Part shown: one piece after another, positions 1 to 64,000 of the stretch
Numbering within the stretch: position 1 is the stretch's first letter
Layout of the letters: every line of letters starts with the position of its first letter
IMG/VR virus record: IMGVR_UViG_3300021426_000064
Coordinates: 96,001-160,000 of that record
Reading direction: 5' to 3' (one strand)
Length of the DNA stretch: 64,000 nt
Source: a virus
Lineage: Duplodnaviria; Caudoviricetes
Translations under genes and position numbers: made by a program
The notes under the pieces: generated by a model
What the model was told of the DNA's origin: nothing
The model's database searches: none
Seen by the model: the letters and a program-made list of their open reading frames with translations, nothing else

Positions 1-1
1 T

Positions 2-508
2 GAATATCTGCTAGTAGAAGATGAGGTGCATTTCTTTTCCGAGATTGACGACGAAGAAAACTGTTATGTAACCATAGAGCCTTTTGTTTCGTCAAGCAAT
101 AGGCTGGTTGTAAGTCGGCCAAAGAAAATGAAGATTGAACATCTTGATATTCAGTATGATGTTTATGTGCTCCCAATTGGTATGGATGGCGAATCAGAAG
201 TTATGCTGATTGAACATAGCAAGTGGAAAACAATGGGAGCGGCAGTAAAAGTTGCCAGCATTCATGTGGAGTTTCAAGGGGAGCCGGCAGCCTACGACAT
301 TCGGTTGTTGGGCGGCGGGTTACCATCAGAATATACAGACTACGAAATGATGGATATCGGTCACGTTAAAGGCAGGCCGTATCGTGTAGGCGTAGCAGCT
401 GTAATAGAGCTCCCTAAAAAGTATCAGATTTATGACGAACGCATTAAAGAATCTGTAGACCGCTATAAAGTGGCTGCAGACCAAATGTACGTAACCTATA
501 AGGATTGA
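2..508 (+). CDS. C-terminal part of a probable virion structural protein (5'-truncated by window edge)
   Basis: Frame is open from position 2 to TGA at 508, co-directional with and immediately upstream of the structural cluster. Function inferred from context only. Confidence 0.55.
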   Translation, partial: EYLLVEDEVHFFSEIDDEENCYVTIEPFVSSSNRLVVSRPKKMKIEHLDIQYDVYVLPIGMDGESEVMLIEHSKWKTMGAAVKVASIHVEFQGEPAAYDIRLLGGGLPSEYTDYEMMDIGHVKGRPYRVGVAAVIELPKKYQIYDERIKESVDRYKVAADQMYVTYKD

Positions 509-518
509 GGCATTTTGA

Positions 519-2480
519 ATGATAGAGAACAAACTAAAAGTTATTGACTTCTCTGCAGCCCTGCGGTCAGAACCTCTGAACTACAACTTTGACATTGTTA
601 AAGGTTGGGTAGATCGGGAAAGGCTCAGGACTGGCGGATACGGGCTGGTTGAGGGTTTTGACATTTCCTATGCGGGAAATTACTTTGTGGATATCAGCGA
701 AGGTATTCTGATTGACCGTGTTGGCGAGGAAATTATCGTACCGGCTACGAGAATTCAGTTTGCTCCGCCAACATACGAGAAGATTATGGAGCGGGTACAG
801 GTTTCCGACGATGGCGAAATCCTGCTGAAGTATTGTCCATATTCTCCGAGCGCAGAGGGACTAATCTCCGTCAATGCATATCGGGCGACAAACTATAAAA
901 CAGAAGAACTGGTTATTAGCGACCCTAGTGGTACATTAGGAAACCTGAAGCCGATTAACGTAGACGGTCGGAAGGTGGGCGTAACCACAAGATCCGCAGG
1001 ACTCATTGTTGAGGTGGAGTATTTTTACTGCAATGACCGTATCGATGCGATTATGATTAATGACCAAGCGCAGTACAGCACGGAGTTTGGCATTAACGCG
1101 GAGTCGCCAAGTGTGGCGAATATTGATTTGGGGCCACGCTTTTTAATCGCTTTTGCCCATTGGATTGTTGGTGAGACGATTGATGTAGAGTTTATTGTTG
1201 ACGAAAGAACGTATCGCAAGGTTTACGTCGACAAGCTGAACAGACTCTTCTTAAATGGCAAGCTTTATCAGGAACCCAAGTTTATCTATTTTGTTGAACC
1301 GGAATTCCCTGAAGAAAACGATGTTTGGTATGACTACAAGAGCAATACACTGAATATCTGGTCGCAGAACGGTGGTGTGTGGGGCTGGAGAATTATGAAT
1401 GACTTCACTAATGTGCCATTGCGCAGCGTAAAAATGTGGACGGAGAAAGATTTCCCCAGCGATGCACAGACGTTTTTGTTTAAGGATGACGAAACGAATT
1501 TCCGATATATCCCTAACACAAACGCTCTGGAAATCATAATCGACCAGCAAACCGTAATGAAAGACCAGTTTACGGAAGTGGTGCAGGCCGGGGCGAAGCC
1601 GTACCTGTCCTCTGGTATCGGCTTCAAACTGATTGAGCCCCTGGATAGACCGACAGTCGTGCAGTGTATTGTTCATCATGTGGTGAAGAACGCGCCACTT
1701 AGAAATGTATTCCAGCGGGCGGCTATATTTACGACGGAGAATTTCTTCCCCTATAACGCGACGGCAAATCCTCAAAAGATTTTCATCACAGATTTGCCAT
1801 ATGTAATTAAGGCAACGCAGCTTGAAGTATTTCTTGAAGGTAGGCGGCTTACCCGCGACGTTGATTTTGCTGAAATGGTGACTAACGAGAAAAACGCCAC
1901 GGATGCAGATAAGGATAAGACGACAAAATATTTCCGGATCATGTGCAATATTGCGGATGGCCAGCGAATTTCATATAAGATTTCGCGTTATGTTTGGAGC
2001 TATGACCAACTTAACGAGATGATGGATGAAATTGAACAGAAGGCCGATAAGGCGCTAAAGAACACAGCAGCCTTAAACGATAAAGTCGATACGATGTCAA
2101 GTAACATTGGCACGGTATTAGATTCGCTTAAGGGGCGCTTGCAGCAAGCAGAAGAAAAGCTTGATACATTGAAGGATTATCGGAAGACTGCAGAAAAGAT
2201 CAAGCTTGCAGATTTGGATAGCGATCTGCGTAAGAGTCTCGTAAAATCGCGCGCGCAGCTTGTATTCAATGCTTCTAACGTTGACAACATTATAAATGAT
2301 TGCAAGAAGGAAGACTACGTAAGTATAGTCTGTGTCAATAGCGAAGGAATAACACCTCTTAACGAGGACTCTGAATACAGCCTTACTTACAACAACGGTA
2401 AGGCCACAATAGAACTGGAGTCTGAATGGATGTCTCCAGACAATACTTTGTATGTAAACATCATCCGTATAGGGCGATGA
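519..2480 (+). CDS. Probable virion structural protein, 653 aa, with C-terminal coiled coil
   Basis: Long ORF with GAGG SD. Contains a PE..ENDVWYD fibre-type motif, LEVFLEGRRL...DF beta repeats and a heptad region near aa 500-550. Confidence 0.6.
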   Translation: MIENKLKVIDFSAALRSEPLNYNFDIVKGWVDRERLRTGGYGLVEGFDISYAGNYFVDISEGILIDRVGEEIIVPATRIQFAPPTYEKIMERVQVSDDGEILLKYCPYSPSAEGLISVNAYRATNYKTEELVISDPSGTLGNLKPINVDGRKVGVTTRSAGLIVEVEYFYCNDRIDAIMINDQAQYSTEFGINAESPSVANIDLGPRFLIAFAHWIVGETIDVEFIVDERTYRKVYVDKLNRLFLNGKLYQEPKFIYFVEPEFPEENDVWYDYKSNTLNIWSQNGGVWGWRIMNDFTNVPLRSVKMWTEKDFPSDAQTFLFKDDETNFRYIPNTNALEIIIDQQTVMKDQFTEVVQAGAKPYLSSGIGFKLIEPLDRPTVVQCIVHHVVKNAPLRNVFQRAAIFTTENFFPYNATANPQKIFITDLPYVIKATQLEVFLEGRRLTRDVDFAEMVTNEKNATDADKDKTTKYFRIMCNIADGQRISYKISRYVWSYDQLNEMMDEIEQKADKALKNTAALNDKVDTMSSNIGTVLDSLKGRLQQAEEKLDTLKDYRKTAEKIKLADLDSDLRKSLVKSRAQLVFNASNVDNIINDCKKEDYVSIVCVNSEGITPLNEDSEYSLTYNNGKATIELESEWMSPDNTLYVNIIRIGR

Positions 2481-2506
2481 CTGGTTTAGAGGGGTAATAT
2501 TGGAAT

Positions 2507-2956
2507 ATGAAAAAACCTTCAATAACATGGTTTGTGCGGCGAGACCCAGAAGATAGTTATGAGGAAACAAGTGACTTCTATGCAGGGTCGTACAACCAGG
2601 AAGATAGCCTGGAAATAGAGTTCATGGTTTGGAATAACCGATACGGTACAGAAAGAGTGTCTGACCTTAAAGACTTCGGCGTGACTGTTTCGTTTGATCA
2701 CGAGGAAGACAGCACTCTGTTGAAATATTGTCAATTTTTATTAAATGGCGGATACTATCTTATCCCGGAAGTAAATGGCAATGAAGCGACGGTTCAGTTC
2801 CCGAAGGATATAGTGCTTAGTGGCGCTGTTAACAATGGGGAATTGGGTAGCACAGATAACTACCTGACGCTTAAGATGATATTAACCGTGCCGGCCAGCA
2901 AAAAGCTGAAAATGAATGATATTAAAGGCATGACGTTTAATGTAACAAACTTATAA
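2507..2956 (+). CDS. Hypothetical protein (structural cluster)
   Basis: 149 aa ORF, GAGGGG SD, tight packing with neighbours. Confidence 0.6.
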   Translation: MKKPSITWFVRRDPEDSYEETSDFYAGSYNQEDSLEIEFMVWNNRYGTERVSDLKDFGVTVSFDHEEDSTLLKYCQFLLNGGYYLIPEVNGNEATVQFPKDIVLSGAVNNGELGSTDNYLTLKMILTVPASKKLKMNDIKGMTFNVTNL

Positions 2957-2961
2957 AGGGG

Positions 2962-5904
2962 ATGCAGTTTTTGAGTAAAACTACAATTGGTTTTAGTGAT
3001 AATAAACAGAATATCGGCGGTGTCAGTATCATCGACAAATACATAGCTGACAAAAAGCTGACGGATTTGGATTTGCGCTTGGCGGCAGAAGGTATGCCCA
3101 AGACACTTAATCAGAAAACATTGGCATATGATCCCGCAAGCGGCCAGATTTATATCGGCGATAGCGCAGGCAAACCGATTACGGTTTCGAACATCAAAGT
3201 TATTGTGTCCATGGATGAACTGCCTGCAACCGGCGTTGACAATGTTTTGTATGTTGGCCTCAATGAGAAAGCATTTGCGGTTTGGGACAGCAGCAACAAC
3301 GCCTGGGTTAAAATGGCTTCGGATGGCTCCGGCAGTGCTGTATTGGATAAATCGGTAGAAGTATATCCGACAAAAGCAAATTTCCCGCTCGAAGGTAAGA
3401 AAGATAAATTATATATCACAAACGATGCGAAATGTTACTTCTTTGCCGACGGTGAATACAAGCCCATGTTTGAGGGTAAGGCAGACACCTATACAAAAGC
3501 AGAGGCAGATGCTAAGTTTATTCAGGCTGCAGTTTTGGATAAAAAGGCAAATGCTGCTGACGTATACAGTAAAGCAGATGTGGACAGCTTGCTTGAAAGT
3601 GTACAAGGCGTAAAGGGTGACCGCGGTGAACAGGGCCTGCAGGGTGAACCCGGTAAGGACGGCGCTCCTGGTAAAGATGGTAAGGATGGCGTAGACGGCA
3701 AGAATGGCAAATCGGCCTATGATATTGCGGTTGAAAATGGGTTCGGTGGCAACCAGACTGCATGGCTGCAGTCATTAAAAGGCGAGACTGGCGATAAAGG
3801 CGAAACCGGTGTACAGGGGCCCCAGGGCGAAAAAGGTGACACCGGCGCGCAAGGCCCGAAAGGCGATACGGGTGCTCAAGGACCTAAAGGTGATAAGGGC
3901 GATACCGGAGCACAAGGACCTCAGGGCGAACAGGGTAAACAAGGTTTGCCAGGTGTTGACGGTGTAGATGGTAAAGATGGCAAAGACGGAGCAGAAGGAA
4001 AATCTGCTTACGAAATTGCTGTGAAAAATGGTTTCGATGGTACTGAACAGGAATGGTTAGACTCCCTTAAAGGTGTAGACGGTGTTCAAGGCCCGAAAGG
4101 TGAGCAAGGTATTCAGGGTGTTCAAGGCGAACAGGGTGCTCAGGGTATTCAGGGTGAAATTGGTCCGCAGGGTCCGCAAGGTGAAGTTGGCCCGCAGGGT
4201 GAGAAAGGCGCTGATGGTAAATCAGCTTACGAGATTGCTGTAGCAAACGGCTTCGTTGGTTCCGAATCAGACTGGCTGGCGTCCCTCAAAGGTGAAAGTC
4301 TTAATCCTGAAAGCTATTACAGCAAAGCCGAGGTTGACCAGAAAATTGCTGACGCTGCTGCAGGCGAAGAAGTAGACCTTAGCGGATATGCAAAGGCGGA
4401 TGCCCTGAATGATAAAGCTGACAAAAACGATGTTTATAGTGTTGCCGCCGCTGATGCTAAGTTTGCCACGATAAAAACGGTTGAAGAAAAACTTGCAGAA
4501 GTATCCACCATTAAAGGCGATAAGGGCGACCAGGGCGAAGTTGGTCCTCAAGGGCCGCAGGGTGAACAGGGCATCCAAGGTATTCAGGGTGAGCAAGGTG
4601 TTCAAGGGCCGCAGGGCGAAGCAGGCAAAGACGGTAAAGACGGTGCAAGCGGAAAAAGCGCTTACGAGATTGCCGTAGCTAATGGTTTTGTTGGTGGAGA
4701 AGAAGCTTGGCTTGAATCGCTCAAGGGCGAAAAAGGTGTCGACGGTAAAGACGGTAAAGATGGCGAACAAGGCCCGCAAGGTGAAGCTGGTGAACAAGGA
4801 CCGAAAGGTGATCCTGGACAGGATGGTCGTGATGGCGTAGACGGTAAGGACGGCCAGAACGGCAAAGATGGTAAAGACGGTAAGAGTGCCTACGAGATTG
4901 CTCAGGAAAATGGCTTTACAGGCACGGAAGCGGAATGGGTAGAATCCCTTAAAGGCGCAGACGCAGAGCCTGTAGATACCTCTAAATTTGCTCAGAAGTC
5001 TGATTTAGAAGGACTCGCAAAAGCCGAAGATATTCCCGACGTAAGCAACCTCGCTACTAAAGATGACATTCCTGACGTAAGCGTATTGGCTAAAAAGAGT
5101 GACATCCCCGATGTGTCTAACTTGGCTACTAAAGACGATATTCCTGACCTCACGGGCTATGCCAAGACCGAGGATATCCCTAAGCAGAAAACTCTGGCAG
5201 AACTCGGCGGCGTAACGCAGGCAGGCGTTGAGTCCATTATTCAGGCGAAAGATTTTACTTCTACTGATGTAGTACGTCAGATGATTGCCGATGCTATAGC
5301 AAAAGCTTTAAAAGATAATGAAAATAGCGGCGGCAGCGCTACTCCTTCTGACCCCACTCCAGCAGATCCCACTCCGACTACTCCAGATACACCGGCTGAA
5401 GAACCGAGCGATAGTGATTGGAAGTGGACGAAATATCTCGTAATGCCGGCTGGAACTACGGACATTACTGAAGACATGGATACCTTCTTCGGCGAGAAAT
5501 TTAACCACCCGGATGAATTCGTTGGCGCCGACATGGATATGAAAAATACCACAACTGAATTCCGCTTTATCGGAACCTTACGTTCTCGTCAGTCTGACAA
5601 GCCCGCTTATTTAGTTGACAGTATTGATCAGGCTCCTGCAATTGGTGTAGATTACAGCAAGAAGTTTAAAGACGGCATGAGAGTTCCTATCGATGGATTC
5701 GAAGACGAAGGAAAAGCCGCATTTGATGAAGCCCTCAAAGAAGAAAACATCATTACGACAGGTATCATGCAGTATGACGGAGAAGCGGTTTTGAACCTCA
5801 GCTACACCAGCGTTGCTTGTGACCAGTTGTATATGGTTCGTAAGATTAAAGACGGCAAGGTTATTCCTGAATTCTCGTTAGGAGAAAGAATTGACGGGAA
5901 ATAA
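2962..5904 (+). CDS. Collagen-like tail fibre/appendage protein
   Basis: Multiple Gly-X-Y runs interrupted by five GKSAY(D/E)IA..NGF.G....W..SLKG modules, DIPDVS repeats, and a Pro/Thr linker before the C-terminal domain. Confidence 0.85.
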   Translation: MQFLSKTTIGFSDNKQNIGGVSIIDKYIADKKLTDLDLRLAAEGMPKTLNQKTLAYDPASGQIYIGDSAGKPITVSNIKVIVSMDELPATGVDNVLYVGLNEKAFAVWDSSNNAWVKMASDGSGSAVLDKSVEVYPTKANFPLEGKKDKLYITNDAKCYFFADGEYKPMFEGKADTYTKAEADAKFIQAAVLDKKANAADVYSKADVDSLLESVQGVKGDRGEQGLQGEPGKDGAPGKDGKDGVDGKNGKSAYDIAVENGFGGNQTAWLQSLKGETGDKGETGVQGPQGEKGDTGAQGPKGDTGAQGPKGDKGDTGAQGPQGEQGKQGLPGVDGVDGKDGKDGAEGKSAYEIAVKNGFDGTEQEWLDSLKGVDGVQGPKGEQGIQGVQGEQGAQGIQGEIGPQGPQGEVGPQGEKGADGKSAYEIAVANGFVGSESDWLASLKGESLNPESYYSKAEVDQKIADAAAGEEVDLSGYAKADALNDKADKNDVYSVAAADAKFATIKTVEEKLAEVSTIKGDKGDQGEVGPQGPQGEQGIQGIQGEQGVQGPQGEAGKDGKDGASGKSAYEIAVANGFVGGEEAWLESLKGEKGVDGKDGKDGEQGPQGEAGEQGPKGDPGQDGRDGVDGKDGQNGKDGKDGKSAYEIAQENGFTGTEAEWVESLKGADAEPVDTSKFAQKSDLEGLAKAEDIPDVSNLATKDDIPDVSVLAKKSDIPDVSNLATKDDIPDLTGYAKTEDIPKQKTLAELGGVTQAGVESIIQAKDFTSTDVVRQMIADAIAKALKDNENSGGSATPSDPTPADPTPTTPDTPAEEPSDSDWKWTKYLVMPAGTTDITEDMDTFFGEKFNHPDEFVGADMDMKNTTTEFRFIGTLRSRQSDKPAYLVDSIDQAPAIGVDYSKKFKDGMRVPIDGFEDEGKAAFDEALKEENIITTGIMQYDGEAVLNLSYTSVACDQLYMVRKIKDGKVIPEFSLGERIDGK

Positions 5905-5926
5905 TTAGAAAGGAGTTCATTTACTG

Positions 5927-6529
5927 ATGTATTCTCAAAATGACGAACCAACAAAAAGTTTTAATGAACTTCAGTCCGACATTCTAGGCGAAAAAATCAC
6001 CAACAATCCGTTGATGAAGGCCAGTAAAATGGTCGCCAAAAACAAAGCGTTAAACACTAAACAAAAAACAGTGATTAACGCAATCAACGAATTGCTTACA
6101 AATTTAGGAGGCTCACAAGCGCAGACCGAAAAAAGTTTAGCGCAAATGTATGATGTACTCGGCGATTTCGCTCAAAAACCCGAGTTAACTAATGAGCTTA
6201 CATCTCGCGGCGTAGAAACGGTTTTGGCCCTCGCCGCCAAAGCTTACGATGATGTGCAGGTTGTTAAGAATTTAGCTCAGGATGACTACGAAGATGTATT
6301 CCATATAGCTGAGGGACAAACTCAATCCGAGTTTGTCCTGACGCATAAGCCTATCGGGAAAATCCGTATGTATATAGATGGTATCCGGTACTTCCATGAA
6401 TGCATTGAGTATAGTCCTGATACAAATACGGTCAAGTGGGTTAATGACTCCTCTAAAGAAGAGGGGTTTGACATCACCGATGCTGATGTAGTTATTGAAT
6501 ACGATTACAGCGCGAGCGAAGAAGCCTAG
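5927..6529 (+). CDS. Virion appendage-associated protein (paralog of 61786..62322)
   Basis: AAAGGAG SD. Shares K.V..AINELL and F.L...PI....YI.G..Y....Y...TNTV.WVN with the 61786 protein. Confidence 0.7.
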   Translation: MYSQNDEPTKSFNELQSDILGEKITNNPLMKASKMVAKNKALNTKQKTVINAINELLTNLGGSQAQTEKSLAQMYDVLGDFAQKPELTNELTSRGVETVLALAAKAYDDVQVVKNLAQDDYEDVFHIAEGQTQSEFVLTHKPIGKIRMYIDGIRYFHECIEYSPDTNTVKWVNDSSKEEGFDITDADVVIEYDYSASEEA

Positions 6530-6538
6530 CAACTCGCG

Positions 6539-6826
6539 TTATTTAAAACTCGGAGGTTCGACACGACAAGGTTGGTGTACAACACCAATAAGTCACTGTT
6601 TTAGACCTCCGAGTTTTTTATATTATTTAAAGCTCGGAGGTTTGCAGTATTTGACCTCTGGTGTGAAAAGGCCTACAGAAATGTGGCGTATTGTCACAAC
6701 TACCTTGAGCTACGGCCGCACAATACGCTTTCTTCTATGGATTATCAAGAGTAGCGGGCGGCTATAGTTGGCATATCGTTATGGAAAACTCGGAGGTTCA
6801 GAAAAACTACCTCCGAGTTTTTTATA
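6539..6826. repeat. Three inverted-repeat units with shared stem AAAACTCGGAGGT...ACCTCCGAGTTTT
   Basis: Left arms at 6545, about 6630 and 6785. Right arms at 6605, about 6702 (degenerate) and 6809. Intergenic. Confidence 0.85.
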
Positions 6827-6890
6827 ATATCCGCCCCAAAGATAGTAATATTCGAGAAGATAATCTAACGTAGAAGCAAAGAAAGGATGG

Positions 6891-9461
6891 GTGGGCGCAT
6901 TGGCCACTACTACCCGCGGCATACGCAAGGTAAGCGAAAATATACTCAGTCATGGTAGAGCGATTATCGTAACTGAGAAAGATAAAAACAAGTACAAGTG
7001 GAGCGAAATCCCGGTAGGCTCCAAGTTCATAGATTCTGTTACCGGCATTGAAATGGTTAAGCTGGAGGGGGAAAGTGACTGGGTCCCCAAAGGCGTCAAA
7101 AACGACGGCACAATCAATGTTGTGAAAGATAGCCGTGTTAGTATCGAGACGTTTGTTATTAAACAGCTGGAAGTGCCAGGTACGAAACGGGAATTTACTT
7201 ATTATTATGACAGTCAAAAAGATGACGCACATGTTCGTCACGGTATCATCCTGTATAAGAACGCCATGGGGATGTGTGGTGAATATGGCCAGTACGGCAC
7301 GTATCCGACATGGACAGAATGTAAAAGATATTTAATTCTGGACAATAATGCGCCGGAGAACCAGTACAAAAACACACAAAGAGTAGGTTATGTGTTTAGC
7401 CTGGAGCGGGGTGATTACGCTATGTATCGCAACCACCTCAAGATCTCCATCGATGATGTGTTACATCGCACCGTTAAGTCTGGCGGCGTAAAAGAAGTTA
7501 GTGAAACCCGCTTCTGTCTTACAGAAGACCTGCTGGAAAATGGTATGGAGGTTACGGCGGAGTATATCCATGCTTTTAGATTAGGCAATCCATACCCGCG
7601 CACATTTATAAACCCGAACGAGCCGGACAAAACCGCTGCAGAAGTGGGCGATTTTTGGCTGGATACGGACGGTACGCTGGCCGACGATGACCCGCTGGGC
7701 GATTATATCGAAGATGACGGAATGATTGATTGGGCGCGCATTAGACCTAAGACCCGTCCAAAGTCTTTAGCTGGTTATGGCATCGAAGATAAAGTATCTT
7801 ATGTAGGGCATACTCATGTTCCCAAAGATGTCCTGGGCATTGAAAAAGTTAAAGTTGATAATGCTAGACATGCTGATACAGCCGACGTGGCTACGAATGC
7901 TGGTTATGCTACCAATGCCGGACATGCTTCTAGTGCAGATAAAGCTACTGACGCTACGAAAGCCGCAAATGCAGACAAGGCCGCGCTTGCTACAAGAGCT
8001 TTGAGCGCGGATAATGCTACTGAAGCAAAACACGCTGCTTCTGCTACCAAGGCCAATAGCGCAGACAACGCTTCGGAAGCTAACCATGCCGTTTCAGCTA
8101 ATAAGGCAAAAAATGCGGAAAATGCGGATGAGGCTAAGCATGCAGCTACAGCTTCTAAGGCTGATTTGGCCACTAAGGCTACAAACGCGGATAATGCTTC
8201 TGAAGCTAACCATGCTGCCACAGCTTCTAAGGCTGATAATGCTACGAAGGCTTCTAAGGCTGATAATGCTACATATGCCGACAAAGCGGGCAGAGCTGAT
8301 AAAGCTACCAATGCAGACAACGCAACTTACGCTGAAAATGCCAATAATGCTAAAGAAGCTACCCATGCGGCTACAGCTACTAAGGCAGATAGCGCGACAA
8401 AAGCAACTTCGGCAGATAGTGCTACGCGCGCTACCAATGCCGACAAAGCGGCAAACGCTGAAAATGCGAATGAAGCTAAACATGCTCTAAATGCCGATAA
8501 CGCCAAAGAAGCAAAACATGCCGCAACAGCAACTACGGCCGATAGTGCTGCCAAGGCGACCACAGCAAACACCGCTACAAAAGCAAATAGCGCTACAACG
8601 GCTGATATAGCAACTAGGGCATACAATGCCGACAACGCAAAAGAAGCTACCCATGCCGCTTCTGCAACTAAAGCCGACAACGCTACAAAAGCTACTAGCG
8701 CGGATAACGCTTCTTACGCGACTAAAGCAGGTACTGCAGATAGCGCAGCCAGAGCGACCAATGCCGACAATGCTGGAAGAGCCACGAATGATGGAAACGG
8801 AAATAATATTGCCAGCACATATGCGACTAAAAACGATTTAAATGCTACCAATAATCGCCTTAATGGGAAAGAGTTCGTTAAAAACGGAACTACTTCTAAA
8901 GCTATCTCCTTTAAATATGAAACAGAAAACGGTAAGAACGTCGTAGCTCCTTATGTAGATGGAGTAAAAATTCCTATATCTACTGCTGGAATACTGCATA
9001 AAGCACCTTTTTCATTTACTCCATTGATAGACTGGGCAACCATGGAAGCAAAAAGAAATGGCGGCGAGAAAGTAAAAAATATTGTCAATAATGGACATGG
9101 AGTTACAGCATACGGAGGGGACACTTCTTTTTCGTATCAGAAATCTGGCGGAGATGGCACTTATGGAGATATATTCCTAAAACAAAGTTATAAAAATTTT
9201 GATGTTATACTTATACATGGATGCAATGATGAGGGAAGCTATAATTGGTTTTCTGCGTGGGAAACGTGGCATTTACAGTATGCTTTTGAGCACTGCCAAA
9301 GGTTTGGCATAAACAAAGACGACACGTATAATGATCATTATTGGCAAGTTTTTGGATCTGTAAAGCATGGCACAAATAATTATACTCTTTCAACTGATAC
9401 ATTCTGGAGTTGCTATGATCAGAATTGCGGTATCATCGAAATATATGGATTAAAATTTTAA
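6891..9461 (+). CDS. Tail fibre-like protein with long Ala-X-X repeat stalk
   Basis: GTG start after AAAGGA. HTH(V) motif, about 300 aa of A-x-x repeats (ADNATEAKHA), ATNDGNGNNIASTYATK motif, aromatic-rich C-terminal head. Confidence 0.8.
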   Translation: MGALATTTRGIRKVSENILSHGRAIIVTEKDKNKYKWSEIPVGSKFIDSVTGIEMVKLEGESDWVPKGVKNDGTINVVKDSRVSIETFVIKQLEVPGTKREFTYYYDSQKDDAHVRHGIILYKNAMGMCGEYGQYGTYPTWTECKRYLILDNNAPENQYKNTQRVGYVFSLERGDYAMYRNHLKISIDDVLHRTVKSGGVKEVSETRFCLTEDLLENGMEVTAEYIHAFRLGNPYPRTFINPNEPDKTAAEVGDFWLDTDGTLADDDPLGDYIEDDGMIDWARIRPKTRPKSLAGYGIEDKVSYVGHTHVPKDVLGIEKVKVDNARHADTADVATNAGYATNAGHASSADKATDATKAANADKAALATRALSADNATEAKHAASATKANSADNASEANHAVSANKAKNAENADEAKHAATASKADLATKATNADNASEANHAATASKADNATKASKADNATYADKAGRADKATNADNATYAENANNAKEATHAATATKADSATKATSADSATRATNADKAANAENANEAKHALNADNAKEAKHAATATTADSAAKATTANTATKANSATTADIATRAYNADNAKEATHAASATKADNATKATSADNASYATKAGTADSAARATNADNAGRATNDGNGNNIASTYATKNDLNATNNRLNGKEFVKNGTTSKAISFKYETENGKNVVAPYVDGVKIPISTAGILHKAPFSFTPLIDWATMEAKRNGGEKVKNIVNNGHGVTAYGGDTSFSYQKSGGDGTYGDIFLKQSYKNFDVILIHGCNDEGSYNWFSAWETWHLQYAFEHCQRFGINKDDTYNDHYWQVFGSVKHGTNNYTLSTDTFWSCYDQNCGIIEIYGLKF

Positions 9462-9512
9462 TGTTTTTGTTTCCGATAATAATTAAATATGACAAGAAAG
9501 GTGTAATAAATT

Positions 9513-11474
9513 ATGCCACAAAAAATACGCCTTCGTGACTTAGACCCCTCGCTTAGAGCACTTATCGCCGGCGGGGAAGCCACGGAGGGTCAAATAAACC
9601 TTTTACTTTCTCAGTATAGAAAGAAGACCGAAGTAATCAAGGAGCAGGATATTGATGCGGACTACCGTAATGGTATCTATTCCAGAATTAATGAAGTAAA
9701 ATCTAAATTAGAGGCTCACTTGGCTCAAGCTCTTGTTGTCGCAGCTAAGGATTTAGACCCAGCTCTACTTCAGAGGATTAGTAGTCTGGAGGATAAGGTC
9801 GGCGCGATTAAACCCGGAAAAGATTATGAGGCTGAAATAAAAGCCCTGCAAAACAGCATTAAAGAGCTTCGCGACATTATTGACGCGCTAAATGTTGAGG
9901 GGATTAATCGTACACTTACTTCCTTATCAGCCTCAATTGATTCTGCACAAAATGAAATCAATCAGATCAAAGTTTTAAACAATACGTTCTTAAATCGCTT
10001 CTCTACTATTGAAAATACCTTAGCCAACAAGAGAGATAAAGACGTGTCAATCGTAGAGTCTGACCTTGATGCTGCTGTTGCTGACAAATTAAATAAAGGA
10101 GTAACGGCATTATCAAAAACGGACTCGTTAACGAACACGATAAATGAAGGTTTAAATAAAAAGCGGGATAAGGACGTTCTAATTAGCGAAGATGACCTTG
10201 ACTCTGGTGTTCGTAGTAAACTAAATACTTTAGCGGAAGTTAATGAAACCGTTACTTCCCTGCCCGCGGAAATGGAACTACTGCTCGCAAAAAAACGAGA
10301 TAAAGATGTTCCTATCGCAGAAACAGATTTAAATGACAGTATTAACGAACAACTTGCTCATATAAGAGAAATCGATAGTACTATTTCTAATCTGTCTGTG
10401 TCTATTGATAATAAGCTAAACGGAAAACGAGATAAAAGTGTTCTCATTGGCCGCAATGACTTAAGCAAGCCTGTCAATGACGAATTAGACAAAATTGATT
10501 CTTTGGCTTTGCAAGTTAATACTTACAAAACAAATATGGAATCCGCACTTGCCAACAAACGAGATAAGGACGCAGCCATTAAAAAGAGTGACTTAGATTC
10601 AGAAGTGATTCAAGAGTTTAATCGTATTGATAGTTTATCCAGCAAAATCGATACGGTGAAATCGGATACGACAACGCTTCTCAACGGCAAAAGAGACAAG
10701 AATGTAGCGATTAAGAAAAACGATTTGGACTCAGTCGTAGTCCAAGAGCTGGACAAAATCACACCGTTAATCAATCGCTTTAATTCTTTCGAGACATCAA
10801 CTAATAACGCGTTGAATGCTAAGCGTAGCAAGGATGTTCTAATTAACGAAGCAGATTTAAACTCGGCACTTTTAAATAAAATAAATCGAGGTAACTCAGC
10901 CGTTGATGCTGTTGCTGAACTATCGTCCAGAATGAATTTATTTCCAAATGTGCAGCCCGGAGATTATCTTACGGTTAATTCTGCAAATGGCTCTGTTAGT
11001 GGAAAAAAAGTTTTTATTCAGATGTATTCTGTAGCAGACGAAGCAGATAAAAATGCTTTGGTCAACAACGCCTCGGTTTCTACGCTTTTTGTTCGTAGCA
11101 CCGGCAAGGTGTATGAAAAAAAGAATGGAAGCTTTGCTGAAAATGCTAGTTTCTTTGAAAACAATCCTAGTTACTGGAACACTTTTATAGTTGACCAAAC
11201 TTCTAACGTTATAGTCGCTTACGTATTAAGTGGTGGACAAGTTCTCCGCTTTAACGTAAAAGAGCAGAGAAAAACCGCAACACTAAATGCCGGAGCAAGC
11301 ATTTCGTTTGCTTGTGTGAATGCTATGTCGGTTCCAGTCCGGGTGTTAGCTAAGGAATCGAGCGGCAAATATACCCCGGCCGACGGAGTAGTTAGTGTCC
11401 TGTATGACGCCGGTTCTTATACACTCCGAAACGAATCTGATGAAAATTTAAGCATTGTAGTTATAGAGGGATAA
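9513..11474 (+). CDS. Repeat/coiled-coil fibre-like structural protein
   Basis: Seven roughly 44-aa repeats centred on KRDKDV.I...DLD. Confidence 0.7.
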   Translation: MPQKIRLRDLDPSLRALIAGGEATEGQINLLLSQYRKKTEVIKEQDIDADYRNGIYSRINEVKSKLEAHLAQALVVAAKDLDPALLQRISSLEDKVGAIKPGKDYEAEIKALQNSIKELRDIIDALNVEGINRTLTSLSASIDSAQNEINQIKVLNNTFLNRFSTIENTLANKRDKDVSIVESDLDAAVADKLNKGVTALSKTDSLTNTINEGLNKKRDKDVLISEDDLDSGVRSKLNTLAEVNETVTSLPAEMELLLAKKRDKDVPIAETDLNDSINEQLAHIREIDSTISNLSVSIDNKLNGKRDKSVLIGRNDLSKPVNDELDKIDSLALQVNTYKTNMESALANKRDKDAAIKKSDLDSEVIQEFNRIDSLSSKIDTVKSDTTTLLNGKRDKNVAIKKNDLDSVVVQELDKITPLINRFNSFETSTNNALNAKRSKDVLINEADLNSALLNKINRGNSAVDAVAELSSRMNLFPNVQPGDYLTVNSANGSVSGKKVFIQMYSVADEADKNALVNNASVSTLFVRSTGKVYEKKNGSFAENASFFENNPSYWNTFIVDQTSNVIVAYVLSGGQVLRFNVKEQRKTATLNAGASISFACVNAMSVPVRVLAKESSGKYTPADGVVSVLYDAGSYTLRNESDENLSIVVIEG

Positions 11475-11478
11475 TTAA

Positions 11479-12801
11479 ATGGCACTATTAAAATGGTTTA
11501 AAGAGCGGTTAGCAAATGGCACCCCCGTCTGGGAAGGCATTTACGACAATGCTATTCGCAATCGACTGAGACGAGATAAAAACTTGGCCGACTTAAACGA
11601 CAGAGCCGAGGCTCGTAAAAATCTGGATCTTGTTGGTGAAGTAGAAACTCACTGGCATGATACGAGATATATGCCTCACATTAACAAACTTAGAACAGAC
11701 ACAAACAACCTTCGCACAGATCTTACTGCTGATGAAAAAGTAATTAATAATAACGTCCAAAGGCTTAATGGTCATGATACGGAAATCAATAAGCTTAAAG
11801 ACAGGGCGACTAAGCTTGAAGGCCGCGCAACTAAGCTTGAAGGCCGCGCGGATGCTTTAGAGTCGCGAGCGACAAACCTCGAAACCCGCGCCTCGTCCCT
11901 GGAAAATCGTGCTAATAACTTAGAGACTAGGGCGACTAAAGTTGAGGGTCGTTGCGGTACGCTTGAAAATGACGTATCAAATTTAAAGACCGCTAAAACA
12001 AATTTAGAAAGCCGTGCCACCACATTAGAAGGACGCGCAAGCACCTTGGAAGGACGTGCCACTAAATTAGAAGGACGCGCTACAACACTTGAAGGTGAAG
12101 TATCTACATTAAAAAATCGCGCTACTAAATTAGAAAGTCGAGCAACTGATTTAGAAACTAGAGCCACGAAAGTGGAGGGGCGAGCTTCTAAATTAGAATC
12201 AAGATGTACTACCATTGAGGGAGACGCGGCAAAACTTACGAGTCGCGTCAGCTCTCTCGAAAATAAAACATGGATAGAAAAGGCCGGACATGCAACGTCG
12301 GCTGACTCGGCAACAACAGCTGGGTCGGCTACCACGGCATCTGAAGCTACCCACGCTTCTACGGCAGACAAAGCCGACTCGGCAACCACAGCAGGTTCTG
12401 CCGATAAAGCTAAAGAAGCTGATCATGCCTTATCAGCAGATAGTGCCACAAAAGCCAATGAGGCTAATTATGCTACCAAAGCTGGAACAGCAGATAGCGC
12501 AACTAAAGCTAATAGTGCTACAAAAGCGGACTCGGCTGATAGTGCCAAGGAGGCTGGTCATGCTGCTAAAGCAGACACTGCAACCAAGGCGGATAGCGCA
12601 ACTAAAGCCACTAATGACGGAAACAATCGCAATATTGTTGACACATACGCAACAAAAACAGACGTAAATGGCGAAATAAAAAAGCTGTCAGATAGGATAG
12701 CCATATTAGAAAAATGGATAAAAAATGGCCCCAAAAACGAGCTCTTTGACGAAGAAGGACGTTTGTGTTTCCCGAATGGTGAAAAGTTCTGGATAGGATA
12801 A
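11479..12801 (+). CDS. Tail fibre-like protein (heptad RATKLEG coiled coil plus Ala-X-X repeats)
   Basis: KNLADL.D.AEARKNL motif, H.HD.RY motif, many RA(T/S).LE. heptads, ATNDGNNRNIVDTYATK motif. Confidence 0.8.
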   Translation: MALLKWFKERLANGTPVWEGIYDNAIRNRLRRDKNLADLNDRAEARKNLDLVGEVETHWHDTRYMPHINKLRTDTNNLRTDLTADEKVINNNVQRLNGHDTEINKLKDRATKLEGRATKLEGRADALESRATNLETRASSLENRANNLETRATKVEGRCGTLENDVSNLKTAKTNLESRATTLEGRASTLEGRATKLEGRATTLEGEVSTLKNRATKLESRATDLETRATKVEGRASKLESRCTTIEGDAAKLTSRVSSLENKTWIEKAGHATSADSATTAGSATTASEATHASTADKADSATTAGSADKAKEADHALSADSATKANEANYATKAGTADSATKANSATKADSADSAKEAGHAAKADTATKADSATKATNDGNNRNIVDTYATKTDVNGEIKKLSDRIAILEKWIKNGPKNELFDEEGRLCFPNGEKFWIG

Positions 12802-12806
12802 AAGAT

Positions 12807-13706
12807 ATGACTAACTTAAATTACACAAAAAACAATAAGCAAGACTCTGCGAGAGGGTACACCCAAACAGAACTGGCAGATGCATTATCAAATGGAGATA
12901 TCTACGATATTCCAAATGTTACGTCTAGCTTTCTCTCCTGTTCAGTAAGTGGTAAAGAATATTACGCCAGGGCTGCCGATCTAGCCAATGCAGAACAAAG
13001 TTCGTCCGCAACGGATACGATAAATACGATTTCCCACTACGAAAATACCGCAAGTAGCCACGGACAATGGGTAGGAGTAAAAGCCCTTGGCTGGCTAGAC
13101 TTGTCCAAATACACTAAGGGAAGCACTATAGCCGTAAAAGGGAAAATTAATGTAACTATGCACGACCAAGGAGTGGGACGCCGCTCAGCACCGCATGATG
13201 GTCCTAGTACAAGATTAGTGGTTCTTGCCGGCAATTCAGATTATAACAATTACCAACGTGGTTGGGGCGGTCATTATGAATATTTCGGTACAGGCCAAGA
13301 TACCCGGTCTGTTTGGTTTCGAGATGGAGATTATGGCGACTATGCCTATTTTTTTGATGACATAGTTGCTGGCGCTTGCAGTCAGAGGGGGCAAGCATAC
13401 CCCAGCGACTGGCAGAAGCACTACGAAAACCCCAATTTAAAAGAAGTAAACATGCCTATAGTATGTTATAACGGAGACCGGGGGACGCATACCGTTAATA
13501 TAAATATCAAGTTTACCAAGAAAGAGGAAAAATACCTAACCATAATGGCGGGTTTCCATGCATGGAAAGATTTTGGCGGTGATAATGCAGGCAGGCTCGT
13601 AACCAGCATCGCCTCCGGAAAAGTTTCAGTTGGCTATGCTCTTAGTGAAAAAACAGACATGCATTTTACAAGAAACGGCAAAGAGTATGTATATATCAAA
13701 TCATAA
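12807..13706 (+). CDS. Fibre-associated protein, possible receptor-binding domain
   Basis: 299 aa Gly/Tyr/Trp-rich beta protein directly after the fibre gene. Confidence 0.55.
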   Translation: MTNLNYTKNNKQDSARGYTQTELADALSNGDIYDIPNVTSSFLSCSVSGKEYYARAADLANAEQSSSATDTINTISHYENTASSHGQWVGVKALGWLDLSKYTKGSTIAVKGKINVTMHDQGVGRRSAPHDGPSTRLVVLAGNSDYNNYQRGWGGHYEYFGTGQDTRSVWFRDGDYGDYAYFFDDIVAGACSQRGQAYPSDWQKHYENPNLKEVNMPIVCYNGDRGTHTVNINIKFTKKEEKYLTIMAGFHAWKDFGGDNAGRLVTSIASGKVSVGYALSEKTDMHFTRNGKEYVYIKS

Positions 13707-13757
13707 GCTTGCGCGTTGTGACAAATAGTTCTGCTTTTTATTAATATCTCAAATCAT

Positions 13758-13783
13758 AATGCCGCCTTTGTTTGGCGGCATTT
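13758..13783 (+). terminator. Intrinsic terminator-like hairpin
   Basis: AATGCCGCC-tttgttt-GGCGGCATT followed by a short T tract. Confidence 0.65.
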
Positions 13784-13926
13784 ACTATTTGTACAAGGTA
13801 ACAGATATCCAGAAATATACAAAAGGCAGGCGTGAGGCTTGTTCAAAAATGACATCGTAGTAGTAATATACGATCAGAATTAACCTCATAAAAACAAGCA
13901 AACGAAAAGAAAGTTGGTGTGCTTCA

Positions 13927-16900
13927 TTGACTCTCCCATATAGCCGGAAATTCAATTCTGGTCGACAGTCAGAGCAGTTCTATAATGAAGAGCTGCATAA
14001 AATATATGAATCCACGAAGCATTTAACAGATAGCCCGCCAGCAAATCAAGAGCCCACGGCAAAGTTACATCGTTCCATGTGGCATGATGAAAAACATAAC
14101 CAGCTCAAATGGTGGGATAAAATAAACAGCAAGTGGCGCACGTACTATGAAAAAGAATTCAAGATTACGGGCGAAATTATGTCCATATTGCCTCCGGAGG
14201 CACCGGTTTACGGGCAGCTCTGGTTACATAACGGAGTTCTTTGCTATTACGATGGCGTAAATTGGAATCCTGTAAAGGCTCTCCTACAGGATGGTTCTCA
14301 GTTCTCTTTGGATGTGTTCAAGAACTTTATTATGGTGTCCCCTCTGTGGAAAATTGGAGACACTATCGTCGGCGATAAAGAATTGGAAATGTTCATTAAG
14401 GAAGAGCGAAAATACCTCCAAGGGATCTTGGATGCAAAAACAGACTCTATGATAACAGGTGACGGAACGGAATGGGATCTTAAGTATCAGGCCGACGTAG
14501 ACTATCCTCAATTGCCAGCCACACCTATAGATAAAAAAGTTCAGCTCCTCGTGCCAAATATCGATTACGGTAGGCTGTTTTTAGGACACCTTCTAGATTC
14601 GGATAAATATGAAGAAATATCAAAGGTCTGCATCCAGTATCAGCGCAACGATATTATTAACAAGGGGCCGTCACTCATTCATTTGAACCCTGGGCGCATC
14701 ACAAAAATCACGAAGCGCTTGATTATGATTGACCGTGAAAATCCGCGCATACAAATTCTGGCAGGAAACACAGAGTTCTATGGTTTCCACGAAGGCAATC
14801 CTCTTGGCGATTTGTTGATTCCAGACCAGAACTACCAGAATGAAGATGGAACTCTCGGAAGTCTATTTAAAGACTATACTATGGTGGAAGACGGCATTCT
14901 GCTGTCATATGATGCTGCGCAAAACTATGACTACGTTCTGGCTATCACATATGAATTCAGCTGGATGAAGAGCACAGGCAGAATGTCCCGGGGCAGCAAC
15001 CATGATAACAGTAACTGCTTCTATGTAGACAATTTTGTTGGTCCGTTGAACGTCTTTGTTGAAGGCTATGACCTGGAGGACCCGTATTTTGAAGAAGATG
15101 GAATGGATCAAACCGTTACCGTCAAAGAAAAAGTAGATGGGCTTACGGTCTCCATGCTGCATACCCCTAGCCGAGAATATGGCTATATTCGCAGAATCGA
15201 CGTTAATAACAATGCAGTCATCCGCCCGCTAAGAAACTACAAACAGCCGCTGCTATTTGTAAACGGGCAAGCAATGCATCCCAAATACGACAATATCCAA
15301 TGGAATTCGGATGGTACAATAACGATACCCGGCGGAAAGATGGATATGATGTGGAGCATCGTTGACCTTTCGGGTACGCAGGAAGACGGCACGAATGGCA
15401 TTGTTGAGTTCACCGCTCCGATAACTTCTGGTCTTGTTGGTCAGGACGGGAAAATTAGCTATGCTGCTGGTTTTATTCCGGACGCATCCGTAACCAATGC
15501 GGTACTCTTTATCGACGGTTTGTTGGTAAAAAAAGAAGACATCATTATAGAACGGGCAACCCGCAAGATAACGATTAGCGGCGGACTCAATCCTGGGCAG
15601 GAATACATCCTCATCTACGATAAGTATAATTGGCTTTACGACGAAAAGTATATCACGCCGGCATTGCCAGTAGGTAAGTTTACCGATTCCCTGGTATACA
15701 TGAATGGGCATTTGCTTTGCAATGGCGAAGCTCTGGATGTGGTTGCAAAACCGTACCACCAGAAAATTGAGCCGGACGGCACGACAAGCATGGAACCGTA
15801 CCCCGGCATATTCAATGAAGTAAAATGCTTCAAAACAGTAACTTTGGCGGCAGATGGTTTTACCGAATTAGTTACGCGCGACTATCGTGTATATGACCCA
15901 AAAGAGCAAAAGTGGAATCCAATACAGTCTTACCAGGTTGCAGGTATTAAAGGATTTGCTTATAGCTATGAAGATATGCCTAAGAGCGTTCACATCCTAA
16001 TACCGTACGACACCACAGATGATATAAGGATTTTTGCTTTTAACACTGCGAATTCGGTCGAACACCCTCTTATTGTTGGCAATATCCTGGCAGACAATGA
16101 CCACCCCATTCTCACTGTCGGTAACGGCAAATATTGGGATGCCAATCAAGGGAAAGAAGTTCCCTTCTCCGATCCGAACCGGAACAGACTTGCAACCCCG
16201 TTCATATTTGGTAAGAACACGTTGCGTGTATGGTGTAACGGTATTCGTCAGTACCCGGCAGTAGAAAACAAATGTGACGGTATTGTTGAATACATGGACG
16301 GAAACGCAGAAGTGGATGGCAGCGGTAATGCATTCCGACTCCCAGAACCGTTTTCTGGTAAAATCACCTATGCAATAGAACTGCCAGATACTGGTGCTGG
16401 TAAATCGTGTTCCATGGAAGTGTTAAATCACAAAAACGTCCTTCCGGGGTACGTCAATATGTATAAGACAGAACTGCCAATGTTCCCTGGTAGGGTAACG
16501 ATATATGTTAACGGAATTCGGTTGCCGGAAAACCAGTACAGTGTTATGGATAACCATACGATTCTTATTGATAACGAGCAGGCTCTTATTGGTAGCAGCC
16601 GTAATTATCCCAAGGAAACATTGGTCGCTAACCGGAAAAAGTACACGCTTGAGCATAAGCAGGACGACTTAATTCTCGTAGAAGTGCGTCAGGACGAAAG
16701 AGTAGAAGCGACCATAGAATGCCAGGGGCATCCCGTATACGAGTTGCCTATCGAAAAATATGAGCTTGATCCGGCCGTGTTGGAGCCGGCTGACGAAATG
16801 ATGATTTTTGTCAACGGACTGTACTTTGGCCCTAAAATGAATGATGGTTATAAGTGCAATGTACTTCGCGGCAGCATCTCGGTAACTCAGGAAGATACTT

Positions 16901-17037
16901 TAGAAATCATGAACCATGACGAGGAGGATATTTTCCTGAAAGGTAACGAAGAATACCATAAGACAAATTATGCCGCGATGACCGATGGCAAAAGATATGA
17001 GCAAAAGAATGCCACGCTAACTTTAGAATGGAGATAA
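13927..17037 (+). CDS. Large virion structural protein, 1036 aa (baseplate/tail-associated?)
   Basis: TTG start. Repeated L.FVNG/VY.NG beta modules and a P.YGQLW motif. Structural context. Confidence 0.6.
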   Translation: MTLPYSRKFNSGRQSEQFYNEELHKIYESTKHLTDSPPANQEPTAKLHRSMWHDEKHNQLKWWDKINSKWRTYYEKEFKITGEIMSILPPEAPVYGQLWLHNGVLCYYDGVNWNPVKALLQDGSQFSLDVFKNFIMVSPLWKIGDTIVGDKELEMFIKEERKYLQGILDAKTDSMITGDGTEWDLKYQADVDYPQLPATPIDKKVQLLVPNIDYGRLFLGHLLDSDKYEEISKVCIQYQRNDIINKGPSLIHLNPGRITKITKRLIMIDRENPRIQILAGNTEFYGFHEGNPLGDLLIPDQNYQNEDGTLGSLFKDYTMVEDGILLSYDAAQNYDYVLAITYEFSWMKSTGRMSRGSNHDNSNCFYVDNFVGPLNVFVEGYDLEDPYFEEDGMDQTVTVKEKVDGLTVSMLHTPSREYGYIRRIDVNNNAVIRPLRNYKQPLLFVNGQAMHPKYDNIQWNSDGTITIPGGKMDMMWSIVDLSGTQEDGTNGIVEFTAPITSGLVGQDGKISYAAGFIPDASVTNAVLFIDGLLVKKEDIIIERATRKITISGGLNPGQEYILIYDKYNWLYDEKYITPALPVGKFTDSLVYMNGHLLCNGEALDVVAKPYHQKIEPDGTTSMEPYPGIFNEVKCFKTVTLAADGFTELVTRDYRVYDPKEQKWNPIQSYQVAGIKGFAYSYEDMPKSVHILIPYDTTDDIRIFAFNTANSVEHPLIVGNILADNDHPILTVGNGKYWDANQGKEVPFSDPNRNRLATPFIFGKNTLRVWCNGIRQYPAVENKCDGIVEYMDGNAEVDGSGNAFRLPEPFSGKITYAIELPDTGAGKSCSMEVLNHKNVLPGYVNMYKTELPMFPGRVTIYVNGIRLPENQYSVMDNHTILIDNEQALIGSSRNYPKETLVANRKKYTLEHKQDDLILVEVRQDERVEATIECQGHPVYELPIEKYELDPAVLEPADEMMIFVNGLYFGPKMNDGYKCNVLRGSISVTQEDTLEIMNHDEEDIFLKGNEEYHKTNYAAMTDGKRYEQKNATLTLEWR

Positions 17038-17041
17038 TAAC

Positions 17042-19210
17042 ATGATTAAACCAGGACATACAAGCCTGAACATGGAAGACATTTCGGAGGACTTACGCGT
17101 TGTCCATCGCCACATTGCTAAGGTGGCTCCTTCAACAACAGACCCTAACACGGGTGCTGAGGTCTTTATGCGTCAGGATGGGGATATTAACAAGCCTGTC
17201 CTCCCGAACTATCGTAATAAAATTGTCAAAGCAGATGATGTAGATCTCGTTGGCGGGATTGAAGCGGGAAGAATCGCGGTTGCTGTAAGCAAGGACAATC
17301 GAACAACTATAGATAACGCCATGAAGCTCAATGGCCATCCTGCTGAAGACTTTACGACAGCAGAAAAGGGCAGGAAGATGGAAGAGGCCACGGAGCAGGT
17401 TACGCTACATTACGGCAATGACATCGCCTCAATTCGCGATGAGCTTTACCAGCTTAAACACGCACTTGAGAAAAACGGCCTTATCCACTTAACCAATGAG
17501 CATTTTGGCTATAACGATACGTTCCGAAATGGATATAAACCGTATGAATATGAAGAGCTGGGGCGGCCGACAATTGACTGTCCCTCGGCCGACAAAATCC
17601 GTCTTGACGAAGAAGCAGTTAAGAAGCTCGATGTAGGCGACTTTATTGCTATCTACTTCCGTGACGAAGAAAAAGTGGATGTTGTTCAGATTGCATCCAT
17701 CGGAGCTGATGGCCAGACTCTGACATTGGATGAGGGTATGACGCATGGCAACATGACTAAGGAAAACATTATTGTTTATAAAAGCTATGGTGTATCCCGC
17801 GACGGCAACTTTTATTTCGCCCGCGATGTAGAATTTAAAGTCGGCGATGAAAATATCTGGTCGGGACTTGATGACGATACCACGGTATCTCTTTACCGCC
17901 CAGTGTCGGAAGAACAGAGCTCTTATGGGTATGGGTTCCGTATTCCCGAAAGCAAGCACGGCTTCCTGACCAAGTTCCAGATTTACGCACACGCTATTGG
18001 AACGCCGACGCTTACCTGCTACATTTTTGATGAACAGGATATTGGCAATTTTAAGAATCCGGTACAGGCAGAAAACCTCTATAAAAGCGGCGATGTAAAC
18101 GCAGATGGCGAACCGAAGATGCACTTCTTCGCAAAATCCAACCCTGTAAATCTTGACCCTACGCTGGGCGAGCATATTGTTACATTCGATTTTTGGAATG
18201 CAGAGTCTGAATCTTATCCTCTCGTAATGCGCAAGGACACGCCGACAAATCGCGTCCGTTATGTAGCAGTTATTTGCGGAACCTTTGTAGATGACAATAA
18301 CTATGCAAATGTACGATTCATCATGAACGCTGGAGGAAAAGGCGGCGATCTGGAAACCAACAATAAGGTATACCGCTACACCGAGCAGCTGGATACTTCC
18401 GTAACGCCGGCACTTTCACACAACACGGAAGATGACGGCAAGGACATGTATTATGCGGTCATTATGCGAGAAGCAATTGAGCACGAGATGGACGCACAGA
18501 ACCGTGGTTTGTATTCGGCCATCATAACCAGTCCAAAAGGTATGCCGGTCTCAAGAGCAAGGCTTACCATGCGTATTAAGCGCGAAGGCGGACTTTGGGA
18601 TGCAAACATCTCTGAACCAAACGTCTACGGCATTAGTGAAAGAGTATCATTCCCAACAGAAGTGTTTAAAAACTTCCCCGAAAGAAAGGCTTCCTTTAGA
18701 ACAGCAGACACTCTCGGCCTGCAAGATGATATTCGTTTGCCAATGGAGTTAAGAAATACTGCTGGCGTATATACGAGAAAACCTGATACCATTATCGGCA
18801 ACAACATCGTAAAAGGGACGCCAAATACGACCTCGATTGTTCCAAGTGAGCCGATCATCGTTAAACCGGACGATATGGTGTATCGCAATGCATACCAGGT
18901 TTCCGTAAAGGGTAAGATGTATGAATACGACGCAAACAAAAAACAGTTTGTTGTAACTTCACAGAGTAAGGTGTTCCTTAAGCCTATCGCCGTAATTCCG
19001 GACGGCTGCAAGGATAAGAAAGACGTATATTCTGACCGCATCATCTGGGAGGGCGACTTCCGGACAAAAGAAGGTAATCCTCTTTATTTTAACGAGTTGG
19101 AATTGCAGGTTTTCTGGCATAAGCCTGCGTTCTCTGAACTTACAACTGTTGCAACAGAACAGATGGGCGTTATTCACGACCTCATTTTCTCTACCGACAG
19201 AACGGTGTAA
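17042..19210 (+). CDS. Virion structural protein, 722 aa
   Basis: Long ORF with NAMKLNGHPAEDF fibre-type motif. Context. Confidence 0.6.
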   Translation: MIKPGHTSLNMEDISEDLRVVHRHIAKVAPSTTDPNTGAEVFMRQDGDINKPVLPNYRNKIVKADDVDLVGGIEAGRIAVAVSKDNRTTIDNAMKLNGHPAEDFTTAEKGRKMEEATEQVTLHYGNDIASIRDELYQLKHALEKNGLIHLTNEHFGYNDTFRNGYKPYEYEELGRPTIDCPSADKIRLDEEAVKKLDVGDFIAIYFRDEEKVDVVQIASIGADGQTLTLDEGMTHGNMTKENIIVYKSYGVSRDGNFYFARDVEFKVGDENIWSGLDDDTTVSLYRPVSEEQSSYGYGFRIPESKHGFLTKFQIYAHAIGTPTLTCYIFDEQDIGNFKNPVQAENLYKSGDVNADGEPKMHFFAKSNPVNLDPTLGEHIVTFDFWNAESESYPLVMRKDTPTNRVRYVAVICGTFVDDNNYANVRFIMNAGGKGGDLETNNKVYRYTEQLDTSVTPALSHNTEDDGKDMYYAVIMREAIEHEMDAQNRGLYSAIITSPKGMPVSRARLTMRIKREGGLWDANISEPNVYGISERVSFPTEVFKNFPERKASFRTADTLGLQDDIRLPMELRNTAGVYTRKPDTIIGNNIVKGTPNTTSIVPSEPIIVKPDDMVYRNAYQVSVKGKMYEYDANKKQFVVTSQSKVFLKPIAVIPDGCKDKKDVYSDRIIWEGDFRTKEGNPLYFNELELQVFWHKPAFSELTTVATEQMGVIHDLIFSTDRTV

Positions 19211-19218
19211 ATCGAAAC

Positions 19219-19244
19219 AGCCGCCCTCTAAGTGGGCGGCTTTT
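19219..19244 (+). terminator. Intrinsic terminator
   Basis: AGCCGCCC-tctaagt-GGGCGGCT-TTT. Confidence 0.75.
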
Positions 19245-19312
19245 GTTATACACGGACACAATAAGGCGGCAAAGATGGTAATACCACGATAGCACTAATT
19301 TTTGGAGGAAAT

Positions 19313-20167
19313 ATGGCGAACATAACGAATACCGACGAGCTTGTCGATAATATAAAGACCTTGACCACACCAATAGATTTGCCGGCGGGAACATTTAACG
19401 AAAAAATGAGCGCCAGCGAAGTAAATGGTCTTTTCCAGGGCATAGAGACATGCCTAAACAAACTATATGAAAAACTCCGTATGCTGGAAGACCTACATAC
19501 GTTTAGTGAAGAATATATTAAGAACGAATTTAATAAAGTGAAGCCCGAGCTGGATGACGCTATTGTAAAACTTGACCAGGCAGAAGAAGATTATTCAAAC
19601 ACGAAAACAAAGGCGAATTTGCTTACGTTTGTCGGCGGCAATGTAATGACAGATCGCGATGGCTCCTCAATAAACTCTGCACAGATAGTCGATGGAGATG
19701 TTATCCTGGCCGGCTCTGTTAATATCTTAGAAGCAATACCAGCGAAGGTGGTTGTCAACTCTTCGGATATCCCGTATAGAAGAAGTAAAATGCCGGCAGA
19801 CAACTACAAAACTTTTTATGCAATGGAGTCTATGCCGAGTGAGCCGGTTAAAGAGTCAATTGACCTCTTTTTTGCGCGCCCGACCATAATCAATTTTATG
19901 AAGACATCCGCATTTAACTCCGCAATTAGTAATGTTGCAATCTATAAGTCGAATGATGATGTAGTTAATATTGATCCGGGTACAATGGTTTTTCCAGAAT
20001 GTACGGCAACTGGCATACATATGGATTTAACAGGTGGTAAAATTGAGCCTGTTGTTACGGAGATAACTGGCGAGAAGGACACATTCTGTGACCTTGAAGG
20101 AGAATATGAATCGGATGTGCTGGACAGCATATTTGAAAAACATGTAAAGGACAATGGTGGGGAATAA
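19313..20167 (+). CDS. Hypothetical structural protein
   Basis: GGAGG SD, 284 aa, first gene of a coupled six-gene run. Confidence 0.6.
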   Translation: MANITNTDELVDNIKTLTTPIDLPAGTFNEKMSASEVNGLFQGIETCLNKLYEKLRMLEDLHTFSEEYIKNEFNKVKPELDDAIVKLDQAEEDYSNTKTKANLLTFVGGNVMTDRDGSSINSAQIVDGDVILAGSVNILEAIPAKVVVNSSDIPYRRSKMPADNYKTFYAMESMPSEPVKESIDLFFARPTIINFMKTSAFNSAISNVAIYKSNDDVVNIDPGTMVFPECTATGIHMDLTGGKIEPVVTEITGEKDTFCDLEGEYESDVLDSIFEKHVKDNGGE

Positions 20168-20889
20168 TGTATATAAATCTGCTCAATGCCCAGTGTATTC
20201 CAAATGAGGCTGTCGTCAAAAAGACAAAAGAAGGACTCTTATACTTTGACGGCAACAGCTGGAAGTATTTAACAAAAAAAGAATACAGGGTATTGGAAGA
20301 AGGGGACGGGTATAGTACCAAAAAAGTCGGCAAAAACACGTACGTAAATATATCGGAAGATGAGCTCGTGCCAGCAGAAAAGGTTGCGACCAAGACAGCG
20401 AGGTACTATACAAACTACTTCGGGCTCAATGACTTAGTGATTGGCGACAGGAAATTCTATCAAACCAGCGGCCTGTTAACGGATGATATTTATGTGGAAA
20501 AAGGAAAGCCCGTAAAATTAAAAGCTAATATCCGGGCGCGGGAATTTACAAGCGTCGAGTTTTCCATCATAGATGGTGGCGAAGAAATACCCGTTCTCTT
20601 GGACGGGGAGGATAAGGTTGTAGACGAAAGGTTGTTCTTTGGCTGCGACACACGAATGGTCGGTACAGGAAAGGTATATAAAAAGGATTTTAAATCCCTC
20701 ACCCATGAACCGAACGATAGTGATTTTTTCAACAACTTCATTTTGACGGTTTCCTATATGCCGGATGAAAAATACCGAACGTATACACCTAAACATGATA
20801 AAGTTAAAGTTAAAGTTGTTATCCGGTTGTATAAGGAAAATGCATTGAGCCCTGAGATTTCCAACATAATACTTACACAGGAGGTGTAA
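20167..20889 (+). CDS. Hypothetical structural protein
   Basis: 240 aa, TAATG overlap with the upstream stop. Confidence 0.6.
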   Translation: MYINLLNAQCIPNEAVVKKTKEGLLYFDGNSWKYLTKKEYRVLEEGDGYSTKKVGKNTYVNISEDELVPAEKVATKTARYYTNYFGLNDLVIGDRKFYQTSGLLTDDIYVEKGKPVKLKANIRAREFTSVEFSIIDGGEEIPVLLDGEDKVVDERLFFGCDTRMVGTGKVYKKDFKSLTHEPNDSDFFNNFILTVSYMPDEKYRTYTPKHDKVKVKVVIRLYKENALSPEISNIILTQEV

Positions 20890-20891
20890 AG

Positions 20892-22379
20892 ATGGCGACA
20901 ACGCAATTATTAGACAACTCGCTTGAGCTGCAGAAGGACTTATACAGCATTATCGTTCCTGAGGAAAGCGTAATTAAGACAGATGAGTTTCGCAAGGAAT
21001 ATGCAAAAGTAATCGCTGCGGCGCCATTTTCCGACGAGAGTCGCGCTGACGAAATTGTCGCCAGTAAAGATAACGAGCCAATTTTTGAAATCAAAAAGAT
21101 GCATCCGGAAGACCAACCAAAACGGACAGACCTAGTTCAGATGGCTACCGATATAGCTGTAGACCTAACTACTGCAGATTATCAGGTTGTCAATACGGCA
21201 AACCGATACACGGCTCTTATCGCCGGCACAATTAACCGGATGAATGCCATTAAGGAGCGAATTCTTCGGAATAAAGAACGGCTGGAAGATATTAATTTTA
21301 TTACGGCAGCGTATAAGGGATTAAGCGATTCTGTAATCATTACAGAGGATTTATGTTCCGGCTCATACTTGTATCATAACGGAGTGTATGGAGCGTTTTG
21401 CTCGCAAGCTCCGTCAGAAATAAAGAAGGACGTGCAAATCCTCTCTGTGGAAGGAAACGGATATGTAGGAAATGCGCATGTACTGACTCAGGGGGATAAG
21501 TATCTTGAAGATACTGATAATCGCGGAAACTTAGAGTATATCTCGGATGACAGCCCGCTGACAGTATTTGAATATTCCAGAATCTGCAGCAAGGACGTAT
21601 CGCAATACAGATTAAATAAAAGTACTGCGTATGATGTAAATCAGGATGACAAAGACGTCAATTGTATAATCACCCTGATGAGTAAAAATGCAAGCGGTAT
21701 AAATATGGTGGACATTGATTCCGCCGGAGGCGCGGTTGTCATTAAGGATGTGTTGGTGTCCAGTGACAATATTAATTACCGCAGTATTTTGCAATCGGAA
21801 ATCGATATGCGTGTGGACATGTATCATGCAGCCAACCAGATTGCCGGCAGCGGAAAAGTTTGCTTTCCTACATCCCGCTATGTAAAACTTGTGCTTTCTT
21901 CCAGTTATTGTGAGCCGGGGGAAGTCTTGGGGTATAGTGAAGTAGATTTAAGCGGAGAAAAACCGGAGGTGGTTATCCGCCGGCTAAAGAATGCAATGCG
22001 CAAAGTAATTAAAATTGGCAGTTTGAATGCGTATGAGTGCGAATACGATATGGGCAATATATTGACCGGCGACCTTGCTCCTACCGAAGGCTGCAAAACA
22101 GTTGCAGTATTTGCCAATGAATGCGTTCCGTATGGCATAGAAAATCCTGAAGAAGCTGTAAAATATACACTTTACATAAATGGCGTGGAATATCCCGTAG
22201 TGCCGATTAACAGCGACAAACCTGGCATAAAAATGATTTCTTGTACAGAAAGTCAGTTTGAAGGCGTTAATGTAAAGTTCATCGGAGAAAAGATAAAAAC
22301 AATTCAGCTCAGGGTGAAGATTGAGAGTGGTAAAGGCATGACGCCATTTGTTGGCAATTTAAAACTTTGCATAGGATAA
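20892..22379 (+). CDS. Hypothetical structural protein
   Basis: 495 aa, GGAGG SD, helical N-terminus followed by beta-rich region. Confidence 0.6.
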   Translation: MATTQLLDNSLELQKDLYSIIVPEESVIKTDEFRKEYAKVIAAAPFSDESRADEIVASKDNEPIFEIKKMHPEDQPKRTDLVQMATDIAVDLTTADYQVVNTANRYTALIAGTINRMNAIKERILRNKERLEDINFITAAYKGLSDSVIITEDLCSGSYLYHNGVYGAFCSQAPSEIKKDVQILSVEGNGYVGNAHVLTQGDKYLEDTDNRGNLEYISDDSPLTVFEYSRICSKDVSQYRLNKSTAYDVNQDDKDVNCIITLMSKNASGINMVDIDSAGGAVVIKDVLVSSDNINYRSILQSEIDMRVDMYHAANQIAGSGKVCFPTSRYVKLVLSSSYCEPGEVLGYSEVDLSGEKPEVVIRRLKNAMRKVIKIGSLNAYECEYDMGNILTGDLAPTEGCKTVAVFANECVPYGIENPEEAVKYTLYINGVEYPVVPINSDKPGIKMISCTESQFEGVNVKFIGEKIKTIQLRVKIESGKGMTPFVGNLKLCIG

Positions 22380-22385
22380 AACAAT

Positions 22386-23576
22386 ATGTATCTAGAAAGA
22401 TTAAAGAAGTTAAAGGAACTAAAGGATCTTACGGAGCGCGCTCTTTTACAACAGGGAGAATTTCCGGACAAGATGTACGTGAAGCAGCTGCTCGGCGGAA
22501 TGGATACCCGGTATGCAATATTTAAATATGATAATGTTCAGCCGGACACGGGGTTCGACCTTGAAAAAATGATTAATGATTTGCGCTGCATCCAAAAAGA
22601 CCTGAATATCATTTATGAAATCGTTGACGAGCTGGCACGGGAAAAGTACACCAGACTGGAGTCTTTTGTTAATGGGTATCTGTCTTCGCTGGAGAATATT
22701 GCAGACAGAGCCGATAAAAAGGCAATGGAGAAAATTGAAACGACATCTCTTGGTGCTTCAATTGTTTTCTTTACCAACGATGTGTCGGCCGTGCGCATTG
22801 AAGACACGACAGCAAGTATACAGATTACAAATCTTAAATGTACTCCACAAAGCAAATTGTATGGTTCGATTATTGGTACGGGATTCAATGTTGAAGATGT
22901 CGTTTTTCAGATAGGTGAGCGTCGATTCTCTCCGTACACAGTAAATAGGAGTACGTTTAAAGTCGGCGGCGAACTGGAGTGTAACACATACACTTATGCT
23001 GTAAACGAAGAATATCCCGTTGGCAATGCATTTAAGATTCCAAATTCGACGATTGAAGCCAGTGAAAAGAACAAATACGAAGTGTATGGTGCGCGCGACA
23101 AAGTTAAAGTGGCGTCAAATACGCGTTTAGAATTGATACCGGTTACAAAACTGCAAGGTAGTATAGCTACAGAAACCACAACATATTCGTTCTACATTGG
23201 AAACGCAACCAAGATCACATTTGATTTCTCGGCCGAGCCGACTTACAAGAACTTCAGCTCGTATGAGAATCAAAACCTGGATAAGAATAGGATATATCGC
23301 TTTGAGTTTACGGTTCCTGCGGGCACTTCTTTCTCGTGGGTTCATGACGGAACTATCTTTGCTACGAAGGAGAAAACGTCTATAAACGGTTCTGAGTTAT
23401 GCATAGTGGAAAATACGATGGCCAAAGACTTTATCATTTACGAGTACGCACCAGGAGATAAGGTAGTGTATGACGATGTGAAAATCATCATACATAATAT
23501 CAGGCAGGAAGTATTCCGCATTGAGTCTGTGGCCATAAAAGAAATTAGCGAGACGGGGGTGGCGGCGCCGGTATGA
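22386..23576 (+). CDS. Hypothetical structural protein
   Basis: 396 aa, tightly packed. Confidence 0.6.
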   Translation: MYLERLKKLKELKDLTERALLQQGEFPDKMYVKQLLGGMDTRYAIFKYDNVQPDTGFDLEKMINDLRCIQKDLNIIYEIVDELAREKYTRLESFVNGYLSSLENIADRADKKAMEKIETTSLGASIVFFTNDVSAVRIEDTTASIQITNLKCTPQSKLYGSIIGTGFNVEDVVFQIGERRFSPYTVNRSTFKVGGELECNTYTYAVNEEYPVGNAFKIPNSTIEASEKNKYEVYGARDKVKVASNTRLELIPVTKLQGSIATETTTYSFYIGNATKITFDFSAEPTYKNFSSYENQNLDKNRIYRFEFTVPAGTSFSWVHDGTIFATKEKTSINGSELCIVENTMAKDFIIYEYAPGDKVVYDDVKIIIHNIRQEVFRIESVAIKEISETGVAAPV

Positions 23577-23797
23577 TTCTATATAATATGCGATATCGCG
23601 GCCCGTATGAATATGAGAAGTTCATTCTCAATGTTTTTCAATATCACAATGAGATACTGCGCATGAAAAAAGAGCTTAACGAGAAGAACGAACAAAATAT
23701 AACAGAGCTCACCGCAAAACTGGATAAGCTCAGAGAAAAAGTAGATGAACTAAGCAACCAGATTTTGATATTGCGGGAAAAAGCTACAGCAGTATAA
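23573..23797 (+). CDS. Small coiled-coil protein
   Basis: 74 aa, ATGA overlap, RYRGP N-terminal motif then heptads. Confidence 0.6.
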   Translation: MILYNMRYRGPYEYEKFILNVFQYHNEILRMKKELNEKNEQNITELTAKLDKLREKVDELSNQILILREKATAV

Positions 23798-23808
23798 GAG
23801 GAAACGAA

Positions 23809-24852
23809 ATGATAGATAAACCAACAACAAGCGAAGTTATGGATATTTTTAATGCGGCCTATGATGATGCCAAAAAGATAGACCAGAACATTCGTGACAC
23901 CAAAAAAGTGCTGAGCGAAAAACTTGAGCTTCTCAGTACGCAAATGGAATACATGGCAAGTCAGGTATTAACAGCATCCGAACAGACCGGTGTTGTAAAA
24001 GAAAAAATCTTCTTGGCAGATGCGGATAAAGTTGGGCGATATGACCAGTTCGGAATGACTGTCCACCCCAAGTTTGTAAAAGATCCGCGGGATTTGTTTA
24101 ACTACCGGTCCACAAAGGGGTATATGTTTAAAGGGAATGTAACCACGCTGATAAACGGCGAAGAGGATTCAGACTACACAGAATGTCTTAAGCAGGATAC
24201 AGTGAATGGCAAAAAATACATGATTAAGGAATATGACAGCAGCGATATCACGCTGACAATCCTCCCTAACCTGCGAGCGCCATTGGGCAGCTTACAGTTT
24301 AATATGCTCGAAATCATGCCTTATTTGCCGGGATCGTTTAACATTGAATCGATCAAAGTGTTCTCCAGGGATAATCTGGAAGTCGAAACGCAGGCTCTGA
24401 ATAACGGTATTATCCGGGTTGGTGCACAGCGGATTGTCTTCTCCGGAAAAACAGAGCTGGGTAAGATAGAGATTAAAATTCGTCTGCTGTATAAAAATTC
24501 ATCCGGCAAGTATCCGTTTGGCTTAAAGCACTTGTATGTGCAAGAGGCCGAATTTGAAGACGATTGCTACGTCATTGTCCGCGCCGACAAAACCAAAGCG
24601 ATTTCCTATATATATGATAGCATTGTGGTTAAAAATCAGTATGGCGTAGACACTTCGGCATCAAGCAAGGAATATGATATCCATTACTACGCTTTTTTTG
24701 ACGGGGAAAATCCTGACCGCGAACTTGAGGTGTCAAAACCTGCTGCACTGAATTACATTGCCACGAACACAAAAACAGTGTTTATCAAAATTCCTGTAGA
24801 AACAGCTATTATAGCTATTACGCCAAACATTTCAACGGAAACGATTAGTTGA
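23809..24852 (+). CDS. Hypothetical structural protein
   Basis: 347 aa, GAGG SD. Confidence 0.6.
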   Translation: MIDKPTTSEVMDIFNAAYDDAKKIDQNIRDTKKVLSEKLELLSTQMEYMASQVLTASEQTGVVKEKIFLADADKVGRYDQFGMTVHPKFVKDPRDLFNYRSTKGYMFKGNVTTLINGEEDSDYTECLKQDTVNGKKYMIKEYDSSDITLTILPNLRAPLGSLQFNMLEIMPYLPGSFNIESIKVFSRDNLEVETQALNNGIIRVGAQRIVFSGKTELGKIEIKIRLLYKNSSGKYPFGLKHLYVQEAEFEDDCYVIVRADKTKAISYIYDSIVVKNQYGVDTSASSKEYDIHYYAFFDGENPDRELEVSKPAALNYIATNTKTVFIKIPVETAIIAITPNISTETIS

Positions 24853-24857
24853 CCCCG

Positions 24858-24888
24858 ATACCGCCCGCGATAAGCAGGCGGTATTTTT
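24858..24888 (+). terminator. Intrinsic terminator ending the structural block
   Basis: ATACCGCC...GGCGGTAT followed by TTTT. Confidence 0.75.
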
Positions 24889-24934
24889 ATCTTGTATATA
24901 GTCAGAAAAATTTTAACATTTTGAAAAAATAGTA

Positions 24935-24963
24935 TTGCCAAAATGAGACCGTTGTGATAATAT
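24935..24963 (+). promoter_or_regulatory. SigmaA-type promoter of the replication operon
   Basis: TTGCCA-17 nt-TAATAT with extended TG. Confidence 0.6.
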
Positions 24964-24996
24964 GTAAGTAGAGCGTAAGAAGTATGTAAGAAGTGA
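24964..24996 (+). repeat. Three 11-bp-period direct repeats GTAAG(A/T)AG
   Basis: GTAAG at 24964, 24975 and 24986. Confidence 0.75.
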
Positions 24997-25011
24997 AAGG
25001 GGATAAAGAAG

Positions 25012-25677
25012 ATGCAGGTCACGGATGCGAATTTTTTCTACAAGAACTACGTCGGGTATTATCCTAATGAAGATTGGATGTTTGAATCTACACAAGGCAT
25101 GATTGAACATTACGTTGAGTCTGGCCTGAAAGAAAAGCTATTGGATATATACGAAGCATGTGCCGGGGATGGTGTCCTTGCTGCAGATAATATCCCGTAT
25201 GAATTGTGGCAGGATGGGAATATCCTTATTCCCGGCAGGTTCTATTTACACCCCGAGCTGACATTAATGCAGCGAGCACCGGAAATAAATATTTTTACCG
25301 GCGAAGCGGTAGTAAGGCCTCATTATCGGGAAATAAGGGAACTGTACACGCTAAACGACGTCTTACTGTATGCAGGGAAGATGCTGCGCAGAGATACATT
25401 GCTTAAAGATGAAAAACAAGATATCGGCGCCATAAAACATTTACTTAAGCGATATGCAAGACAACAGGAAGAACTTGGCATTATGGCGCTGGATATGATT
25501 CTTTACCTCATACGCCATCATAAAGGCGAAAGGATAGAGCTTCTTAACATATCTCAGGACGAAGATATTGTAGCACAGCAGGTAAGAGCGTACGCAGAAA
25601 AGCTAAAGACAATGGGCAGACACAAAATAATTTGGAGGGAAAATATAAGATGCTGTCGGAAGGATTCATTGAAGTAG
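25012..25677 (+). CDS. Hypothetical protein, first gene of the replication operon
   Basis: 221 aa ORF with SD, overlaps the primase start. Confidence 0.6.
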   Translation: MQVTDANFFYKNYVGYYPNEDWMFESTQGMIEHYVESGLKEKLLDIYEACAGDGVLAADNIPYELWQDGNILIPGRFYLHPELTLMQRAPEINIFTGEAVVRPHYREIRELYTLNDVLLYAGKMLRRDTLLKDEKQDIGAIKHLLKRYARQQEELGIMALDMILYLIRHHKGERIELLNISQDEDIVAQQVRAYAEKLKTMGRHKIIWRENIRCCRKDSLK

Positions 25678-26711
25678 GTGGAAAGTGTGGCAACTACTTC
25701 ACAAGAAATATGGTTTACCCGCTGAATAATCGGCAAAAAGCTTTTGCCGACCTTAAAAAGAAAACAGGCGGCAGGGATATGTATTACTGTACGTATGTAT
25801 TCGACAATAAGACCCGTGAAAAAGGGACAAGGTTCTTTTCGCCGCTCTATTTCGACATTGATGGGGATATTCAGACTGACGAGGGCTTTGAACGGGTAAG
25901 GCTGGCAGCACTATCCCTTGCGACAATTCTTAATATAGAACTGAGGCTGAACGTAAATGAAATGAAGTTCTATTTTTCTGGCGGAAAAGGCTTTCATGTT
26001 TTTATTGACCCTCGTATTCTGGGGGTAAAACCAAGCACAAAACTTCCGGCATTATACAAGCTGTATGTATCTTACTTAAGCCGTAAGATAGAAAACGGCG
26101 CGCTACTGGACACAAGAATATATGACAGTCGCCGCCTGATTCGTTTCCCGAATACGATAAATGACAAAACCGGCTTATATAAAATTCCGATAACATACAA
26201 CCAACTTCGGACGCTTACAAGGGAGCAACTTTTCAGCTTAGCGAAAAACCCTCAGCAGGAATATGTTACTTCGGTAAAATTCAATCAGGAGGCGGCAAGC
26301 CGCTTTGTAGATAAGCTCCGCGAAATGGCGCAGGAACAGGCACAGCCAACAAGTAGTAATATACATATACCAAGCAGCGCTCAAAAATTGCCGTTATGTG
26401 TAAAGCATCTGCTCTCGACGACAGTAGACAAAGGCGGCAGGAACAATACACTCGCATTGATAGCGTCCCTTCTTGTTCAGAATGGTTATGTAGGGGATGT
26501 CGCAATCAGTATACTGCAGGATTGGAATATGGGCAACGCTGAGCCGCTTACTGACCATGAACTTATCACGACATATAACAGCGCTGAACGAATGGCAAGA
26601 GCGGGCAGGGGATATGGATGTTCTTCTATAAGACAACAAGGGGCTTTTGCTCCAAGGGAAGTTTGTCCAAAATGTAAGATTTTTAAATGTAAACACGGGG
26701 CGGGGAGATAA
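25650..26711 (+). CDS. Archaeo-eukaryotic-type primase (AEP) with PriCT-like C-terminal domain
   Basis: Motifs LYFDID, YFSGGKGFHV and RLIRFPNT. C-terminal GGRNNTL...WN...EPL...EL...SA plus Cys cluster. ATG 25650 chosen after GGAGG (ORF track starts at 25632). Confidence 0.85.
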   Translation: MLSEGFIEVGGKCGNYFTRNMVYPLNNRQKAFADLKKKTGGRDMYYCTYVFDNKTREKGTRFFSPLYFDIDGDIQTDEGFERVRLAALSLATILNIELRLNVNEMKFYFSGGKGFHVFIDPRILGVKPSTKLPALYKLYVSYLSRKIENGALLDTRIYDSRRLIRFPNTINDKTGLYKIPITYNQLRTLTREQLFSLAKNPQQEYVTSVKFNQEAASRFVDKLREMAQEQAQPTSSNIHIPSSAQKLPLCVKHLLSTTVDKGGRNNTLALIASLLVQNGYVGDVAISILQDWNMGNAEPLTDHELITTYNSAERMARAGRGYGCSSIRQQGAFAPREVCPKCKIFKCKHGAGR

Positions 26712-27875
26712 ATGGACGAGAAAGAGATTTTAGAGGAAAACATGCCGGAAGAAAATAGCAATAAAAATACAGAGAAACGGCCTGTGGCAGACCTTAGTTT
26801 CCTTGACGATGCGTTTGACGAAGAGCTGAATGTACATGAAGCACAGGAGGTCGGTGTATCGGATAAATATGCCGTAGCGCCGATAGATGTATTCGAAGCA
26901 TCCAGACAGTATATTGATGACTTTGAAAATGCCTGCCAGAACGAAGGCACCGGATATGAAGCGCCGAATTTTCCTATCTGGTCAGAAAAGATGGAGGGGC
27001 TTATGAATGGCTTCTATATCTTTGCCGGATATTCGAACTCAGGGAAAAGCGCTACGTGCATGAACTTAGCTATGGATTATGCGCTCAATGAAGATAACCA
27101 CCTGTATCTTATCTATTATTCGTTGGACGATACCAAGGAGGATATCTATTCCCGCATTATCGCTATGAAGTATCGTTTACCGATTTCTGTAATCCGTAAA
27201 CCGAAACGTTACGAGAAGATGATCGAAGAAGGCAAGGAAAATACGGCACTTTATCAGAAGCAGCTTGACTTGCGCAAAAAGGCCGTTGAGGACATTAAGA
27301 GGTTCTCTCATAAGTTCATGGTTAAAGATGGCGAAGAGATTGATTGTATCGAAAAGATGCTCAACCATGCCAAGATGGTAAAGAGCTACTTACAGACCCG
27401 CGACCCGCAGGCAAATATTCTGGTTGTGATAGACTCTTTGATGGATATCAATATTGACTCGCAGAACTATCGAGAAGAAAAAGACCGCAATACGGCAATA
27501 TCTAAGCTGGTTAAGAAGTATGCCACGACAGAGCTTAAATGCCCTATATTTGGTACAGCCCATGTACGTAAAAACTCTGGCCGTCGTATTACGATCAGTG
27601 ACCTTAAAGAATCTGGGCGCTACGAATATGATGCTCGCGCGGTCTTCCTGATTACGAATGATGTTTCCCGTAACGGGCAAAATGCAGAGATTTACTTTAC
27701 GCAAGGCAATGATGATATTACAAAGCATCCGGTGCTTGAAATCTATTGGTCCAAAAATAAAACATCTTCATTCAAGGAAAGAACGTATTGTTATTTCAGC
27801 CCTGAAACTTCTCTGGCTATTGAGGTAAAAAAAGAACAGGCAGAAGAATACGACTCTATTATTTATGCCGAGTAA
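26712..27875 (+). CDS. DnaB-like replicative helicase (SF4 ATPase domain)
   Basis: Walker A AGYSNSGKS, YYSLDD, Walker B VVIDSL, DLKESG..EYDA, KNK motif. Confidence 0.85.
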   Translation: MDEKEILEENMPEENSNKNTEKRPVADLSFLDDAFDEELNVHEAQEVGVSDKYAVAPIDVFEASRQYIDDFENACQNEGTGYEAPNFPIWSEKMEGLMNGFYIFAGYSNSGKSATCMNLAMDYALNEDNHLYLIYYSLDDTKEDIYSRIIAMKYRLPISVIRKPKRYEKMIEEGKENTALYQKQLDLRKKAVEDIKRFSHKFMVKDGEEIDCIEKMLNHAKMVKSYLQTRDPQANILVVIDSLMDINIDSQNYREEKDRNTAISKLVKKYATTELKCPIFGTAHVRKNSGRRITISDLKESGRYEYDARAVFLITNDVSRNGQNAEIYFTQGNDDITKHPVLEIYWSKNKTSSFKERTYCYFSPETSLAIEVKKEQAEEYDSIIYAE

Positions 27876-27879
27876 CGAC

Positions 27880-27913
27880 AATCCGCCGAACACATTCGTG
27901 CCGGCGGATTTTT
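27880..27913 (+). terminator. Intrinsic terminator
   Basis: AATCCGCCG...CGGCGGATT followed by TTT. Confidence 0.75.
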
Positions 27914-27928
27914 GCGTGTTTTACTTTG

Positions 27929-27990
27929 CTTCTTACCTACTTCTTAAATACTTCTTACATATTTTATATTGACAAATGTGTAAGAAGTGG
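27929..27990. repeat. 11-bp-period CTTCTTA repeats (reverse complement of TAAGAAG) plus one forward copy
   Basis: CTTCTTA at 27929, 27940 and 27951. GTAAGAAGT at 27980. Confidence 0.75.
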
Positions 27991-27997
27991 ATATAAT
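27969..27997 (+). promoter_or_regulatory. Consensus sigmaA/sigma70 promoter
   Basis: TTGACA-17 nt-TATAAT, perfect consensus. Confidence 0.9.
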
Positions 27998-28052
27998 AAG
28001 AACATAGAAAAGAAACTAAATACAGAGAAAAAACGTAGAAAGGAAGACGTTT

Positions 28053-28799
28053 TTGGCTATGAATACGCTCGTAGTTAAAGAGATCCCAATGATAGTCATG
28101 GGAGAAACACCGCTGATTAACAGCAGTGAGCTGGCCAGAATCTTCGGTAAAAAACACGGCAACTTTGTTAACGCCACTAAGATTTACCTCGACTCTCTTC
28201 CGATTGCCAGGAAACATATTAAGCCTTCTGAAGACAACGATAGCTATATGTTCGACTTGCAGGGGTTCACATCAATTACCCCATATATCGTAGGCAGTGA
28301 AAAGAGCAAAGCGATGAAGGTTGCAGAGGCTTTCGAAGAAGCATACCGACAGATTTCCCGTAACCGCGAAAACGAAGCAACGGATCGGCTAAGAAAAGCC
28401 GCAATGCAGTTTAAGGAAGAGCGCGATGATGCCGCAGAAAAGGTAAAAACGCTGGATGCGCTCTGCAACACCAGAGATTATTATTCGTTTTCCGATGCAG
28501 CTAAGTTAATCGGTATCCCACGCAAACGACTTATCCGCGCTTTGGAAGAACATGAATACATCATTCGCAAAGCAAGAGCCGGCCGCTACAAACAGACGAC
28601 ACTGATGCCAAAAGCCAAATACATGGCAGACGGACAGGGCGAAGGGCTGTTTGTGCTGAAGCAACTGAAGTTTGGTCCGGCATGGAAAAATGAAAAAGGC
28701 GAAACCTGCCAAAGCATGGTGCTTCACCCATATCTTACTGAAAAAGGTGTGGCAAGAATGCATGTGCTTCTAAAGAAGTGGGGTGAGCTCGCTGCGTGA
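28053..28799 (+). CDS. Rha-like/antirepressor (ANT/KilA-C) phage regulatory protein
   Basis: N-terminal INSSELARIFGKKH (Rha-like). C-terminal FSDAAKLIGI..KRL...L and P.LT.KG (ANT-like). Confidence 0.7.
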   Translation: MAMNTLVVKEIPMIVMGETPLINSSELARIFGKKHGNFVNATKIYLDSLPIARKHIKPSEDNDSYMFDLQGFTSITPYIVGSEKSKAMKVAEAFEEAYRQISRNRENEATDRLRKAAMQFKEERDDAAEKVKTLDALCNTRDYYSFSDAAKLIGIPRKRLIRALEEHEYIIRKARAGRYKQTTLMPKAKYMADGQGEGLFVLKQLKFGPAWKNEKGETCQSMVLHPYLTEKGVARMHVLLKKWGELAA

Positions 28800-29022
28800 G
28801 ATAAAAACGTGGAATTCTCCACTGGGGGCTAGAATACATTGCCCGAACTTTGATCCGTGTCCACTTTGTTATGGCTGCCGCAATTATACAGAGAAAGCTG
28901 TCCGCTGTGACCGCTGTGCTGAAGATGATAAAAAGCGCAATGTATGTAATACAATAAGCCATACTGAAAAAGCGCTGGGTATGATGATTAGGCAAACCAC
29001 TGTAAAAATATACGAGGAATAA
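28783..29022 (+). CDS. Small Cys-rich putative metal-binding protein
   Basis: CPNFDPCPLCYGC...CDRC...C...H in 79 aa. Confidence 0.6.
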   Translation: MSSLREIKTWNSPLGARIHCPNFDPCPLCYGCRNYTEKAVRCDRCAEDDKKRNVCNTISHTEKALGMMIRQTTVKIYEE

Positions 29023-29026
29023 TAAA

Positions 29027-29689
29027 TTGGAAGATTATAGAATTAATAAAATATATACGAATCCAGAGGATATGTATGCGTGGCAGGGAAAAATCAAAGA
29101 CCACGTAAATACAGACGAAAGTGACGGAGTTACTATTCTGGCTCCGGAAGGATACGGCAAGACCTATTTCTGCCGTGATATGATTAATGAATGGCTGGAA
29201 ATGCTTGCTCCGGGTGCAAATATCCTGTACTATTCGCCCAAACATGATGCCTGTGATAGGATGGCCGTAACATGTGCTTTTATTCAACAAGGGCATATGA
29301 CCAGAGATTACACGATAACCAATGATGCTCAGCAGACGATTGTTATCCCTGTAACTGCACAGCAGCTAAAAGATGTGCTTTCGTCGGCAATGAGGTTCGA
29401 CCTTATCATTATCGATGATGCAGATATAATGGGGAATGCCGCTCTCCACTCTATTATCCTGAAGGGTATGCTTGACGACGCAAAACTGGTCATCGTCGGC
29501 ACATCCCATGAGAATGAAGAAATTCAGCTCAGTAAGAGTATCTGGAAATGGCTTCTCAATCATCCGTGCTATACAGCATTTGAGGTTGTTAAACCGAGTT
29601 TACTACCGCAGGAAGAAGAAGCAGGAAAAACCATGATTGACCACCTGATAAGTATTCTTCATCCTATGAAGTATCATTATGTAGCGTAA
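29027..29689 (+). CDS. P-loop ATPase domain protein (terminase/helicase-like fragment)
   Basis: ILAPEGYGKT, LIIIDDAD and LVIVGT motifs. Only 220 aa. Confidence 0.6.
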   Translation: MEDYRINKIYTNPEDMYAWQGKIKDHVNTDESDGVTILAPEGYGKTYFCRDMINEWLEMLAPGANILYYSPKHDACDRMAVTCAFIQQGHMTRDYTITNDAQQTIVIPVTAQQLKDVLSSAMRFDLIIIDDADIMGNAALHSIILKGMLDDAKLVIVGTSHENEEIQLSKSIWKWLLNHPCYTAFEVVKPSLLPQEEEAGKTMIDHLISILHPMKYHYVA

Positions 29690-29711
29690 AGGAAAGCAGG
29701 TAAACCAAAGT

Positions 29712-30014
29712 ATGACAAAAATCATTCCTATCGGAGAAAAGCTTCTGATTAAACCGGAAGTAAAAAACGATAAGCAGACAGCTTCCGGTATTGTAATTCC
29801 CGAAACATCTGTGGATAAGCCGCAGATTGGCGAAGTAGTGGCTGCTGGCGAAGGCCGCATCCTGGAAAATGGTACAATGATGCCGCTTACGGTTAAAGTC
29901 GGCGACCGAGTTCTTTTCCGCAAATTCGCAGGAACAGAAATTAAAATCGACAAGGAAGACGATGTTCTTCTGCTGGTAACAGAACGCGATATTCTGGGTA
30001 TCATCCAGAAATAA
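29712..30014 (+). CDS. groES: Co-chaperonin GroES
   Basis: IIPIGEKLLIK, TASGIVIP, GEVVAAGEG, VKVGDRVLF..FAGTEIK, ERDILGII. Confidence 0.95.
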   Translation: MTKIIPIGEKLLIKPEVKNDKQTASGIVIPETSVDKPQIGEVVAAGEGRILENGTMMPLTVKVGDRVLFRKFAGTEIKIDKEDDVLLLVTERDILGIIQK

Positions 30015-30071
30015 TGCAGATTTAGGCCGCCCATAGCGGGCGGCTGACAATCTAACCGGAGGAAAATAATT

Positions 30072-30647
30072 TTGCAATCTAATAATCAAAACATCAATCA
30101 TCTCGAATTTTGGGCCAACCAGAAAGATATTTTGACGGGCACCTTGAACGCGATGCAGGCTGAAAGACTGGAGAACGCTGTAAAGAAGCTCTATTATCCT
30201 GAATTGCAGCAGTTTGTTGTTCTGGTTCTGACCCGTAAGGTTGAAGAAGATGGCGAAATCGAAGATGCCTTGGGCGCATTTGAGTTAGGCGTAAGATACT
30301 TTACCGAGCGCGGGTATTACTACGAAATGGCCCCCAATAAGCAGACGTGCACATTCTTAGCGTCGCTCCTTCTGCATAACGTATACTTCAATCACCATAT
30401 CCATAACGCTTTTGATTGGCTCAGAGTTTTCAAACTCCGTGACGAAACCGAAGGCCTGGCTTATGCGCTTTATGAAATAATGGAATATAATGACCGCGGC
30501 ATGTTTGAATTTGTATATCAGAATGTTGAAGCTCAGCTGGGCGAAGCAATGCCAACACCGGGCAATCGTCCGGTTCGTGGTCAGAATACGGAGCATTTCT
30601 GGAACGTGCTCTGGTTCTATTATCATGGCACACATTCGAAATGGTAA
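30072..30647 (+). CDS. Hypothetical protein
   Basis: TTG start after GGAGG, 191 aa. Confidence 0.6.
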   Translation: MQSNNQNINHLEFWANQKDILTGTLNAMQAERLENAVKKLYYPELQQFVVLVLTRKVEEDGEIEDALGAFELGVRYFTERGYYYEMAPNKQTCTFLASLLLHNVYFNHHIHNAFDWLRVFKLRDETEGLAYALYEIMEYNDRGMFEFVYQNVEAQLGEAMPTPGNRPVRGQNTEHFWNVLWFYYHGTHSKW

Positions 30648-31369
30648 TTGAAATAACAGAAGAACAGCTTTTTGATTACATGAACTGTCCGGTGCGGTAT
30701 GCCATAAAATATGGCAAGAATCATATCAAAGTACCGCCGCAGATAACTTTTCCAAAGCTGTTAAATCAGGTTGTGTATGGATTTTGTCAGTCGCTAAAGG
30801 ACGGCATTGTGCTGCCGCCCGATAAAATAAAGCGAAAATGGGACACGGTTTGTAAAAATCATCCCGACAAAATCACCCAGGATAAAATCCGTGAAGGATT
30901 CGGGGCTCTGTATAGGTTTTATGAGTATGCAGAGGAAAACCAAATACTGGTTGCGGATATTGGTTCTCCCTATATCCTTCGCGTTAAAGATGGAGACGAC
31001 ACATACATTTATAACGGAACATTGGGGATAATCCTGTCTAACAAAGATGGTGAGCCGGAAAATTTCAAAACAGATTTTTCCAGCAGGTTTCCAGAGCAAA
31101 GCAAACTGGATATGAATCTCAAGACCACGCTTGATCATGTAGGTTTTTATGAACTCTACAATTTGCCACTGAGTGGAACACGGGTTCACCATGTAAAAAA
31201 GAGCCGGGATTTTTATACCACCCGCGATATCCCAAGCTCAACAAAAAGAGTAAGGACAATAATCGCTAATGTCTGTAAGTCAATAAGGCATAATATCTGG
31301 TATCCTCACGAGACTCCGTTGTGTTCTTCCTGTGAAGTAAGAGATTTTTGTATGATGTATGGCTCCTGA
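30641..31369 (+). CDS. Cas4/AddB-like PD-(D/E)XK-fold protein, catalytic motif degenerate
   Basis: N-terminal YMNCPVRY and C-terminal CSSCEVRDFC (1+3 Cys Fe-S staple). GTLG...ENFKT replaces G.ID...DYKT. Confidence 0.65.
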   Translation: MVIEITEEQLFDYMNCPVRYAIKYGKNHIKVPPQITFPKLLNQVVYGFCQSLKDGIVLPPDKIKRKWDTVCKNHPDKITQDKIREGFGALYRFYEYAEENQILVADIGSPYILRVKDGDDTYIYNGTLGIILSNKDGEPENFKTDFSSRFPEQSKLDMNLKTTLDHVGFYELYNLPLSGTRVHHVKKSRDFYTTRDIPSSTKRVRTIIANVCKSIRHNIWYPHETPLCSSCEVRDFCMMYGS

Positions 31370-31406
31370 TATAGAGCTAAGTAGTTTTTTGTTAACGAGG
31401 TATAAG

Positions 31407-31568
31407 ATGCTTAATTTAACCGAAAGAGTCGGCGCGGAGCCGAAAGTCACAAAAGGTGGTCTTCCCGGTGTATCGGTAAGCATCGGAGGGGCAATCCCCT
31501 TTGATGATGATGTACCGCCCACGCAGCCGAAAAAGAAAACCGCCAAAAGCGAAGATAAGAAGGCGTGA
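31407..31568 (+). CDS. Small hypothetical protein (53 aa)
   Basis: ATG after GAGG, fills the gap between neighbours. Confidence 0.45.
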   Translation: MLNLTERVGAEPKVTKGGLPGVSVSIGGAIPFDDDVPPTQPKKKTAKSEDKKA

Positions 31569-31572
31569 CAAA

Positions 31573-32169
31573 ATGCCAATAATTCGCAGGCGAAAAACAG
31601 CGGTAAAACCTAAAACCGCAAGTAAGAGGACTTACGAGATTGATGGAAAGGTATATACAAGCAAATCCCTGAGAGACTATCATGTAGAGCTAAATGAATA
31701 TGTAAAGTCAGGACTGATAAAATCCTTTGAATTGCCCGAAGGAAAACTCACAAAGTCTAAATTCCATTCCATCAAAGCGGTTATCAATGGTATCGAGTTT
31801 GATTCACTTAATGAATCTCGGTACTATATCCATGTTCTGGAGGAAGTAAAGGCCGGCAATATTAAGTCTTACGAACTTCAGAAAGCGTACGAAATTGTAC
31901 CCGCCCATATCCGGCGCGGCAAAAAAGTACGCAAAATGGAATACCTGGCAGACTTTGTTTGTCAGATGGCAGACGGCACAGAAAAGGTAATCGACGTGAA
32001 AGGGCTAGAAACGGATGTATTCAAGATGAAGAAAAAACTTGTTGAATATCTTTATCCGAATGTCGAAGTCGAATGTGTCCGTTATGTCGCAAAAGAAAAA
32101 GCGTGGCTTACAACAAAGGAATGTAAAGCACGCAAGAAGCTGGCATCCAAGGAGAGGAAGTCAGCCTAA
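31573..32169 (+). CDS. DUF1064-like endonuclease (putative resolvase)
   Basis: INGIEFDS..E..YY, YELQ, YLADF, VIDVKG, FKMKKKL. The N-terminal motif appears partly duplicated. Start refined to ATG 31573. Confidence 0.8.
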   Translation: MPIIRRRKTAVKPKTASKRTYEIDGKVYTSKSLRDYHVELNEYVKSGLIKSFELPEGKLTKSKFHSIKAVINGIEFDSLNESRYYIHVLEEVKAGNIKSYELQKAYEIVPAHIRRGKKVRKMEYLADFVCQMADGTEKVIDVKGLETDVFKMKKKLVEYLYPNVEVECVRYVAKEKAWLTTKECKARKKLASKERKSA

Positions 32170-32182
32170 AACTAAAGAAACT

Positions 32183-33223
32183 GTGTGGATAATCTTCTGT
32201 GATTGGAAAATAACCAATAGAAAGAAGACTACCACCATAAAAAAGAGAAAGAAACTTTCTGAAGACGTCATTGTGCGAGACGCCGATAAGACCCAGATTT
32301 TTGAAAATGGTTTTGTAACCATAAGAACTGTTTTTAAGGAAGAAGCAGATTATCTCTGGGATTTGTATCAGCACGAAGATGAATGGCGCGAGATTGACGA
32401 ACTTGTGCACCAGTATCAAGGACAGTTTGAGGAGGGTGCTACGGAAGAAGCTCGCCGCATCGCAAATGAAGCGGGTACGGAACTCTTAAACAGATTCCAG
32501 CCGCTGTTTAAAAAATACGTGATACTTCTTAAAAATGGCCAGATCAATTTCCACAACAGCGAGCAGCGTCAGTTTGTTCGTCTGTTTATCCAGGAACTGC
32601 ATTTGCAAAAGGCTCTAAGCCGAAAAAATCCTGGCCGGGATTATCAGGAACAGATTACAGCCCGGTTTAATTTCTTAATCGAGGGCTATGGACACCAAGA
32701 TGAAGACGAAATCTACGATGATATGCGGGTTATCTTCTTCATGCTTGTTAAACGATACAAAGATGTTGGCCGCAGTTTTTGCTGCTACGTCTACAACGTG
32801 TTTAAGTACGAAGTTTGCCGTCATATTCAAAAGTATCAGCGCAACCCGGCAAACTTTCACTATAAAGTTGCAGAACTCGAGGATAACTGCAAAACAGTCA
32901 TGGATGACTATTCTTCTATCGAAGATGTTATGTATGAAGATGATCAGGGGCTTCCGGATATGACCTGGATTCGCGGAGATACATGCTCGGAAATCTTCCA
33001 GCAGTTTACGGACGAAGAACGCCTGATATTCTCGAAGTATTATCTGCAGGATTGGAACGATAGTCAGATTGCTCAGCTTCTCGGCATGCACATTAACACG
33101 GCAAACCAGAGAAGGAAGAGTATCACCAGACGTTTGTGTAAAACACTTGGCCTGGATCCAAAGGACATTGTTCGGCATCGCAAATCCGGTAAAAGAGCTA
33201 TCCTTAATACCGAGGTAGCATAA
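32183..33223 (+). CDS. Phage sigma70-family-like factor
   Basis: Region-2-like ELLNRFQPLFKKY. C-terminal region-4 HTH FTDEERLIF..YY....DSQIAQLLGMHINTANQRRK. Start uncertain (frame open from 32039, GTG 32183 chosen). Confidence 0.7.
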   Translation: MWIIFCDWKITNRKKTTTIKKRKKLSEDVIVRDADKTQIFENGFVTIRTVFKEEADYLWDLYQHEDEWREIDELVHQYQGQFEEGATEEARRIANEAGTELLNRFQPLFKKYVILLKNGQINFHNSEQRQFVRLFIQELHLQKALSRKNPGRDYQEQITARFNFLIEGYGHQDEDEIYDDMRVIFFMLVKRYKDVGRSFCCYVYNVFKYEVCRHIQKYQRNPANFHYKVAELEDNCKTVMDDYSSIEDVMYEDDQGLPDMTWIRGDTCSEIFQQFTDEERLIFSKYYLQDWNDSQIAQLLGMHINTANQRRKSITRRLCKTLGLDPKDIVRHRKSGKRAILNTEVA

Positions 33224-33263
33224 AGCGGGGGCGTCACAGCCCCTAATTTTTTGGAGGAAAAAC

Positions 33264-33821
33264 ATGAATAAAACAAAAATCGGTGCAATTGTAATAACTG
33301 TATTGCTGGCATTATTTCTTGTGGGGAATTTTAACTCCCTCACCAATAAGGATGTAGAGGTTCAGACGGCGGCAGCGCAGATTGATGTGCAGCTGCAGCG
33401 CCGTGCAGAACTTATCCCAAATCTCGTAAACACGGTTAAGGGATATGCTTCTCACGAAAAAGAAACGCTGACGGCTATTACAGAAGCTCGTGCAAAGTTG
33501 CAAGACCCGAATGCTACGCTTAAAGATAAAGCACATGCAGATGGTGAACTCACCAGTGCTCTTAATCGGCTGATGATGGTACAGGAAAATTATCCGAACC
33601 TTAAAGCAGATGCACACTTCACCGAACTTATGCGTGAGCTTGCCGGTACGGAAAACCGCGTAACAGTAGCCCGCACCCGTTATAATAAAGCGGTGGCAGA
33701 ATACAACACTTCTGTTCGCACTTTCCCCGGTAATATTTGCGCCGGCGTTTTTGGATTCTATCAGGCCGAGCCGATTGAAGCAACGGAAGCTGAAAAGAAG
33801 AATCCCGAAGTTAAATTCTAA
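33264..33821 (+). CDS. lemA: LemA family protein
   Basis: N-terminal TM helix, QLQRRAELIPNLVNTVKGYASHEKETL, ENYPNLKA, ELAGTENR...R..YN. Confidence 0.95.
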   Translation: MNKTKIGAIVITVLLALFLVGNFNSLTNKDVEVQTAAAQIDVQLQRRAELIPNLVNTVKGYASHEKETLTAITEARAKLQDPNATLKDKAHADGELTSALNRLMMVQENYPNLKADAHFTELMRELAGTENRVTVARTRYNKAVAEYNTSVRTFPGNICAGVFGFYQAEPIEATEAEKKNPEVKF

Positions 33822-33845
33822 ACCCATTGAAGGTGGCGAGATAAT

Positions 33846-34703
33846 ATGCGAAAAGAGATTATAAGCGCCATTCTTGTGGCTATCGCGTTAATTGTGATGG
33901 CTACAGGTGGCTCTTTTTGTCAGGCGGGCTCTATCCATGATGAAGCACCCGCCCGCCTTGTCGATACGACAAAGACGCTGACGGTAGAAGAAAAAGCCAA
34001 GATTAACGACCAGCTCGAAGCACTCCATAATGCAGGGAAGGCCGAAATGGTTGTTGTCATGGTTCCCGACCTTGAAGGAAAAACCGTGGAGGAATTCTCC
34101 ATGGATATTGCAGAACGCTGGAAGGTCGGGAAAAAGGGAGAAGATAACGGCCTCCTTCTTGTGATTGCAAAAGATGAACACAAAATGCGTCTTGAGGTTG
34201 GCCGTGGTCTGGAAGGAAGTATTACAGATGGTATGGCCGGCGAAATAATCGACCGGATGAAACCACAGCTCCGAAACAACGATTTCGCAGGGGCAATCCT
34301 TAGTGCAACAGCAGATGTGGAATTAAAGATTGACGGCAAGGAAATCGAGCATAAAGATGTAGATGGCTTTATCGATACGATATGCGATATTATCATTGTG
34401 CTCGCTTGCATTTATGCAATGCTGATTTTCTTCGTATGGTTGTACGAGGCACATAGAGCGAAATATCGGTACGGATTTATTAACAAAAGCTACGCTTATC
34501 GCTTCTTCTCGATTACCGTGTTCCTGTGGGCGGTTGAAAGCGTTTTTGAAGCAACGTTCGATATGCTTATCACCATACCGCTCGATTGTTTAGGCGGTGA
34601 AAGTAGTGGCGGATATTCCGGCGGCTCAAGCTCATTTGATTCAGACAGCTCATTTGATTCGGGCGGCTCGTTTGATGGCGGCGGCTCTTCCGGTGATTGG
34701 TAA
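33846..34703 (+). CDS. TPM-domain membrane protein (YgcG-like)
   Basis: Signal peptide, WKVGKKGEDNGLLLVIA, RLEVGRGLEG.ITD, TM helix, GGSFDGGGSSGDW tail. Confidence 0.9.
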   Translation: MRKEIISAILVAIALIVMATGGSFCQAGSIHDEAPARLVDTTKTLTVEEKAKINDQLEALHNAGKAEMVVVMVPDLEGKTVEEFSMDIAERWKVGKKGEDNGLLLVIAKDEHKMRLEVGRGLEGSITDGMAGEIIDRMKPQLRNNDFAGAILSATADVELKIDGKEIEHKDVDGFIDTICDIIIVLACIYAMLIFFVWLYEAHRAKYRYGFINKSYAYRFFSITVFLWAVESVFEATFDMLITIPLDCLGGESSGGYSGGSSSFDSDSSFDSGGSFDGGGSSGDW

Positions 34704-34714
34704 AACGTATTTTG

Positions 34715-34741
34715 TAGAGGGCGAAAAGCCCTCTATTTTTT
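34715..34741 (+). terminator. Intrinsic terminator
   Basis: TAGAGGGC-gaaaa-GCCCTCTA-TTTTTT. Confidence 0.85.
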
Positions 34742-34753
34742 CCCTCTAAACTC

Positions 34754-34792
34754 TTGACTTTTTATCTTGATAGGTGTATACTTTAATCAAGA
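34754..34792 (+). promoter_or_regulatory. SigmaA-type promoter overlapped by an inverted-repeat operator
   Basis: TTGACT-17-TATACT. TCTTGAT (34765) and ATCAAGA (34786) form an inverted repeat. Confidence 0.75.
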
Positions 34793-34808
34793 AAGGAGAT
34801 GAAGAGCA

Positions 34809-35207
34809 TTGAGAGATGGGCATTACACCAAGGCCGACATAACCGAATTGAATGTATATAAAGAACCCGGTCGGGTGCAAGTCGCGATTGCAACATTAAA
34901 AAACGGCGCAAAAATATTGAGTAATGGTTTTGACATCGAAATAACCGAAAATCCAAAAGCCTTTAGCGAAAAACAGGTCTATACGAACTATAAAAAATGC
35001 AAAGTTCCAGACCTGTACGCTACGGTAGCAGAAATTGTCTATAAAAAGGCGTATGGGCACGGTGGTTATCGACCTGGCGCCGGCAGGAAAAAAGACGAGA
35101 GTAAAGCGGAACGATCTCCACGCACGTTTAGACTGACAGGTATAGAATACCAGAGAGTAAAAACGTTCATTGAAGAGATGCGCAAGGAAGGCGAGGGAGA
35201 GTCATGA
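34809..35207 (+). CDS. Putative DNA-binding protein
   Basis: C-terminal HGGYRPGAGRKK followed by RTFRLT..EY (ribbon-helix-like). Confidence 0.6.
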   Translation: MRDGHYTKADITELNVYKEPGRVQVAIATLKNGAKILSNGFDIEITENPKAFSEKQVYTNYKKCKVPDLYATVAEIVYKKAYGHGGYRPGAGRKKDESKAERSPRTFRLTGIEYQRVKTFIEEMRKEGEGES

Positions 35208-35803
35208 GGATTTTAGCGAAGATATTGTTTTCTATAACAATTGGTCTGGCTGTTATCTTATCATCTGTATCGGTAAGCGAAGCTAAGTATATGGGGATAG
35301 TATTCAAGCAGGATGCAAAAGGCTTCACATTTAATACCGCTAGTAATAGAGAGTGGCTAAAGAATCATATCCAAAGCAAACTTAAAGAGCACGGCGAGTA
35401 TTGGACAATTGAATGGAAAGACGCAAATAGTTTGACCGGATGGCAGTATACTGACGAACTGGCCAGAGCTGCAGCGAATTGGGATCCAAACGCTTACGGA
35501 CTTGTTGTTATTATAGATGAATGCTTCATTAACCATACGGACTTTAGTCATTGGCGCACGGGCCATGTTGACCTAAAGGACCCGTTCGTGGGTGTAAATC
35601 TTTGGCTTTATCGTGGTGACGGCGAGCCGGTGCATCTTGCAGGATGCAGCAAACACCTGACAAACAGGCAGGAGAGCGACGAAAAGCTATTCAATTATCT
35701 TTTCCGCAAATGCTCTGTACAGAACTGGGATGATTTCATTATGAAAACACTTTTCCCTGTTCAGGAAAAACCAAAAGGGAATTACTTTGAAGACTATATG
35801 TAA
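35204..35803 (+). CDS. Secreted/membrane-anchored hypothetical protein
   Basis: N-terminal signal peptide (…SVSEA), ATGA overlap. Confidence 0.6.
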   Translation: MRILAKILFSITIGLAVILSSVSVSEAKYMGIVFKQDAKGFTFNTASNREWLKNHIQSKLKEHGEYWTIEWKDANSLTGWQYTDELARAAANWDPNAYGLVVIIDECFINHTDFSHWRTGHVDLKDPFVGVNLWLYRGDGEPVHLAGCSKHLTNRQESDEKLFNYLFRKCSVQNWDDFIMKTLFPVQEKPKGNYFEDYM

Positions 35804-35817
35804 GGAAGTGGATAGAT

Positions 35818-37548
35818 TTGGTTAACAAATACATAAAGAGAACCCCACCGGAAAGTGCAGGCTTTACATTGCAGGATGTGCAGGAAATTTCTGGAGAGAG
35901 CAATATCCCGCAGGTATTAGTGGCTGCTCTGGCCAACAGAGGGTTTTCTCCAAAGGAGGCTAGAGATATTCTTCTGCAGGATATTCCTGCGGAAGAACTA
36001 ATCTCAAAGCCGTTAAATGGGGCTGAAAAAGCCGCAGATGAAATTCTTGCCCATATAAACAGAGGCGATGCTATAGGAATTTTTGCTGACTATGATTGCG
36101 ACGGCGTAACTTCCGGCTTCGTAATGTATGAGGGTCTTAATGAAATAATAAAACACCTTGACTCGGCAAGTAAGGTTGGCGTATACTATCCTCAAAGAAG
36201 TGAAGGGTATGGTCTTAATATTGAATATTGTAAGAAGGCTGTAGCTAATAAGGTAGGGCTTGTAGTAACTGTAGACAATGGCATTACAGTAAAAGAGCAA
36301 TGTGCCTTCTTACAAGAAAATGGCGTCGATATTGTTGTAACTGACCATCATGAGCCAATTAAAACAAAGCTTCCTGATTGCACAATCGTAGATCCGTGTT
36401 ATTCTGATACTGACCGCAGCTATATGGCGGGTGTCGCAGTCGCCTTTAACGTAATCCAGACTATGGCAAACAAAGTAAATTGCAAGTTGGATACGGGCAG
36501 ACTCTATCCGGCAGTAGCTATCGGAACTATCTCAGACTGCATGCCGATGTGCTATGAAAATTCAGCTTATGTAAAAATCGGCCTCGGATTAATCAATAAG
36601 GGCGAAGCGGGAAAATTCCTCGCAATGATTAAGGGGGATAATCCATTAACCTATACACCTACTGACATATCTTTTACAATTGCACCCATGATAAATGCCG
36701 CTTCCCGCATGGGGGATACAAGAATCGGCGCGGTTGGTTTTATTTCCGATGATGACAAAGTAATTTCGTCAGCAATAAGCAGTTTGCAGGAACTTAACAA
36801 AAATCGTAAAGACGTAACCGATATGGCAAGAAAAGCGGTGTCACATCTGGATCCGGGAGAAAACAAAATCGTTTGCTTCGATGGCAAAGATTTTGGTAAG
36901 GGGGTTCACGGCATCATCGCTGGCGAAATCTCTAAACGTTTTGTCGACTACCCTGCATTTGTTTATATAGTAAAGGAAGCCAACGGGAAAAAGGTCATGG
37001 CCGGGTCTATCCGTTGTGGTAATCCCGGAGTCAATTGCATAGAGATATTTAATAAGCTTAAGAAGCAGGGCGTCGTTAAGATGGTGGCAGGACATTCCTC
37101 CGCATGTGTTCTGGAAGTCTATTCAGACCGAAAAGAGGAGTTCCTTGCAGGATTCAACTCTCTGTACAGTTCAATGGAAATTCCGCCCACAATAATGGGA
37201 TTGGACGCATCCTTAACCATAAAACAGGCAACGGACAACGCGACGCTTATTGCGCTCAATAAAATTCCATTCACTGTACAAGAAGAACCACTCTTCGGCA
37301 TCTCCAATGTAATGATTAATGAGGTGTACAGATCCAGAAACAATCCGGACAATATCCGCTTCACGTTGGCAGATAATACCGGCTATAAACAGGCTTGGGC
37401 CTGGAAGTTCGCTTCCCGCTACAAAGAACTCGGCGAACCCAACGAAGTACACCTTGTATGTACGATAACTCAGGACTTTATGAACAAACGCTCGCCTAAG
37501 GCTGCGATTAAGATAGTGGATATGATTCCGGTCAAAAGAACGGCTTAA
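35818..37548 (+). CDS. recJ: ssDNA exonuclease RecJ (DHH family)
   Basis: DYDCDGVTS, R.EGYGL, TVDNGI, TDHH, GTISD, P.INAASRMG, GSIR, GHSSA. Confidence 0.92.
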   Translation: MVNKYIKRTPPESAGFTLQDVQEISGESNIPQVLVAALANRGFSPKEARDILLQDIPAEELISKPLNGAEKAADEILAHINRGDAIGIFADYDCDGVTSGFVMYEGLNEIIKHLDSASKVGVYYPQRSEGYGLNIEYCKKAVANKVGLVVTVDNGITVKEQCAFLQENGVDIVVTDHHEPIKTKLPDCTIVDPCYSDTDRSYMAGVAVAFNVIQTMANKVNCKLDTGRLYPAVAIGTISDCMPMCYENSAYVKIGLGLINKGEAGKFLAMIKGDNPLTYTPTDISFTIAPMINAASRMGDTRIGAVGFISDDDKVISSAISSLQELNKNRKDVTDMARKAVSHLDPGENKIVCFDGKDFGKGVHGIIAGEISKRFVDYPAFVYIVKEANGKKVMAGSIRCGNPGVNCIEIFNKLKKQGVVKMVAGHSSACVLEVYSDRKEEFLAGFNSLYSSMEIPPTIMGLDASLTIKQATDNATLIALNKIPFTVQEEPLFGISNVMINEVYRSRNNPDNIRFTLADNTGYKQAWAWKFASRYKELGEPNEVHLVCTITQDFMNKRSPKAAIKIVDMIPVKRTA

Positions 37549-37577
37549 TATCCGGAAAAACTAAGGGGGATATTATT

Positions 37578-40500
37578 TTGGCACTAAATGAATTAATTTG
37601 CGAAATAGCAGGAGAAGATCCGCGTAAGGAGATTGCCGCTCAGTTTGCGGGCGGCAATGCGGATTTTGTTCACTGCCACCTGCATACAATTTATTCAACA
37701 CTCGATGGTTTGTGTAAGCCGGATATACTTGCAAAACGAGCAAAAGAACTGGGATTCAAAGCTGTTGCTGTGACAGACCACGGTCATAGTGGTGGGGCGC
37801 TGGCCTTCCAGCAGGCGATGAAAAAGCAGGGAATTAAATCTCTGCTTGGGGCAGAGCTATACTACACGCCGGATATGAAAATTGCGGCCATGGAAAAAGA
37901 AGACCGTGATGCCTGGGCTTTGCGTGAACTTCTTAAAGATAAAGAAGCAAGATGTATTTGCAACTGGGACATCACCAAGAAAAAAAGTGATAGAAAATCC
38001 AGGGACGAATATATGGCAATGCTTCTTGAAACTATCGAAGACCAGACACAGCGCGACATCAAAAACGTTACGATTGAAAATATACGCAAGGTGTTTGGTA
38101 AAGATGAGATGTCCGCATTCAAGCGTCTTAACAAAGACATCTTTGATGAGTTTGCCTATGATATGCGCCAGTATCATTTAATCGTGATTGCCATGAACCA
38201 GACAGGCTGGAAAAATCTGGTAGCTATCCAGTCGATTGCTTCCAGAGAGTGCCAGTATAATAACCGCGCGCTGACTGACCTCAATCTCCTGAAGAAATAT
38301 AACGAAGGTCTTATCATCTGCACAGCATGTGTCGGATCGATCTTCAGTCGTTATGTGCAAAAGCGCAGACCTGACCTTGCAGAAGAGGCGCTGCTCGAAT
38401 TTAAGGAAGTATTCGGCGACAGATTTTATCTCGAAATCCAGCCCATCACCATTCCGCAGCAGATGATGACAAATCCCTTCTATATGGAAATGGCCAAGAA
38501 GCACGGCATTAAGACCATCGCCACAACCGATACGCATTACGTTTTTAAGGAAGATCACGAAGTCCATGACGCTTATATGTGTATCAGCACAGGCCGTTAT
38601 CTGGACGATACAATCGATAGAGAGCGCTGGGAAGCCGCGCATAAAAGCGGAAAATCAGAATACAAGGAACGTATGAAGTATACCAACGACTATTGGTTCC
38701 GTGATGTAAACGAAATGATAGATGCCTTCTTAACTCAAGAAGACTATGGTAAGAACTTCTTCTCTGAAGAAAATAAGCTGTCTATCGAAGAATATCGCAG
38801 ATACTGGATTGCCGCCATGAAAGAAACGGTAAGCTTAGCAAATCGCGTTGAAGATAACATTCTTATCGGTTCGGCGACAACACTTTATCCAAAAGTTAAA
38901 AACATCCCCCAAGGTTTTACCTCTGATAGCTGGCTCACCGCACAGGCTGTAAATGGTTTGGTAAAATATGCCGACAAGATGAAGAAGGCCGGTACGCCAA
39001 TCGACTTCAAGGCTTATTCTGACCGTCTTTTTGATGAATTGGCCGTTATTAAGACAAAGCATTACGCAGACTACTTCCTTGGTGTTCAGGAATACACCAA
39101 CTGGGCTAACTCTATTAATCCAGAGACGGGTTTGCCGTTCTGCTGTTCGGGGCCGGGAAGAGGATCGGCCGGGGCAAGCCTGGTACTGTTCTGTATCGGT
39201 ATCACCCACAATATAGACCCTGTAAAATACGACTTAATGTTTTCTCGTTTTCTAACCATGGATAGAAACGAGCCGCCAGATATCGATTTGGATTTTAGCT
39301 GGAAACACAGGCCACTTGTTATCCACCATCTTGAAGAAGTATACGGTGAAGATCATGTGTGTCATATCGGTGCATGGACAACAGAATCTATCTATACAGG
39401 CATTAAAGACTTTGCGCGCGTACTTGCAAAACCGGTAAGCGTCGCAGATAAAATCAATAAAGAGCTGCAGGCGATTTGCAACAAAGATCCTAAAGCATGT
39501 TTTAAGATGTTCGATGACATGAAGGAGTCCAATCCTGATGGGTATAAACGTTTTAAGGCTCTTGAGGAAAGCGAACCGCAAGTGTTTAAATATGCAAGAC
39601 AATGTGAAGGTGTTATCCGCCAATGGACAACTCACGCATCTGGCGTTATTGCATGTCCGGAGACCCTTATCGGCTTAATTCCTACTAGATATGATAAGAG
39701 CGAAAACACCACAGTTGCTTTGTTTAGTGGAGTGGAATGCGAAAAAGCTGGGCTTATCAAATTTGATGTCCTTGGTCTAAAAACGCTTGATATTGTGGAA
39801 GGGACATTATTATCCATCGACAAGGATTTCGAATGGCTTTATGATACTGTTACAATGGACGATAAAAAAGCTTTTAAGATGATTTGTGAAGGCAAGACGG
39901 AAGCCATGTTCCAAATTGAGTCCGATATGATGAAAGGGCTGGTAAAAAACATTCAGCCAACAAGCATAGAAGACCTTTCCGCTCTTGTGGCGATCGGTCG
40001 ACCAGGGCCACTATCAGTAGGTGTAGATAAAGACTATGCCGATTGGAAAAAGCACCCTGAAAATATAAAAGAATATTTGCCAAATATTCAAGATTTTCTT
40101 GTCCGTTCTCATGGAACAATTGTCTACCAGGAACAATTAATGCAGATATCTATGCGCTGTTTTGGTTTTAATCAGGCCCAGTCTGATAGCATAATGAGGA
40201 AAATTTTGGGCAAAAAAAAGGTAGAACAGCTTCCTATGCTACGTCGCATTATGATATACGGAATGAAATCCGGCAAGGGGCCGGACGGATGGAGAGAAAA
40301 TGATGATTCTGTATGGTATGACGAAGATGGCCATTATGGTGATCCGATTTGTGGCGGCATTGCATTGGGGTATAATAAAGAACAAATCGAAAAGTTCTTT
40401 AATGATATCCAAGGGTTTGCCTCATATTGTTTTAACCTTGGGCACTCGTTGGCGTATGGGTATATCGCACTACTTTCTGCATACCTTAAAGCACACTATC

Positions 40501-41339
40501 CGTCCCAGTTTATGGCCTCTGTAATCTCTATGGCCAACGACGACGACAAGAAAGAGAAGTACATGAAGGCTTGTGAAGACCTCGGTATTAAAATCACGCC
40601 GCCGGATGTCAATCTCTCCAAAGAAGGATTCACCGCAACAAGCGACAAAACTATCTCCTATGGTCTTTCCTCTATAAAAGGAATTAAGCAGACAGCGGAT
40701 ATTATTGCCAATGCGCCTTATAAAGACCTCAAAGATGCGTACGAGCGTATTCCAAAGAAGTCCTTTAATAAGAAAGTGGCGGAAGGGTTAATCAAGGCCG
40801 GCGCCTTTGATTTTGCGAATAAAAACCGAAAAGAGCTTCTGAACGAATATATCACGCTTTCCAATCAGGGAAAGACGAAGAGCCAGCAGCGCGAGCTTTT
40901 GGAAAACACTACGTACGACAAAATGGATTGTATGCAGATGGAAGTAGAAACGCTTGGCCGTTCTATCACATACGAACCTGCATGGAAAGGCGCTCTTGCA
41001 GGGGAACGTCTCTCTGGTAATTGCACACTCAAGAGCATTAAGCACCATATTACAAAATCTACCAAGAAACGTATGGCCATGCTCACTGTAATCAATGAGA
41101 CTTATGCGATTGAAGCGTTGCTTTTCCCGAAAGAATATCCTAAATACGTTAATCTCTTGAATAACTACGAGGATGGACAACTGGTATATATTGAAGGTGC
41201 GATGGATAAGGAAGGCAAGAAGCTCATTATCAATAGCATCAGCGCACCACAGATTGAGAATCAGGAGCCGGAAAAAGCTGTTAACAATACCGGCATGCCA
41301 GTATTCAACTTTGACCCATTCGACTTCAATGCTGCGTAA
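37578..41339 (+). CDS. dnaE: DNA polymerase III alpha subunit (DnaE-type)
   Basis: PHP motifs HLHTIYS.LDG and TDHG, GPGRGSAGASLV, PPDIDLDF, HASGVI, KFDVLGLKTL, YQEQLM, FASYCFN..H. Confidence 0.95.
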   Translation: MALNELICEIAGEDPRKEIAAQFAGGNADFVHCHLHTIYSTLDGLCKPDILAKRAKELGFKAVAVTDHGHSGGALAFQQAMKKQGIKSLLGAELYYTPDMKIAAMEKEDRDAWALRELLKDKEARCICNWDITKKKSDRKSRDEYMAMLLETIEDQTQRDIKNVTIENIRKVFGKDEMSAFKRLNKDIFDEFAYDMRQYHLIVIAMNQTGWKNLVAIQSIASRECQYNNRALTDLNLLKKYNEGLIICTACVGSIFSRYVQKRRPDLAEEALLEFKEVFGDRFYLEIQPITIPQQMMTNPFYMEMAKKHGIKTIATTDTHYVFKEDHEVHDAYMCISTGRYLDDTIDRERWEAAHKSGKSEYKERMKYTNDYWFRDVNEMIDAFLTQEDYGKNFFSEENKLSIEEYRRYWIAAMKETVSLANRVEDNILIGSATTLYPKVKNIPQGFTSDSWLTAQAVNGLVKYADKMKKAGTPIDFKAYSDRLFDELAVIKTKHYADYFLGVQEYTNWANSINPETGLPFCCSGPGRGSAGASLVLFCIGITHNIDPVKYDLMFSRFLTMDRNEPPDIDLDFSWKHRPLVIHHLEEVYGEDHVCHIGAWTTESIYTGIKDFARVLAKPVSVADKINKELQAICNKDPKACFKMFDDMKESNPDGYKRFKALEESEPQVFKYARQCEGVIRQWTTHASGVIACPETLIGLIPTRYDKSENTTVALFSGVECEKAGLIKFDVLGLKTLDIVEGTLLSIDKDFEWLYDTVTMDDKKAFKMICEGKTEAMFQIESDMMKGLVKNIQPTSIEDLSALVAIGRPGPLSVGVDKDYADWKKHPENIKEYLPNIQDFLVRSHGTIVYQEQLMQISMRCFGFNQAQSDSIMRKILGKKKVEQLPMLRRIMIYGMKSGKGPDGWRENDDSVWYDEDGHYGDPICGGIALGYNKEQIEKFFNDIQGFASYCFNLGHSLAYGYIALLSAYLKAHYPSQFMASVISMANDDDKKEKYMKACEDLGIKITPPDVNLSKEGFTATSDKTISYGLSSIKGIKQTADIIANAPYKDLKDAYERIPKKSFNKKVAEGLIKAGAFDFANKNRKELLNEYITLSNQGKTKSQQRELLENTTYDKMDCMQMEVETLGRSITYEPAWKGALAGERLSGNCTLKSIKHHITKSTKKRMAMLTVINETYAIEALLFPKEYPKYVNLLNNYEDGQLVYIEGAMDKEGKKLIINSISAPQIENQEPEKAVNNTGMPVFNFDPFDFNAA

Positions 41340-41408
41340 TCGCCTCAAAAACAGGTAATATAGGAATCGTACCCGTCAAGTTAACCTGTCTAGCAGAAAG
41401 GAAAATGC

Positions 41409-41690
41409 ATGATGGAAAAAACGAATCAGGTAACGATTCAGAAATCTATCGAAGCTTCTCTCAAGGTTCTTGAGACTGTAGGTGACCCCACGGTTGTGAG
41501 TGAAGCCAAGAAGATTGAGGCGAATGTCAACAAGATGGTTGATATTAACCGCCCGATGGTAGAAGCTTACGCTGAAGAGCTGAAAGCTTTTGACCAGAGC
41601 CTTGTTGCTAAGTATGGCATGAAGGCGGCCCGTGTTATTGAAGCTGTAATTCTTGTAGCACTGGCAGTAAAAAATTTCTATCTGGGCTGA
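41409..41690 (+). CDS. Hypothetical protein with C-terminal hydrophobic helix
   Basis: 93 aa, AAAGGA SD, preceded by GTAATA motif. Confidence 0.6.
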   Translation: MMEKTNQVTIQKSIEASLKVLETVGDPTVVSEAKKIEANVNKMVDINRPMVEAYAEELKAFDQSLVAKYGMKAARVIEAVILVALAVKNFYLG

Positions 41691-41706
41691 TCTGCCCAAA
41701 GAAACC

Positions 41707-41731
41707 AGACCGGAGCAATCCGGTCTTTTTT
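41707..41731 (+). terminator. Intrinsic terminator
   Basis: AGACCGGA-gcaa-TCCGGTCT-TTTTT. Confidence 0.85.
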
Positions 41732-41779
41732 CTATGCTGCAAAACGGGCGGTAATATCTGATAGAAAGGCGGTGGGAAA

Positions 41780-42001
41780 ATGAGGCCAACAATTCTTAGT
41801 GATAACCCATATATCCGTGAGAACCGAGAACTGATTAACAAAATTCGTGAGATTTGCCATGCGGGCGGCGATACGGGGCGCGCTCTTTATGAGCAGATTC
41901 CGGAATTTGAACACAGTGAGGGACCGAACGGCGAATGGATATACTTAAAACCCGTCAAGGACGGTTTTTATGGGTGGGCTATTCCGGACTGGGGAGAATA
42001 A
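41780..42001 (+). CDS. Hypothetical protein
   Basis: 73 aa ORF after GTAATA motif and SD-like sequence. Confidence 0.55.
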   Translation: MRPTILSDNPYIRENRELINKIREICHAGGDTGRALYEQIPEFEHSEGPNGEWIYLKPVKDGFYGWAIPDWGE

Positions 42002-42131
42002 TTTGTAGCAATTTTCCAGAAAAACTTTTATCAGTCATGTTTATATGGAAAAGACCTTCCGTAATGTCGGTGTGAGATTGAGCAAAACAGTATACTTCTC
42101 TTTCTAACGCATCTTCACTTACAGGAAAGAG

Positions 42132-42407
42132 GTGGCAAAAGTTTTGTTTAAGCAACTTCTTAAAATGCTTTTTTGTGAAAACGAAGAAGCTAGTTTGTCC
42201 AAGGTGCTTACGGCCTTATATTTTTTGCTGTTTGCGGGCGTAAGCATCTATCTCGTAGTCTTCAATATTCATTGGCAGAGCTATGAGATTTTCGCAGCCT
42301 TTGCCGGCGGTGGTGGCGCTGTTGCACAGGTTTCGCACAAATTCATAAACAGCAAGTACAATTCGGTTCCGGGCGGTTTTGAGTCGAATCAGGTCGACCG
42401 GAAGTAA
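42132..42407 (+). CDS. Holin-like small membrane protein
   Basis: Two hydrophobic segments (SLSKVLTALYF..., YEIFAAFAGGG), charged C-terminus. Confidence 0.55.
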   Translation: MAKVLFKQLLKMLFCENEEASLSKVLTALYFLLFAGVSIYLVVFNIHWQSYEIFAAFAGGGGAVAQVSHKFINSKYNSVPGGFESNQVDRK

Positions 42408-42426
42408 ACCGAGAAGGATTTTTAAC

Positions 42427-42825
42427 ATGAGAACTGAATTTTGGAATGAGCTCGAAGAAATCGCGCTCGAAGCCAAGGAAGCTCTCTGGTGTCAGGCTGA
42501 GACGGAAGATGTGGATATTACAATCAGCGTCTTCCGTCAAAGTACTATTTTTGAAGACTATCATATTGTAATCGATGAAGAAGCGAAGCTTATCGTCGTG
42601 GACGAGAACTTTAAAAACAGTGGCGCCGATATTCGAGTGGCAGTCATATCTGACCATGGCGATATTAACGAAGACCAGATGCAGACATTGGCTGGGGCAC
42701 TCGCCGTACTGGTAGATGTGCTCGATATTGAATTTGACGATGAGCATATTTTCCTGCCGGACTGTCTATCTACGGAAGAAATTCTGGAGATAACAGAATG
42801 GTATTTGGAAAATGGTTTTGGATAA
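42427..42825 (+). CDS. Acidic, degenerate N-acetylmuramoyl-L-alanine amidase-like protein
   Basis: FEDYHIVID, NSG...VAV and Q...LA..LAVL...L.I....HI resemble the amidase_2 scaffold, but the Zn-binding His motifs are absent. Confidence 0.45.
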   Translation: MRTEFWNELEEIALEAKEALWCQAETEDVDITISVFRQSTIFEDYHIVIDEEAKLIVVDENFKNSGADIRVAVISDHGDINEDQMQTLAGALAVLVDVLDIEFDDEHIFLPDCLSTEEILEITEWYLENGFG

Positions 42826-42848
42826 GCCGCTTTTTGGAGGGGCATATA

Positions 42849-43046
42849 ATGGCAGTAAAAACGATTGAAGTTGTAAGCGACCGCCCGCTTAGCTCCGTAG
42901 AAATGGCAAAGATCCAGGGTATCCTGGTAGAATCAAAATGCGAATACGAATCTCTCAGAAACTCTATTGATGGAGTAACCGGTTTTGATGGCGGAGTAAT
43001 TACAATCGGCTCCGGCATTGGCTATAGATCATATATTGAAGTTTGA
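42849..43046 (+). CDS. Small hypothetical protein
   Basis: ATG after GGAGGGG, 65 aa. Confidence 0.55.
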   Translation: MAVKTIEVVSDRPLSSVEMAKIQGILVESKCEYESLRNSIDGVTGFDGGVITIGSGIGYRSYIEV

Positions 43047-43242
43047 GAGCATACAAAAAGAGCGGCGGCCCATTAAGTAAATAGGCGCCACTCTTTTTGC
43101 GTAGTAGAGCTAAAGTAGTTTTCAAGGAGGAAATAAACGCTTGTCTTAAAGACACTCGCACCTCCAATATTACCGGGATTTTCTCTTTTGATACCGGATA
43201 GCAACAAAGCATGTAAGGAAATATTTTTTAGAGGTAACACGA

Positions 43243-43743
43243 ATGGCTGTAAAAAGCATATACAAAGAGCTTTTAGATATGGCTCAGGATTCTCAAGTTA
43301 ATGACGATATGGATATTGATATGATGGAGCCTTTTTTGGGCGACATGGCAGATATTATGTCCAACTACGATGAAAGCGAAAGTAAAATTGCCTACTTGCC
43401 AATAAAAAGGCATTACATTGAACAAAATGGCTTAAGATATGATATTAGCGGCATTCTCTCTTATGCAGTTAGAGATGGAATACCGAAAAACATTCTTGAT
43501 GAATATATAGATGGGGAGTTCTTTAATGATTATCCCGTAGCGGTTTCTTTTCTTATGCGGCGGGATGACTATATAAAAATGCAGCGGGAAACATTCACCA
43601 ATGGCCTTTACAATATTCTGCGATTCAGCCGGGGAATGCATAATGTATTTTCAGCCGGCCATATCGTAACGGTATATGGTGACTCGGAAAATGTAACAGT
43701 TATTGCCGGCTTTAGTAAAGAAGGGGACGAGTTAGATGATTGA
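43243..43743 (+). CDS. Hypothetical protein
   Basis: 166 aa, GAGG SD. Confidence 0.6.
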   Translation: MAVKSIYKELLDMAQDSQVNDDMDIDMMEPFLGDMADIMSNYDESESKIAYLPIKRHYIEQNGLRYDISGILSYAVRDGIPKNILDEYIDGEFFNDYPVAVSFLMRRDDYIKMQRETFTNGLYNILRFSRGMHNVFSAGHIVTVYGDSENVTVIAGFSKEGDELDD

Positions 43744-44038
43744 TTATATTAAGAGCGCAAAAAGACTGGCCGCCGAAAACGACGATGTGTTGCATATGCA
43801 TATTGAATGTGTAGACAACGGATATATACTGCATTCTCGGAATAAGTTTTTTGACTCGGATGAACTGCGAAAAATCACCGACGGTAATATACAGGTAAAA
43901 ATGTTAAACCCTTTTCATCCGTATGAATCAGACTGGTTTATTCCTGCGCCTGGTAGTGAAGCGAGGAAACTAATTCTGGAGTCAAATTTATACCTCTTGT
44001 TTCTGAAAATCTTAGGGAAAACGGAAAACAGGGCGTAA
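43736..44038 (+). CDS. Hypothetical protein
   Basis: 100 aa, overlaps the upstream stop. Confidence 0.55.
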   Translation: MIDYIKSAKRLAAENDDVLHMHIECVDNGYILHSRNKFFDSDELRKITDGNIQVKMLNPFHPYESDWFIPAPGSEARKLILESNLYLLFLKILGKTENRA

Positions 44039-44094
44039 TAACCCGAACAGTAGAGTAGTAGTAATAGGCCGGAGGGCCTTGGAGGAAAAGACTT

Positions 44095-45288
44095 TTGGAA
44101 ATTAAAAAGGAATATAACCAGTCTCTTGAAGAGACGTACGATGATTGGAAGTATCGCATTATCCTTGGAAAAAGAGACGGTAAAGTAGATATGAGCTGGG
44201 ATGAAATCATCTCTATGCTTGGCCTCACCTGTTCCAATGATTATTTACGCAAAATAGCCGCGGGTATTGAGGGGTATCGCAATTATTTGCGAAATAGAAA
44301 TGAAGAGACCTTAGAGAATGCACCGCAGTCCGCCATTGATGCTATTGACGATAAAGAGTTCCAGCTCCGCCGCCAAAAGATGCGTATGCAGGATCAGAAG
44401 CGTGAGCTTAATAAGAAACTTCGTGAATGGGCGCGGGCGGAACATATTCAGGAAGAGTTTATTAAGGCTGTTAAAGACCTGCCAAAACTTCCCGAAGTCA
44501 ATCCCATTAATAAGATTAATGGCGATAAAGAAGGCATACTGATGCTTTCTGACTGGCATGCCGGTATGGTGTCGGACAATGCGTGCAATATATTTAATAC
44601 CCGCGTTCTGCAGGAGAGAGTACAGACGCTGGTGGATAAAACCATAGAGGCATGTGTCTGTCATAATATCAGTAAGGTACACATTTTCTGTCTCGGCGAT
44701 ATGGTCAATGGACTTATCCATGTGACCACCCGCATTAACAACGAGGAAGATGTTGTTAAACAGAGCATGTTGGTGGCCGAACTTATCTGTAAGGTAATCA
44801 ATGAGCTGTTGGAAGTGGCAGATGTTGAATTATACTGGAGCCGTGGCAACCATGATCGCGTAGTAGCTAACAAAAAAGAGTCAATCTGTACCGAGAGCTT
44901 TGCGGATATGATTCTCTGGTATATCAAGGCAAGGCTTGAAAATACAGACGGGCTTTCCTTCCATGAAAATGAGGTGGACGATGAGATTGTCGTGGCAGAC
45001 GTACTGGGTAACACTATATTCGCTGCCCATGGCCATAAAGATAAACCGACAAAAGCCGTGGAAAATCTTTCTCTTCTCTTAAAGAAGTTCCCAGACATGG
45101 TTTTATTGGGGCATTTTCATAGCGCAGCAGAACGAGAAGTGCAGGGCGCGGAAGTCATTGTAAATGGTTCGCTCTGCGGAACGGATGGGTACGCATTTAG
45201 TTTGCGGTGTACAAGCCACCCGGTTCAGAAGTTCTTAGTAATGAGCAAGCAAGGGCGAGAATGTACATATAATATTCGCCTCGACTAA
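44095..45288 (+). CDS. Calcineurin-like metallophosphoesterase with N-terminal HTH/coiled coil
   Basis: LSDWHAG, GDMVNG, GNHDR, AHGH and GHFH motifs. Confidence 0.88.
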   Translation: MEIKKEYNQSLEETYDDWKYRIILGKRDGKVDMSWDEIISMLGLTCSNDYLRKIAAGIEGYRNYLRNRNEETLENAPQSAIDAIDDKEFQLRRQKMRMQDQKRELNKKLREWARAEHIQEEFIKAVKDLPKLPEVNPINKINGDKEGILMLSDWHAGMVSDNACNIFNTRVLQERVQTLVDKTIEACVCHNISKVHIFCLGDMVNGLIHVTTRINNEEDVVKQSMLVAELICKVINELLEVADVELYWSRGNHDRVVANKKESICTESFADMILWYIKARLENTDGLSFHENEVDDEIVVADVLGNTIFAAHGHKDKPTKAVENLSLLLKKFPDMVLLGHFHSAAEREVQGAEVIVNGSLCGTDGYAFSLRCTSHPVQKFLVMSKQGRECTYNIRLD

Positions 45289-45444
45289 ATACATAACACA
45301 TCATAGCTCGTCGGCAGCGGTAATATTGCTCATGAAATAACATACTTCAAAATATGTTAGGGGCTAAGGCTAGAGCGAGGGGCATAAGCCTTGTGCAAGA
45401 AAACACTCCAGAGAATAACACGATATGTAAGGGTGTGTGATTTT

Positions 45445-45849
45445 ATGGAGCTTGAAGCGGTTGGGCAGATAGTTGGCGTACTTGGATTTTTAGGAACCGT
45501 ATTTGGCTTTCTGTTTAAGACATACGGGAAAATCCGGGACTATCTGAACACACAGAACAATTTTCAGGAGCGACTGGAAAACAAGACTGTTGAAATGAAA
45601 GATACTATGGCTGGCCTAAAAGAGGACGTTGCCAAAATTCGAGAGTCGGATATGGTCCAGTCGGAAGGATTGCAGTGTGTGCTCAGAGAACAGTTGCTTA
45701 AAAACATGGAGCCGTGCATAATTAACGGTAAGGCGGACGACCATACACGAGAGAATGTTGAGCATATGTATGTTGCTTATCGGGCTCTTGGCGGCAACGG
45801 TATGATCGAAGCAATGTATAAGCAGTTTGGCAAGCTTCCGCCCGCTTAA
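45445..45849 (+). CDS. Phage membrane protein (N-terminal TM plus coiled coil, lysis-cassette type)
   Basis: TM helix, heptads, Y.AY.ALGGNG motif. Start refined to ATG 45445. Confidence 0.6.
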   Translation: MELEAVGQIVGVLGFLGTVFGFLFKTYGKIRDYLNTQNNFQERLENKTVEMKDTMAGLKEDVAKIRESDMVQSEGLQCVLREQLLKNMEPCIINGKADDHTRENVEHMYVAYRALGGNGMIEAMYKQFGKLPPA

Positions 45850-45893
45850 AAATGGCGTTCGTAATTCGAGCGTCGCAAAATATTATACCAGAT

Positions 45894-45926
45894 AAAAATA
45901 AGGCATATATCTTGCCTTATTTTTTT
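45894..45926 (+). terminator. Intrinsic (possibly bidirectional) terminator
   Basis: AAAAATAAGGCA...TGCCTTATTTTTTT. Confidence 0.75.
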
Positions 45927-46049
45927 ATGCTATAGGCGCCATAAAACAGCATAAGTAGGCTGTAATAAGCGGACTGTAAGACTATTAATAAGCATAACCA
46001 TAATAATAATGCTATAAAACGTAGGAGCTGTAGGAGGAATCCGTAAACA

Positions 46050-46982
46050 ATGTCAATGACAAGTATTAAGCAAATAAATGGCGGCAAAGAACTTCAAGGC
46101 GATGTTCACGCCCTGTTAAATATAGTTGGAAAAGATAAGGAAGCGTTCTTTAACGAAATACTTAACTGGCTTTTGTCGGAAGCGCCGCAGGATTTTAATC
46201 CAGAAATTCTTAGAAGTAGTAAGTTAGTTAAGTTAGTAAGCTCGGCAGTAACAGTAAATAATGAATCTGACGTGCCGACAAAAACTCCTTACCTTAGCTT
46301 TATAGAGGAAAATGGTGAGCCATTCACTCTTAAGACTAATAATCTAGCCAAAAACTGGGATGGCACTCTTGAGTATTCAACTGATACTCAGAATTGGTCT
46401 GAGTGGGATGGCGCCGAAATTAGTTCTTCTAGTGATGGTAAGTTATATCTAAGGGGTATAGGAAATTCCAAAATTACTGGTAGTATTAACATACAATTTG
46501 TGCTAACCGACAACAAACGTATTCAATGTTTGGGCAACATAGAAAACTTATTAGACTACGCAACAGTATCTGCAGGTAATCATCCTGTAATGGCTGATTT
46601 TTGCTATAGCTCCATATTCTGTGACTGCACTTCCTTAACTGCAGCACCAGCGCTTCCCGCCACTACTTTAACTAAAATTTGTTATTCTAAGATGTTCAGT
46701 GGCTGTACTTCTCTTACTCAAGCACCTGAACTTCCTGCAACTATTTTAATTAAAAATTGCTATACTCAGATGTTCAAAGGATGTACTTCCCTTACTAAAG
46801 CCCCAGAAGAACTTCCAGCTACTACATTGGCAGGAAATTGCTATAGCAGCATGTTCGCTGACTGTACTTCCCTCACTGGTACTATTCATTGCCCTGCATC
46901 TACGGCAAATGATGAATATAGACTTGATGCCAATTCTAATAATATTCCAGCTAATACTGCTACCGTAGTTTATGACCTATAA
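46050..46982 (+). CDS. BspA-like leucine-rich-repeat virion/adhesin protein
   Basis: Repeats of LPATTL...CY..MF..CTSLT.AP. N-terminus shared with 57348 and 60227. Confidence 0.75.
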   Translation: MSMTSIKQINGGKELQGDVHALLNIVGKDKEAFFNEILNWLLSEAPQDFNPEILRSSKLVKLVSSAVTVNNESDVPTKTPYLSFIEENGEPFTLKTNNLAKNWDGTLEYSTDTQNWSEWDGAEISSSSDGKLYLRGIGNSKITGSINIQFVLTDNKRIQCLGNIENLLDYATVSAGNHPVMADFCYSSIFCDCTSLTAAPALPATTLTKICYSKMFSGCTSLTQAPELPATILIKNCYTQMFKGCTSLTKAPEELPATTLAGNCYSSMFADCTSLTGTIHCPASTANDEYRLDANSNNIPANTATVVYDL

Positions 46983-46999
46983 ATAAAGGAGTATCTTAT

Positions 47000-48022
47000 A
47001 TGCTTTCATTAGCTCAGACGATAAAAGACTTAAAAAATAATATAGTAAATATCTTAAACACCATGGCGCCCAAAACATACGTTGACAAAAAGGTGGCTGA
47101 TTTAGTTAATGGAGCGCCGGCGCAATTGGATACGCTTCAAGAATTATCCAAGGCGTTGAATAATGATAAGGACTTCGCTACAACAGTCAATAACTCCATC
47201 GCTAAGAAATTGAATATAGCCGGTGGTACGATTACTGGGGACCTTACAGTAAATGGTGCGCTAACAGGCAAGGCAAGTACGGCGGGAGTAGCCGATCGTG
47301 CTTTAAAAGCCGATGCATGCACTGGCAATGCCGCGTCAGCTTCCAGTGTTGCTTGGTCTGGAATAACCGGTAAGCCATCCAGCTATACACCTTCTGCGCA
47401 TAATCACGATAGTGCGTATCCTTCTACAACCGGAGTAAGGGCATCAGGGACTTGGGGTATCAATATTACCGGTTCTGCGGGTGGAGTAGCTTGGGCAAAT
47501 GTATCAGGCAAACCCACTTCTTTTACTCCGGCAAGCCATGGTCATGGTTGGGGAGAAATTAGTGATAAACCGGCACAAGCAACGAGATGGCCAACTTGGG
47601 GTGAGGTATCAGGAAAGCCTACCTCCTTTACACCTGCTACACACAATCATGCTTGGAATGACATTACGGGTAAACCATCAACATTTACGCCATCTGGCCA
47701 TAGCCATGGATGGGGCGATATCACTGGCGCACCGGCCACGGCTACGCGTTGGCCGACCTGGGATGAAATAACAGGCAAACCCGCTACCTTCCCGTCTAGT
47801 GGTGGCGGTACAGCGTCCAGTGTGGCATGGAATAATATTACAGGTAAACCATCGACTTTTGCACCGTCCAGCCATGGTCATGCATGGGGAGAGATTAGTG
47901 GAGCTCCGGCACAGGCGACCAGATGGCCGGCATGGAGCGAAGTTTCCAGTAAACCCGGAAGGATCGTTACCGTTGCATCTTGGGATGCTAGTACGGGTGT
48001 TCTGAAATTAAAAACGGTGTAA
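47000..48022 (+). CDS. Tail fibre protein
   Basis: LVNGAP..LDTL.EL..AL.ND..F motif, GGTITGDL, and repeats of W..I.GKP.TF.PS.H.H and ATRWPTW. Confidence 0.85.
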   Translation: MLSLAQTIKDLKNNIVNILNTMAPKTYVDKKVADLVNGAPAQLDTLQELSKALNNDKDFATTVNNSIAKKLNIAGGTITGDLTVNGALTGKASTAGVADRALKADACTGNAASASSVAWSGITGKPSSYTPSAHNHDSAYPSTTGVRASGTWGINITGSAGGVAWANVSGKPTSFTPASHGHGWGEISDKPAQATRWPTWGEVSGKPTSFTPATHNHAWNDITGKPSTFTPSGHSHGWGDITGAPATATRWPTWDEITGKPATFPSSGGGTASSVAWNNITGKPSTFAPSSHGHAWGEISGAPAQATRWPAWSEVSSKPGRIVTVASWDASTGVLKLKTV

Positions 48023-48034
48023 AGGATGTAGTCT

Positions 48035-48631
48035 ATGTCTCTTATTATTTCTGACGGCGAGCCAAAAGATATACAACTAAATGGAGCCGCCGTAAAAGAA
48101 GTTTGGTTTGACGGCAAAAAAGTTTGGCCTATTTTTGCCGTTATTATTGATGAATATACGATAACGGGTACGCTTACAACAGGTCTGTACTGGGAAAAAG
48201 AAAACGCAGATGGCGACTGCGAAGCGGTTGACCAGTGCTACGGCAATTGTCAGAACTCTGGTGTGCTTATTGACTGCGCAGGCGAAGGATATGAAAACTT
48301 CGTTGGCTATAAGTTGGAGTTAATTTTCAGTGCGCCCATTAAACATTTTCCGATAAAATACATTTCAAAATCTGGCGCCACAGTAATTATTGAAATTAAC
48401 AAATTTAAGTACGACAAAGAAAAAGGTACGTACACCCATGACTTTGGCGTATTAAAAGAGCTTGAACAAGTTCAATCCATATACCCTGCCGAAGGAGTAA
48501 AAGACTATAGCGTTTTCACATCTTGCAACATCACCGATGTAAACGAAGTGCCAGAGGATTGCTCCGAACCAGATTGTCAGTGCTCAGAGGAAATAAATTG
48601 TCCCGATGACGGCGCTGATGGCGGATTGTAA
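48035..48631 (+). CDS. Cys/acidic-rich fibre-associated protein, candidate radical SAM substrate
   Basis: N-terminal I.LNG..VKEVWFDGKKVW phage module. 9 Cys in two acidic clusters. Confidence 0.6.
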   Translation: MSLIISDGEPKDIQLNGAAVKEVWFDGKKVWPIFAVIIDEYTITGTLTTGLYWEKENADGDCEAVDQCYGNCQNSGVLIDCAGEGYENFVGYKLELIFSAPIKHFPIKYISKSGATVIIEINKFKYDKEKGTYTHDFGVLKELEQVQSIYPAEGVKDYSVFTSCNITDVNEVPEDCSEPDCQCSEEINCPDDGADGGL

Positions 48632-48648
48632 TAATAAAAGGTAAAAAA

Positions 48649-49683
48649 ATGAAGAAAAAAGTAAAAAAGATATTTTTCATGCTTGGCCCCAAATGCAACC
48701 TTCAATGTAAATACTGCTTGCAGCATGATATGGTTGAGTACGACACAGTAACCGTAAAGCCGGAAGTTAAGGAATGGCTGCGAGAACAAGTGCCGACAGA
48801 TTCAGAACCCCCATTTTGGGTTATCTTTTATGGCGGAGAACCGCTAGTTTATTGGGACACCATAAAAGACATCGTAAAAAGTGTAAGAGGAAATGTCCAA
48901 TATTCTATGATATCAAACGGAAAATTAATGACGGCCGATAAAGTCGATTTCATTAATGACTACGGTATGTGTACCATGATTTCATGGGACGGGGCCAATG
49001 TAGAAAAGACCCGTGGATATGATGTTGTAAAAAGCAATCCATGTATTTTAGACATAAAAAAGCTTGGCTTCTCGGCCGTACTAAGCTCTTATACATATCC
49101 TCTGGATTTTCTGAACGAAGCAGAGCCCATCCTTGCGGAGTATAAAAAAATCCATGGTTATGCTCCGATGATTAATATAGACACAATTATGGATTTTGGA
49201 AATTGCGGAGAACTACGTAAAATGGATTGCCGCAAGATTTCTGAACAGATGAATTTTATAATCAAACACAAGAAGGATAAGGGCTCGTATTACGGCATAG
49301 TTAGTAGGCTACAGAAGAAATATGTATTCTATAAGGAATATGTAGACAAGCGCGCCGTTTGCGGAAACGGCTACACTATCTGGAATGTGGATATTAATGG
49401 AGATCTTTACCGCTGTCATAACTGCGGCGAAAAAGTAGGAACTATCCATGACGACCCCGAAGATATTCTGGCTAGAGTAAAAGCCATTGACCCCACTTAT
49501 GAATATTACAAGAGCAAATGTAAGGATTGCCCGGCACAGCCGTTATGCCGCAGCGGATGTCCGATGATAGACGCTCAAGGGCGCGAAGATTATTTTTGCG
49601 GCATCCGAAAAGCATATTTGGGGCCAATCATTGAAGACTTTAATACTCCTAAGGAAACAGGAAGGATAATACACATTGGGTAA
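48649..49683 (+). CDS. Radical SAM/SPASM-domain protein
   Basis: CNLQCKYC, FYGGEPL, and SPASM cysteines CGNG...GDLYRC...CKDC....LCRSGCP...C. Confidence 0.92.
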   Translation: MKKKVKKIFFMLGPKCNLQCKYCLQHDMVEYDTVTVKPEVKEWLREQVPTDSEPPFWVIFYGGEPLVYWDTIKDIVKSVRGNVQYSMISNGKLMTADKVDFINDYGMCTMISWDGANVEKTRGYDVVKSNPCILDIKKLGFSAVLSSYTYPLDFLNEAEPILAEYKKIHGYAPMINIDTIMDFGNCGELRKMDCRKISEQMNFIIKHKKDKGSYYGIVSRLQKKYVFYKEYVDKRAVCGNGYTIWNVDINGDLYRCHNCGEKVGTIHDDPEDILARVKAIDPTYEYYKSKCKDCPAQPLCRSGCPMIDAQGREDYFCGIRKAYLGPIIEDFNTPKETGRIIHIG

Positions 49684-50431
49684 CGATATAGTAAAAGAAC
49701 AATCCGTTTATGTGCCGCAAGAACAACTTATCTTGGGGAATGTACTTGGAAGCACTCACTATGGGCTTGCGGATGAATGGTCTGATCGAGACGTATGCTA
49801 TCTGTTAATGCCGTCTAAGCGGGATTTGATCCGCGGGCGAAAACCTCAGCGCCTACTATTTAAAGAGCAGTGTGATATCAGTATGTTTGATATTCGCAGC
49901 CTGATGTTCTTTATTGCTGAAGGCGACATTAATAAACTCGGACTATTCTTTAACGATGACTATATGTATGTAGCTCCCCAGTTTAAGGATTTCGTCGACC
50001 AGCTTATCGCGCGGCGAGAAGATTTAATCAATACTATTTCGCCATCTATACATGCTTGGGCTTTGAATATGTTTGAGTATAAACTGGGGCAAATCCATTA
50101 CTACAAGGATGCTGAAGAAAAATACAAGCAGTTCGGTTACAACACGAAGAATGTGGCACAGGCTATTTATTATATCCGCATAGCCATGCAGTATTTTATC
50201 AACCGTAACTACAGCGTAGAAAATCCTATGCTAAAAGCCTATGATTGCTCCGGTTTTCGTGATGAAATCCTAGATATCAAACACGGCAAGTACTCGGAAG
50301 AGGAAGCTGTAGCTATAGCTGAAGCAGAATACGCGAAATTAATCGGTATTACCAACTTAGGAAGAAACCATAACGTAGGTTGGGTTAATCAACTGGTTTA
50401 CGGCGAAATAGAAAAAATGTTAGGAACGTGA
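49676..50431 (+). CDS. Pol-beta superfamily nucleotidyltransferase (RlaP/YcgL-like)
   Basis: GSTHYGL....SDRD motif, GYNTK and ILDIKHGKYS. Overlaps the rSAM stop. Confidence 0.8.
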   Translation: MGNDIVKEQSVYVPQEQLILGNVLGSTHYGLADEWSDRDVCYLLMPSKRDLIRGRKPQRLLFKEQCDISMFDIRSLMFFIAEGDINKLGLFFNDDYMYVAPQFKDFVDQLIARREDLINTISPSIHAWALNMFEYKLGQIHYYKDAEEKYKQFGYNTKNVAQAIYYIRIAMQYFINRNYSVENPMLKAYDCSGFRDEILDIKHGKYSEEEAVAIAEAEYAKLIGITNLGRNHNVGWVNQLVYGEIEKMLGT

Positions 50432-50437
50432 CGAATC

Positions 50438-50956
50438 ATGTTAACCCTACCTCAAATAATAAAAGACTTATTGTCTAAAGCTAAAACCATTAGTAATAAT
50501 ATCACAGAAACTTATGTTAAGAATTTAATCACTACGGAAATAGAGCGCTCTATCTCTTCTTCTACTGATGGGCCATTATATTTAGCTATTAAAAACGCGG
50601 CTTTTACCAACCTTCCTCCCAAGATTGGTTATGGCAAAGAAAAGACGCTTACAATCACCCCCATCGGGGGACAATTAAAAGTAAATATCCCCTCGCAGGC
50701 AATATACTTAGGTGGATTCGGCAGCATTATCCCCGCACAAACGATAAGCCTGCCAGCTAATCAGGATAATTACATTTATGTGGTCCGCGACGCCGCCGAC
50801 TATACAAAAGTAAACTTTGAGATTTACGACCACTTACTTGGCGGAAAAGATAAAGATATCCACTTTACCCGTATTCTTTGCGCCCGTTTTAAGACGAATG
50901 GTTCTAAGGTTATTGAACAGGAGGCGTTCGAGACAGCGAACTATTCCTGTTTTTAA
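50438..50956 (+). CDS. Appendage protein, minimal member of the NLPPKIGY family
   Basis: Shares N- and C-terminal modules with 50978 and 53527. Confidence 0.7.
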   Translation: MLTLPQIIKDLLSKAKTISNNITETYVKNLITTEIERSISSSTDGPLYLAIKNAAFTNLPPKIGYGKEKTLTITPIGGQLKVNIPSQAIYLGGFGSIIPAQTISLPANQDNYIYVVRDAADYTKVNFEIYDHLLGGKDKDIHFTRILCARFKTNGSKVIEQEAFETANYSCF

Positions 50957-50977
50957 CAATATGCATGGAGAGATTTT

Positions 50978-53530
50978 ATGTTAACGCTACCATTAATCTT
51001 AAAAGATTTAAAGAATTCTATAGGAATAGCGTACACTACGGTTACAAACGCCACCTTCCTAAATCGCATTAAAAATCGCATTAAGGAATCCGTCAACACG
51101 AATTCCTCATCTGGTGAAATATACAACGCTGTTAAGGATGCAGCGTTTACCAATTTGCCGCCCAAAATCGGCTATCTCGACGAAAAGACTGTCCCGATGT
51201 ACGCTGCTTACAATATGAGCAACATGGCCGTGACCGACTTACCTTGCTGGATTACTTCGGACTTGGAAGGGCGAGAGATTACCTATTTTAGAGCGTCTCA
51301 GGACGGAGCGCATGGCCTTCAGATATATCGCGCCTTTAGAAGTAACTTATCTGACACGAACGGCTATACTGTAGAAAATCAGCCACTAGCAATAACGATT
51401 GATGGCGTAGATACAAAGTTTAATCGTGTATATGGTATCTCTAACGATTATATTGTCTTACAGGCAGAAAATGGAAAACGTTACCACTTTGCTACCTACT
51501 ATTCTTCCAATACGGACAACTGGAAGTTAATGCGAGAAGTTACTCGTTTTAATAGCTACGGCGATGTAATGGATATCCTTTGGTTCGATTCAGTAAAAAG
51601 ATACCTTGTTGTATGCCAAACCGGACAGGGAATGGTATATCTCGTTGCAGATGAAAATCTGAACGAAATGTATCGCGATATGGTTTTTGACTTTACGCAG
51701 TTTCACCATAGTGGCAAACCAACCTGGACGTATCATTATAGCACGTATGGCAATACAGCTTCCGCAGCATACATACCAGACCAGAACCGGCTGGCAACCG
51801 TATTCCGAATGGATGCGAATGTCAGAGAAAACGGCTTTGTCATTTACAACTCGGATATGGCGCATCATCCATTGTATTGTAATACCATCAGTAATTTTAC
51901 CCCAGACAAACTACTGACAAATCATTACTTCGCTACGGCGCAATGGGATACCCCATTAGCCACTTATTACGATGCGGCAAAGTGGGATTGGTGGGGCGAT
52001 AATACGGTTAAGATGGCTACGGGATTAACCAGCCGTGGCACAGAATACTGCCAATATGACTCGCTGAATAAAATGTTTTATTACACGCATGGTGTTCGCG
52101 ACTGGGCCGGCGTATATATCAAGCGTATCGCCGTTGAAAACCTAAGTTCAAGGGCTGGCACTCGTTTTTTGGATGACAACGCCGGACAAGGATGGAACTG
52201 GCAAACACCAGACACTTCTCCGTGGGCCAAGCAAACATATGCCCCTTCCGTGATGTATGACTCTATCGTTTTACGCGCGCAGTCTAACAAGTACGGCGGT
52301 GCGTGGAATAATATTATTATTGCGCCGGAGACGACATCCAATGCAAATATACTGGCTGTTACGGCAGGCTCGTGGGCTGTAGGCGGTGGCGATATAACAA
52401 ATATTGACTGGGCTGCAGGGTATGGGCGTTATTCCTGCACGAAGGAAAACTTCAATGCTAAAGATGGCGTGTCATGGTATCAAATTCTGGAAGAGAATGG
52501 GTACTACAATGTTTACCGTCTAGATTATAAAGCTCGTAAGGATCAGGTTGGCAATACTTACAACGACAATGTGTATCGCCCCGCAAACCCTATAGCTAAA
52601 TTTAAAAAGACTCTTAACTTTGTTGGAGGCATAACGTCATTTGGCTCTTGGGCTTTTAGAAGCGCATCTTTTGGCGGCGGTAATAAGCTCATCATCTTCG
52701 GGCGCATTTCAAGCAATTATAAATGTGTGAAGAATAGTGAAGGCAAGTACGTTCCGCAAGACGAGAACGCTATGCCGGCCTATTATTTTATCTCGGAAGA
52801 TGGAAGCTATTACAAGGTAGATTTACCGCAAAACATGCGCGACTGGTATTTATCTGAAGCAAGTGACCGATGGCCATATATCCGAAATCCAGATTGGGTT
52901 AACCGTACGCCCTTCCTGGATAGTGACGGTCTGACGCTCTATTATAATAGTCATGAATTCTATCATGGCAATGGCGATTACTGCTTCGCTGGTTGGAGAG
53001 TAATTTTTTCTTCCGACCTTAAGACTGCTACAAAAGTTGATTCTGTAGCTGCAGGTGATGGCACATGGTGTGGCATCGAAGTTCTTGGTTGGAATAAGCG
53101 CTTCGGTTATTATCGTACTCGCACCAGAAACCGTACAGGCTCTTTAATCGATACCAGCGCTACAAGCCCGATTAATGTCATTAACCTTGGCGGTGACGTA
53201 AAAACATATACCATCAATAATAGTGGCTCGGTAGGTCTAATCGCTTATATTCAGGCAACGCCTATTTATCTCGGCGGTTATTACAGCGTACTGCCTGCTA
53301 CGGAAGTATATCTAAAAGCCAATAGTGACAATTACATTTACCTATCCAGAGATAAATTGGACTACCAGAAAATAAACGTAGAGAATTACGACCATTTGCT
53401 GGGGGCACAGAATAACGATATGGGCATTAACTTCTCCCGTATCCTTATCTCGAAAATAACTACGGATAATAAAGGCGCTACGAGCCAGGAGTATTTTAAT
53501 ATCGATTATTACGGAGCAAGCAAGTCATGA
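50978..53530 (+). CDS. Large appendage/receptor-binding protein (NLPPKIGY family, inserted beta-rich domain)
   Basis: 850 aa. Shared termini flank about 670 aa of W/Y-rich sequence. Confidence 0.7.
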   Translation: MLTLPLILKDLKNSIGIAYTTVTNATFLNRIKNRIKESVNTNSSSGEIYNAVKDAAFTNLPPKIGYLDEKTVPMYAAYNMSNMAVTDLPCWITSDLEGREITYFRASQDGAHGLQIYRAFRSNLSDTNGYTVENQPLAITIDGVDTKFNRVYGISNDYIVLQAENGKRYHFATYYSSNTDNWKLMREVTRFNSYGDVMDILWFDSVKRYLVVCQTGQGMVYLVADENLNEMYRDMVFDFTQFHHSGKPTWTYHYSTYGNTASAAYIPDQNRLATVFRMDANVRENGFVIYNSDMAHHPLYCNTISNFTPDKLLTNHYFATAQWDTPLATYYDAAKWDWWGDNTVKMATGLTSRGTEYCQYDSLNKMFYYTHGVRDWAGVYIKRIAVENLSSRAGTRFLDDNAGQGWNWQTPDTSPWAKQTYAPSVMYDSIVLRAQSNKYGGAWNNIIIAPETTSNANILAVTAGSWAVGGGDITNIDWAAGYGRYSCTKENFNAKDGVSWYQILEENGYYNVYRLDYKARKDQVGNTYNDNVYRPANPIAKFKKTLNFVGGITSFGSWAFRSASFGGGNKLIIFGRISSNYKCVKNSEGKYVPQDENAMPAYYFISEDGSYYKVDLPQNMRDWYLSEASDRWPYIRNPDWVNRTPFLDSDGLTLYYNSHEFYHGNGDYCFAGWRVIFSSDLKTATKVDSVAAGDGTWCGIEVLGWNKRFGYYRTRTRNRTGSLIDTSATSPINVINLGGDVKTYTINNSGSVGLIAYIQATPIYLGGYYSVLPATEVYLKANSDNYIYLSRDKLDYQKINVENYDHLLGAQNNDMGINFSRILISKITTDNKGATSQEYFNIDYYGASKS

Positions 53531-55926
53531 TGTCATTAGCGCAAACAATAAAGCATTTAAAAAATACGATAACGAATTACACTAACTTTATCAATAGCAA
53601 GTCTATCGAGAACTTCGCTACCACTAAGATAGTCAATTATATTAACGGAACTGAAGGCGGCGCAAAATCTATCCGCAATATGATTAAAAATAGAACGTTT
53701 AAAAATTTGCCGCCTAAAATTGGTTACTTCAATGAAACCACTGTACCGTTAATTGCTAACTTCAATATGTCGATTAATGCGGATGCTCCGTGGGTAATTT
53801 CGGACGACCAGGGACGAGAGCTAATGTATTTCCCTGCGAAGGGGAGTCCTACGGACTCGGTTAAGGTATTCAGAGCATATCGTATGAGCACAGGTTCAGG
53901 CTTCATCTATGAAAACGAACCGATAATTCCAGGATATCTTGAGAACGACGGCAAATATCTAACCAACATACGTGGACTAGGCAATCAATACATGGTTGCT
54001 ATCACAACGGGCGGAAGGGTTCATATTATTAATACTTTTGGTGAACCGGATACATGGACGTTAGAAGCAGATATTACCGATTTATACAACTCTGTTCCAG
54101 ATATTCGCCTGAGTGTTATCTACTTTAAGGAATATGGTACGATTTACATTCCCGGCACCGTAGGAGACGGCCATAACATTGGAGGCCGATTATACAGAGT
54201 GTCTACTGGCGAGCTAATAAAGACAGATAAAATCTTTGATTTTGTACAAGTAATTGAAGAGCAAAACTCAAACATAAAAACGATGTATGCTGAAATAGGA
54301 GACGCTGCCGCGGTTTATAACGAAGCAACGAGCGAAATAGCTTGGCTTGGACGTAGCTATATTCAATGGTACAACTCGGATAACTCGGTAAGTGCAAATT
54401 ATCATTCCATGTTAGTGCTGTGCGACTGCCCCAAAGAGCATTTTATGGATGGACGTGGAACGTTAGTCAACAAGATACCAAACAGCGAATATAAAATACA
54501 AGCGCACAAAAGAGGGTTATGCCCGCGAGGAGATAGCGGAATGAGGCACGCTACATACGACTCAATGGAAAAGGTAATTCGAACCGTTTATCGATATCAG
54601 AGTTCAGATTCAATTGATTTGTTTACCAGAAGCGCTACATCTTCAGTAAGTCATGCCTGTGATTACTTCTTAGGTGGACTTGTCACATCTGGTATTCAAA
54701 GCTCTGATGCTGCGCCATGGGCTAAACGAATGATGCAGCCAGTGGTCTATAATGATGACACATATTTGTATGGCATAAGTAAGAAATATGGCGGACAGCG
54801 TATCCATGTGGATTTTGTGACAGACGGCAACGGATTGTGCAATATAACAGCGGGAACGTGGTGGCTGTCCGGGTCGTACGGGGATTGCGGAGATTTGTCC
54901 CTACCTCTGATCTCCTGTATTAAGACAGGAAACTCGTCTAAGTTTTATTACACCGACGGCAGTAATATTGCGAGAGAGATTCGCACAGAAAGCTTTACAT
55001 CGGATGATTATGCGCGAAATGGTAGAAGATACTTGGTTGACACAGATATTAAAGCGCCGGGGATACCGTCTGGTTATTTCATTAAATCGAGGATGTATAA
55101 TCCTAAGTGGAATAAATGGTTCTTTATATCCGAAAAGAGCGGGACGGCTTTGGCTGGTGATACTTTTCTATTAGAATATGATATCACAACTGGAGCATGG
55201 ACGGAGCATTGGGATGAACGACCACAGTCGTGGCTGGATGCTGCACAAGCCTCTTTGAGTAGTCTGGGAAATTATTCGGGATGTGGCGTATCATCAAACG
55301 CGTTTATCGATGACGACGGTACTATGTATTTTAGGGTATGCTTCAATTTTATCGGCGGCTCTGGCAATGAGCATCTGATTAAGTTAACTCGCAACGGGAA
55401 TAACTATACGATGACTCCCGTGGGTGGCGCGGTAATGTCCGGCACTTACGCTTCCAACCATCATATGTTTGGCTGGAATAACAAGTATCATTACTTCTTT
55501 GCGTGGGGGTCAGTAGTAGGAACTACGGAATCTCGAATTTATTCTACTAGGCATTGGGGAGATTCGCCAGACAAGCCTAACGGCGCAAAGTCATTATTTG
55601 AAGACGGTGATTACTATACTTGGCGTTTTGTATGTGCCAGCGCTACTGGTATGGTTTGTTACCTACAGGATACACCGGTATTTTTAGGCGGTTACTTCTC
55701 AACGGTTCCCGCTAAGGAAATCCCCCTTAAACCGAATTCTGCTAACTATATTTATTTCCATAGAAATAGTGATGATTACAAGGTAGTAGACGTAGAGGTA
55801 ACACAGTCGCCGCGAAATGATGTGGACGGTTTTAACCGTATCTACCTTACCAAGGTGGTAACAAACGCCGATGGTCCTGTATCGCAGGAATATAATCAGA
55901 TAGATAATTATCATAAGAAAAGATAA
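53527..55926 (+). CDS. Large appendage/receptor-binding protein (paralog of 50978)
   Basis: 799 aa. Shares NLPPKIGY, GRE..YF.A, PWAK, KYGG, GWN and P..LGGY...NYIY motifs. Confidence 0.7.
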   Translation: MMSLAQTIKHLKNTITNYTNFINSKSIENFATTKIVNYINGTEGGAKSIRNMIKNRTFKNLPPKIGYFNETTVPLIANFNMSINADAPWVISDDQGRELMYFPAKGSPTDSVKVFRAYRMSTGSGFIYENEPIIPGYLENDGKYLTNIRGLGNQYMVAITTGGRVHIINTFGEPDTWTLEADITDLYNSVPDIRLSVIYFKEYGTIYIPGTVGDGHNIGGRLYRVSTGELIKTDKIFDFVQVIEEQNSNIKTMYAEIGDAAAVYNEATSEIAWLGRSYIQWYNSDNSVSANYHSMLVLCDCPKEHFMDGRGTLVNKIPNSEYKIQAHKRGLCPRGDSGMRHATYDSMEKVIRTVYRYQSSDSIDLFTRSATSSVSHACDYFLGGLVTSGIQSSDAAPWAKRMMQPVVYNDDTYLYGISKKYGGQRIHVDFVTDGNGLCNITAGTWWLSGSYGDCGDLSLPLISCIKTGNSSKFYYTDGSNIAREIRTESFTSDDYARNGRRYLVDTDIKAPGIPSGYFIKSRMYNPKWNKWFFISEKSGTALAGDTFLLEYDITTGAWTEHWDERPQSWLDAAQASLSSLGNYSGCGVSSNAFIDDDGTMYFRVCFNFIGGSGNEHLIKLTRNGNNYTMTPVGGAVMSGTYASNHHMFGWNNKYHYFFAWGSVVGTTESRIYSTRHWGDSPDKPNGAKSLFEDGDYYTWRFVCASATGMVCYLQDTPVFLGGYFSTVPAKEIPLKPNSANYIYFHRNSDDYKVVDVEVTQSPRNDVDGFNRIYLTKVVTNADGPVSQEYNQIDNYHKKR

Positions 55927-55944
55927 AGGATAAAGTGAGTATGT

Positions 55945-56538
55945 ATGGATACCAAAAACTATAAGATTGATGTCAAAACATCGAGAACTGTAGAAGCTTT
56001 GTTTTTGGAATTAAATGTCTACAAAGAAAGACGAAAATTGACTTCTATCACTAAGAAAATAGAGTCTGACTTTGAGGCTGTCTTATTAACGAATGAAAAA
56101 CATCAGTTAAATCGTGGAGTATTATGGGCTACGCCGAAAGAAGCAATGCAGGTGGCCCCGAAAATAATTGAACAGCGGTTGGTTCTTGCGGAGGATTTAA
56201 CAGACCTTTCCATGACATTTTCAAACCTTAGCTCTTTAGAATATGTAGATCTATCAGACTGGGATACTTCAAGAGTTACAAATTTTGATTCGATGTTTAA
56301 CCACTGTGATAACCTGAAGAGAATTGACGGTGTAATTGATTTATCTAGTATTGACAAAGTGTTTATTCCATACAAAAGCAACCCTTTAGGCAATATGTTT
56401 TATAGTTGTAAGGCATTAGAGAGCAAGGTTGTTATAAAAAATCCGCCATCAGATTACCTTGATATAGAAGACGGAAGAATCAAATGGGAAAAATATACCC
56501 AATTATCGTTAGACAAATTTGAATTCATTTTTGAATAA
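55945..56538 (+). CDS. BspA/DUF285-type LRR protein with shared N-terminal 'plug' module
   Basis: DLSDWDTSRVTNFDSMF..C repeat. N-terminus aligns with 56548 and 58427. Confidence 0.75.
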   Translation: MDTKNYKIDVKTSRTVEALFLELNVYKERRKLTSITKKIESDFEAVLLTNEKHQLNRGVLWATPKEAMQVAPKIIEQRLVLAEDLTDLSMTFSNLSSLEYVDLSDWDTSRVTNFDSMFNHCDNLKRIDGVIDLSSIDKVFIPYKSNPLGNMFYSCKALESKVVIKNPPSDYLDIEDGRIKWEKYTQLSLDKFEFIFE

Positions 56539-56547
56539 GGAGAAAGT

Positions 56548-57216
56548 ATGAATACTAAAACTTATAACGTCAATTTAAAAGCTAAGAAAACTGAACTCGG
56601 TGGAGAACTATCCATTAACGTCGTAAAGTCAAGCGACGTTATCAGCAGGCGCAAGTCGTATGATGCCAATATGGCATTAATCATACTTCAGCAACATCAC
56701 TGGATGGACATGATTTACCCCGATGATTACGACACTATGACTAAATTGCGCGACGAATTTATGCTTGATCCATCCATGGATGATCTAGGCACCATGTTCA
56801 GTGGCTGTGTCAGCCTAGAAGAAATTGACACCCATTTGTTTAACACTTCCAATATTAAACGCATGGATGGCATGTTTCAAAACTGCGCCTCTGTAAAAAG
56901 ATTAGATCTGCGTCATTTTGACGTAAGCAAGGTAGAAGATATGACCAGTATGTTTGAAGGATGTTCTGAATTAGAGAGTCTAGATTTTTCAGGCTGGGAC
57001 ACTTCCAAAGTTCAAAACTTTAACCGGCTATTTTTTGATTGCCCCAATCTAAAGGAAATAAAGGGGGTGTTGGATTTATCATCTGCCATATCCAACGCTT
57101 ATTGCTTTGCCGACAATAAGAATAACGTCTTGAAGTTAAAGATAAAGAATGTGCCCAGTGGTTTTAATATCAAAAGGACTGGGCTTAATGAGAACCAACT
57201 GGAAATAGTTTCCTGA
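56548..57216 (+). CDS. BspA/DUF285-type LRR protein with shared N-terminal 'plug' module
   Basis: Three FNTSN/FDVSK/WDTSK...M..MF..C repeats. Confidence 0.8.
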   Translation: MNTKTYNVNLKAKKTELGGELSINVVKSSDVISRRKSYDANMALIILQQHHWMDMIYPDDYDTMTKLRDEFMLDPSMDDLGTMFSGCVSLEEIDTHLFNTSNIKRMDGMFQNCASVKRLDLRHFDVSKVEDMTSMFEGCSELESLDFSGWDTSKVQNFNRLFFDCPNLKEIKGVLDLSSAISNAYCFADNKNNVLKLKIKNVPSGFNIKRTGLNENQLEIVS

Positions 57217-57254
57217 GTTCTACATTCCGATGTAGCTGAACTTTGTATCCACAG

Positions 57255-57347
57255 GTAATATGTCCCATGTAAGGTGGTGCGAGGCGGCAATGTTCTTGCC
57301 GCCAGCGTTAATCCTTACGCGTAAACATCTATACTATATAAGGAGAA
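57255..57347 (+). promoter_or_regulatory. GTAATA promoter motif plus structured 5' leader
   Basis: GTAATA at 57255, nested stem 57269-57318. Paralogous to 60123-60226. Confidence 0.65.
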
Positions 57348-58337
57348 ATGTACATGTCTCTTACAAACCTCTCTCAGATTAAAGGTCTGAAAAATCTTCG
57401 CAGCGATGTAGACTTGCTCTTAAAGTCCTATGATGCTGCAAAAGTAGTTACCCAAATCGCTAAAGCTGAAGGCGAAGGCAACTACAATGTCGAGGAACTG
57501 CTCGAAGCATTGAAGTCCAAACTGGATGCCATCGCTGGCACCGAAGGCGAAGGCCAGTCTCTCGACGCCTTAAAAAAGGCCATTGATGGCCTGAAGAATA
57601 AGGCTATTAAGGCTTACACGGGCAATGCTGAAGAACCCGTAAAAGAATACAAGCTGGCTGAACTGCCTGAAGACGCACTCTTAAAAGGTGAAGAGCTGGA
57701 TATTACGGCTTACCAGAATGCCTTGGACGCGCTGGTAGCTAAACTGGCCGCCAATAAGGAACTTATTAACGCTGTTAAAGAGCTTATCGGCGATAAGAGC
57801 GTACAGACAAGCATCGAAGAAGCAGTAGCTGAAGTTAATGCAGCGCTGGCTCTTAAAGGTGACAAGGCCGTAGTTGAAAAGGCCGATGCTGACCTGAAGA
57901 TTCTGGATACCAAGATTGAAGAGCTGGAAAACAGCACAGTAGTTGAAGTACAGGACGTTATCGAGCTGGGCGAAGTTCAGGTTGATCTGCCACTTTCCGA
58001 TTCTCCCAAAGCTCAGGAAGTGCGCCTCTACGTTAATGGTGCCGTTTATTACGAGAACGATGACTTCACCGTTGACCGCAAGGCTAAGAAGTTGACCTGG
58101 ACCTCCGCTGATTTTGCTTTGACGAGTGCTATCGCCGCCAAAGTTACGGCTAAGTATTACGTCGATGCGGGCCTGGGCTTTGATCCGTCCCTCATCCAGA
58201 TTGACGATTCAAAGATTACTCTAACTCGTGAAGAGCCTGAGAAGTCCTTTAACGTAACCATCCCGGCTGACTGTACGCTGGAAGTAGTTCCGAGCGATCC
58301 TGAAGCTGTTGAAGTAACGGTAACGGAAGTTCAGTAA
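57348..58337 (+). CDS. Virion appendage carrier protein ending in half an Ig-like domain
   Basis: Paralog of 60227 (MSLTNL.QIKG, NYNVEELL, DDFTVDR...TW). Strong SD, probable start ATG 57354. Confidence 0.75.
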   Translation: MYMSLTNLSQIKGLKNLRSDVDLLLKSYDAAKVVTQIAKAEGEGNYNVEELLEALKSKLDAIAGTEGEGQSLDALKKAIDGLKNKAIKAYTGNAEEPVKEYKLAELPEDALLKGEELDITAYQNALDALVAKLAANKELINAVKELIGDKSVQTSIEEAVAEVNAALALKGDKAVVEKADADLKILDTKIEELENSTVVEVQDVIELGEVQVDLPLSDSPKAQEVRLYVNGAVYYENDDFTVDRKAKKLTWTSADFALTSAIAAKVTAKYYVDAGLGFDPSLIQIDDSKITLTREEPEKSFNVTIPADCTLEVVPSDPEAVEVTVTEVQ

Positions 58338-58426
58338 TTTCACCTCAAATGAATTAAATAATAATATCATATAGCGGAGTTAAAATAATAATCGCTTATG
58401 ACTTATAAATAAAAGGATGATTTTAA

Positions 58427-59470
58427 ATGAGTAGAAAACTTAAGGATTATAATGTGTTAGTAAAAGCGCTGGGCAATTTCCCATTGGTTAGCTTAGATGT
58501 TAATGTTCTTAGAAAAGGTGAGAACGTCTTTAAGTTAACTAAATGGATTGAGAGTAAAGGTTTTTTTCCGAAAAAAGGAAAAGCTCTTAACGATTACACC
58601 TGGGACGAAATATCTCAGATTGCTCAGGCTGGCGTAGGGGAAGATTATTTTGATGTCGGAGACTGCAAGGAAATCACTCTCAATGGCAAAATCGGCGATT
58701 ACCTGACACTTTCCAATCAGAAGCTTTGTGTGTTTATCTTGGATTTCAACCATCCTGAAAATGGGGTGGCGGAGAATAATATTATCTTTGGCGGATTTAA
58801 GACGGCGTTATCTGGCGGTAAAGATGTTGCGCTATGTGACTCTAAATATAATACTGCATCCATGGACGGCAGTATATGTTTCAATATGAGCCACAAGACA
58901 ACTGCCACATCAGGCAACGATCAGTATGGATATAATCATGGCGGCTGGAAAGGCTCTGACCTTCGTTATGATATCCTCGGCGCCACCAGCACGGCTCCAA
59001 GCCAGTACAACAAAGACAAAACCACTTCCAATGTTGGCTACGATGCTACGGCTGCTACGTTGACTTCTCCAAAGGCGAATACTTTCTTGGCAGCCCTGCC
59101 CTCAGACCTGAGAAGTGTTTTACGCCTTCGTACACATTATGTAGATAACAAAGGTAATGAATCTAATGTGGATGCTAACGTAACTGCCGTGACAGACGCT
59201 GTATCGCTCTTAGCTGAGCCCGAGATTTTCAGTTCGAGTTCCTATGCAAATCAGTACGAGAAAAATCACCAAACGCGGATGAAGTATTATGCCAACGGCA
59301 ATTCAACAGTGAAATACAATCACAGTAACACTGGCTCCGCTGTCCGTTGGTGGGAGTGTTCTCCTTACTACAACTACTCGACCTGCTTCTGTTTTGTGGA
59401 CTCCAGCGGCTACGCCGACTACAGCTACGCTCGTCGCTCTTGTGCGTTGGCCCCCGCTCTCAAAGTTTAG
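58427..59470 (+). CDS. DGR-target-type receptor-binding protein (C-type-lectin-like C-terminus)
   Basis: LNDYTWDEI, VGD.K, GGWKGSDLR, LL.E.EIF, YYANGN, and terminal WW..SP....FC.V...G.A....A.....AP motif. Confidence 0.85.
   Translation: MSRKLKDYNVLVKALGNFPLVSLDVNVLRKGENVFKLTKWIESKGFFPKKGKALNDYTWDEISQIAQAGVGEDYFDVGDCKEITLNGKIGDYLTLSNQKLCVFILDFNHPENGVAENNIIFGGFKTALSGGKDVALCDSKYNTASMDGSICFNMSHKTTATSGNDQYGYNHGGWKGSDLRYDILGATSTAPSQYNKDKTTSNVGYDATAATLTSPKANTFLAALPSDLRSVLRLRTHYVDNKGNESNVDANVTAVTDAVSLLAEPEIFSSSSYANQYEKNHQTRMKYYANGNSTVKYNHSNTGSAVRWWECSPYYNYSTCFCFVDSSGYADYSYARRSCALAPALKV
59331..59470 (+). other. Putative DGR variable region (VR)
   Basis: 18 of 26 consecutive codons end in C and none in A, as expected for mutagenised AAC/AAT codons. 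Located at the 3' end of the gene. Confidence 0.7.
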
Positions 59471-59485
59471 TCTTTAGTCCATAAA

Positions 59486-59515
59486 AGTCCCGCGCCCCGG
59501 CAGGGCGCGAGGACT
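59486..59515 (+). other. GC-rich hairpin downstream of VR (DGR target-recognition hairpin-like)
   Basis: AGTCC-CGCGCCC-cggca-GGGCGCG-a-GGACT, with no T tract after it. Confidence 0.65.
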
Positions 59516-59544
59516 GCTCATAATCTACAAGGAGGAAGTTATTA

Positions 59545-59970
59545 ATGCGGTACATCACCATAAAACGCTACAGACGTGACGGTGTAGGCGGGCACTTCAA
59601 CCTTCCATACGGCACACCCGTAGCAGAACGTGAAGGCGTCCTTTACCACGACAATCGTCCTATATGTGCGGCATGTTCATACTCGTCCCACAAGCACTTT
59701 GCCCACGACGATGATGGACATGGACAAGAACGTGGCAAGTTATCCCACGGCATAATCAAAAAGCTAGGCGGTACTCATTGCCCCGGGGAACCTACTCCAG
59801 AATGGGATGCTATCGAAAATGACGAAATCGCCAATAGCTACCGCAGAAAAGACCATGTAACATCATGGCTGTGGGACGATTCATTTTTCAAAGCACCGAT
59901 AAAAGATCTGCAACATATCGCGGTCAAAATAGGACTTATAAAAGAGGGAGAAAAGGTACAAAATAATTGA
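59545..59970 (+). CDS. Hypothetical phage protein following the DGR-type target
   Basis: AAGGAGG SD, 141 aa. Confidence 0.7.
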   Translation: MRYITIKRYRRDGVGGHFNLPYGTPVAEREGVLYHDNRPICAACSYSSHKHFAHDDDGHGQERGKLSHGIIKKLGGTHCPGEPTPEWDAIENDEIANSYRRKDHVTSWLWDDSFFKAPIKDLQHIAVKIGLIKEGEKVQNN

Positions 59971-60122
59971 TACCGAAACTAACAGTATTCAAGAAGAAAC
60001 GCAAAAATAAAGCGATTATTCTTTTGGGTTTGCCCTGGCTTCTGCGTCGGCTAATAACCCAGCTCATACAAAATACTTTCCTGTGTTCTGCGGTTAGATA
60101 TAGCTAATCTCATTATCCACAG

Positions 60123-60226
60123 GTAATGTATACGATGTAAGAGAAAAGCTCGGGCGGTCTATTTTAAGAGGCCGCCGACGCTATCTCTTAATAAAAATTC
60201 TATATTATATAAAGGAGAAATGTGAC
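60123..60226 (+). promoter_or_regulatory. GTAATG promoter motif plus structured 5' leader
   Basis: Stem 60138-60190, covarying with the 57269-57318 stem. Confidence 0.65.
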
Positions 60227-61711
60227 ATGTCACTCACAAATCTTGCTCAAATTAAAGGTGGTCTTCAGCTTCAGGCTGACGTGCAGGCACTTCTGAAGTC
60301 CTACGATGCTGCCAAGGTTCTGACTAAGGTTGCCAAGGCTGTAGGCGAAGGTGAAGAAGCCGCCAACTATAACGTCGAAGAGCTCCTGACAGAACTCAAA
60401 GCTAAGATTGATGCTATCGCTGGCAACGGCGAGGAAGGCGACGCGGCCTCCCTGACATCTCTAGCAGCTGCTATCGATGCTCTTAAGGACAAGAAACTCA
60501 AGGATATGGTTCGCGTTGAGTTCAGCATCGCTTCTGGCGTAGCTACTCTGCCCGAAAACTTTGATACTCTTGTACCGGCCTGCGACAAAACGAAGGCTCT
60601 GCCGGTTTACACAGCTGACAACGAAGTCGTATTCAACGAGAACGGTGAACAGCTGACCATCGTTCCGGAAACTGGCGTACTGAACGGCGTACCTTCCGAA
60701 ATCGACGCTGAAGCATCCGCTGCCGCTGAAGATGGCAAAGCTGTTTACAAGGCTAAAGCTGATTTCCAGGCCAAGATTTTCCCTGTTGGTGAATGGAAGC
60801 TGGCTGACCTGCCGACCGAAGCTCTGCTCGACAACAACGAAATGCAGCTGGTTGCCTACAAGACGGCTCTTGACAAGCTCGTTATCGACCTGACAAAGGA
60901 CGAAAACCTGATTGCTCAGGTTAAGGAACTGGTAGGCGAGCAGGCTGTACAGACTCAGCTCGAAGAGGCCCTGAAGGCTGTTAACGAAGCAGTAGCTGCT
61001 AAAGCTGAAAAGACGGCAGTAGATGAACTGGCCGGCACGGTAAGCGACATCGATGAGCGCGTAAAGGCCATCGAGGGAACACAGGATGAGGCGGTTTCCG
61101 ATAAGGTTGCCGTTACCGCTCCTGTTACTGAGTTTACTCTGTCCAAAAAGCCTAACGCTAAGCTGGTTGAGGCCGTTATCAACCACCTCGTATACCGCGA
61201 AGGTGATGACTTTACGGTTGACCGCGACGCTCAGAAAGTAACTTGGACGCTGACGGCCGCTAATGATGGCTTCGATATCGATGCTGATCTGACGGACGCT
61301 GTACGGTTCAACTATTTTTTTAAGGTCGCCGGTGGGGTAAATCCTGCACCGGCTCCTGCGAATAAAGGCTGGGAAGTAACCGTAAACGTTCCCAAGAGTG
61401 CAACAACGCTCGACCTTCAGAAGGTTTTGACGGCTGAACAGCTCGCGGATATCACTGACGAAAACGCTGCCGGCCCGGAATCTGATGGCGTAGGCCGTAA
61501 GATTCGTTGCTATGTGAACGGCGTAGAACTCAAATGGGACTACGAAAACACTGGCGATGAAGAAGTAGAGGCTGCTCTCGTAGCTTCCGGCCTAACCAAG
61601 GGTAAGGAATTCGTATTCGGTACTTACGAACTGGATAGCTCGAAGATCCTGAACTTCAGCTGCGGCTGGAGCGAAACCGGCTGCGACGTAAAAATCGTTT
61701 ACCAGCCGTAA
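60227..61711 (+). CDS. Virion appendage carrier protein (paralog of 57348)
   Basis: 494 aa. Shares N-terminal and middle modules with 57348 and has a different C-terminal domain after a PAPAP linker. Confidence 0.75.
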   Translation: MSLTNLAQIKGGLQLQADVQALLKSYDAAKVLTKVAKAVGEGEEAANYNVEELLTELKAKIDAIAGNGEEGDAASLTSLAAAIDALKDKKLKDMVRVEFSIASGVATLPENFDTLVPACDKTKALPVYTADNEVVFNENGEQLTIVPETGVLNGVPSEIDAEASAAAEDGKAVYKAKADFQAKIFPVGEWKLADLPTEALLDNNEMQLVAYKTALDKLVIDLTKDENLIAQVKELVGEQAVQTQLEEALKAVNEAVAAKAEKTAVDELAGTVSDIDERVKAIEGTQDEAVSDKVAVTAPVTEFTLSKKPNAKLVEAVINHLVYREGDDFTVDRDAQKVTWTLTAANDGFDIDADLTDAVRFNYFFKVAGGVNPAPAPANKGWEVTVNVPKSATTLDLQKVLTAEQLADITDENAAGPESDGVGRKIRCYVNGVELKWDYENTGDEEVEAALVASGLTKGKEFVFGTYELDSSKILNFSCGWSETGCDVKIVYQP

Positions 61712-61726
61712 AACTAAATGCAGGTT

Positions 61727-61759
61727 AATAGAGTGCCCTGCCATGGGGCGCTCTATTTT
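61727..61759 (+). terminator. Intrinsic terminator
   Basis: AATAGAGTGCCC...GGGCGCTCTATT-TT. Confidence 0.75.
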
Positions 61760-61785
61760 ATCTTCTTTTTAGTAAAGGAGTAAAA

Positions 61786-62322
61786 ATGGCATACGATAAA
61801 ACAAATGATTTGTTTCCGATTCAGAATGATGTTTTAACGACACTTCTGACAAATAATACGAAAATATCCAAGTTAAATGGCCTAAAAACTGATGGTAAGT
61901 CGGTAGTGAAGGCGATCAACGAATTGTTGGGTAAGTTAAATACCGCCCTCAGCCAGGTAACTACGGCCAGTCAGGAAGCTAATGCGGCAAAAGACGGCGT
62001 GGCTGGAGTTAAAACGGAAGTTCAGACAATGGTTACTGAGATTGTAACCCAGAAGATGACGGAGATTGTATCCGGTGGCATCCAGAACGACGAATTTACT
62101 TGCGAGGACAATCAGACGGTATTCACGTTATCCAAGACACCTATCGATAAAGATAATATCTTGTTCTATATTAATGGGGTAAAGTACAGGAAAGTTGATT
62201 GCCGTTATGACGAATCGACAAATACTGTTGAATGGGTTAATACGGACATTGATGAAAATCATCCGCATCCGTTCTGCTTAAAAAGCACAGATGCCGTGTC
62301 AGCCGTATATATGAGTAAGTAA
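61786..62322 (+). CDS. Appendage-associated protein (paralog of 5927)
   Basis: LKTDGKSVVKAINEL and QTVFTLSKTP...FYINGV motifs. Confidence 0.7.
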   Translation: MAYDKTNDLFPIQNDVLTTLLTNNTKISKLNGLKTDGKSVVKAINELLGKLNTALSQVTTASQEANAAKDGVAGVKTEVQTMVTEIVTQKMTEIVSGGIQNDEFTCEDNQTVFTLSKTPIDKDNILFYINGVKYRKVDCRYDESTNTVEWVNTDIDENHPHPFCLKSTDAVSAVYMSK

Positions 62323-62339
62323 TTGGAGGTTTTTACAAT

Positions 62340-63914
62340 ATGCTTTTAGATGCTAAGCAAATGGATCCTAAATTTGAGCTTTGGTATAAGGAGTTCATGG
62401 GAACTCGTTTTCCTGAAATCGTTGATTATGAATTGGTCTTTAACGATAATGGATATGTGGCGGAACAGGACGAAAAGGGCCGCTACATTGTAAATATGGA
62501 TAAGGGCGTTAATCTATTGATGAGTAAACTCCCGCAAAAAGTTAACGCATTCTATAAGAACAAGGCTGCTGGAGAACTGAATATCCATTGGGATGCAGCT
62601 GTTCGCAATTATAACCCAAACAAGAGTGGCGAGCAGATTTTGCGCGCAGGCCTTGAAGTTGGGGTATATAATCCCAAGAACTTGACGCCGGAACTGGTTA
62701 TGCTTATTGCTCGCAGCGAAAAGCTCTCCCTGCAGAACTGGTGGGAAAATGGCGCCAAAGTTAAGGAAGTAAGCTATCTTAATGGCACGAAGGCAGAAGA
62801 CTTCGCTGATTTGGAAGATTACTATATCACCAATATGAACTATGCTTTTGCTGGCGCAAGTGAAGTAGAAAGCCTTCCTGAACTGGCTACCGAGAAAGAC
62901 AATTCTCTTACCAGCTTGGCTTACGCCTTCGATGGCTGCGCAAAGCTGAAGGCTGTTCCGTCTATCGCAACCGTTGGTGTAACCGATATTGAAGGCGCAT
63001 TTCGTGGATGCGAATCCCTGACAGATCTGAGCGGTATGGATTTGAGCAATAGTTATATGATTGCTTACGCATTCAGTGGCTGTAAAAATCTGAAGAAGCT
63101 CCCGAATCTGTCTCGTTTAGCTACGGCAACTCCGAGCAGCTTTGTCGACGCTTTCCGTGGTTGCTCCAGCCTTCCGGCAGTGTTCCCTTATACGATTAAC
63201 GTATCCAGCGTAACAAACCGCAACAACTTTGGCGGCATGTTCGAGGGCAGTTCCGTCAAGGAAATCACTGTTCGTTACGACGGTGAAGCTATCCCTGAAT
63301 ACATTTGCCCGCTCTTTATGGGTAGTGCATTGGAAAAAATCACCATCGTGAATGCTCAGGGTGAGGTTCGTGAAGTTCGTACCCAGGCAAATAATCCGTC
63401 TATGATTTCTTACTTAGCTGCAGGAGATAGCAAACTGATTGTTCCGGCAGGTGTTTCTTCCATGAAGGTTGCTCTGGTATCTGGCGTAAGCTATAGCTAT
63501 AGCACGGTAGATATCAAACACATCGCTGTTAAAAATAATCCGTCCTCGATTAAGCGCGGCGAAGAAGAAGTAATCACTTCTAACAAGGCAGCTGGAGAAC
63601 GCGGTCATTACTTTGACTACATGGGCAGCCAGGAACAGCATGGTGGTTTCCCGGCCATGTTTGATGCTCAATACGAAGACTATAGCAACGGTCAGGTTTA
63701 TTGCTGCGGCGTAGGCGGCGGAAAGCAGCTCACAAAGTATTGCCATGCTTGGGGCGCATTGGAAAACAGCTTCGTACAGGATACGGTAGCAGTTACTCCG
63801 GGTGAAGAACTGACGATTAGCGTCGGCAATGGTAGCGCTTCTGGCGACTGCACGTTCAATAAGAAACCGGGCAATGGCTTGTATAATGGCTACGTTTTAG
63901 TAGAGTTCCAGTAA
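62340..63914 (+). CDS. BspA-like LRR adhesin with glycine-rich phage C-terminal domain
   Basis: Five AF.GC..L repeats. VPAGV..MKV...G, VTPGE...I.VG and G.V.VEF terminal motifs. Confidence 0.75.
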   Translation: MLLDAKQMDPKFELWYKEFMGTRFPEIVDYELVFNDNGYVAEQDEKGRYIVNMDKGVNLLMSKLPQKVNAFYKNKAAGELNIHWDAAVRNYNPNKSGEQILRAGLEVGVYNPKNLTPELVMLIARSEKLSLQNWWENGAKVKEVSYLNGTKAEDFADLEDYYITNMNYAFAGASEVESLPELATEKDNSLTSLAYAFDGCAKLKAVPSIATVGVTDIEGAFRGCESLTDLSGMDLSNSYMIAYAFSGCKNLKKLPNLSRLATATPSSFVDAFRGCSSLPAVFPYTINVSSVTNRNNFGGMFEGSSVKEITVRYDGEAIPEYICPLFMGSALEKITIVNAQGEVREVRTQANNPSMISYLAAGDSKLIVPAGVSSMKVALVSGVSYSYSTVDIKHIAVKNNPSSIKRGEEEVITSNKAAGERGHYFDYMGSQEQHGGFPAMFDAQYEDYSNGQVYCCGVGGGKQLTKYCHAWGALENSFVQDTVAVTPGEELTISVGNGSASGDCTFNKKPGNGLYNGYVLVEFQ

Positions 63915-63936
63915 GCACTCGCAAAAATAGCACATT

Positions 63937-63994
63937 TTGCATAAACATCCTCTTTATGGTATACTATTTCGGTATATTTACAGAGAGGATGTTT
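63937..63994 (+). promoter_or_regulatory. SigmaA-type promoter bracketed by an 11-bp inverted repeat
   Basis: TTGCAT-17-TATACT with extended TG. AAACATCCTCT at 63943 and AGAGGATGTTT at 63984. Confidence 0.7.
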
Positions 63995-64000
63995 TTGTTT

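Follow-up and report, generated by a model that had tools for sequence, protein, structure and literature searches.

A radical SAM/SPASM cassette in a phage tail-fibre module and its putative Cys-rich, fibre-associated substrate

Three genes set between tail-fibre genes

The stretch of DNA analysed here (the window) comprises 64,000 nt of a Caudoviricetes virus, a large phage whose host habitat is gut or rumen and whose full record runs to 184 kb at ~78% completeness. Three consecutive genes, encoding a Cys/acid-rich protein (P0001), a radical SAM/SPASM enzyme (P0002) and a nucleotidyltransferase (P0003), lie within it between fibre genes (Table 1). An earlier sequence-only reading had described a tight three-gene block at this position, and the open reading frames and coordinates agreed with it, the stalk gene being separated from P0001 by 12 nt (48023-48034) and P0001 from P0002 by 17 nt (48632-48648), with an 8-nt overlap between P0002 and P0003 (49676-49683) and 6 nt before the downstream gene (50432-50437). 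That reading had also seen no promoter or terminator in the block, and the counts bore this out, with 14 promoter-like sites compared to 13.6 in shuffles and 6 terminator-like sites compared to 4.4. Its assignment of both flanks to fibre genes was sound as well: the product of 47000-48022 matched many PHROG tail-fibre families (best phrog_23676, 7.5e-44), and its N-terminal tag is common to genes 50438, 50978 and 53527. This upstream fibre carries five ..P(S/T)xF(T/A)PxxHxH.. repeats and ends in ..IVTVASWDASTGVLKLKTV, a C-terminal strand motif that also terminates the fibre gene upstream of every homologue of the trio. Across the 184-kb record, P0001 alone carries a Cys/acid tract and P0002 is the sole radical SAM gene; no second radical SAM gene and no further Cys-tagged protein was found in this ~78% complete record, and a megablast search of positions 46000-51000 against 50,697 phage records returned zero near-identical records.

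Table 1. Genes and features of the cassette and its edges, in window coordinates
Feature	Position	Strand	Remarks
Stalk gene of tail fibre	47000..48022	+	340 aa; adjoins cassette on upstream side
P0001, Cys/acid-rich, putative substrate	48035..48631	+	198 aa, 9 Cys
P0001 N-terminal tag, residues 1-32 (..IQLNGAAVKEVWFDGKKVWP)	48035..48130	+	modelled: two short strands
P0001 internal Cys loop, residues 57-85	48203..48289	+	4 Cys, 6 D/E; pLDDT 34-47, disordered
P0001 C-terminal Cys/acid tail, residues 171-198 (..EDCSEPDCQCSEEINCPDDGADGGL)	48545..48628	+	pLDDT 31-48
P0002, radical SAM/SPASM enzyme	48649..49683	+	344 aa, RRE-less
CxxxCxxC radical SAM cluster motif (C16, C20, C23)	48694..48717	+	invariant in 30 homologues
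SPASM domain	49360..49599	+	C238, C256, C291, C294, C300, C304, C317 invariant in alignment
P0003, Pol-beta-type nucleotidyltransferase, RlaP-like	49676..50431	+	251 aa, TTG start
Fibre-module gene, downstream edge of cassette	50438..50956	+	172 aa; N-terminus like 47000-48022

The nine Cys residues reported earlier for P0001, in two acidic clusters, were verified at positions 62, 68, 72 and 81 and at positions 164, 176, 181, 183 and 189, in two acidic stretches. An AF2 model of middling confidence (mean pLDDT 63, core 74-86) suggests that the protein is built from an N-terminal tag, an Ig-like beta-sandwich bearing the Cys loop, and the Cys/acid tail; the Cys segments are its low-confidence, flexible parts and were counted as accessible. 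P0001 gave zero matches against Pfam, PHROG and NCBIfam, Foldseek comparison of the model with the PDB yielded nothing at E <= 0.001, a wide fold search with VIA-align recovered only generic Ig-like sandwiches (Z <= 4.8), and the ESM Atlas provided no usable match. Seven homologues and the locus copies make up its relatives. Among the homologues C81 is invariant, and a larger number of Cys in the loop goes with a smaller number in the tail. The N-terminal tag is kept throughout the P0001 family and recurs on a paralogue (L015:3843-4397) that is poor in Cys and has another body; it was not found on other proteins of the phage's own genome.

The identity of P0002 as a radical SAM/SPASM enzyme, proposed from the letters alone, was upheld by profile scores above cut-off for Pfam Radical_SAM PF04055 (38.9 bits, cut-off 29.5) and for NCBIfam SPASM TIGR04085 (40.2 bits, cut-off 27; residues 238-310). 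The SPASM pattern, CX9-15GX4C - gap - CX2CX5CX3C - gap - C for two auxiliary clusters, is present in P0002 with its Cys residues invariant, as are those of the radical SAM motif, and the enzyme is intact. The CxxxCxxC at residues 16-23, also seen earlier, was recovered as C16, C20 and C23, and since the motif begins at residue 16 an N-terminal RRE could not fit in front of it; the lack of an RRE had likewise been noted.

P0003 matched phrog_388 (2.3e-15) and scored 22.3 bits against PF10127, just under the cut-off of 23. Its catalytic residues are invariant (G25-S26, D37xD39 and D72, a G-S ... DxD ... D motif), its AF2 model reached pLDDT 88, and its Atlas neighbours were RlaP clusters (0.97), which together point to a predicted RlaP-type Pol-beta nucleotidyltransferase that is catalytically intact.

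Neighbourhoods of the enzyme family

P0002 belongs, by sequence, to a large RRE-less radical SAM family whose members come mainly from Negativicutes phages and prophages and whose tree was built as a quick IQ-TREE. We surveyed the gene neighbourhoods of this family for Cys tracts (>= 5 Cys per 25 aa), with near genes defined as those within 3 kb of the radical SAM gene. A gene with such a tract was present within 3 kb at 50 of 67 distinct family loci compared to 5 of 63 beyond 3 kb (Fisher 1e-15), although related Negativicutes prophages dominate much of the survey and the counted loci are for this reason not independent. Counted per gene, Cys tracts occurred in 66/473 within 3 kb and 5/270 beyond (4e-9). 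A terminal tag, [N/D]C[N/D]C[G/S]DD..GG, ended 89 of 577 ORFs near family radical SAM genes and 0 of 293 distant ones, and was borne by 2-3 proteins per locus. One family locus, L011, was an exception with no recognisable Cys-rich partner. The co-occurrence of Cys-rich, fibre-type proteins with homologues of the enzyme, which the earlier reading had offered as a check, was therefore observed.

P0001 falls within this pattern as a fibre-module protein encoded 17 nt upstream of the radical SAM gene, that is, within the <=3 kb and with the Cys tract and/or tag that define a partner, and it does so as a weak example, its Cys density being 4 per 25 aa against the survey threshold of 5. Its end (..INCPDDGADGGL; ..NCPDDGADGGL) is a degenerate copy of the family-wide tag and fits a relaxed form of the tag pattern. 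A P0001-type tail also occurs near a 39%-identical radical SAM enzyme in a Sporomusaceae genome, and at the sister locus L014 a 454-aa fibre carries a homologous Cys/acid tail fused to its end, its gene stopping 3 nt short of the radical SAM gene. More distant members of the pairing occur in cultivable phages: Achromobacter phages JWF and 2-1 have a radical SAM gene together with a fibre in which NCNCDCNCSC precedes a Hint-like domain, and Ralstonia phage RSP15 has one together with a side tail fibre that ends in ..NTNCQCGN.

Such fusions bear on where a modified P0001 would end up. Genes just downstream of fibre genes often encode assembly chaperones of ~200 aa (lambda Tfa and T4 gp38 types), and P0001 resembles these in its position after a fibre gene; it had no PHROG match, and no fold match from Foldseek against the PDB or from VIA-align points to a known virion protein. 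P0001 could accordingly be modified and yet not be part of the virion, acting either as a fibre-assembly chaperone that leaves afterwards or as a released RiPP-like product directed against competitors or the host. We consider this unlikely: long collagen-like or repeat fibres bear the tail or tag as a C-terminal fusion at L014 and L110 and in Achromobacter and Ralstonia phages, the N-terminus of P0001 does not resemble a signal peptide, and its N-terminal tag is common to the paralogous head-like protein adjoining in L015.

The Cys residues themselves were then considered for a sequence signature. Four CX3D/E spacings in P0001 had been taken earlier as a likeness to PapB substrates, and all four (CEAVD, CNITD, CSEPD and CQCSE) are indeed there; as a PapB-like signature, however, they did not exceed what shuffling of the two Cys-rich segments of P0001 yields (4 observed against a mean of 2.2 in shuffles, P = 0.14), and homologues do not keep the spacing. 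By comparison, 95 of 113 Cys across the family stand in [D/E/N]-Cys dipeptides, 8 of 11 members reaching P <= 0.003, and in P0001 6 of 9 Cys do so (P = 0.055). The conserved signature is [D/E/N]-Cys dipeptides together with a C-terminal ..C.C[G/S]DD..GG tag rather than CX3D/E.

The order fibre, P0001 homologue, radical SAM enzyme and nucleotidyltransferase was repeated in four diverged phage or prophage lineages, with identities down to 35% for P0001 and 47% for the enzyme and with differing downstream genes; in one of these lineages the trio is set apart from the fibre gene by an inserted RelE/HTH pair. The proposed pairing of the radical SAM/SPASM enzyme with its Cys-rich neighbour as a substrate thus gains strong comparative support, from the four trio lineages and from the family-wide association with Cys repeats.

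The place of the nucleotidyltransferase is different. Its translational coupling, noted before, was confirmed here by a start that overlaps the radical SAM stop by 8 nt, and the coupling is found in every trio locus. As a general partner of these enzymes, which the earlier note had asked about, it did not hold up: the gene is confined to P0001-family loci, it is absent from L014 with its fused tail, and the wider nucleotidyltransferase family is located elsewhere in other phages, the RlaP-type members in Bacillus-group phages lying among early genes. Whether P0003 is a helper on the same substrate or a lineage-specific passenger is about an even bet. Within the family-wide theme, the window holds a weak, degenerate example to which the nucleotidyltransferase is an addition.

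The coupling of the two enzymes also enters into a reading in which the Cys/acid segments are metal-binding or disulfide structural elements of a fibre part rather than substrates, and the radical SAM enzyme and nucleotidyltransferase work jointly on some other target, such as a small molecule, a nucleotide or an anti-defence product. The nearest solved folds to P0003, Hailong HalB (from a defence system) and the kanamycin nucleotidyltransferase ANT(4'), a small-molecule enzyme, would fit this, as would a weak viperin-family model match to P0002 (43 bits) and the five His-x-His motifs of the upstream 47000-48022 fibre. His-x-His metal sites are known in fibre proteins, for example in T4 gp37. 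We nevertheless regard this reading as very doubtful, given that the radical SAM family outside the trio clade keeps Cys-repeat neighbours without the nucleotidyltransferase, that Cys tracts and the terminal tag accompany the family at a rate far above background, and that maturases of peptides and proteins are the enzymes in which a SPASM domain with all its Cys is typically found.

Candidate chemistry and its precedents

The best profiles for P0002 were those of PapB, QhpD and the SCIFF maturases, and its best PDB match was CteB (5wgg, 1.5e-9); all of these are thioether-forming, and the SPASM clade as a whole spans several chemistries. By analogy with these relatives, the chemistry of P0002 is probably the formation of thioether cross-links. 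Assignment to the PapB family did not hold: the top curated NCBIfam match was the PapB family NF047865, at 93.4 bits against a cut-off of 340, which places P0002 outside that family (a homologue, P0028, scored 104 bits). Membership in the PapB, QhpD, SCIFF, anSME or CrpC families was considered and rejected, every score lying far under cut-off.

PapB/PapA (freyrasin), NxxcB and the CteB/SCIFF ranthipeptide maturases use Cys donors and Asp, Glu, Asn or Thr acceptors. PapB has an RRE and a leader and yields short secreted peptide products, whereas P0002 is RRE-less and its partner is a folded protein of 198 aa; leader recognition by PapB depends on its RRE (PMC12373016). The closest experimentally tested precedents are CrpC/CrpA and QhpD/QhpC. 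CrpC of Methanococcus voltae, a member of the TIGR04463 family, modifies a 28.8-kDa protein bearing C-X-X-Q/D motifs with ranthionine links, and its seven SPASM Cys leave an open iron on AuxI for the substrate Cys (Dieter et al. 2026, PMC13692751). P0002 and P0001 resemble this pair in that the enzyme has seven SPASM Cys and the substrate, a putative role in the case of P0001, is not a short peptide but an entire Cys-rich protein. Also comparable is the Cys region of CrpA, repetitive and C-terminal, with Gln/Asp acceptors after the Cys residues (PMC13692751). The systems differ in that CrpC has an RRE and CrpA a leader-like N-terminus of 47 residues, while P0002 is without an RRE, and in that CrpC/CrpA is archaeal and cellular, with phages unmentioned in PMC13692751, while the partner of P0002 is a fibre-module protein accompanied by a nucleotidyltransferase. 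The TIGR04463 model (RRE + rSAM + SPASM; cut-off 525 bits) was absent from the best 25 of 56 NCBIfam matches of P0002, and a distant phage homologue, P0017, scored 41 bits against it.

Turning to the second precedent, QhpD serves the maturation of quinohemoprotein amine dehydrogenase, as a radical SAM/SPASM enzyme that forms Cys-to-Asp/Glu thioethers in a structural protein subunit. Its model TIGR03906 matched P0002 at 58.8 bits with a cut-off of 453, spans ~467 positions and includes an N-terminal region that P0002 is without; QhpD/QhpC stands in a cellular enzyme operon, P0002 in a fibre module.

A different chemistry on the same substrate was also weighed, in which an anSME-like conversion of Cys to formylglycine, or another modification of Cys without cross-linking, would leave reactive or metal-binding groups in the loop and tail instead of thioether rings. 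The anSME enzymes, which act directly on a protein substrate, share with P0002 an RRE-less radical SAM + SPASM architecture of ~340-370 aa with the cluster motif near residue 16, an architecture that fits anSME and thioether synthases equally; TIGR03942 matched P0002 at 46 bits, and the homologue of Achromobacter phage JWF has been deposited as 'anaerobic sulfatase-maturating enzyme'. That score lies below those of the PapB, QhpD and SCIFF models and far under the cut-off of 349, the sulfatase motif C/S-x-P/A-x-R was not found in P0001, and the large ORFs and family matches examined in the window included no sulfatase gene. Moreover, anSME has eight SPASM Cys, whereas P0002 keeps seven, as does CrpC, and the Cys residues of the putative substrate are flanked by Asp, Asn or Gln, which are ranthipeptide acceptor classes. 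This alternative appears quite improbable, and thioether formation is retained as the probable chemistry.

A putative fibre-end modification and its significance

Because the enzyme's relatives stand nearly always beside fibre-type proteins with Cys-repeat tails, the phage probably modifies a fibre part chemically. The reading that we favour, with a probability of roughly 55%, is that the three genes form one conserved cassette that would modify a fibre-associated protein, whose Cys segments would become locked by thioethers and which would be located at the fibre end. In this scheme the modification would take place during fibre protein synthesis in the anaerobic host cytoplasm, where P0002 would bind the exposed Cys-rich loop and tail of P0001 directly, with no leader peptide, remove a hydrogen from the side chain of an adjacent Asp, Asn or Glu and link that side chain to the Cys sulfur. 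The resulting ranthionine-type thioether links would make loop and tail a rigid knot that withstands proteases and reduction, and P0001 would then be carried at the distal end of the fibre encoded upstream, onto which we infer that its N-terminal tag docks. The T2/T6 gp38 adhesin and the Tfa proteins of lambda and Mu resemble P0001 as small proteins encoded right after the fibre gene with an inferred binding to the distal end, and differ from it in having zero sequence or fold similarity; we know of no enzymatic cross-linking of such fibre-tip accessory proteins.

A more far-reaching version, to which we assign a low probability, holds that leaderless radical SAM enzymes, directed by the C-terminal tag, install thioethers at the receptor-binding ends of fibres, perhaps between subunits or between proteins, and that the nucleotidyltransferase is required and nucleotidylates the same tip protein. 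The virion would then carry an adhesin modified in two ways, for which no counterpart is known.

To our knowledge, hardly any enzymatic post-translational chemistry is known from phage particles, save for proteolysis and the HK97-type isopeptide links of capsids, and a search of full-text literature for radical SAM/SPASM enzymes in connection with phage fibres, virions or receptor-binding proteins found nothing relevant. Should the receptor-binding ends of fibres be hardened or reshaped by radical SAM enzymes, this would bring a further layer both to host recognition and to particle stability in the protease-rich, reducing habitats of gut and rumen, and would give a reason for the presence of oxygen-sensitive enzymes inside phage tail modules. 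Fibre proteins made without the enzyme could then be misfolded or inactive, which would be relevant to structural work and to the engineering of receptor-binding proteins. It would further mean that RiPP-type chemistry reaches folded proteins, without leader or RRE, by way of a short C-terminal tag, which may itself be useful as a tool.

Layout of the cassette among fibre genes

The IMG/VR record, from which bases 96001-160000 form the window, is 184 kb long with an estimated completeness of 78%, and the large ORFs in the window lie nearly all on the plus strand. The sequence-only reading had placed a tightly spaced three-gene block, free of visible promoters and terminators, amid fibre genes. 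Its coordinates were borne out, with gaps of 12, 17, -8 and 6 nt along the series from the 340-aa fibre to the gene at 50438, and promoter-like and terminator-like sites around the cassette were no more frequent than in shuffled sequence. The two large genes after the one at 50438 also start with the N-terminal tag of the 340-aa fibre.

Positions of the cassette genes and their neighbours in the window
Feature	Position	Strand	Remarks
310-aa protein	46050-46982		11 Cys
Tail fibre, 340 aa	47000-48022	+	Many PHROG tail-fibre families matched, best 7.5e-44; five PxxFxPxxHxH repeats
P0001, 198 aa, putative substrate	48035-48631	+	
P0002, radical SAM/SPASM enzyme, 344 aa	48649-49683	+	
P0003, nucleotidyltransferase, 251 aa	49676-50431	+	TTG start; 8-nt overlap with the P0002 stop
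Fibre-module gene	50438-50956	+	N-terminal tag as in the 340-aa fibre

The repeats of the 340-aa fibre, of the type P(S/T)xF(T/A)PxxHxH(G/A/D)W, resemble the metal-binding His-x-His motif in the needle of the T4 long fibre, and its C-terminal strand ..SWDASTGVLKLKTV recurs at fibre-gene ends in five loci of other records (L009, L011, L015, L093 and L176). In the 310-aa protein upstream, the cysteines fall outside acidic or repeat tracts, the N-terminal tag is of another type, which it shares with the genes at 57348 and 60227, and BspA-type leucine-rich repeats (PF13306) are matched weakly, at 18 bits, which is under the cut-off.

The radical SAM enzyme and its putative substrate

P0002 scored above the cut-offs for the Pfam Radical_SAM (38.9 vs 29.5 bits) and NCBIfam SPASM (40.2 vs 27 bits) domains, and an alignment of 30 homologues (31-71% identity) revealed invariant C16, C20, C23, C238, C256, C291, C294, C300, C304 and C317, which make up the radical SAM cluster and the complete seven-Cys SPASM set; the enzyme is intact. 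Since the cluster motif already starts at residue 16, P0002 has no RiPP recognition element (RRE), as had been noted from the sequence, and its database relatives (at least 131, of 330-380 aa) all lack one. Among curated models, that of the PapB family came first with 93 bits against a cut-off of 340, ahead of QhpD (59 vs 453) and the SCIFF maturase (56 vs 425), while the anaerobic sulfatase-maturating enzyme (anSME) model gave 46 bits against 349; with all four scores under cut-off, membership of a curated equivalog family was rejected. The best solved relative was CteB (5wgg, 1.5e-9), and the nearest kin of P0002 are thioether-forming maturases. No second radical SAM gene was found in the window's own record.

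P0001 had no match in Pfam, PHROG or NCBIfam; seven homologues were present in databases, with further copies in the surveyed loci. In its AF2 model (mean pLDDT 63), a pair of short strands at the N-terminus precedes an Ig-like sandwich that spans residues 39-170 (pLDDT 74-86), and fold searches returned generic Ig-like matches only (Z ≤ 4.8). The low-confidence segments, loop 57-85 and tail 171-198, are the Cys-rich parts and are flexible in the model. Only one or two cysteines are invariant among the homologues, and their number varies from 5 to 17, with a changing balance between loop and tail: where the tail keeps a single Cys, the loop is Cys-dense.

The nine cysteines of P0001 do fall within a pair of acidic segments, residues 62-81 and residues 164-189, and all four CX3D/E strings read from it are present. 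This spacing, from which crosslinking of a fibre-tip protein had been argued, did not hold as an argument: the four occurrences compare with a mean of 2.2 on shuffling the two Cys-rich segments (P = 0.14), and the share among homologues ranges from 1/8 to 7/17. It is the preceding residue that is conserved, Asp, Glu or Asn standing before 95 of the 113 cysteines in the family, an enrichment that reaches significance (P ≤ 0.003) in 8 of the 11 members and is borderline in P0001 itself (6/9, P = 0.055). The C-terminus of P0001, ..INCPDDGADGGL, is a degenerate copy of a terminal tag described below. As a substrate example P0001 is weak and degenerate, and no other real Cys/acid-tract gene was found in the window's own record.

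Conservation of the cassette and its wider family

Scanning IMG/VR and a set of genomes with one representative per species yielded 159 loci, with hosts mostly among Negativicutes (Acidaminococcus, Megasphaera, Phascolarctobacterium, Selenomonadales, Succiniclasticum) and some Sutterella and Elusimicrobiota. In 67 loci with distinct enzyme sequences (≥190 bits against the family profile), we counted tracts of at least 5 Cys in 25 aa. A tract gene lay within 3 kb of the enzyme in 50 of 67 loci, compared to 5 of 63 for genes further off (Fisher 1e-15), and per gene the counts were 66/473 near and 5/270 distant (4e-9), in line with the Cys-rich partners that the sequence-only reading had anticipated. 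The tracts consist of (CQx)n runs, NCNCDC runs or a combination of the two, and occur on small proteins (100-200 aa) or at the C-terminal ends of fibres (200-460 aa) of collagen-like or repeat type. Of the 577 ORFs within 3 kb, 89 terminate in a tag of the form [N/D]C[N/D]C[G/S]DD followed by Gly/Ser, compared to 0 of 293 further off; the tagged ORFs are spread over 38 of the 67 loci, often with two or three such proteins in each. That the cysteines instead bind metal or form disulfides, with P0002 and P0003 acting on something else, appears distinctly improbable. In a Sporomusaceae genome, a 161-aa protein (L013:4865-5350) terminates in some ten (N/D)C or SSDC units followed by a (GD)n run of ~30 residues. 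A radical SAM gene of 39% identity comes 650 bp downstream, HTH and DUF722-like genes adjoin, and the locus probably represents a prophage remnant.

The order fibre, P0001 homologue, radical SAM enzyme, nucleotidyltransferase was found in four lineages (L002/L003/L006, the window's group; L009/L010; L015; and L093/L176, a Selenomonadales prophage with an amidase and an integrase-like gene nearby). The last two genes overlap by 4 or 8 nt in all four, and the genes downstream differ between lineages. An antisense HTH_3 gene sits between fibre gene and trio in L009 (3743-4045) and L010 (3743-4409, with a RelE gene called alongside), so the trio is separable from its fibre yet keeps together. The upstream fibres of the trio loci all close with a related strand motif, ..SWD(A/G)ST..L.T... 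In L015, the Cys-rich P0001 homologue adjoins a Cys-poor paralogue that has the same 32-residue N-terminal tag on a different body, which suggests that this tag of P0001 may dock the protein onto the fibre end. Modified P0001 could instead be a chaperone or a released product and no part of the virion, which seems rather unlikely. A quick maximum-likelihood tree grouped the trio enzymes with that of L014 (SH-aLRT 97), where a tail homologous to that of the proteins P0010-P0012 is fused to a 454-aa fibre end 3 nt before the radical SAM gene, and no nucleotidyltransferase is present.

P0003 matched phrog_388 (2.3e-15), fell just below the Pfam RlaP cut-off (22.3 vs 23 bits) and was modelled confidently (pLDDT 88). 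Among solved folds, the Hailong defence protein HalB (E 1e-4, TM about 0.5) and kanamycin nucleotidyltransferase came nearest. P0003 is probably active, since G25-S26, D37xD39 and D72 are invariant. Its family has 1,261 representatives at E ≤ 0.001, only five of which reach 1e-30. All placeable relatives at ≥35% identity sit in a trio, and the RlaP-type genes of Bacillus-group phages lie among early genes with no radical SAM gene nearby; by gene context, the nucleotidyltransferase is therefore tied to the P0001-type cassette and not to the radical SAM family.

Related loci in other phages and the proposed chemistry

The theme recurs, more distantly, in two cultured phages. Achromobacter phage 2-1 encodes a 481-aa fibre-like protein (L008:2682-4124) that has NCNCDCNCSC directly before a Hint-like CFPAGT.. 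segment, with the radical SAM gene two genes later. In Ralstonia phage RSP15, ORF048 (L179:1257-2129), annotated as a side tail fibre and ending ..NTNCQCGN, lies three genes before a distant radical SAM homologue (23% identity); its end reads ..LSMSNTNCQCGN, and the phage, being cultured, could serve experiments. Hint-type domains accompanying Cys tags suggest that the tag end may be made, or joined to something, by autoprocessing. Free-standing Hint-like proteins of ~130 aa follow Cys-repeat genes in Negativicutes prophages (L095:6801-7196, a weak Hint_2 match at 2.8e-4; L098:6838-7248; L110:6095-6484). A second, more divergent radical SAM gene lies ~2 kb after the first in such cassettes (L095:7889-8962, L110:7330-8292), with the Hint-like gene and a conserved ~280-aa protein without a family match between them.

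In the mechanism we propose, P0002 would bind the exposed loop and tail of P0001 without a leader, perhaps via the terminal acidic Gly-rich end, and would join Cys by thioether links to the side chains of adjacent Asp, Asn or Glu residues; the protein so modified would sit on the fibre end. Thioether chemistry is the favoured prediction because of the nearest profiles and the solved relative CteB, because Asp, Asn or Gln flank the cysteines across the family, and because of the seven-Cys SPASM set. In CrpC, a SPASM maturase of Methanococcus voltae, such a set leaves an iron site open to a substrate Cys, and ranthionine links installed by a SPASM enzyme on a 28.8-kDa protein with C-X-X-Q/D motifs were shown experimentally, in a paper that does not mention phages (PMC13692751). 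An anSME-like or other Cys modification of the same substrate seems improbable.

Collectively, the cassette is conserved, and its radical SAM family is statistically associated with Cys-repeat or tagged fibre-module proteins. A full-text literature search found no paper linking radical SAM/SPASM enzymes to phage fibres or virions. On our reading, RiPP-type Cys chemistry would here be applied to folded fibre-module proteins without leader or RRE, and the window adds an Ig-like carrier with a putative docking tag and a tightly coupled nucleotidyltransferase.

Follow-up and report, generated by a model that had tools for sequence, protein, structure and literature searches.

A fibre protein and three tip proteins predicted to share one Ig-like domain

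Three tip proteins encoded beside a phage fibre protein (the carrier) probably join the fibre by supplying what its fold lacks. Predictions from two structure programs make it reasonably likely that the C-terminal tail of the carrier, here called the socket, and an N-terminal module of the tips, the plug, co-fold into one composite Ig-like domain that fastens the tip heads to the fibre. Computational analysis identified a family of plug modules, a conserved, truncated carrier tail, strict adjacency of the carrier and tip genes, and a predicted composite fold.

The window, the whole 64,000-nucleotide stretch analyzed here, belongs to a 184-kb record of an uncultured phage that is estimated to be 78% complete. 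The open reading frames lie where an earlier note on this DNA had placed them, and the carrier and tips are encoded on the plus strand. Tip 1 (ORF 55945, 55945-56538; 197 aa) consists of the plug (55945-56109, aa 1 to ~55) and a short DUF285/LRR head; tip 2 (ORF 56548, 56548-57216; 222 aa) combines the plug (56548-56712, aa 1 to ~55) with a DUF285/BspA-type LRR head; and in tip 3 (ORF 58427, 58427-59470; 347 aa) the plug (58427-58561, aa 1 to ~45) is followed by a spacer and, from about aa 52, a lectin-type DUF6273 head.

The carrier (ORF 57348, 57348-58337; 329 aa), characterized from 24 homologues, their alignments, and an AF2 monomer model, is built from a conserved N-terminal tag, a long helical region, a β domain (57939-58166, about aa 198-273; pLDDT 83–97), and the socket, a β-rich tail of ∼52 residues (DPSLIQ...VEVTVTEVQ, 58179-58337). 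Its database homologues start at the third codon of the ORF, at 57354. A carrier paralog is encoded at 60227-61711. Carrier and tip 3 are in different reading frames, separated by an 89-nt gap (58338-58426) in which, as previously reported, tip 3 has its own Shine-Dalgarno sequence: AAAGGA can be read directly at 58412-58417, 9 nt upstream of the ATG at 58427.

The plug is a family of N-terminal modules

The N-termini of the three tips are only 25–26% identical in pairwise comparison and find one another with phmmer at E values of 0.2–7 among the 837 ORFs of the genome. Because this pairwise similarity is weak, the three-way alignment on which the earlier reader relied is not by itself above chance. 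A leave-out profile was decisive: built from 44 tips on other contigs, with the proteins of the window and their close relatives excluded, it matched 55945 (E = 1.4e-16, residues 1–56), 58427 (4.5e-13), and 56548 (8.8e-13) and nothing else in the 184-kb genome, the next best hit having an E value of 0.67. The proposed shared N-terminal module of about 40 residues is thus borne out, by a family profile with E values of 1e-16 to 1e-12.

An exhaustive search of 1.84 billion proteins returned 34 clusters containing the plug at E≤1e-3. The module is N-terminal in all but three, which we judged to be spurious, being repeat proteins matched in many short stretches; no credible cluster has the plug fused behind another domain. 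Against PDB sequences the tail and plug profiles found nothing significant, the best matches being an adhesion exoprotein domain (2kyw, E = 0.48) and EsaG (E = 0.36).

The carrier ends in a conserved tail, next to the tips

The 13 carrier homologues that were aligned all terminate at one position after the ∼52-residue β-rich tail, which confirms the abrupt end that had been noted for the carrier, and the tail is nearly invariant across relatives. Mean pairwise identity is 75–76% in the tail and the N-terminal tag, against 56–57% in the middle of the protein. As the earlier note had also observed, proteins of the paralog type (60227) are without the tail; in the alignment they have a fused C-terminal domain of their own. 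A tail profile matches only carrier 57348 in the genome, giving one socket per genome. No carrier tail was found inside a longer protein, although the word-indexed search makes this weak evidence, and a search of a phage collection with the region at the DNA level gave no match, nor did a search of the same collection with the carrier protein.

The stop at 58337 recurs in independent assemblies and is therefore not an artefact of assembly. All relatives retain the split, and no fused homologue turned up among 1.84 billion representatives, in agreement with the proposal that it is maintained rather than a lesion. Carrier and tip genes are adjacent in nine of the nine genomic contexts read (the window, L003, L004, L006/L007, L008, L009, L010, L011, and one NCBI contig), and this adjacency persists despite changing gene order and carriers that are only 47–52% identical.

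Structure prediction of the joint

When the carrier was modelled alone with AF2, the tail had pLDDT values of 29–73 and formed no strands. To bring the two halves together in one chain, the read-through construct P0087 was used, in which the carrier C-terminus is joined to the tip module by its natural 29-residue junk linker. In this model the tail reaches pLDDT 67–87 and the plug 80–87, the linker stays below 50, and six long strands are formed. The halves are tethered, which may favour packing, the alignment was unpaired, and the pTM is only 0.49. The plug is predicted to contribute three strands (169–178, 184–192, and 195–206), rather than two. The alignment for P0087 was A8, which includes three bridging read-through rows. 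A block alignment, A7, was discarded since MAFFT had placed the first plug strand (K-T-Y-N-V-x-L) on the tail strand K-S-F-N-V-T-I, and misplaced strands could create false contacts. The L009 read-through, with its 3-residue linker, was not taken as the folding query, to keep the short linker from dictating the geometry.

Tail and plug are predicted to form one Ig-like sandwich, a fold class of compact two-sheet sandwiches of ∼90–100 residues. With the junk linker excluded, residues 85–209 align as a unit with individual Ig-like domains: SbsC (Z 9.9, rmsd 2.8, 86 residues aligned), filamin (Z 8.2–8.6), and the Ig domain of lambda gpV (Z 7.9), and the matches include the pilin/chaperone chains SafA-SafB 2co7_B (Z 8.0) and 9fx8_C (Z 7.8); Z values of 8–10 are only slightly above the best Z of 7–8 that is typical of any model.

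Two-chain prediction of carrier and tip gave an ipSAE of 0.48 versus 0.00 for the highest-scoring of three controls, graded by the tool as 'weak support'; that mark is attained by 58 of 80 solved complexes and by 2 of 110 mismatched pairs. Unless the pairing was likely to begin with, a pass at ≤0.60 is wrong in more than half of cases, and no interface was returned here. Contact agreement between the runs was at least 91% and partner pLDDT at least 64. The module itself had a pLDDT of 39 beside an unrelated chain and of about 65 beside the carrier. Neither half, then, looks self-sufficient in these models, and the co-folding and independent-folding checks that had been suggested for the joint both came out on its side. 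Taken together with the conserved split, the predictions lend in silico support to the proposal of fold complementation between carrier and tips.

The assignment of this domain to a known family fared less well. The earlier note had described the tail as the first strands of a Big_2-like domain and the module as resembling the second half of an intact Ig domain. Neither the tail, the plug, nor a typed 78-residue tail-plus-plug fusion matches Big_2 (PF02368) in Pfam at E≤10, and no Ig family in Pfam was found for any of them. By hhalign the tail is colinear with the intact L005 and L002 Big_2 domains (9–47 against 7–45) at P = 0.003 and a probability of 10.7%; the plug gives P = 0.44, leaving its resemblance to the second half of an Ig domain statistically unsupported.

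The tips carry unrelated heads

The heads are of unrelated types, as had been claimed. Tips 1 and 2 both exceed the Pfam gathering cut-off of 25 bits for DUF285, with 29.5 and 72.3 bits, respectively, and tip 2 also matches LRR_5 (29.7 bits). The tip 3 head matches DUF6273 above gathering (32.5 bits; cut-off 23.5) and is 35–61% identical to relatives, one of which, a protein of phage FP_Taranis, bears the annotation DGR target. The 184-kb record contains no match to RVT_1 and no second copy of the 58427 3′ end that could be a template repeat, and tip 3 does not qualify as an active DGR target in this record; with the record estimated to be 78% complete, absence from the whole phage is not implied.

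The tip 3 head is 61% identical to an L005 protein that has an intact Big_2 domain ahead of the head, and in relatives of the DUF6273 head the intact Ig domain occupies the place of the plug in tip 3. The plug of tip 3, in turn, shares 69% identity with the P0057 plug across 48 residues; outside the plug the two proteins are unrelated. Heads may thus be exchangeable by recombination just after the plug.

Alternative explanations

It is unlikely, though plausible enough to weigh carefully, that the module is an ordinary docking tag for a folded platform (the XD/T4gp10-like β domain of the carrier, paralog 60227, or a baseplate protein), with the tail a separate small element that, for instance, needs the carrier oligomer in order to fold. 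For KP32, K11, and KP34 it is established that a conserved N-terminal peptide docks on a T4gp10-like branching domain (PMC6872550, PMC13352976), and the carrier β domain resembles XD2/XD3 of CBA120 TSP4 (Z 7.6 over 64–68 residues at 17–19% identity, a Z within the range of common arrangements) as well as other phage fibre-attachment chains, with middling Z values for the DT57C neck chain (8.0) and the phage Carin-1 tail-fibre assembly chain (7.8). The weakness of the two-chain score also speaks for this reading. AF2, however, sets the plug with the tail and not on the β domain, the pair making one complete sandwich, and the tail is unstructured when the plug is missing. Conservation is moreover far higher in the tail than in the β domain (75% versus 56%), and the paralog that lacks the tail has its own fused C-terminal domain.

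We regard as quite improbable a role of the module for the tip itself, as an oligomerisation or chaperone-binding element or an assembly signal, with adjacency reflecting only a common fibre operon. The module does occur on heads of very different size and type, and it has a third strand and a short helix after its hairpin; against this reading stand its rise in pLDDT beside the carrier, the adjacency kept in all nine contexts through changes of gene order and carrier divergence, and the fact that the one socket and three plugs are the sole copies in the genome. That the resemblance arose by chance, or that a recent lesion or assembly error split a once-continuous gene, is refuted for practical purposes. 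The insignificant pairwise similarity of the N-termini within the genome (E 0.2–7) would fit chance, and the tip genes of some relatives do contain homopolymer frameshifts, but the leave-out profile (E 1e-12 to 1e-16), the stop common to 13 aligned homologues from independent assemblies, and the lack of a fused form among the 1.84 billion representatives speak decisively against it; each tip also has its own ribosome-binding site, and tips occur in various frames and gene orders. The composite Ig-like domain is the reading that we favour.

Comparison with known systems

The principle of the joint has precedents in chaperone-usher pili, in the BppU-BppA pair of Lactococcus phage Tuc2009, and in branched phage receptor-binding proteins. 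In chaperone-usher pili (Fim, Pap, Saf, Caf1), an incomplete Ig-like fold is completed by the N-terminal residues of another subunit, which creates a very stable non-covalent joint. The likeness lies in a split Ig-like fold that is completed in trans by N-terminal residues of another polypeptide. Pilus subunits lack one strand and receive one, whereas three strands would be donated here, and pilins polymerise with the help of a periplasmic chaperone and an usher, whereas the tips would be a terminal cap with neither evident: the ten neighbouring ORFs scanned gave no Pfam or PHROGs match to a chaperone or usher. The literature searched contained nothing pertinent on donor-strand docking in phage tail fibres. 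In T2/S16-type phages, gp38 is a separately encoded adhesin on the tip of gp37, whose N-terminal domain caps the distal end of the long fibre; these phages have one adhesin each and an attachment domain of a different fold, and we know of no report of a split Ig domain in gp38/gp37.

The earlier note knew of no description of such a joint, yet a composite Ig-like domain has been solved in the Tuc2009 baseplate tripod, where a BppU hairpin completes the BppA sandwich to form a titin-like composite domain (PMC4742702). There, too, the adhesion-device proteins are separately encoded, and a C-terminal β element of the carrier (BppU residues 296–321) completes the sheet of its partner (PMC4742702). 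BppU contributes no more than a hairpin to a C-terminal BppA sandwich that is formed apart from it (PMC4742702), whereas in the present prediction four or five strands, the larger half, come from the carrier and three from the tip N-terminus, and several alternative tips have a common plug; the likeness is structural and comes from a predicted model.

Branched receptor-binding proteins are known from Klebsiella phages KP32, K11, and KP34 from coliphages K1-5 and G7C, and from CBA120 (TSP1-4) (PMC6872550, PMC13352976). Their secondary proteins resemble the tips in having unrelated heads behind a common docking element at the N-terminus; they are mounted on a primary fibre protein, so that one virion can have several specificities and heads can be exchanged (PMC6872550, PMC13352976). 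The tips indeed have a conserved N-terminal element ahead of variable heads; the carrier β domain resembles the TSP4 branching domains only at the Z noted above, and the predicted contact of the plug is with the tail instead. The branched systems rely on a short peptide that docks on a folded T4gp10-like domain, and the primary protein to which this domain belongs has an enzymatic head of its own. The carrier, in contrast, is without a head, and its joint is predicted to be a split domain that co-folds. Tentaclin (PMC10743442) was set aside as not relevant, its architecture being different, with an N-terminal C-type lectin domain.

Proposed mechanism and implications

In the model that we propose, carrier 57348 would be a fibre protein whose last ∼52 residues contribute the opening four or five strands of an Ig-like β-sandwich and are unable to fold alone. 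The ∼45-residue N-terminal module of 55945, 56548, and 58427 would supply the three missing strands, so that tail and module co-fold into one composite domain when carrier and tip are made together, and this domain would hold a binding head, of the LRR or the DUF6273 lectin type, at the fibre's distal end. Since the plug is common to all tips, the one socket should accept any of the three. We infer that carrier and tip bind physically and that they are located on the virion, and likewise the oligomeric state of the carrier and an effect on host range or adhesion.

A wider reading is possible, though doubtful: the joint might be an obligate co-folding connector, and a trimeric carrier could bear mixed tips (two LRR, one lectin), giving combinatorial, multi-specific adhesion. 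Large uncultured phages might widely follow this as yet unrecognised rule of assembly, with heads swapped by recombination at the plug boundary.

If the joint is real, it would explain how several unrelated heads are displayed from one fibre gene in a large gut or rumen phage and why each head comes in a small gene of its own, and it would place the exchange point for recombination just after residue ∼45. It would provide phage biology with a defined, portable connector and a second, more extreme case beside the single solved composite Ig-like domain of a phage adhesion device.

A shared N-terminal module precedes different heads

The positions given in the earlier note for the carrier (57348-58337), the three tips (55945-56538, 56548-57216 and 58427-59470) and the carrier paralog (60227-61711) agree with the ORF calls. 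The shared tip module of ∼45 residues, here called the plug, had been read from a three-way alignment, which by itself is within chance because the N-termini share only 25-26% identity and pairwise phmmer among the genome's 837 ORFs gives E values of 0.2-7. The module itself was recovered by profiles built from relatives. The pattern M..K.Y.V.vKAl....l.l.v.k.g....K.E.D opens all neighbours of carrier homologues at five loci of relatives (L003, L004, L006, L008 and L009). A leave-out profile, from whose build the window proteins and their close relatives were excluded, matched exactly 55945 (1.4e-16), 58427 (4.5e-13) and 56548 (8.8e-13) in this genome, with the next best at 0.67; the genome holds three plug copies and one copy of the carrier tail. 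Word-indexed profile searching returned 32 proteins, each with the module at residue 1-5. Exhaustive profile searching of 1.84 billion representatives gave 34 clusters at E<=1e-3, with 14 reaching <=1e-10, and the module was N-terminal in all but three, which were judged spurious since they are repeat proteins matched in many short stretches.

The head types proposed earlier were confirmed: 55945 and 56548 match DUF285/BspA-type LRR, and a DUF6273 match in 58427 starts at about residue 52. Among relatives the plug carries DUF285/LRR heads (the majority), DUF6273, an 'APELPATTL' BspA-like repeat or an unassigned ∼500-residue head. Head exchange at the plug boundary is shown directly, at the level of sequence, by 58427 and P0057, another plug-bearing protein, because their plugs are 69% identical over 48 residues and the remainders are unrelated. 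The DUF6273 head of 58427-59470 is of the kind that DGRs diversify in relatives, and a related Faecalibacterium phage FP_Taranis protein is an annotated DGR target; the 184-kb record (estimated 78% complete) contains neither a reverse transcriptase match nor a template-repeat copy of the 3' end of the 58427 gene.

Some tip genes of relatives are frameshifted at homopolymers, either within the plug or just past it. In L003 the runs are G7 and A5 (L003:4537-4543 and L003:7093-7097). In L006, and identically in L007, a shift at an A run fitting the slippery pattern A_AAA_AAT (L006:5925-5931) leaves a plug-only ORF of 40 residues, seen in two samples. These could be sequencing errors, phase variation or programmed frameshifting.

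The carrier ends at a conserved position and adjoins its tips

Among 24 carrier homologues, all 13 aligned carrier-type members (down to 47% identity) stop at the same point after a tail of ∼52 residues, here called the socket. The same stop is found in many independent assemblies, and an assembly artefact as the cause of the split is therefore excluded; the earlier note had likewise taken the split to be maintained. Its other readings of this region also held: the 89-nt gap between carrier and 58427 has its own SD (AAAGGA, 9 nt before the ATG), and 60227-type paralogs lack the tail. In its place these paralogs have another C-terminal domain of larger size. The fused counterpart of the carrier is thus the paralog, which has its own head. 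Mean pairwise identity along the carrier is 76% in the N-terminal tag, 56-57% in the helical region and beta domain, and 75% in the tail, tag and tail being its best conserved parts. The tag, MSLTNLxQIKG..., is common to carrier (57348-57480) and paralog (60227-60360) and probably forms the end by which the carrier attaches to the virion. The socket strand K-S-F-N-V-T-I (58260-58280) is close enough to the first plug strand K-T-Y-N-V-x-L (55960-55980, 56560-56580 and 58445-58465) for MAFFT to superpose both, a likeness that could stem from an ancient internal duplication or simply from a common amphipathic strand pattern.

The carrier adjoins plug-bearing tips in 9/9 readable contexts. Two tips precede it and one follows in the window and L003; three follow in L004, and one in L006/L007 and in L009. 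In the divergent P0019 lineage, L008 has one tip and L010 two; L011 and a contig of GCA_024712465.1 also have carrier and tip as neighbours. Tip number and gene order are thus variable across the nine contexts and the association is constant. Translational coupling is suggested in L009 (L009:3956-3967) because the carrier TAA and tip ATG are only 6 nt apart in the same frame, with GGAGG within the last carrier codons. In the P0019 lineage (L008:4267-5823, L010:1-1545), the gene immediately upstream of the carrier/tip set encodes a GGDEF-domain protein (PF00990, diguanylate cyclase type), and in the window a Cys/His-rich protein of 141 residues and unknown function (phrog_29409, E 1e-27) is encoded at 59545-59970, between the third tip and the paralog.

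Almost all genes are on the + strand. The window encodes replication functions, namely a DNA polymerase, a helicase and exonucleases, RecJ-like ones among them. Its fibre-like genes, some collagen-like, form two groups, the second including the carrier/tip set. The lineage is one of large uncultured phages, since identical or near-identical proteins are encoded on metagenomic contigs up to ∼340 kb; this record has 184,341 bases, of which the window covers 96001-160000.

Models bring tail and plug together

The earlier note had assigned tail and plug to a Big_2-like Ig domain. Sequence provides no evidence for this family: neither part, nor a typed tail-plus-plug fusion, has a Pfam match, and PDB sequence searches with tail and plug gave nothing significant. 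As the note had expected, heads of this kind normally come after an intact Ig domain, which is a Big_2 domain before the DUF6273 heads of L005 and FP_Taranis. By hhalign the tail aligns colinearly with the first half of these Big_2 domains at low confidence (P 0.003, probability 10.7%); the plug gave no match, leaving its claimed likeness to the second half without statistical support. The Ig-like reading comes from structure models.

When AF2 models the carrier alone from a 13-row alignment, pLDDT is 83-89 in the beta domain and 29-73 in the tail, to which no secondary structure is assigned. Two-chain prediction with carrier residues 196-327 and 58427 residues 1-50, each entered as an unpaired alignment, gave ipSAE 0.48, 0.47 and 0.49 in three runs; the highest-scoring of three controls reached 0.00. 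The mark that was passed is one reached by 58/80 solved complexes and 2/110 mismatched pairs, and the tool rates a pass at <=0.60 as weak. At least 91% of contacts agreed between runs, with partner pLDDT of at least 64; no interface was returned. Carrier pLDDT was 71-72 with the true partner versus 56-57 with unrelated partners, and the plug fell to 39 next to an unrelated chain.

In L004, carrier and following tip share a reading frame. A read-through construct from this locus, P0087, joins beta domain and tail through 29 junk residues to tip residues 1-64, with the three intervening stops read as glycine. It was folded by AF2 with a checked, unpaired block alignment (A8); the tether may favour packing. 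The tail reached pLDDT 67-87 (strands 105-113, 117-122 and 128-135) and the plug 80-87 (strands 169-178, 184-192 and 195-206), with the linker below 50. In an all-against-representatives comparison, model residues 85-209 align as a single unit to single Ig-like domains, among them that of S-layer protein SbsC (Z 9.9, rmsd 2.8, 86 residues); a Z near 10 only slightly exceeds what the top match of any model usually reaches. Other matches were filamin repeats (Z 8.2-8.6), a phage SU10 tail protein (Z 8.8), pilin or chaperone chains and the lambda gpV Ig domain (Z 7.9). The best Foldseek matches were two-Ig-domain chains covering the entire model. The tethered model shows one complete Ig-like sandwich; its first part is predicted to come from the carrier and three strands from the tip. 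Two different predictors thus bring tail and plug together in silico, one with a loose tether and the other, at a score rated weak, with free chains.

A proposed composite joint for exchangeable heads

The main rival is that the plug docks on the carrier's beta domain (57939-58166). This domain, predicted with high confidence, resembles XD2 and XD3 of CBA120 tailspike 4 (TSP4; Z 7.6), and branched receptor-binding proteins are known to dock in this way (PMC6872550, PMC13352976). We consider this arrangement unlikely. Co-folding of tail and plug we regard as the most likely mechanism, at a moderate probability. The beta domain also resembles a DT57C neck chain (Z 8.0) and a phage Carin-1 tail-fibre assembly chain (Z 7.8), and ORF 61786 has a weak DUF4183 match on a segment similar to it.

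The earlier note knew of no description of such a system; the principle of the joint is already described. Pili are the textbook case of donor-strand complementation. In Tuc2009, a sheet in the C-terminal sandwich of BppA is completed by a C-terminal hairpin of BppU, giving a composite domain similar to a titin Ig domain (PMC4742702). In several phage groups it is established that exchangeable heads share N-terminal docking elements (PMC6872550, PMC13352976). Unlike in known systems, the split here is predicted to comprise ∼52 + 45 residues, with three strands donated from the N-terminus of the tip, the carrier is head-less, and one socket would serve several alternative tips.

Whatever goes further than the sequence patterns is prediction. 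The conserved N-terminal tag presumably anchors the carrier to the virion. Carrier tail and tip plug would fold together into one composite Ig-like domain, which would fasten one of three alternative heads at the distal end of the carrier.
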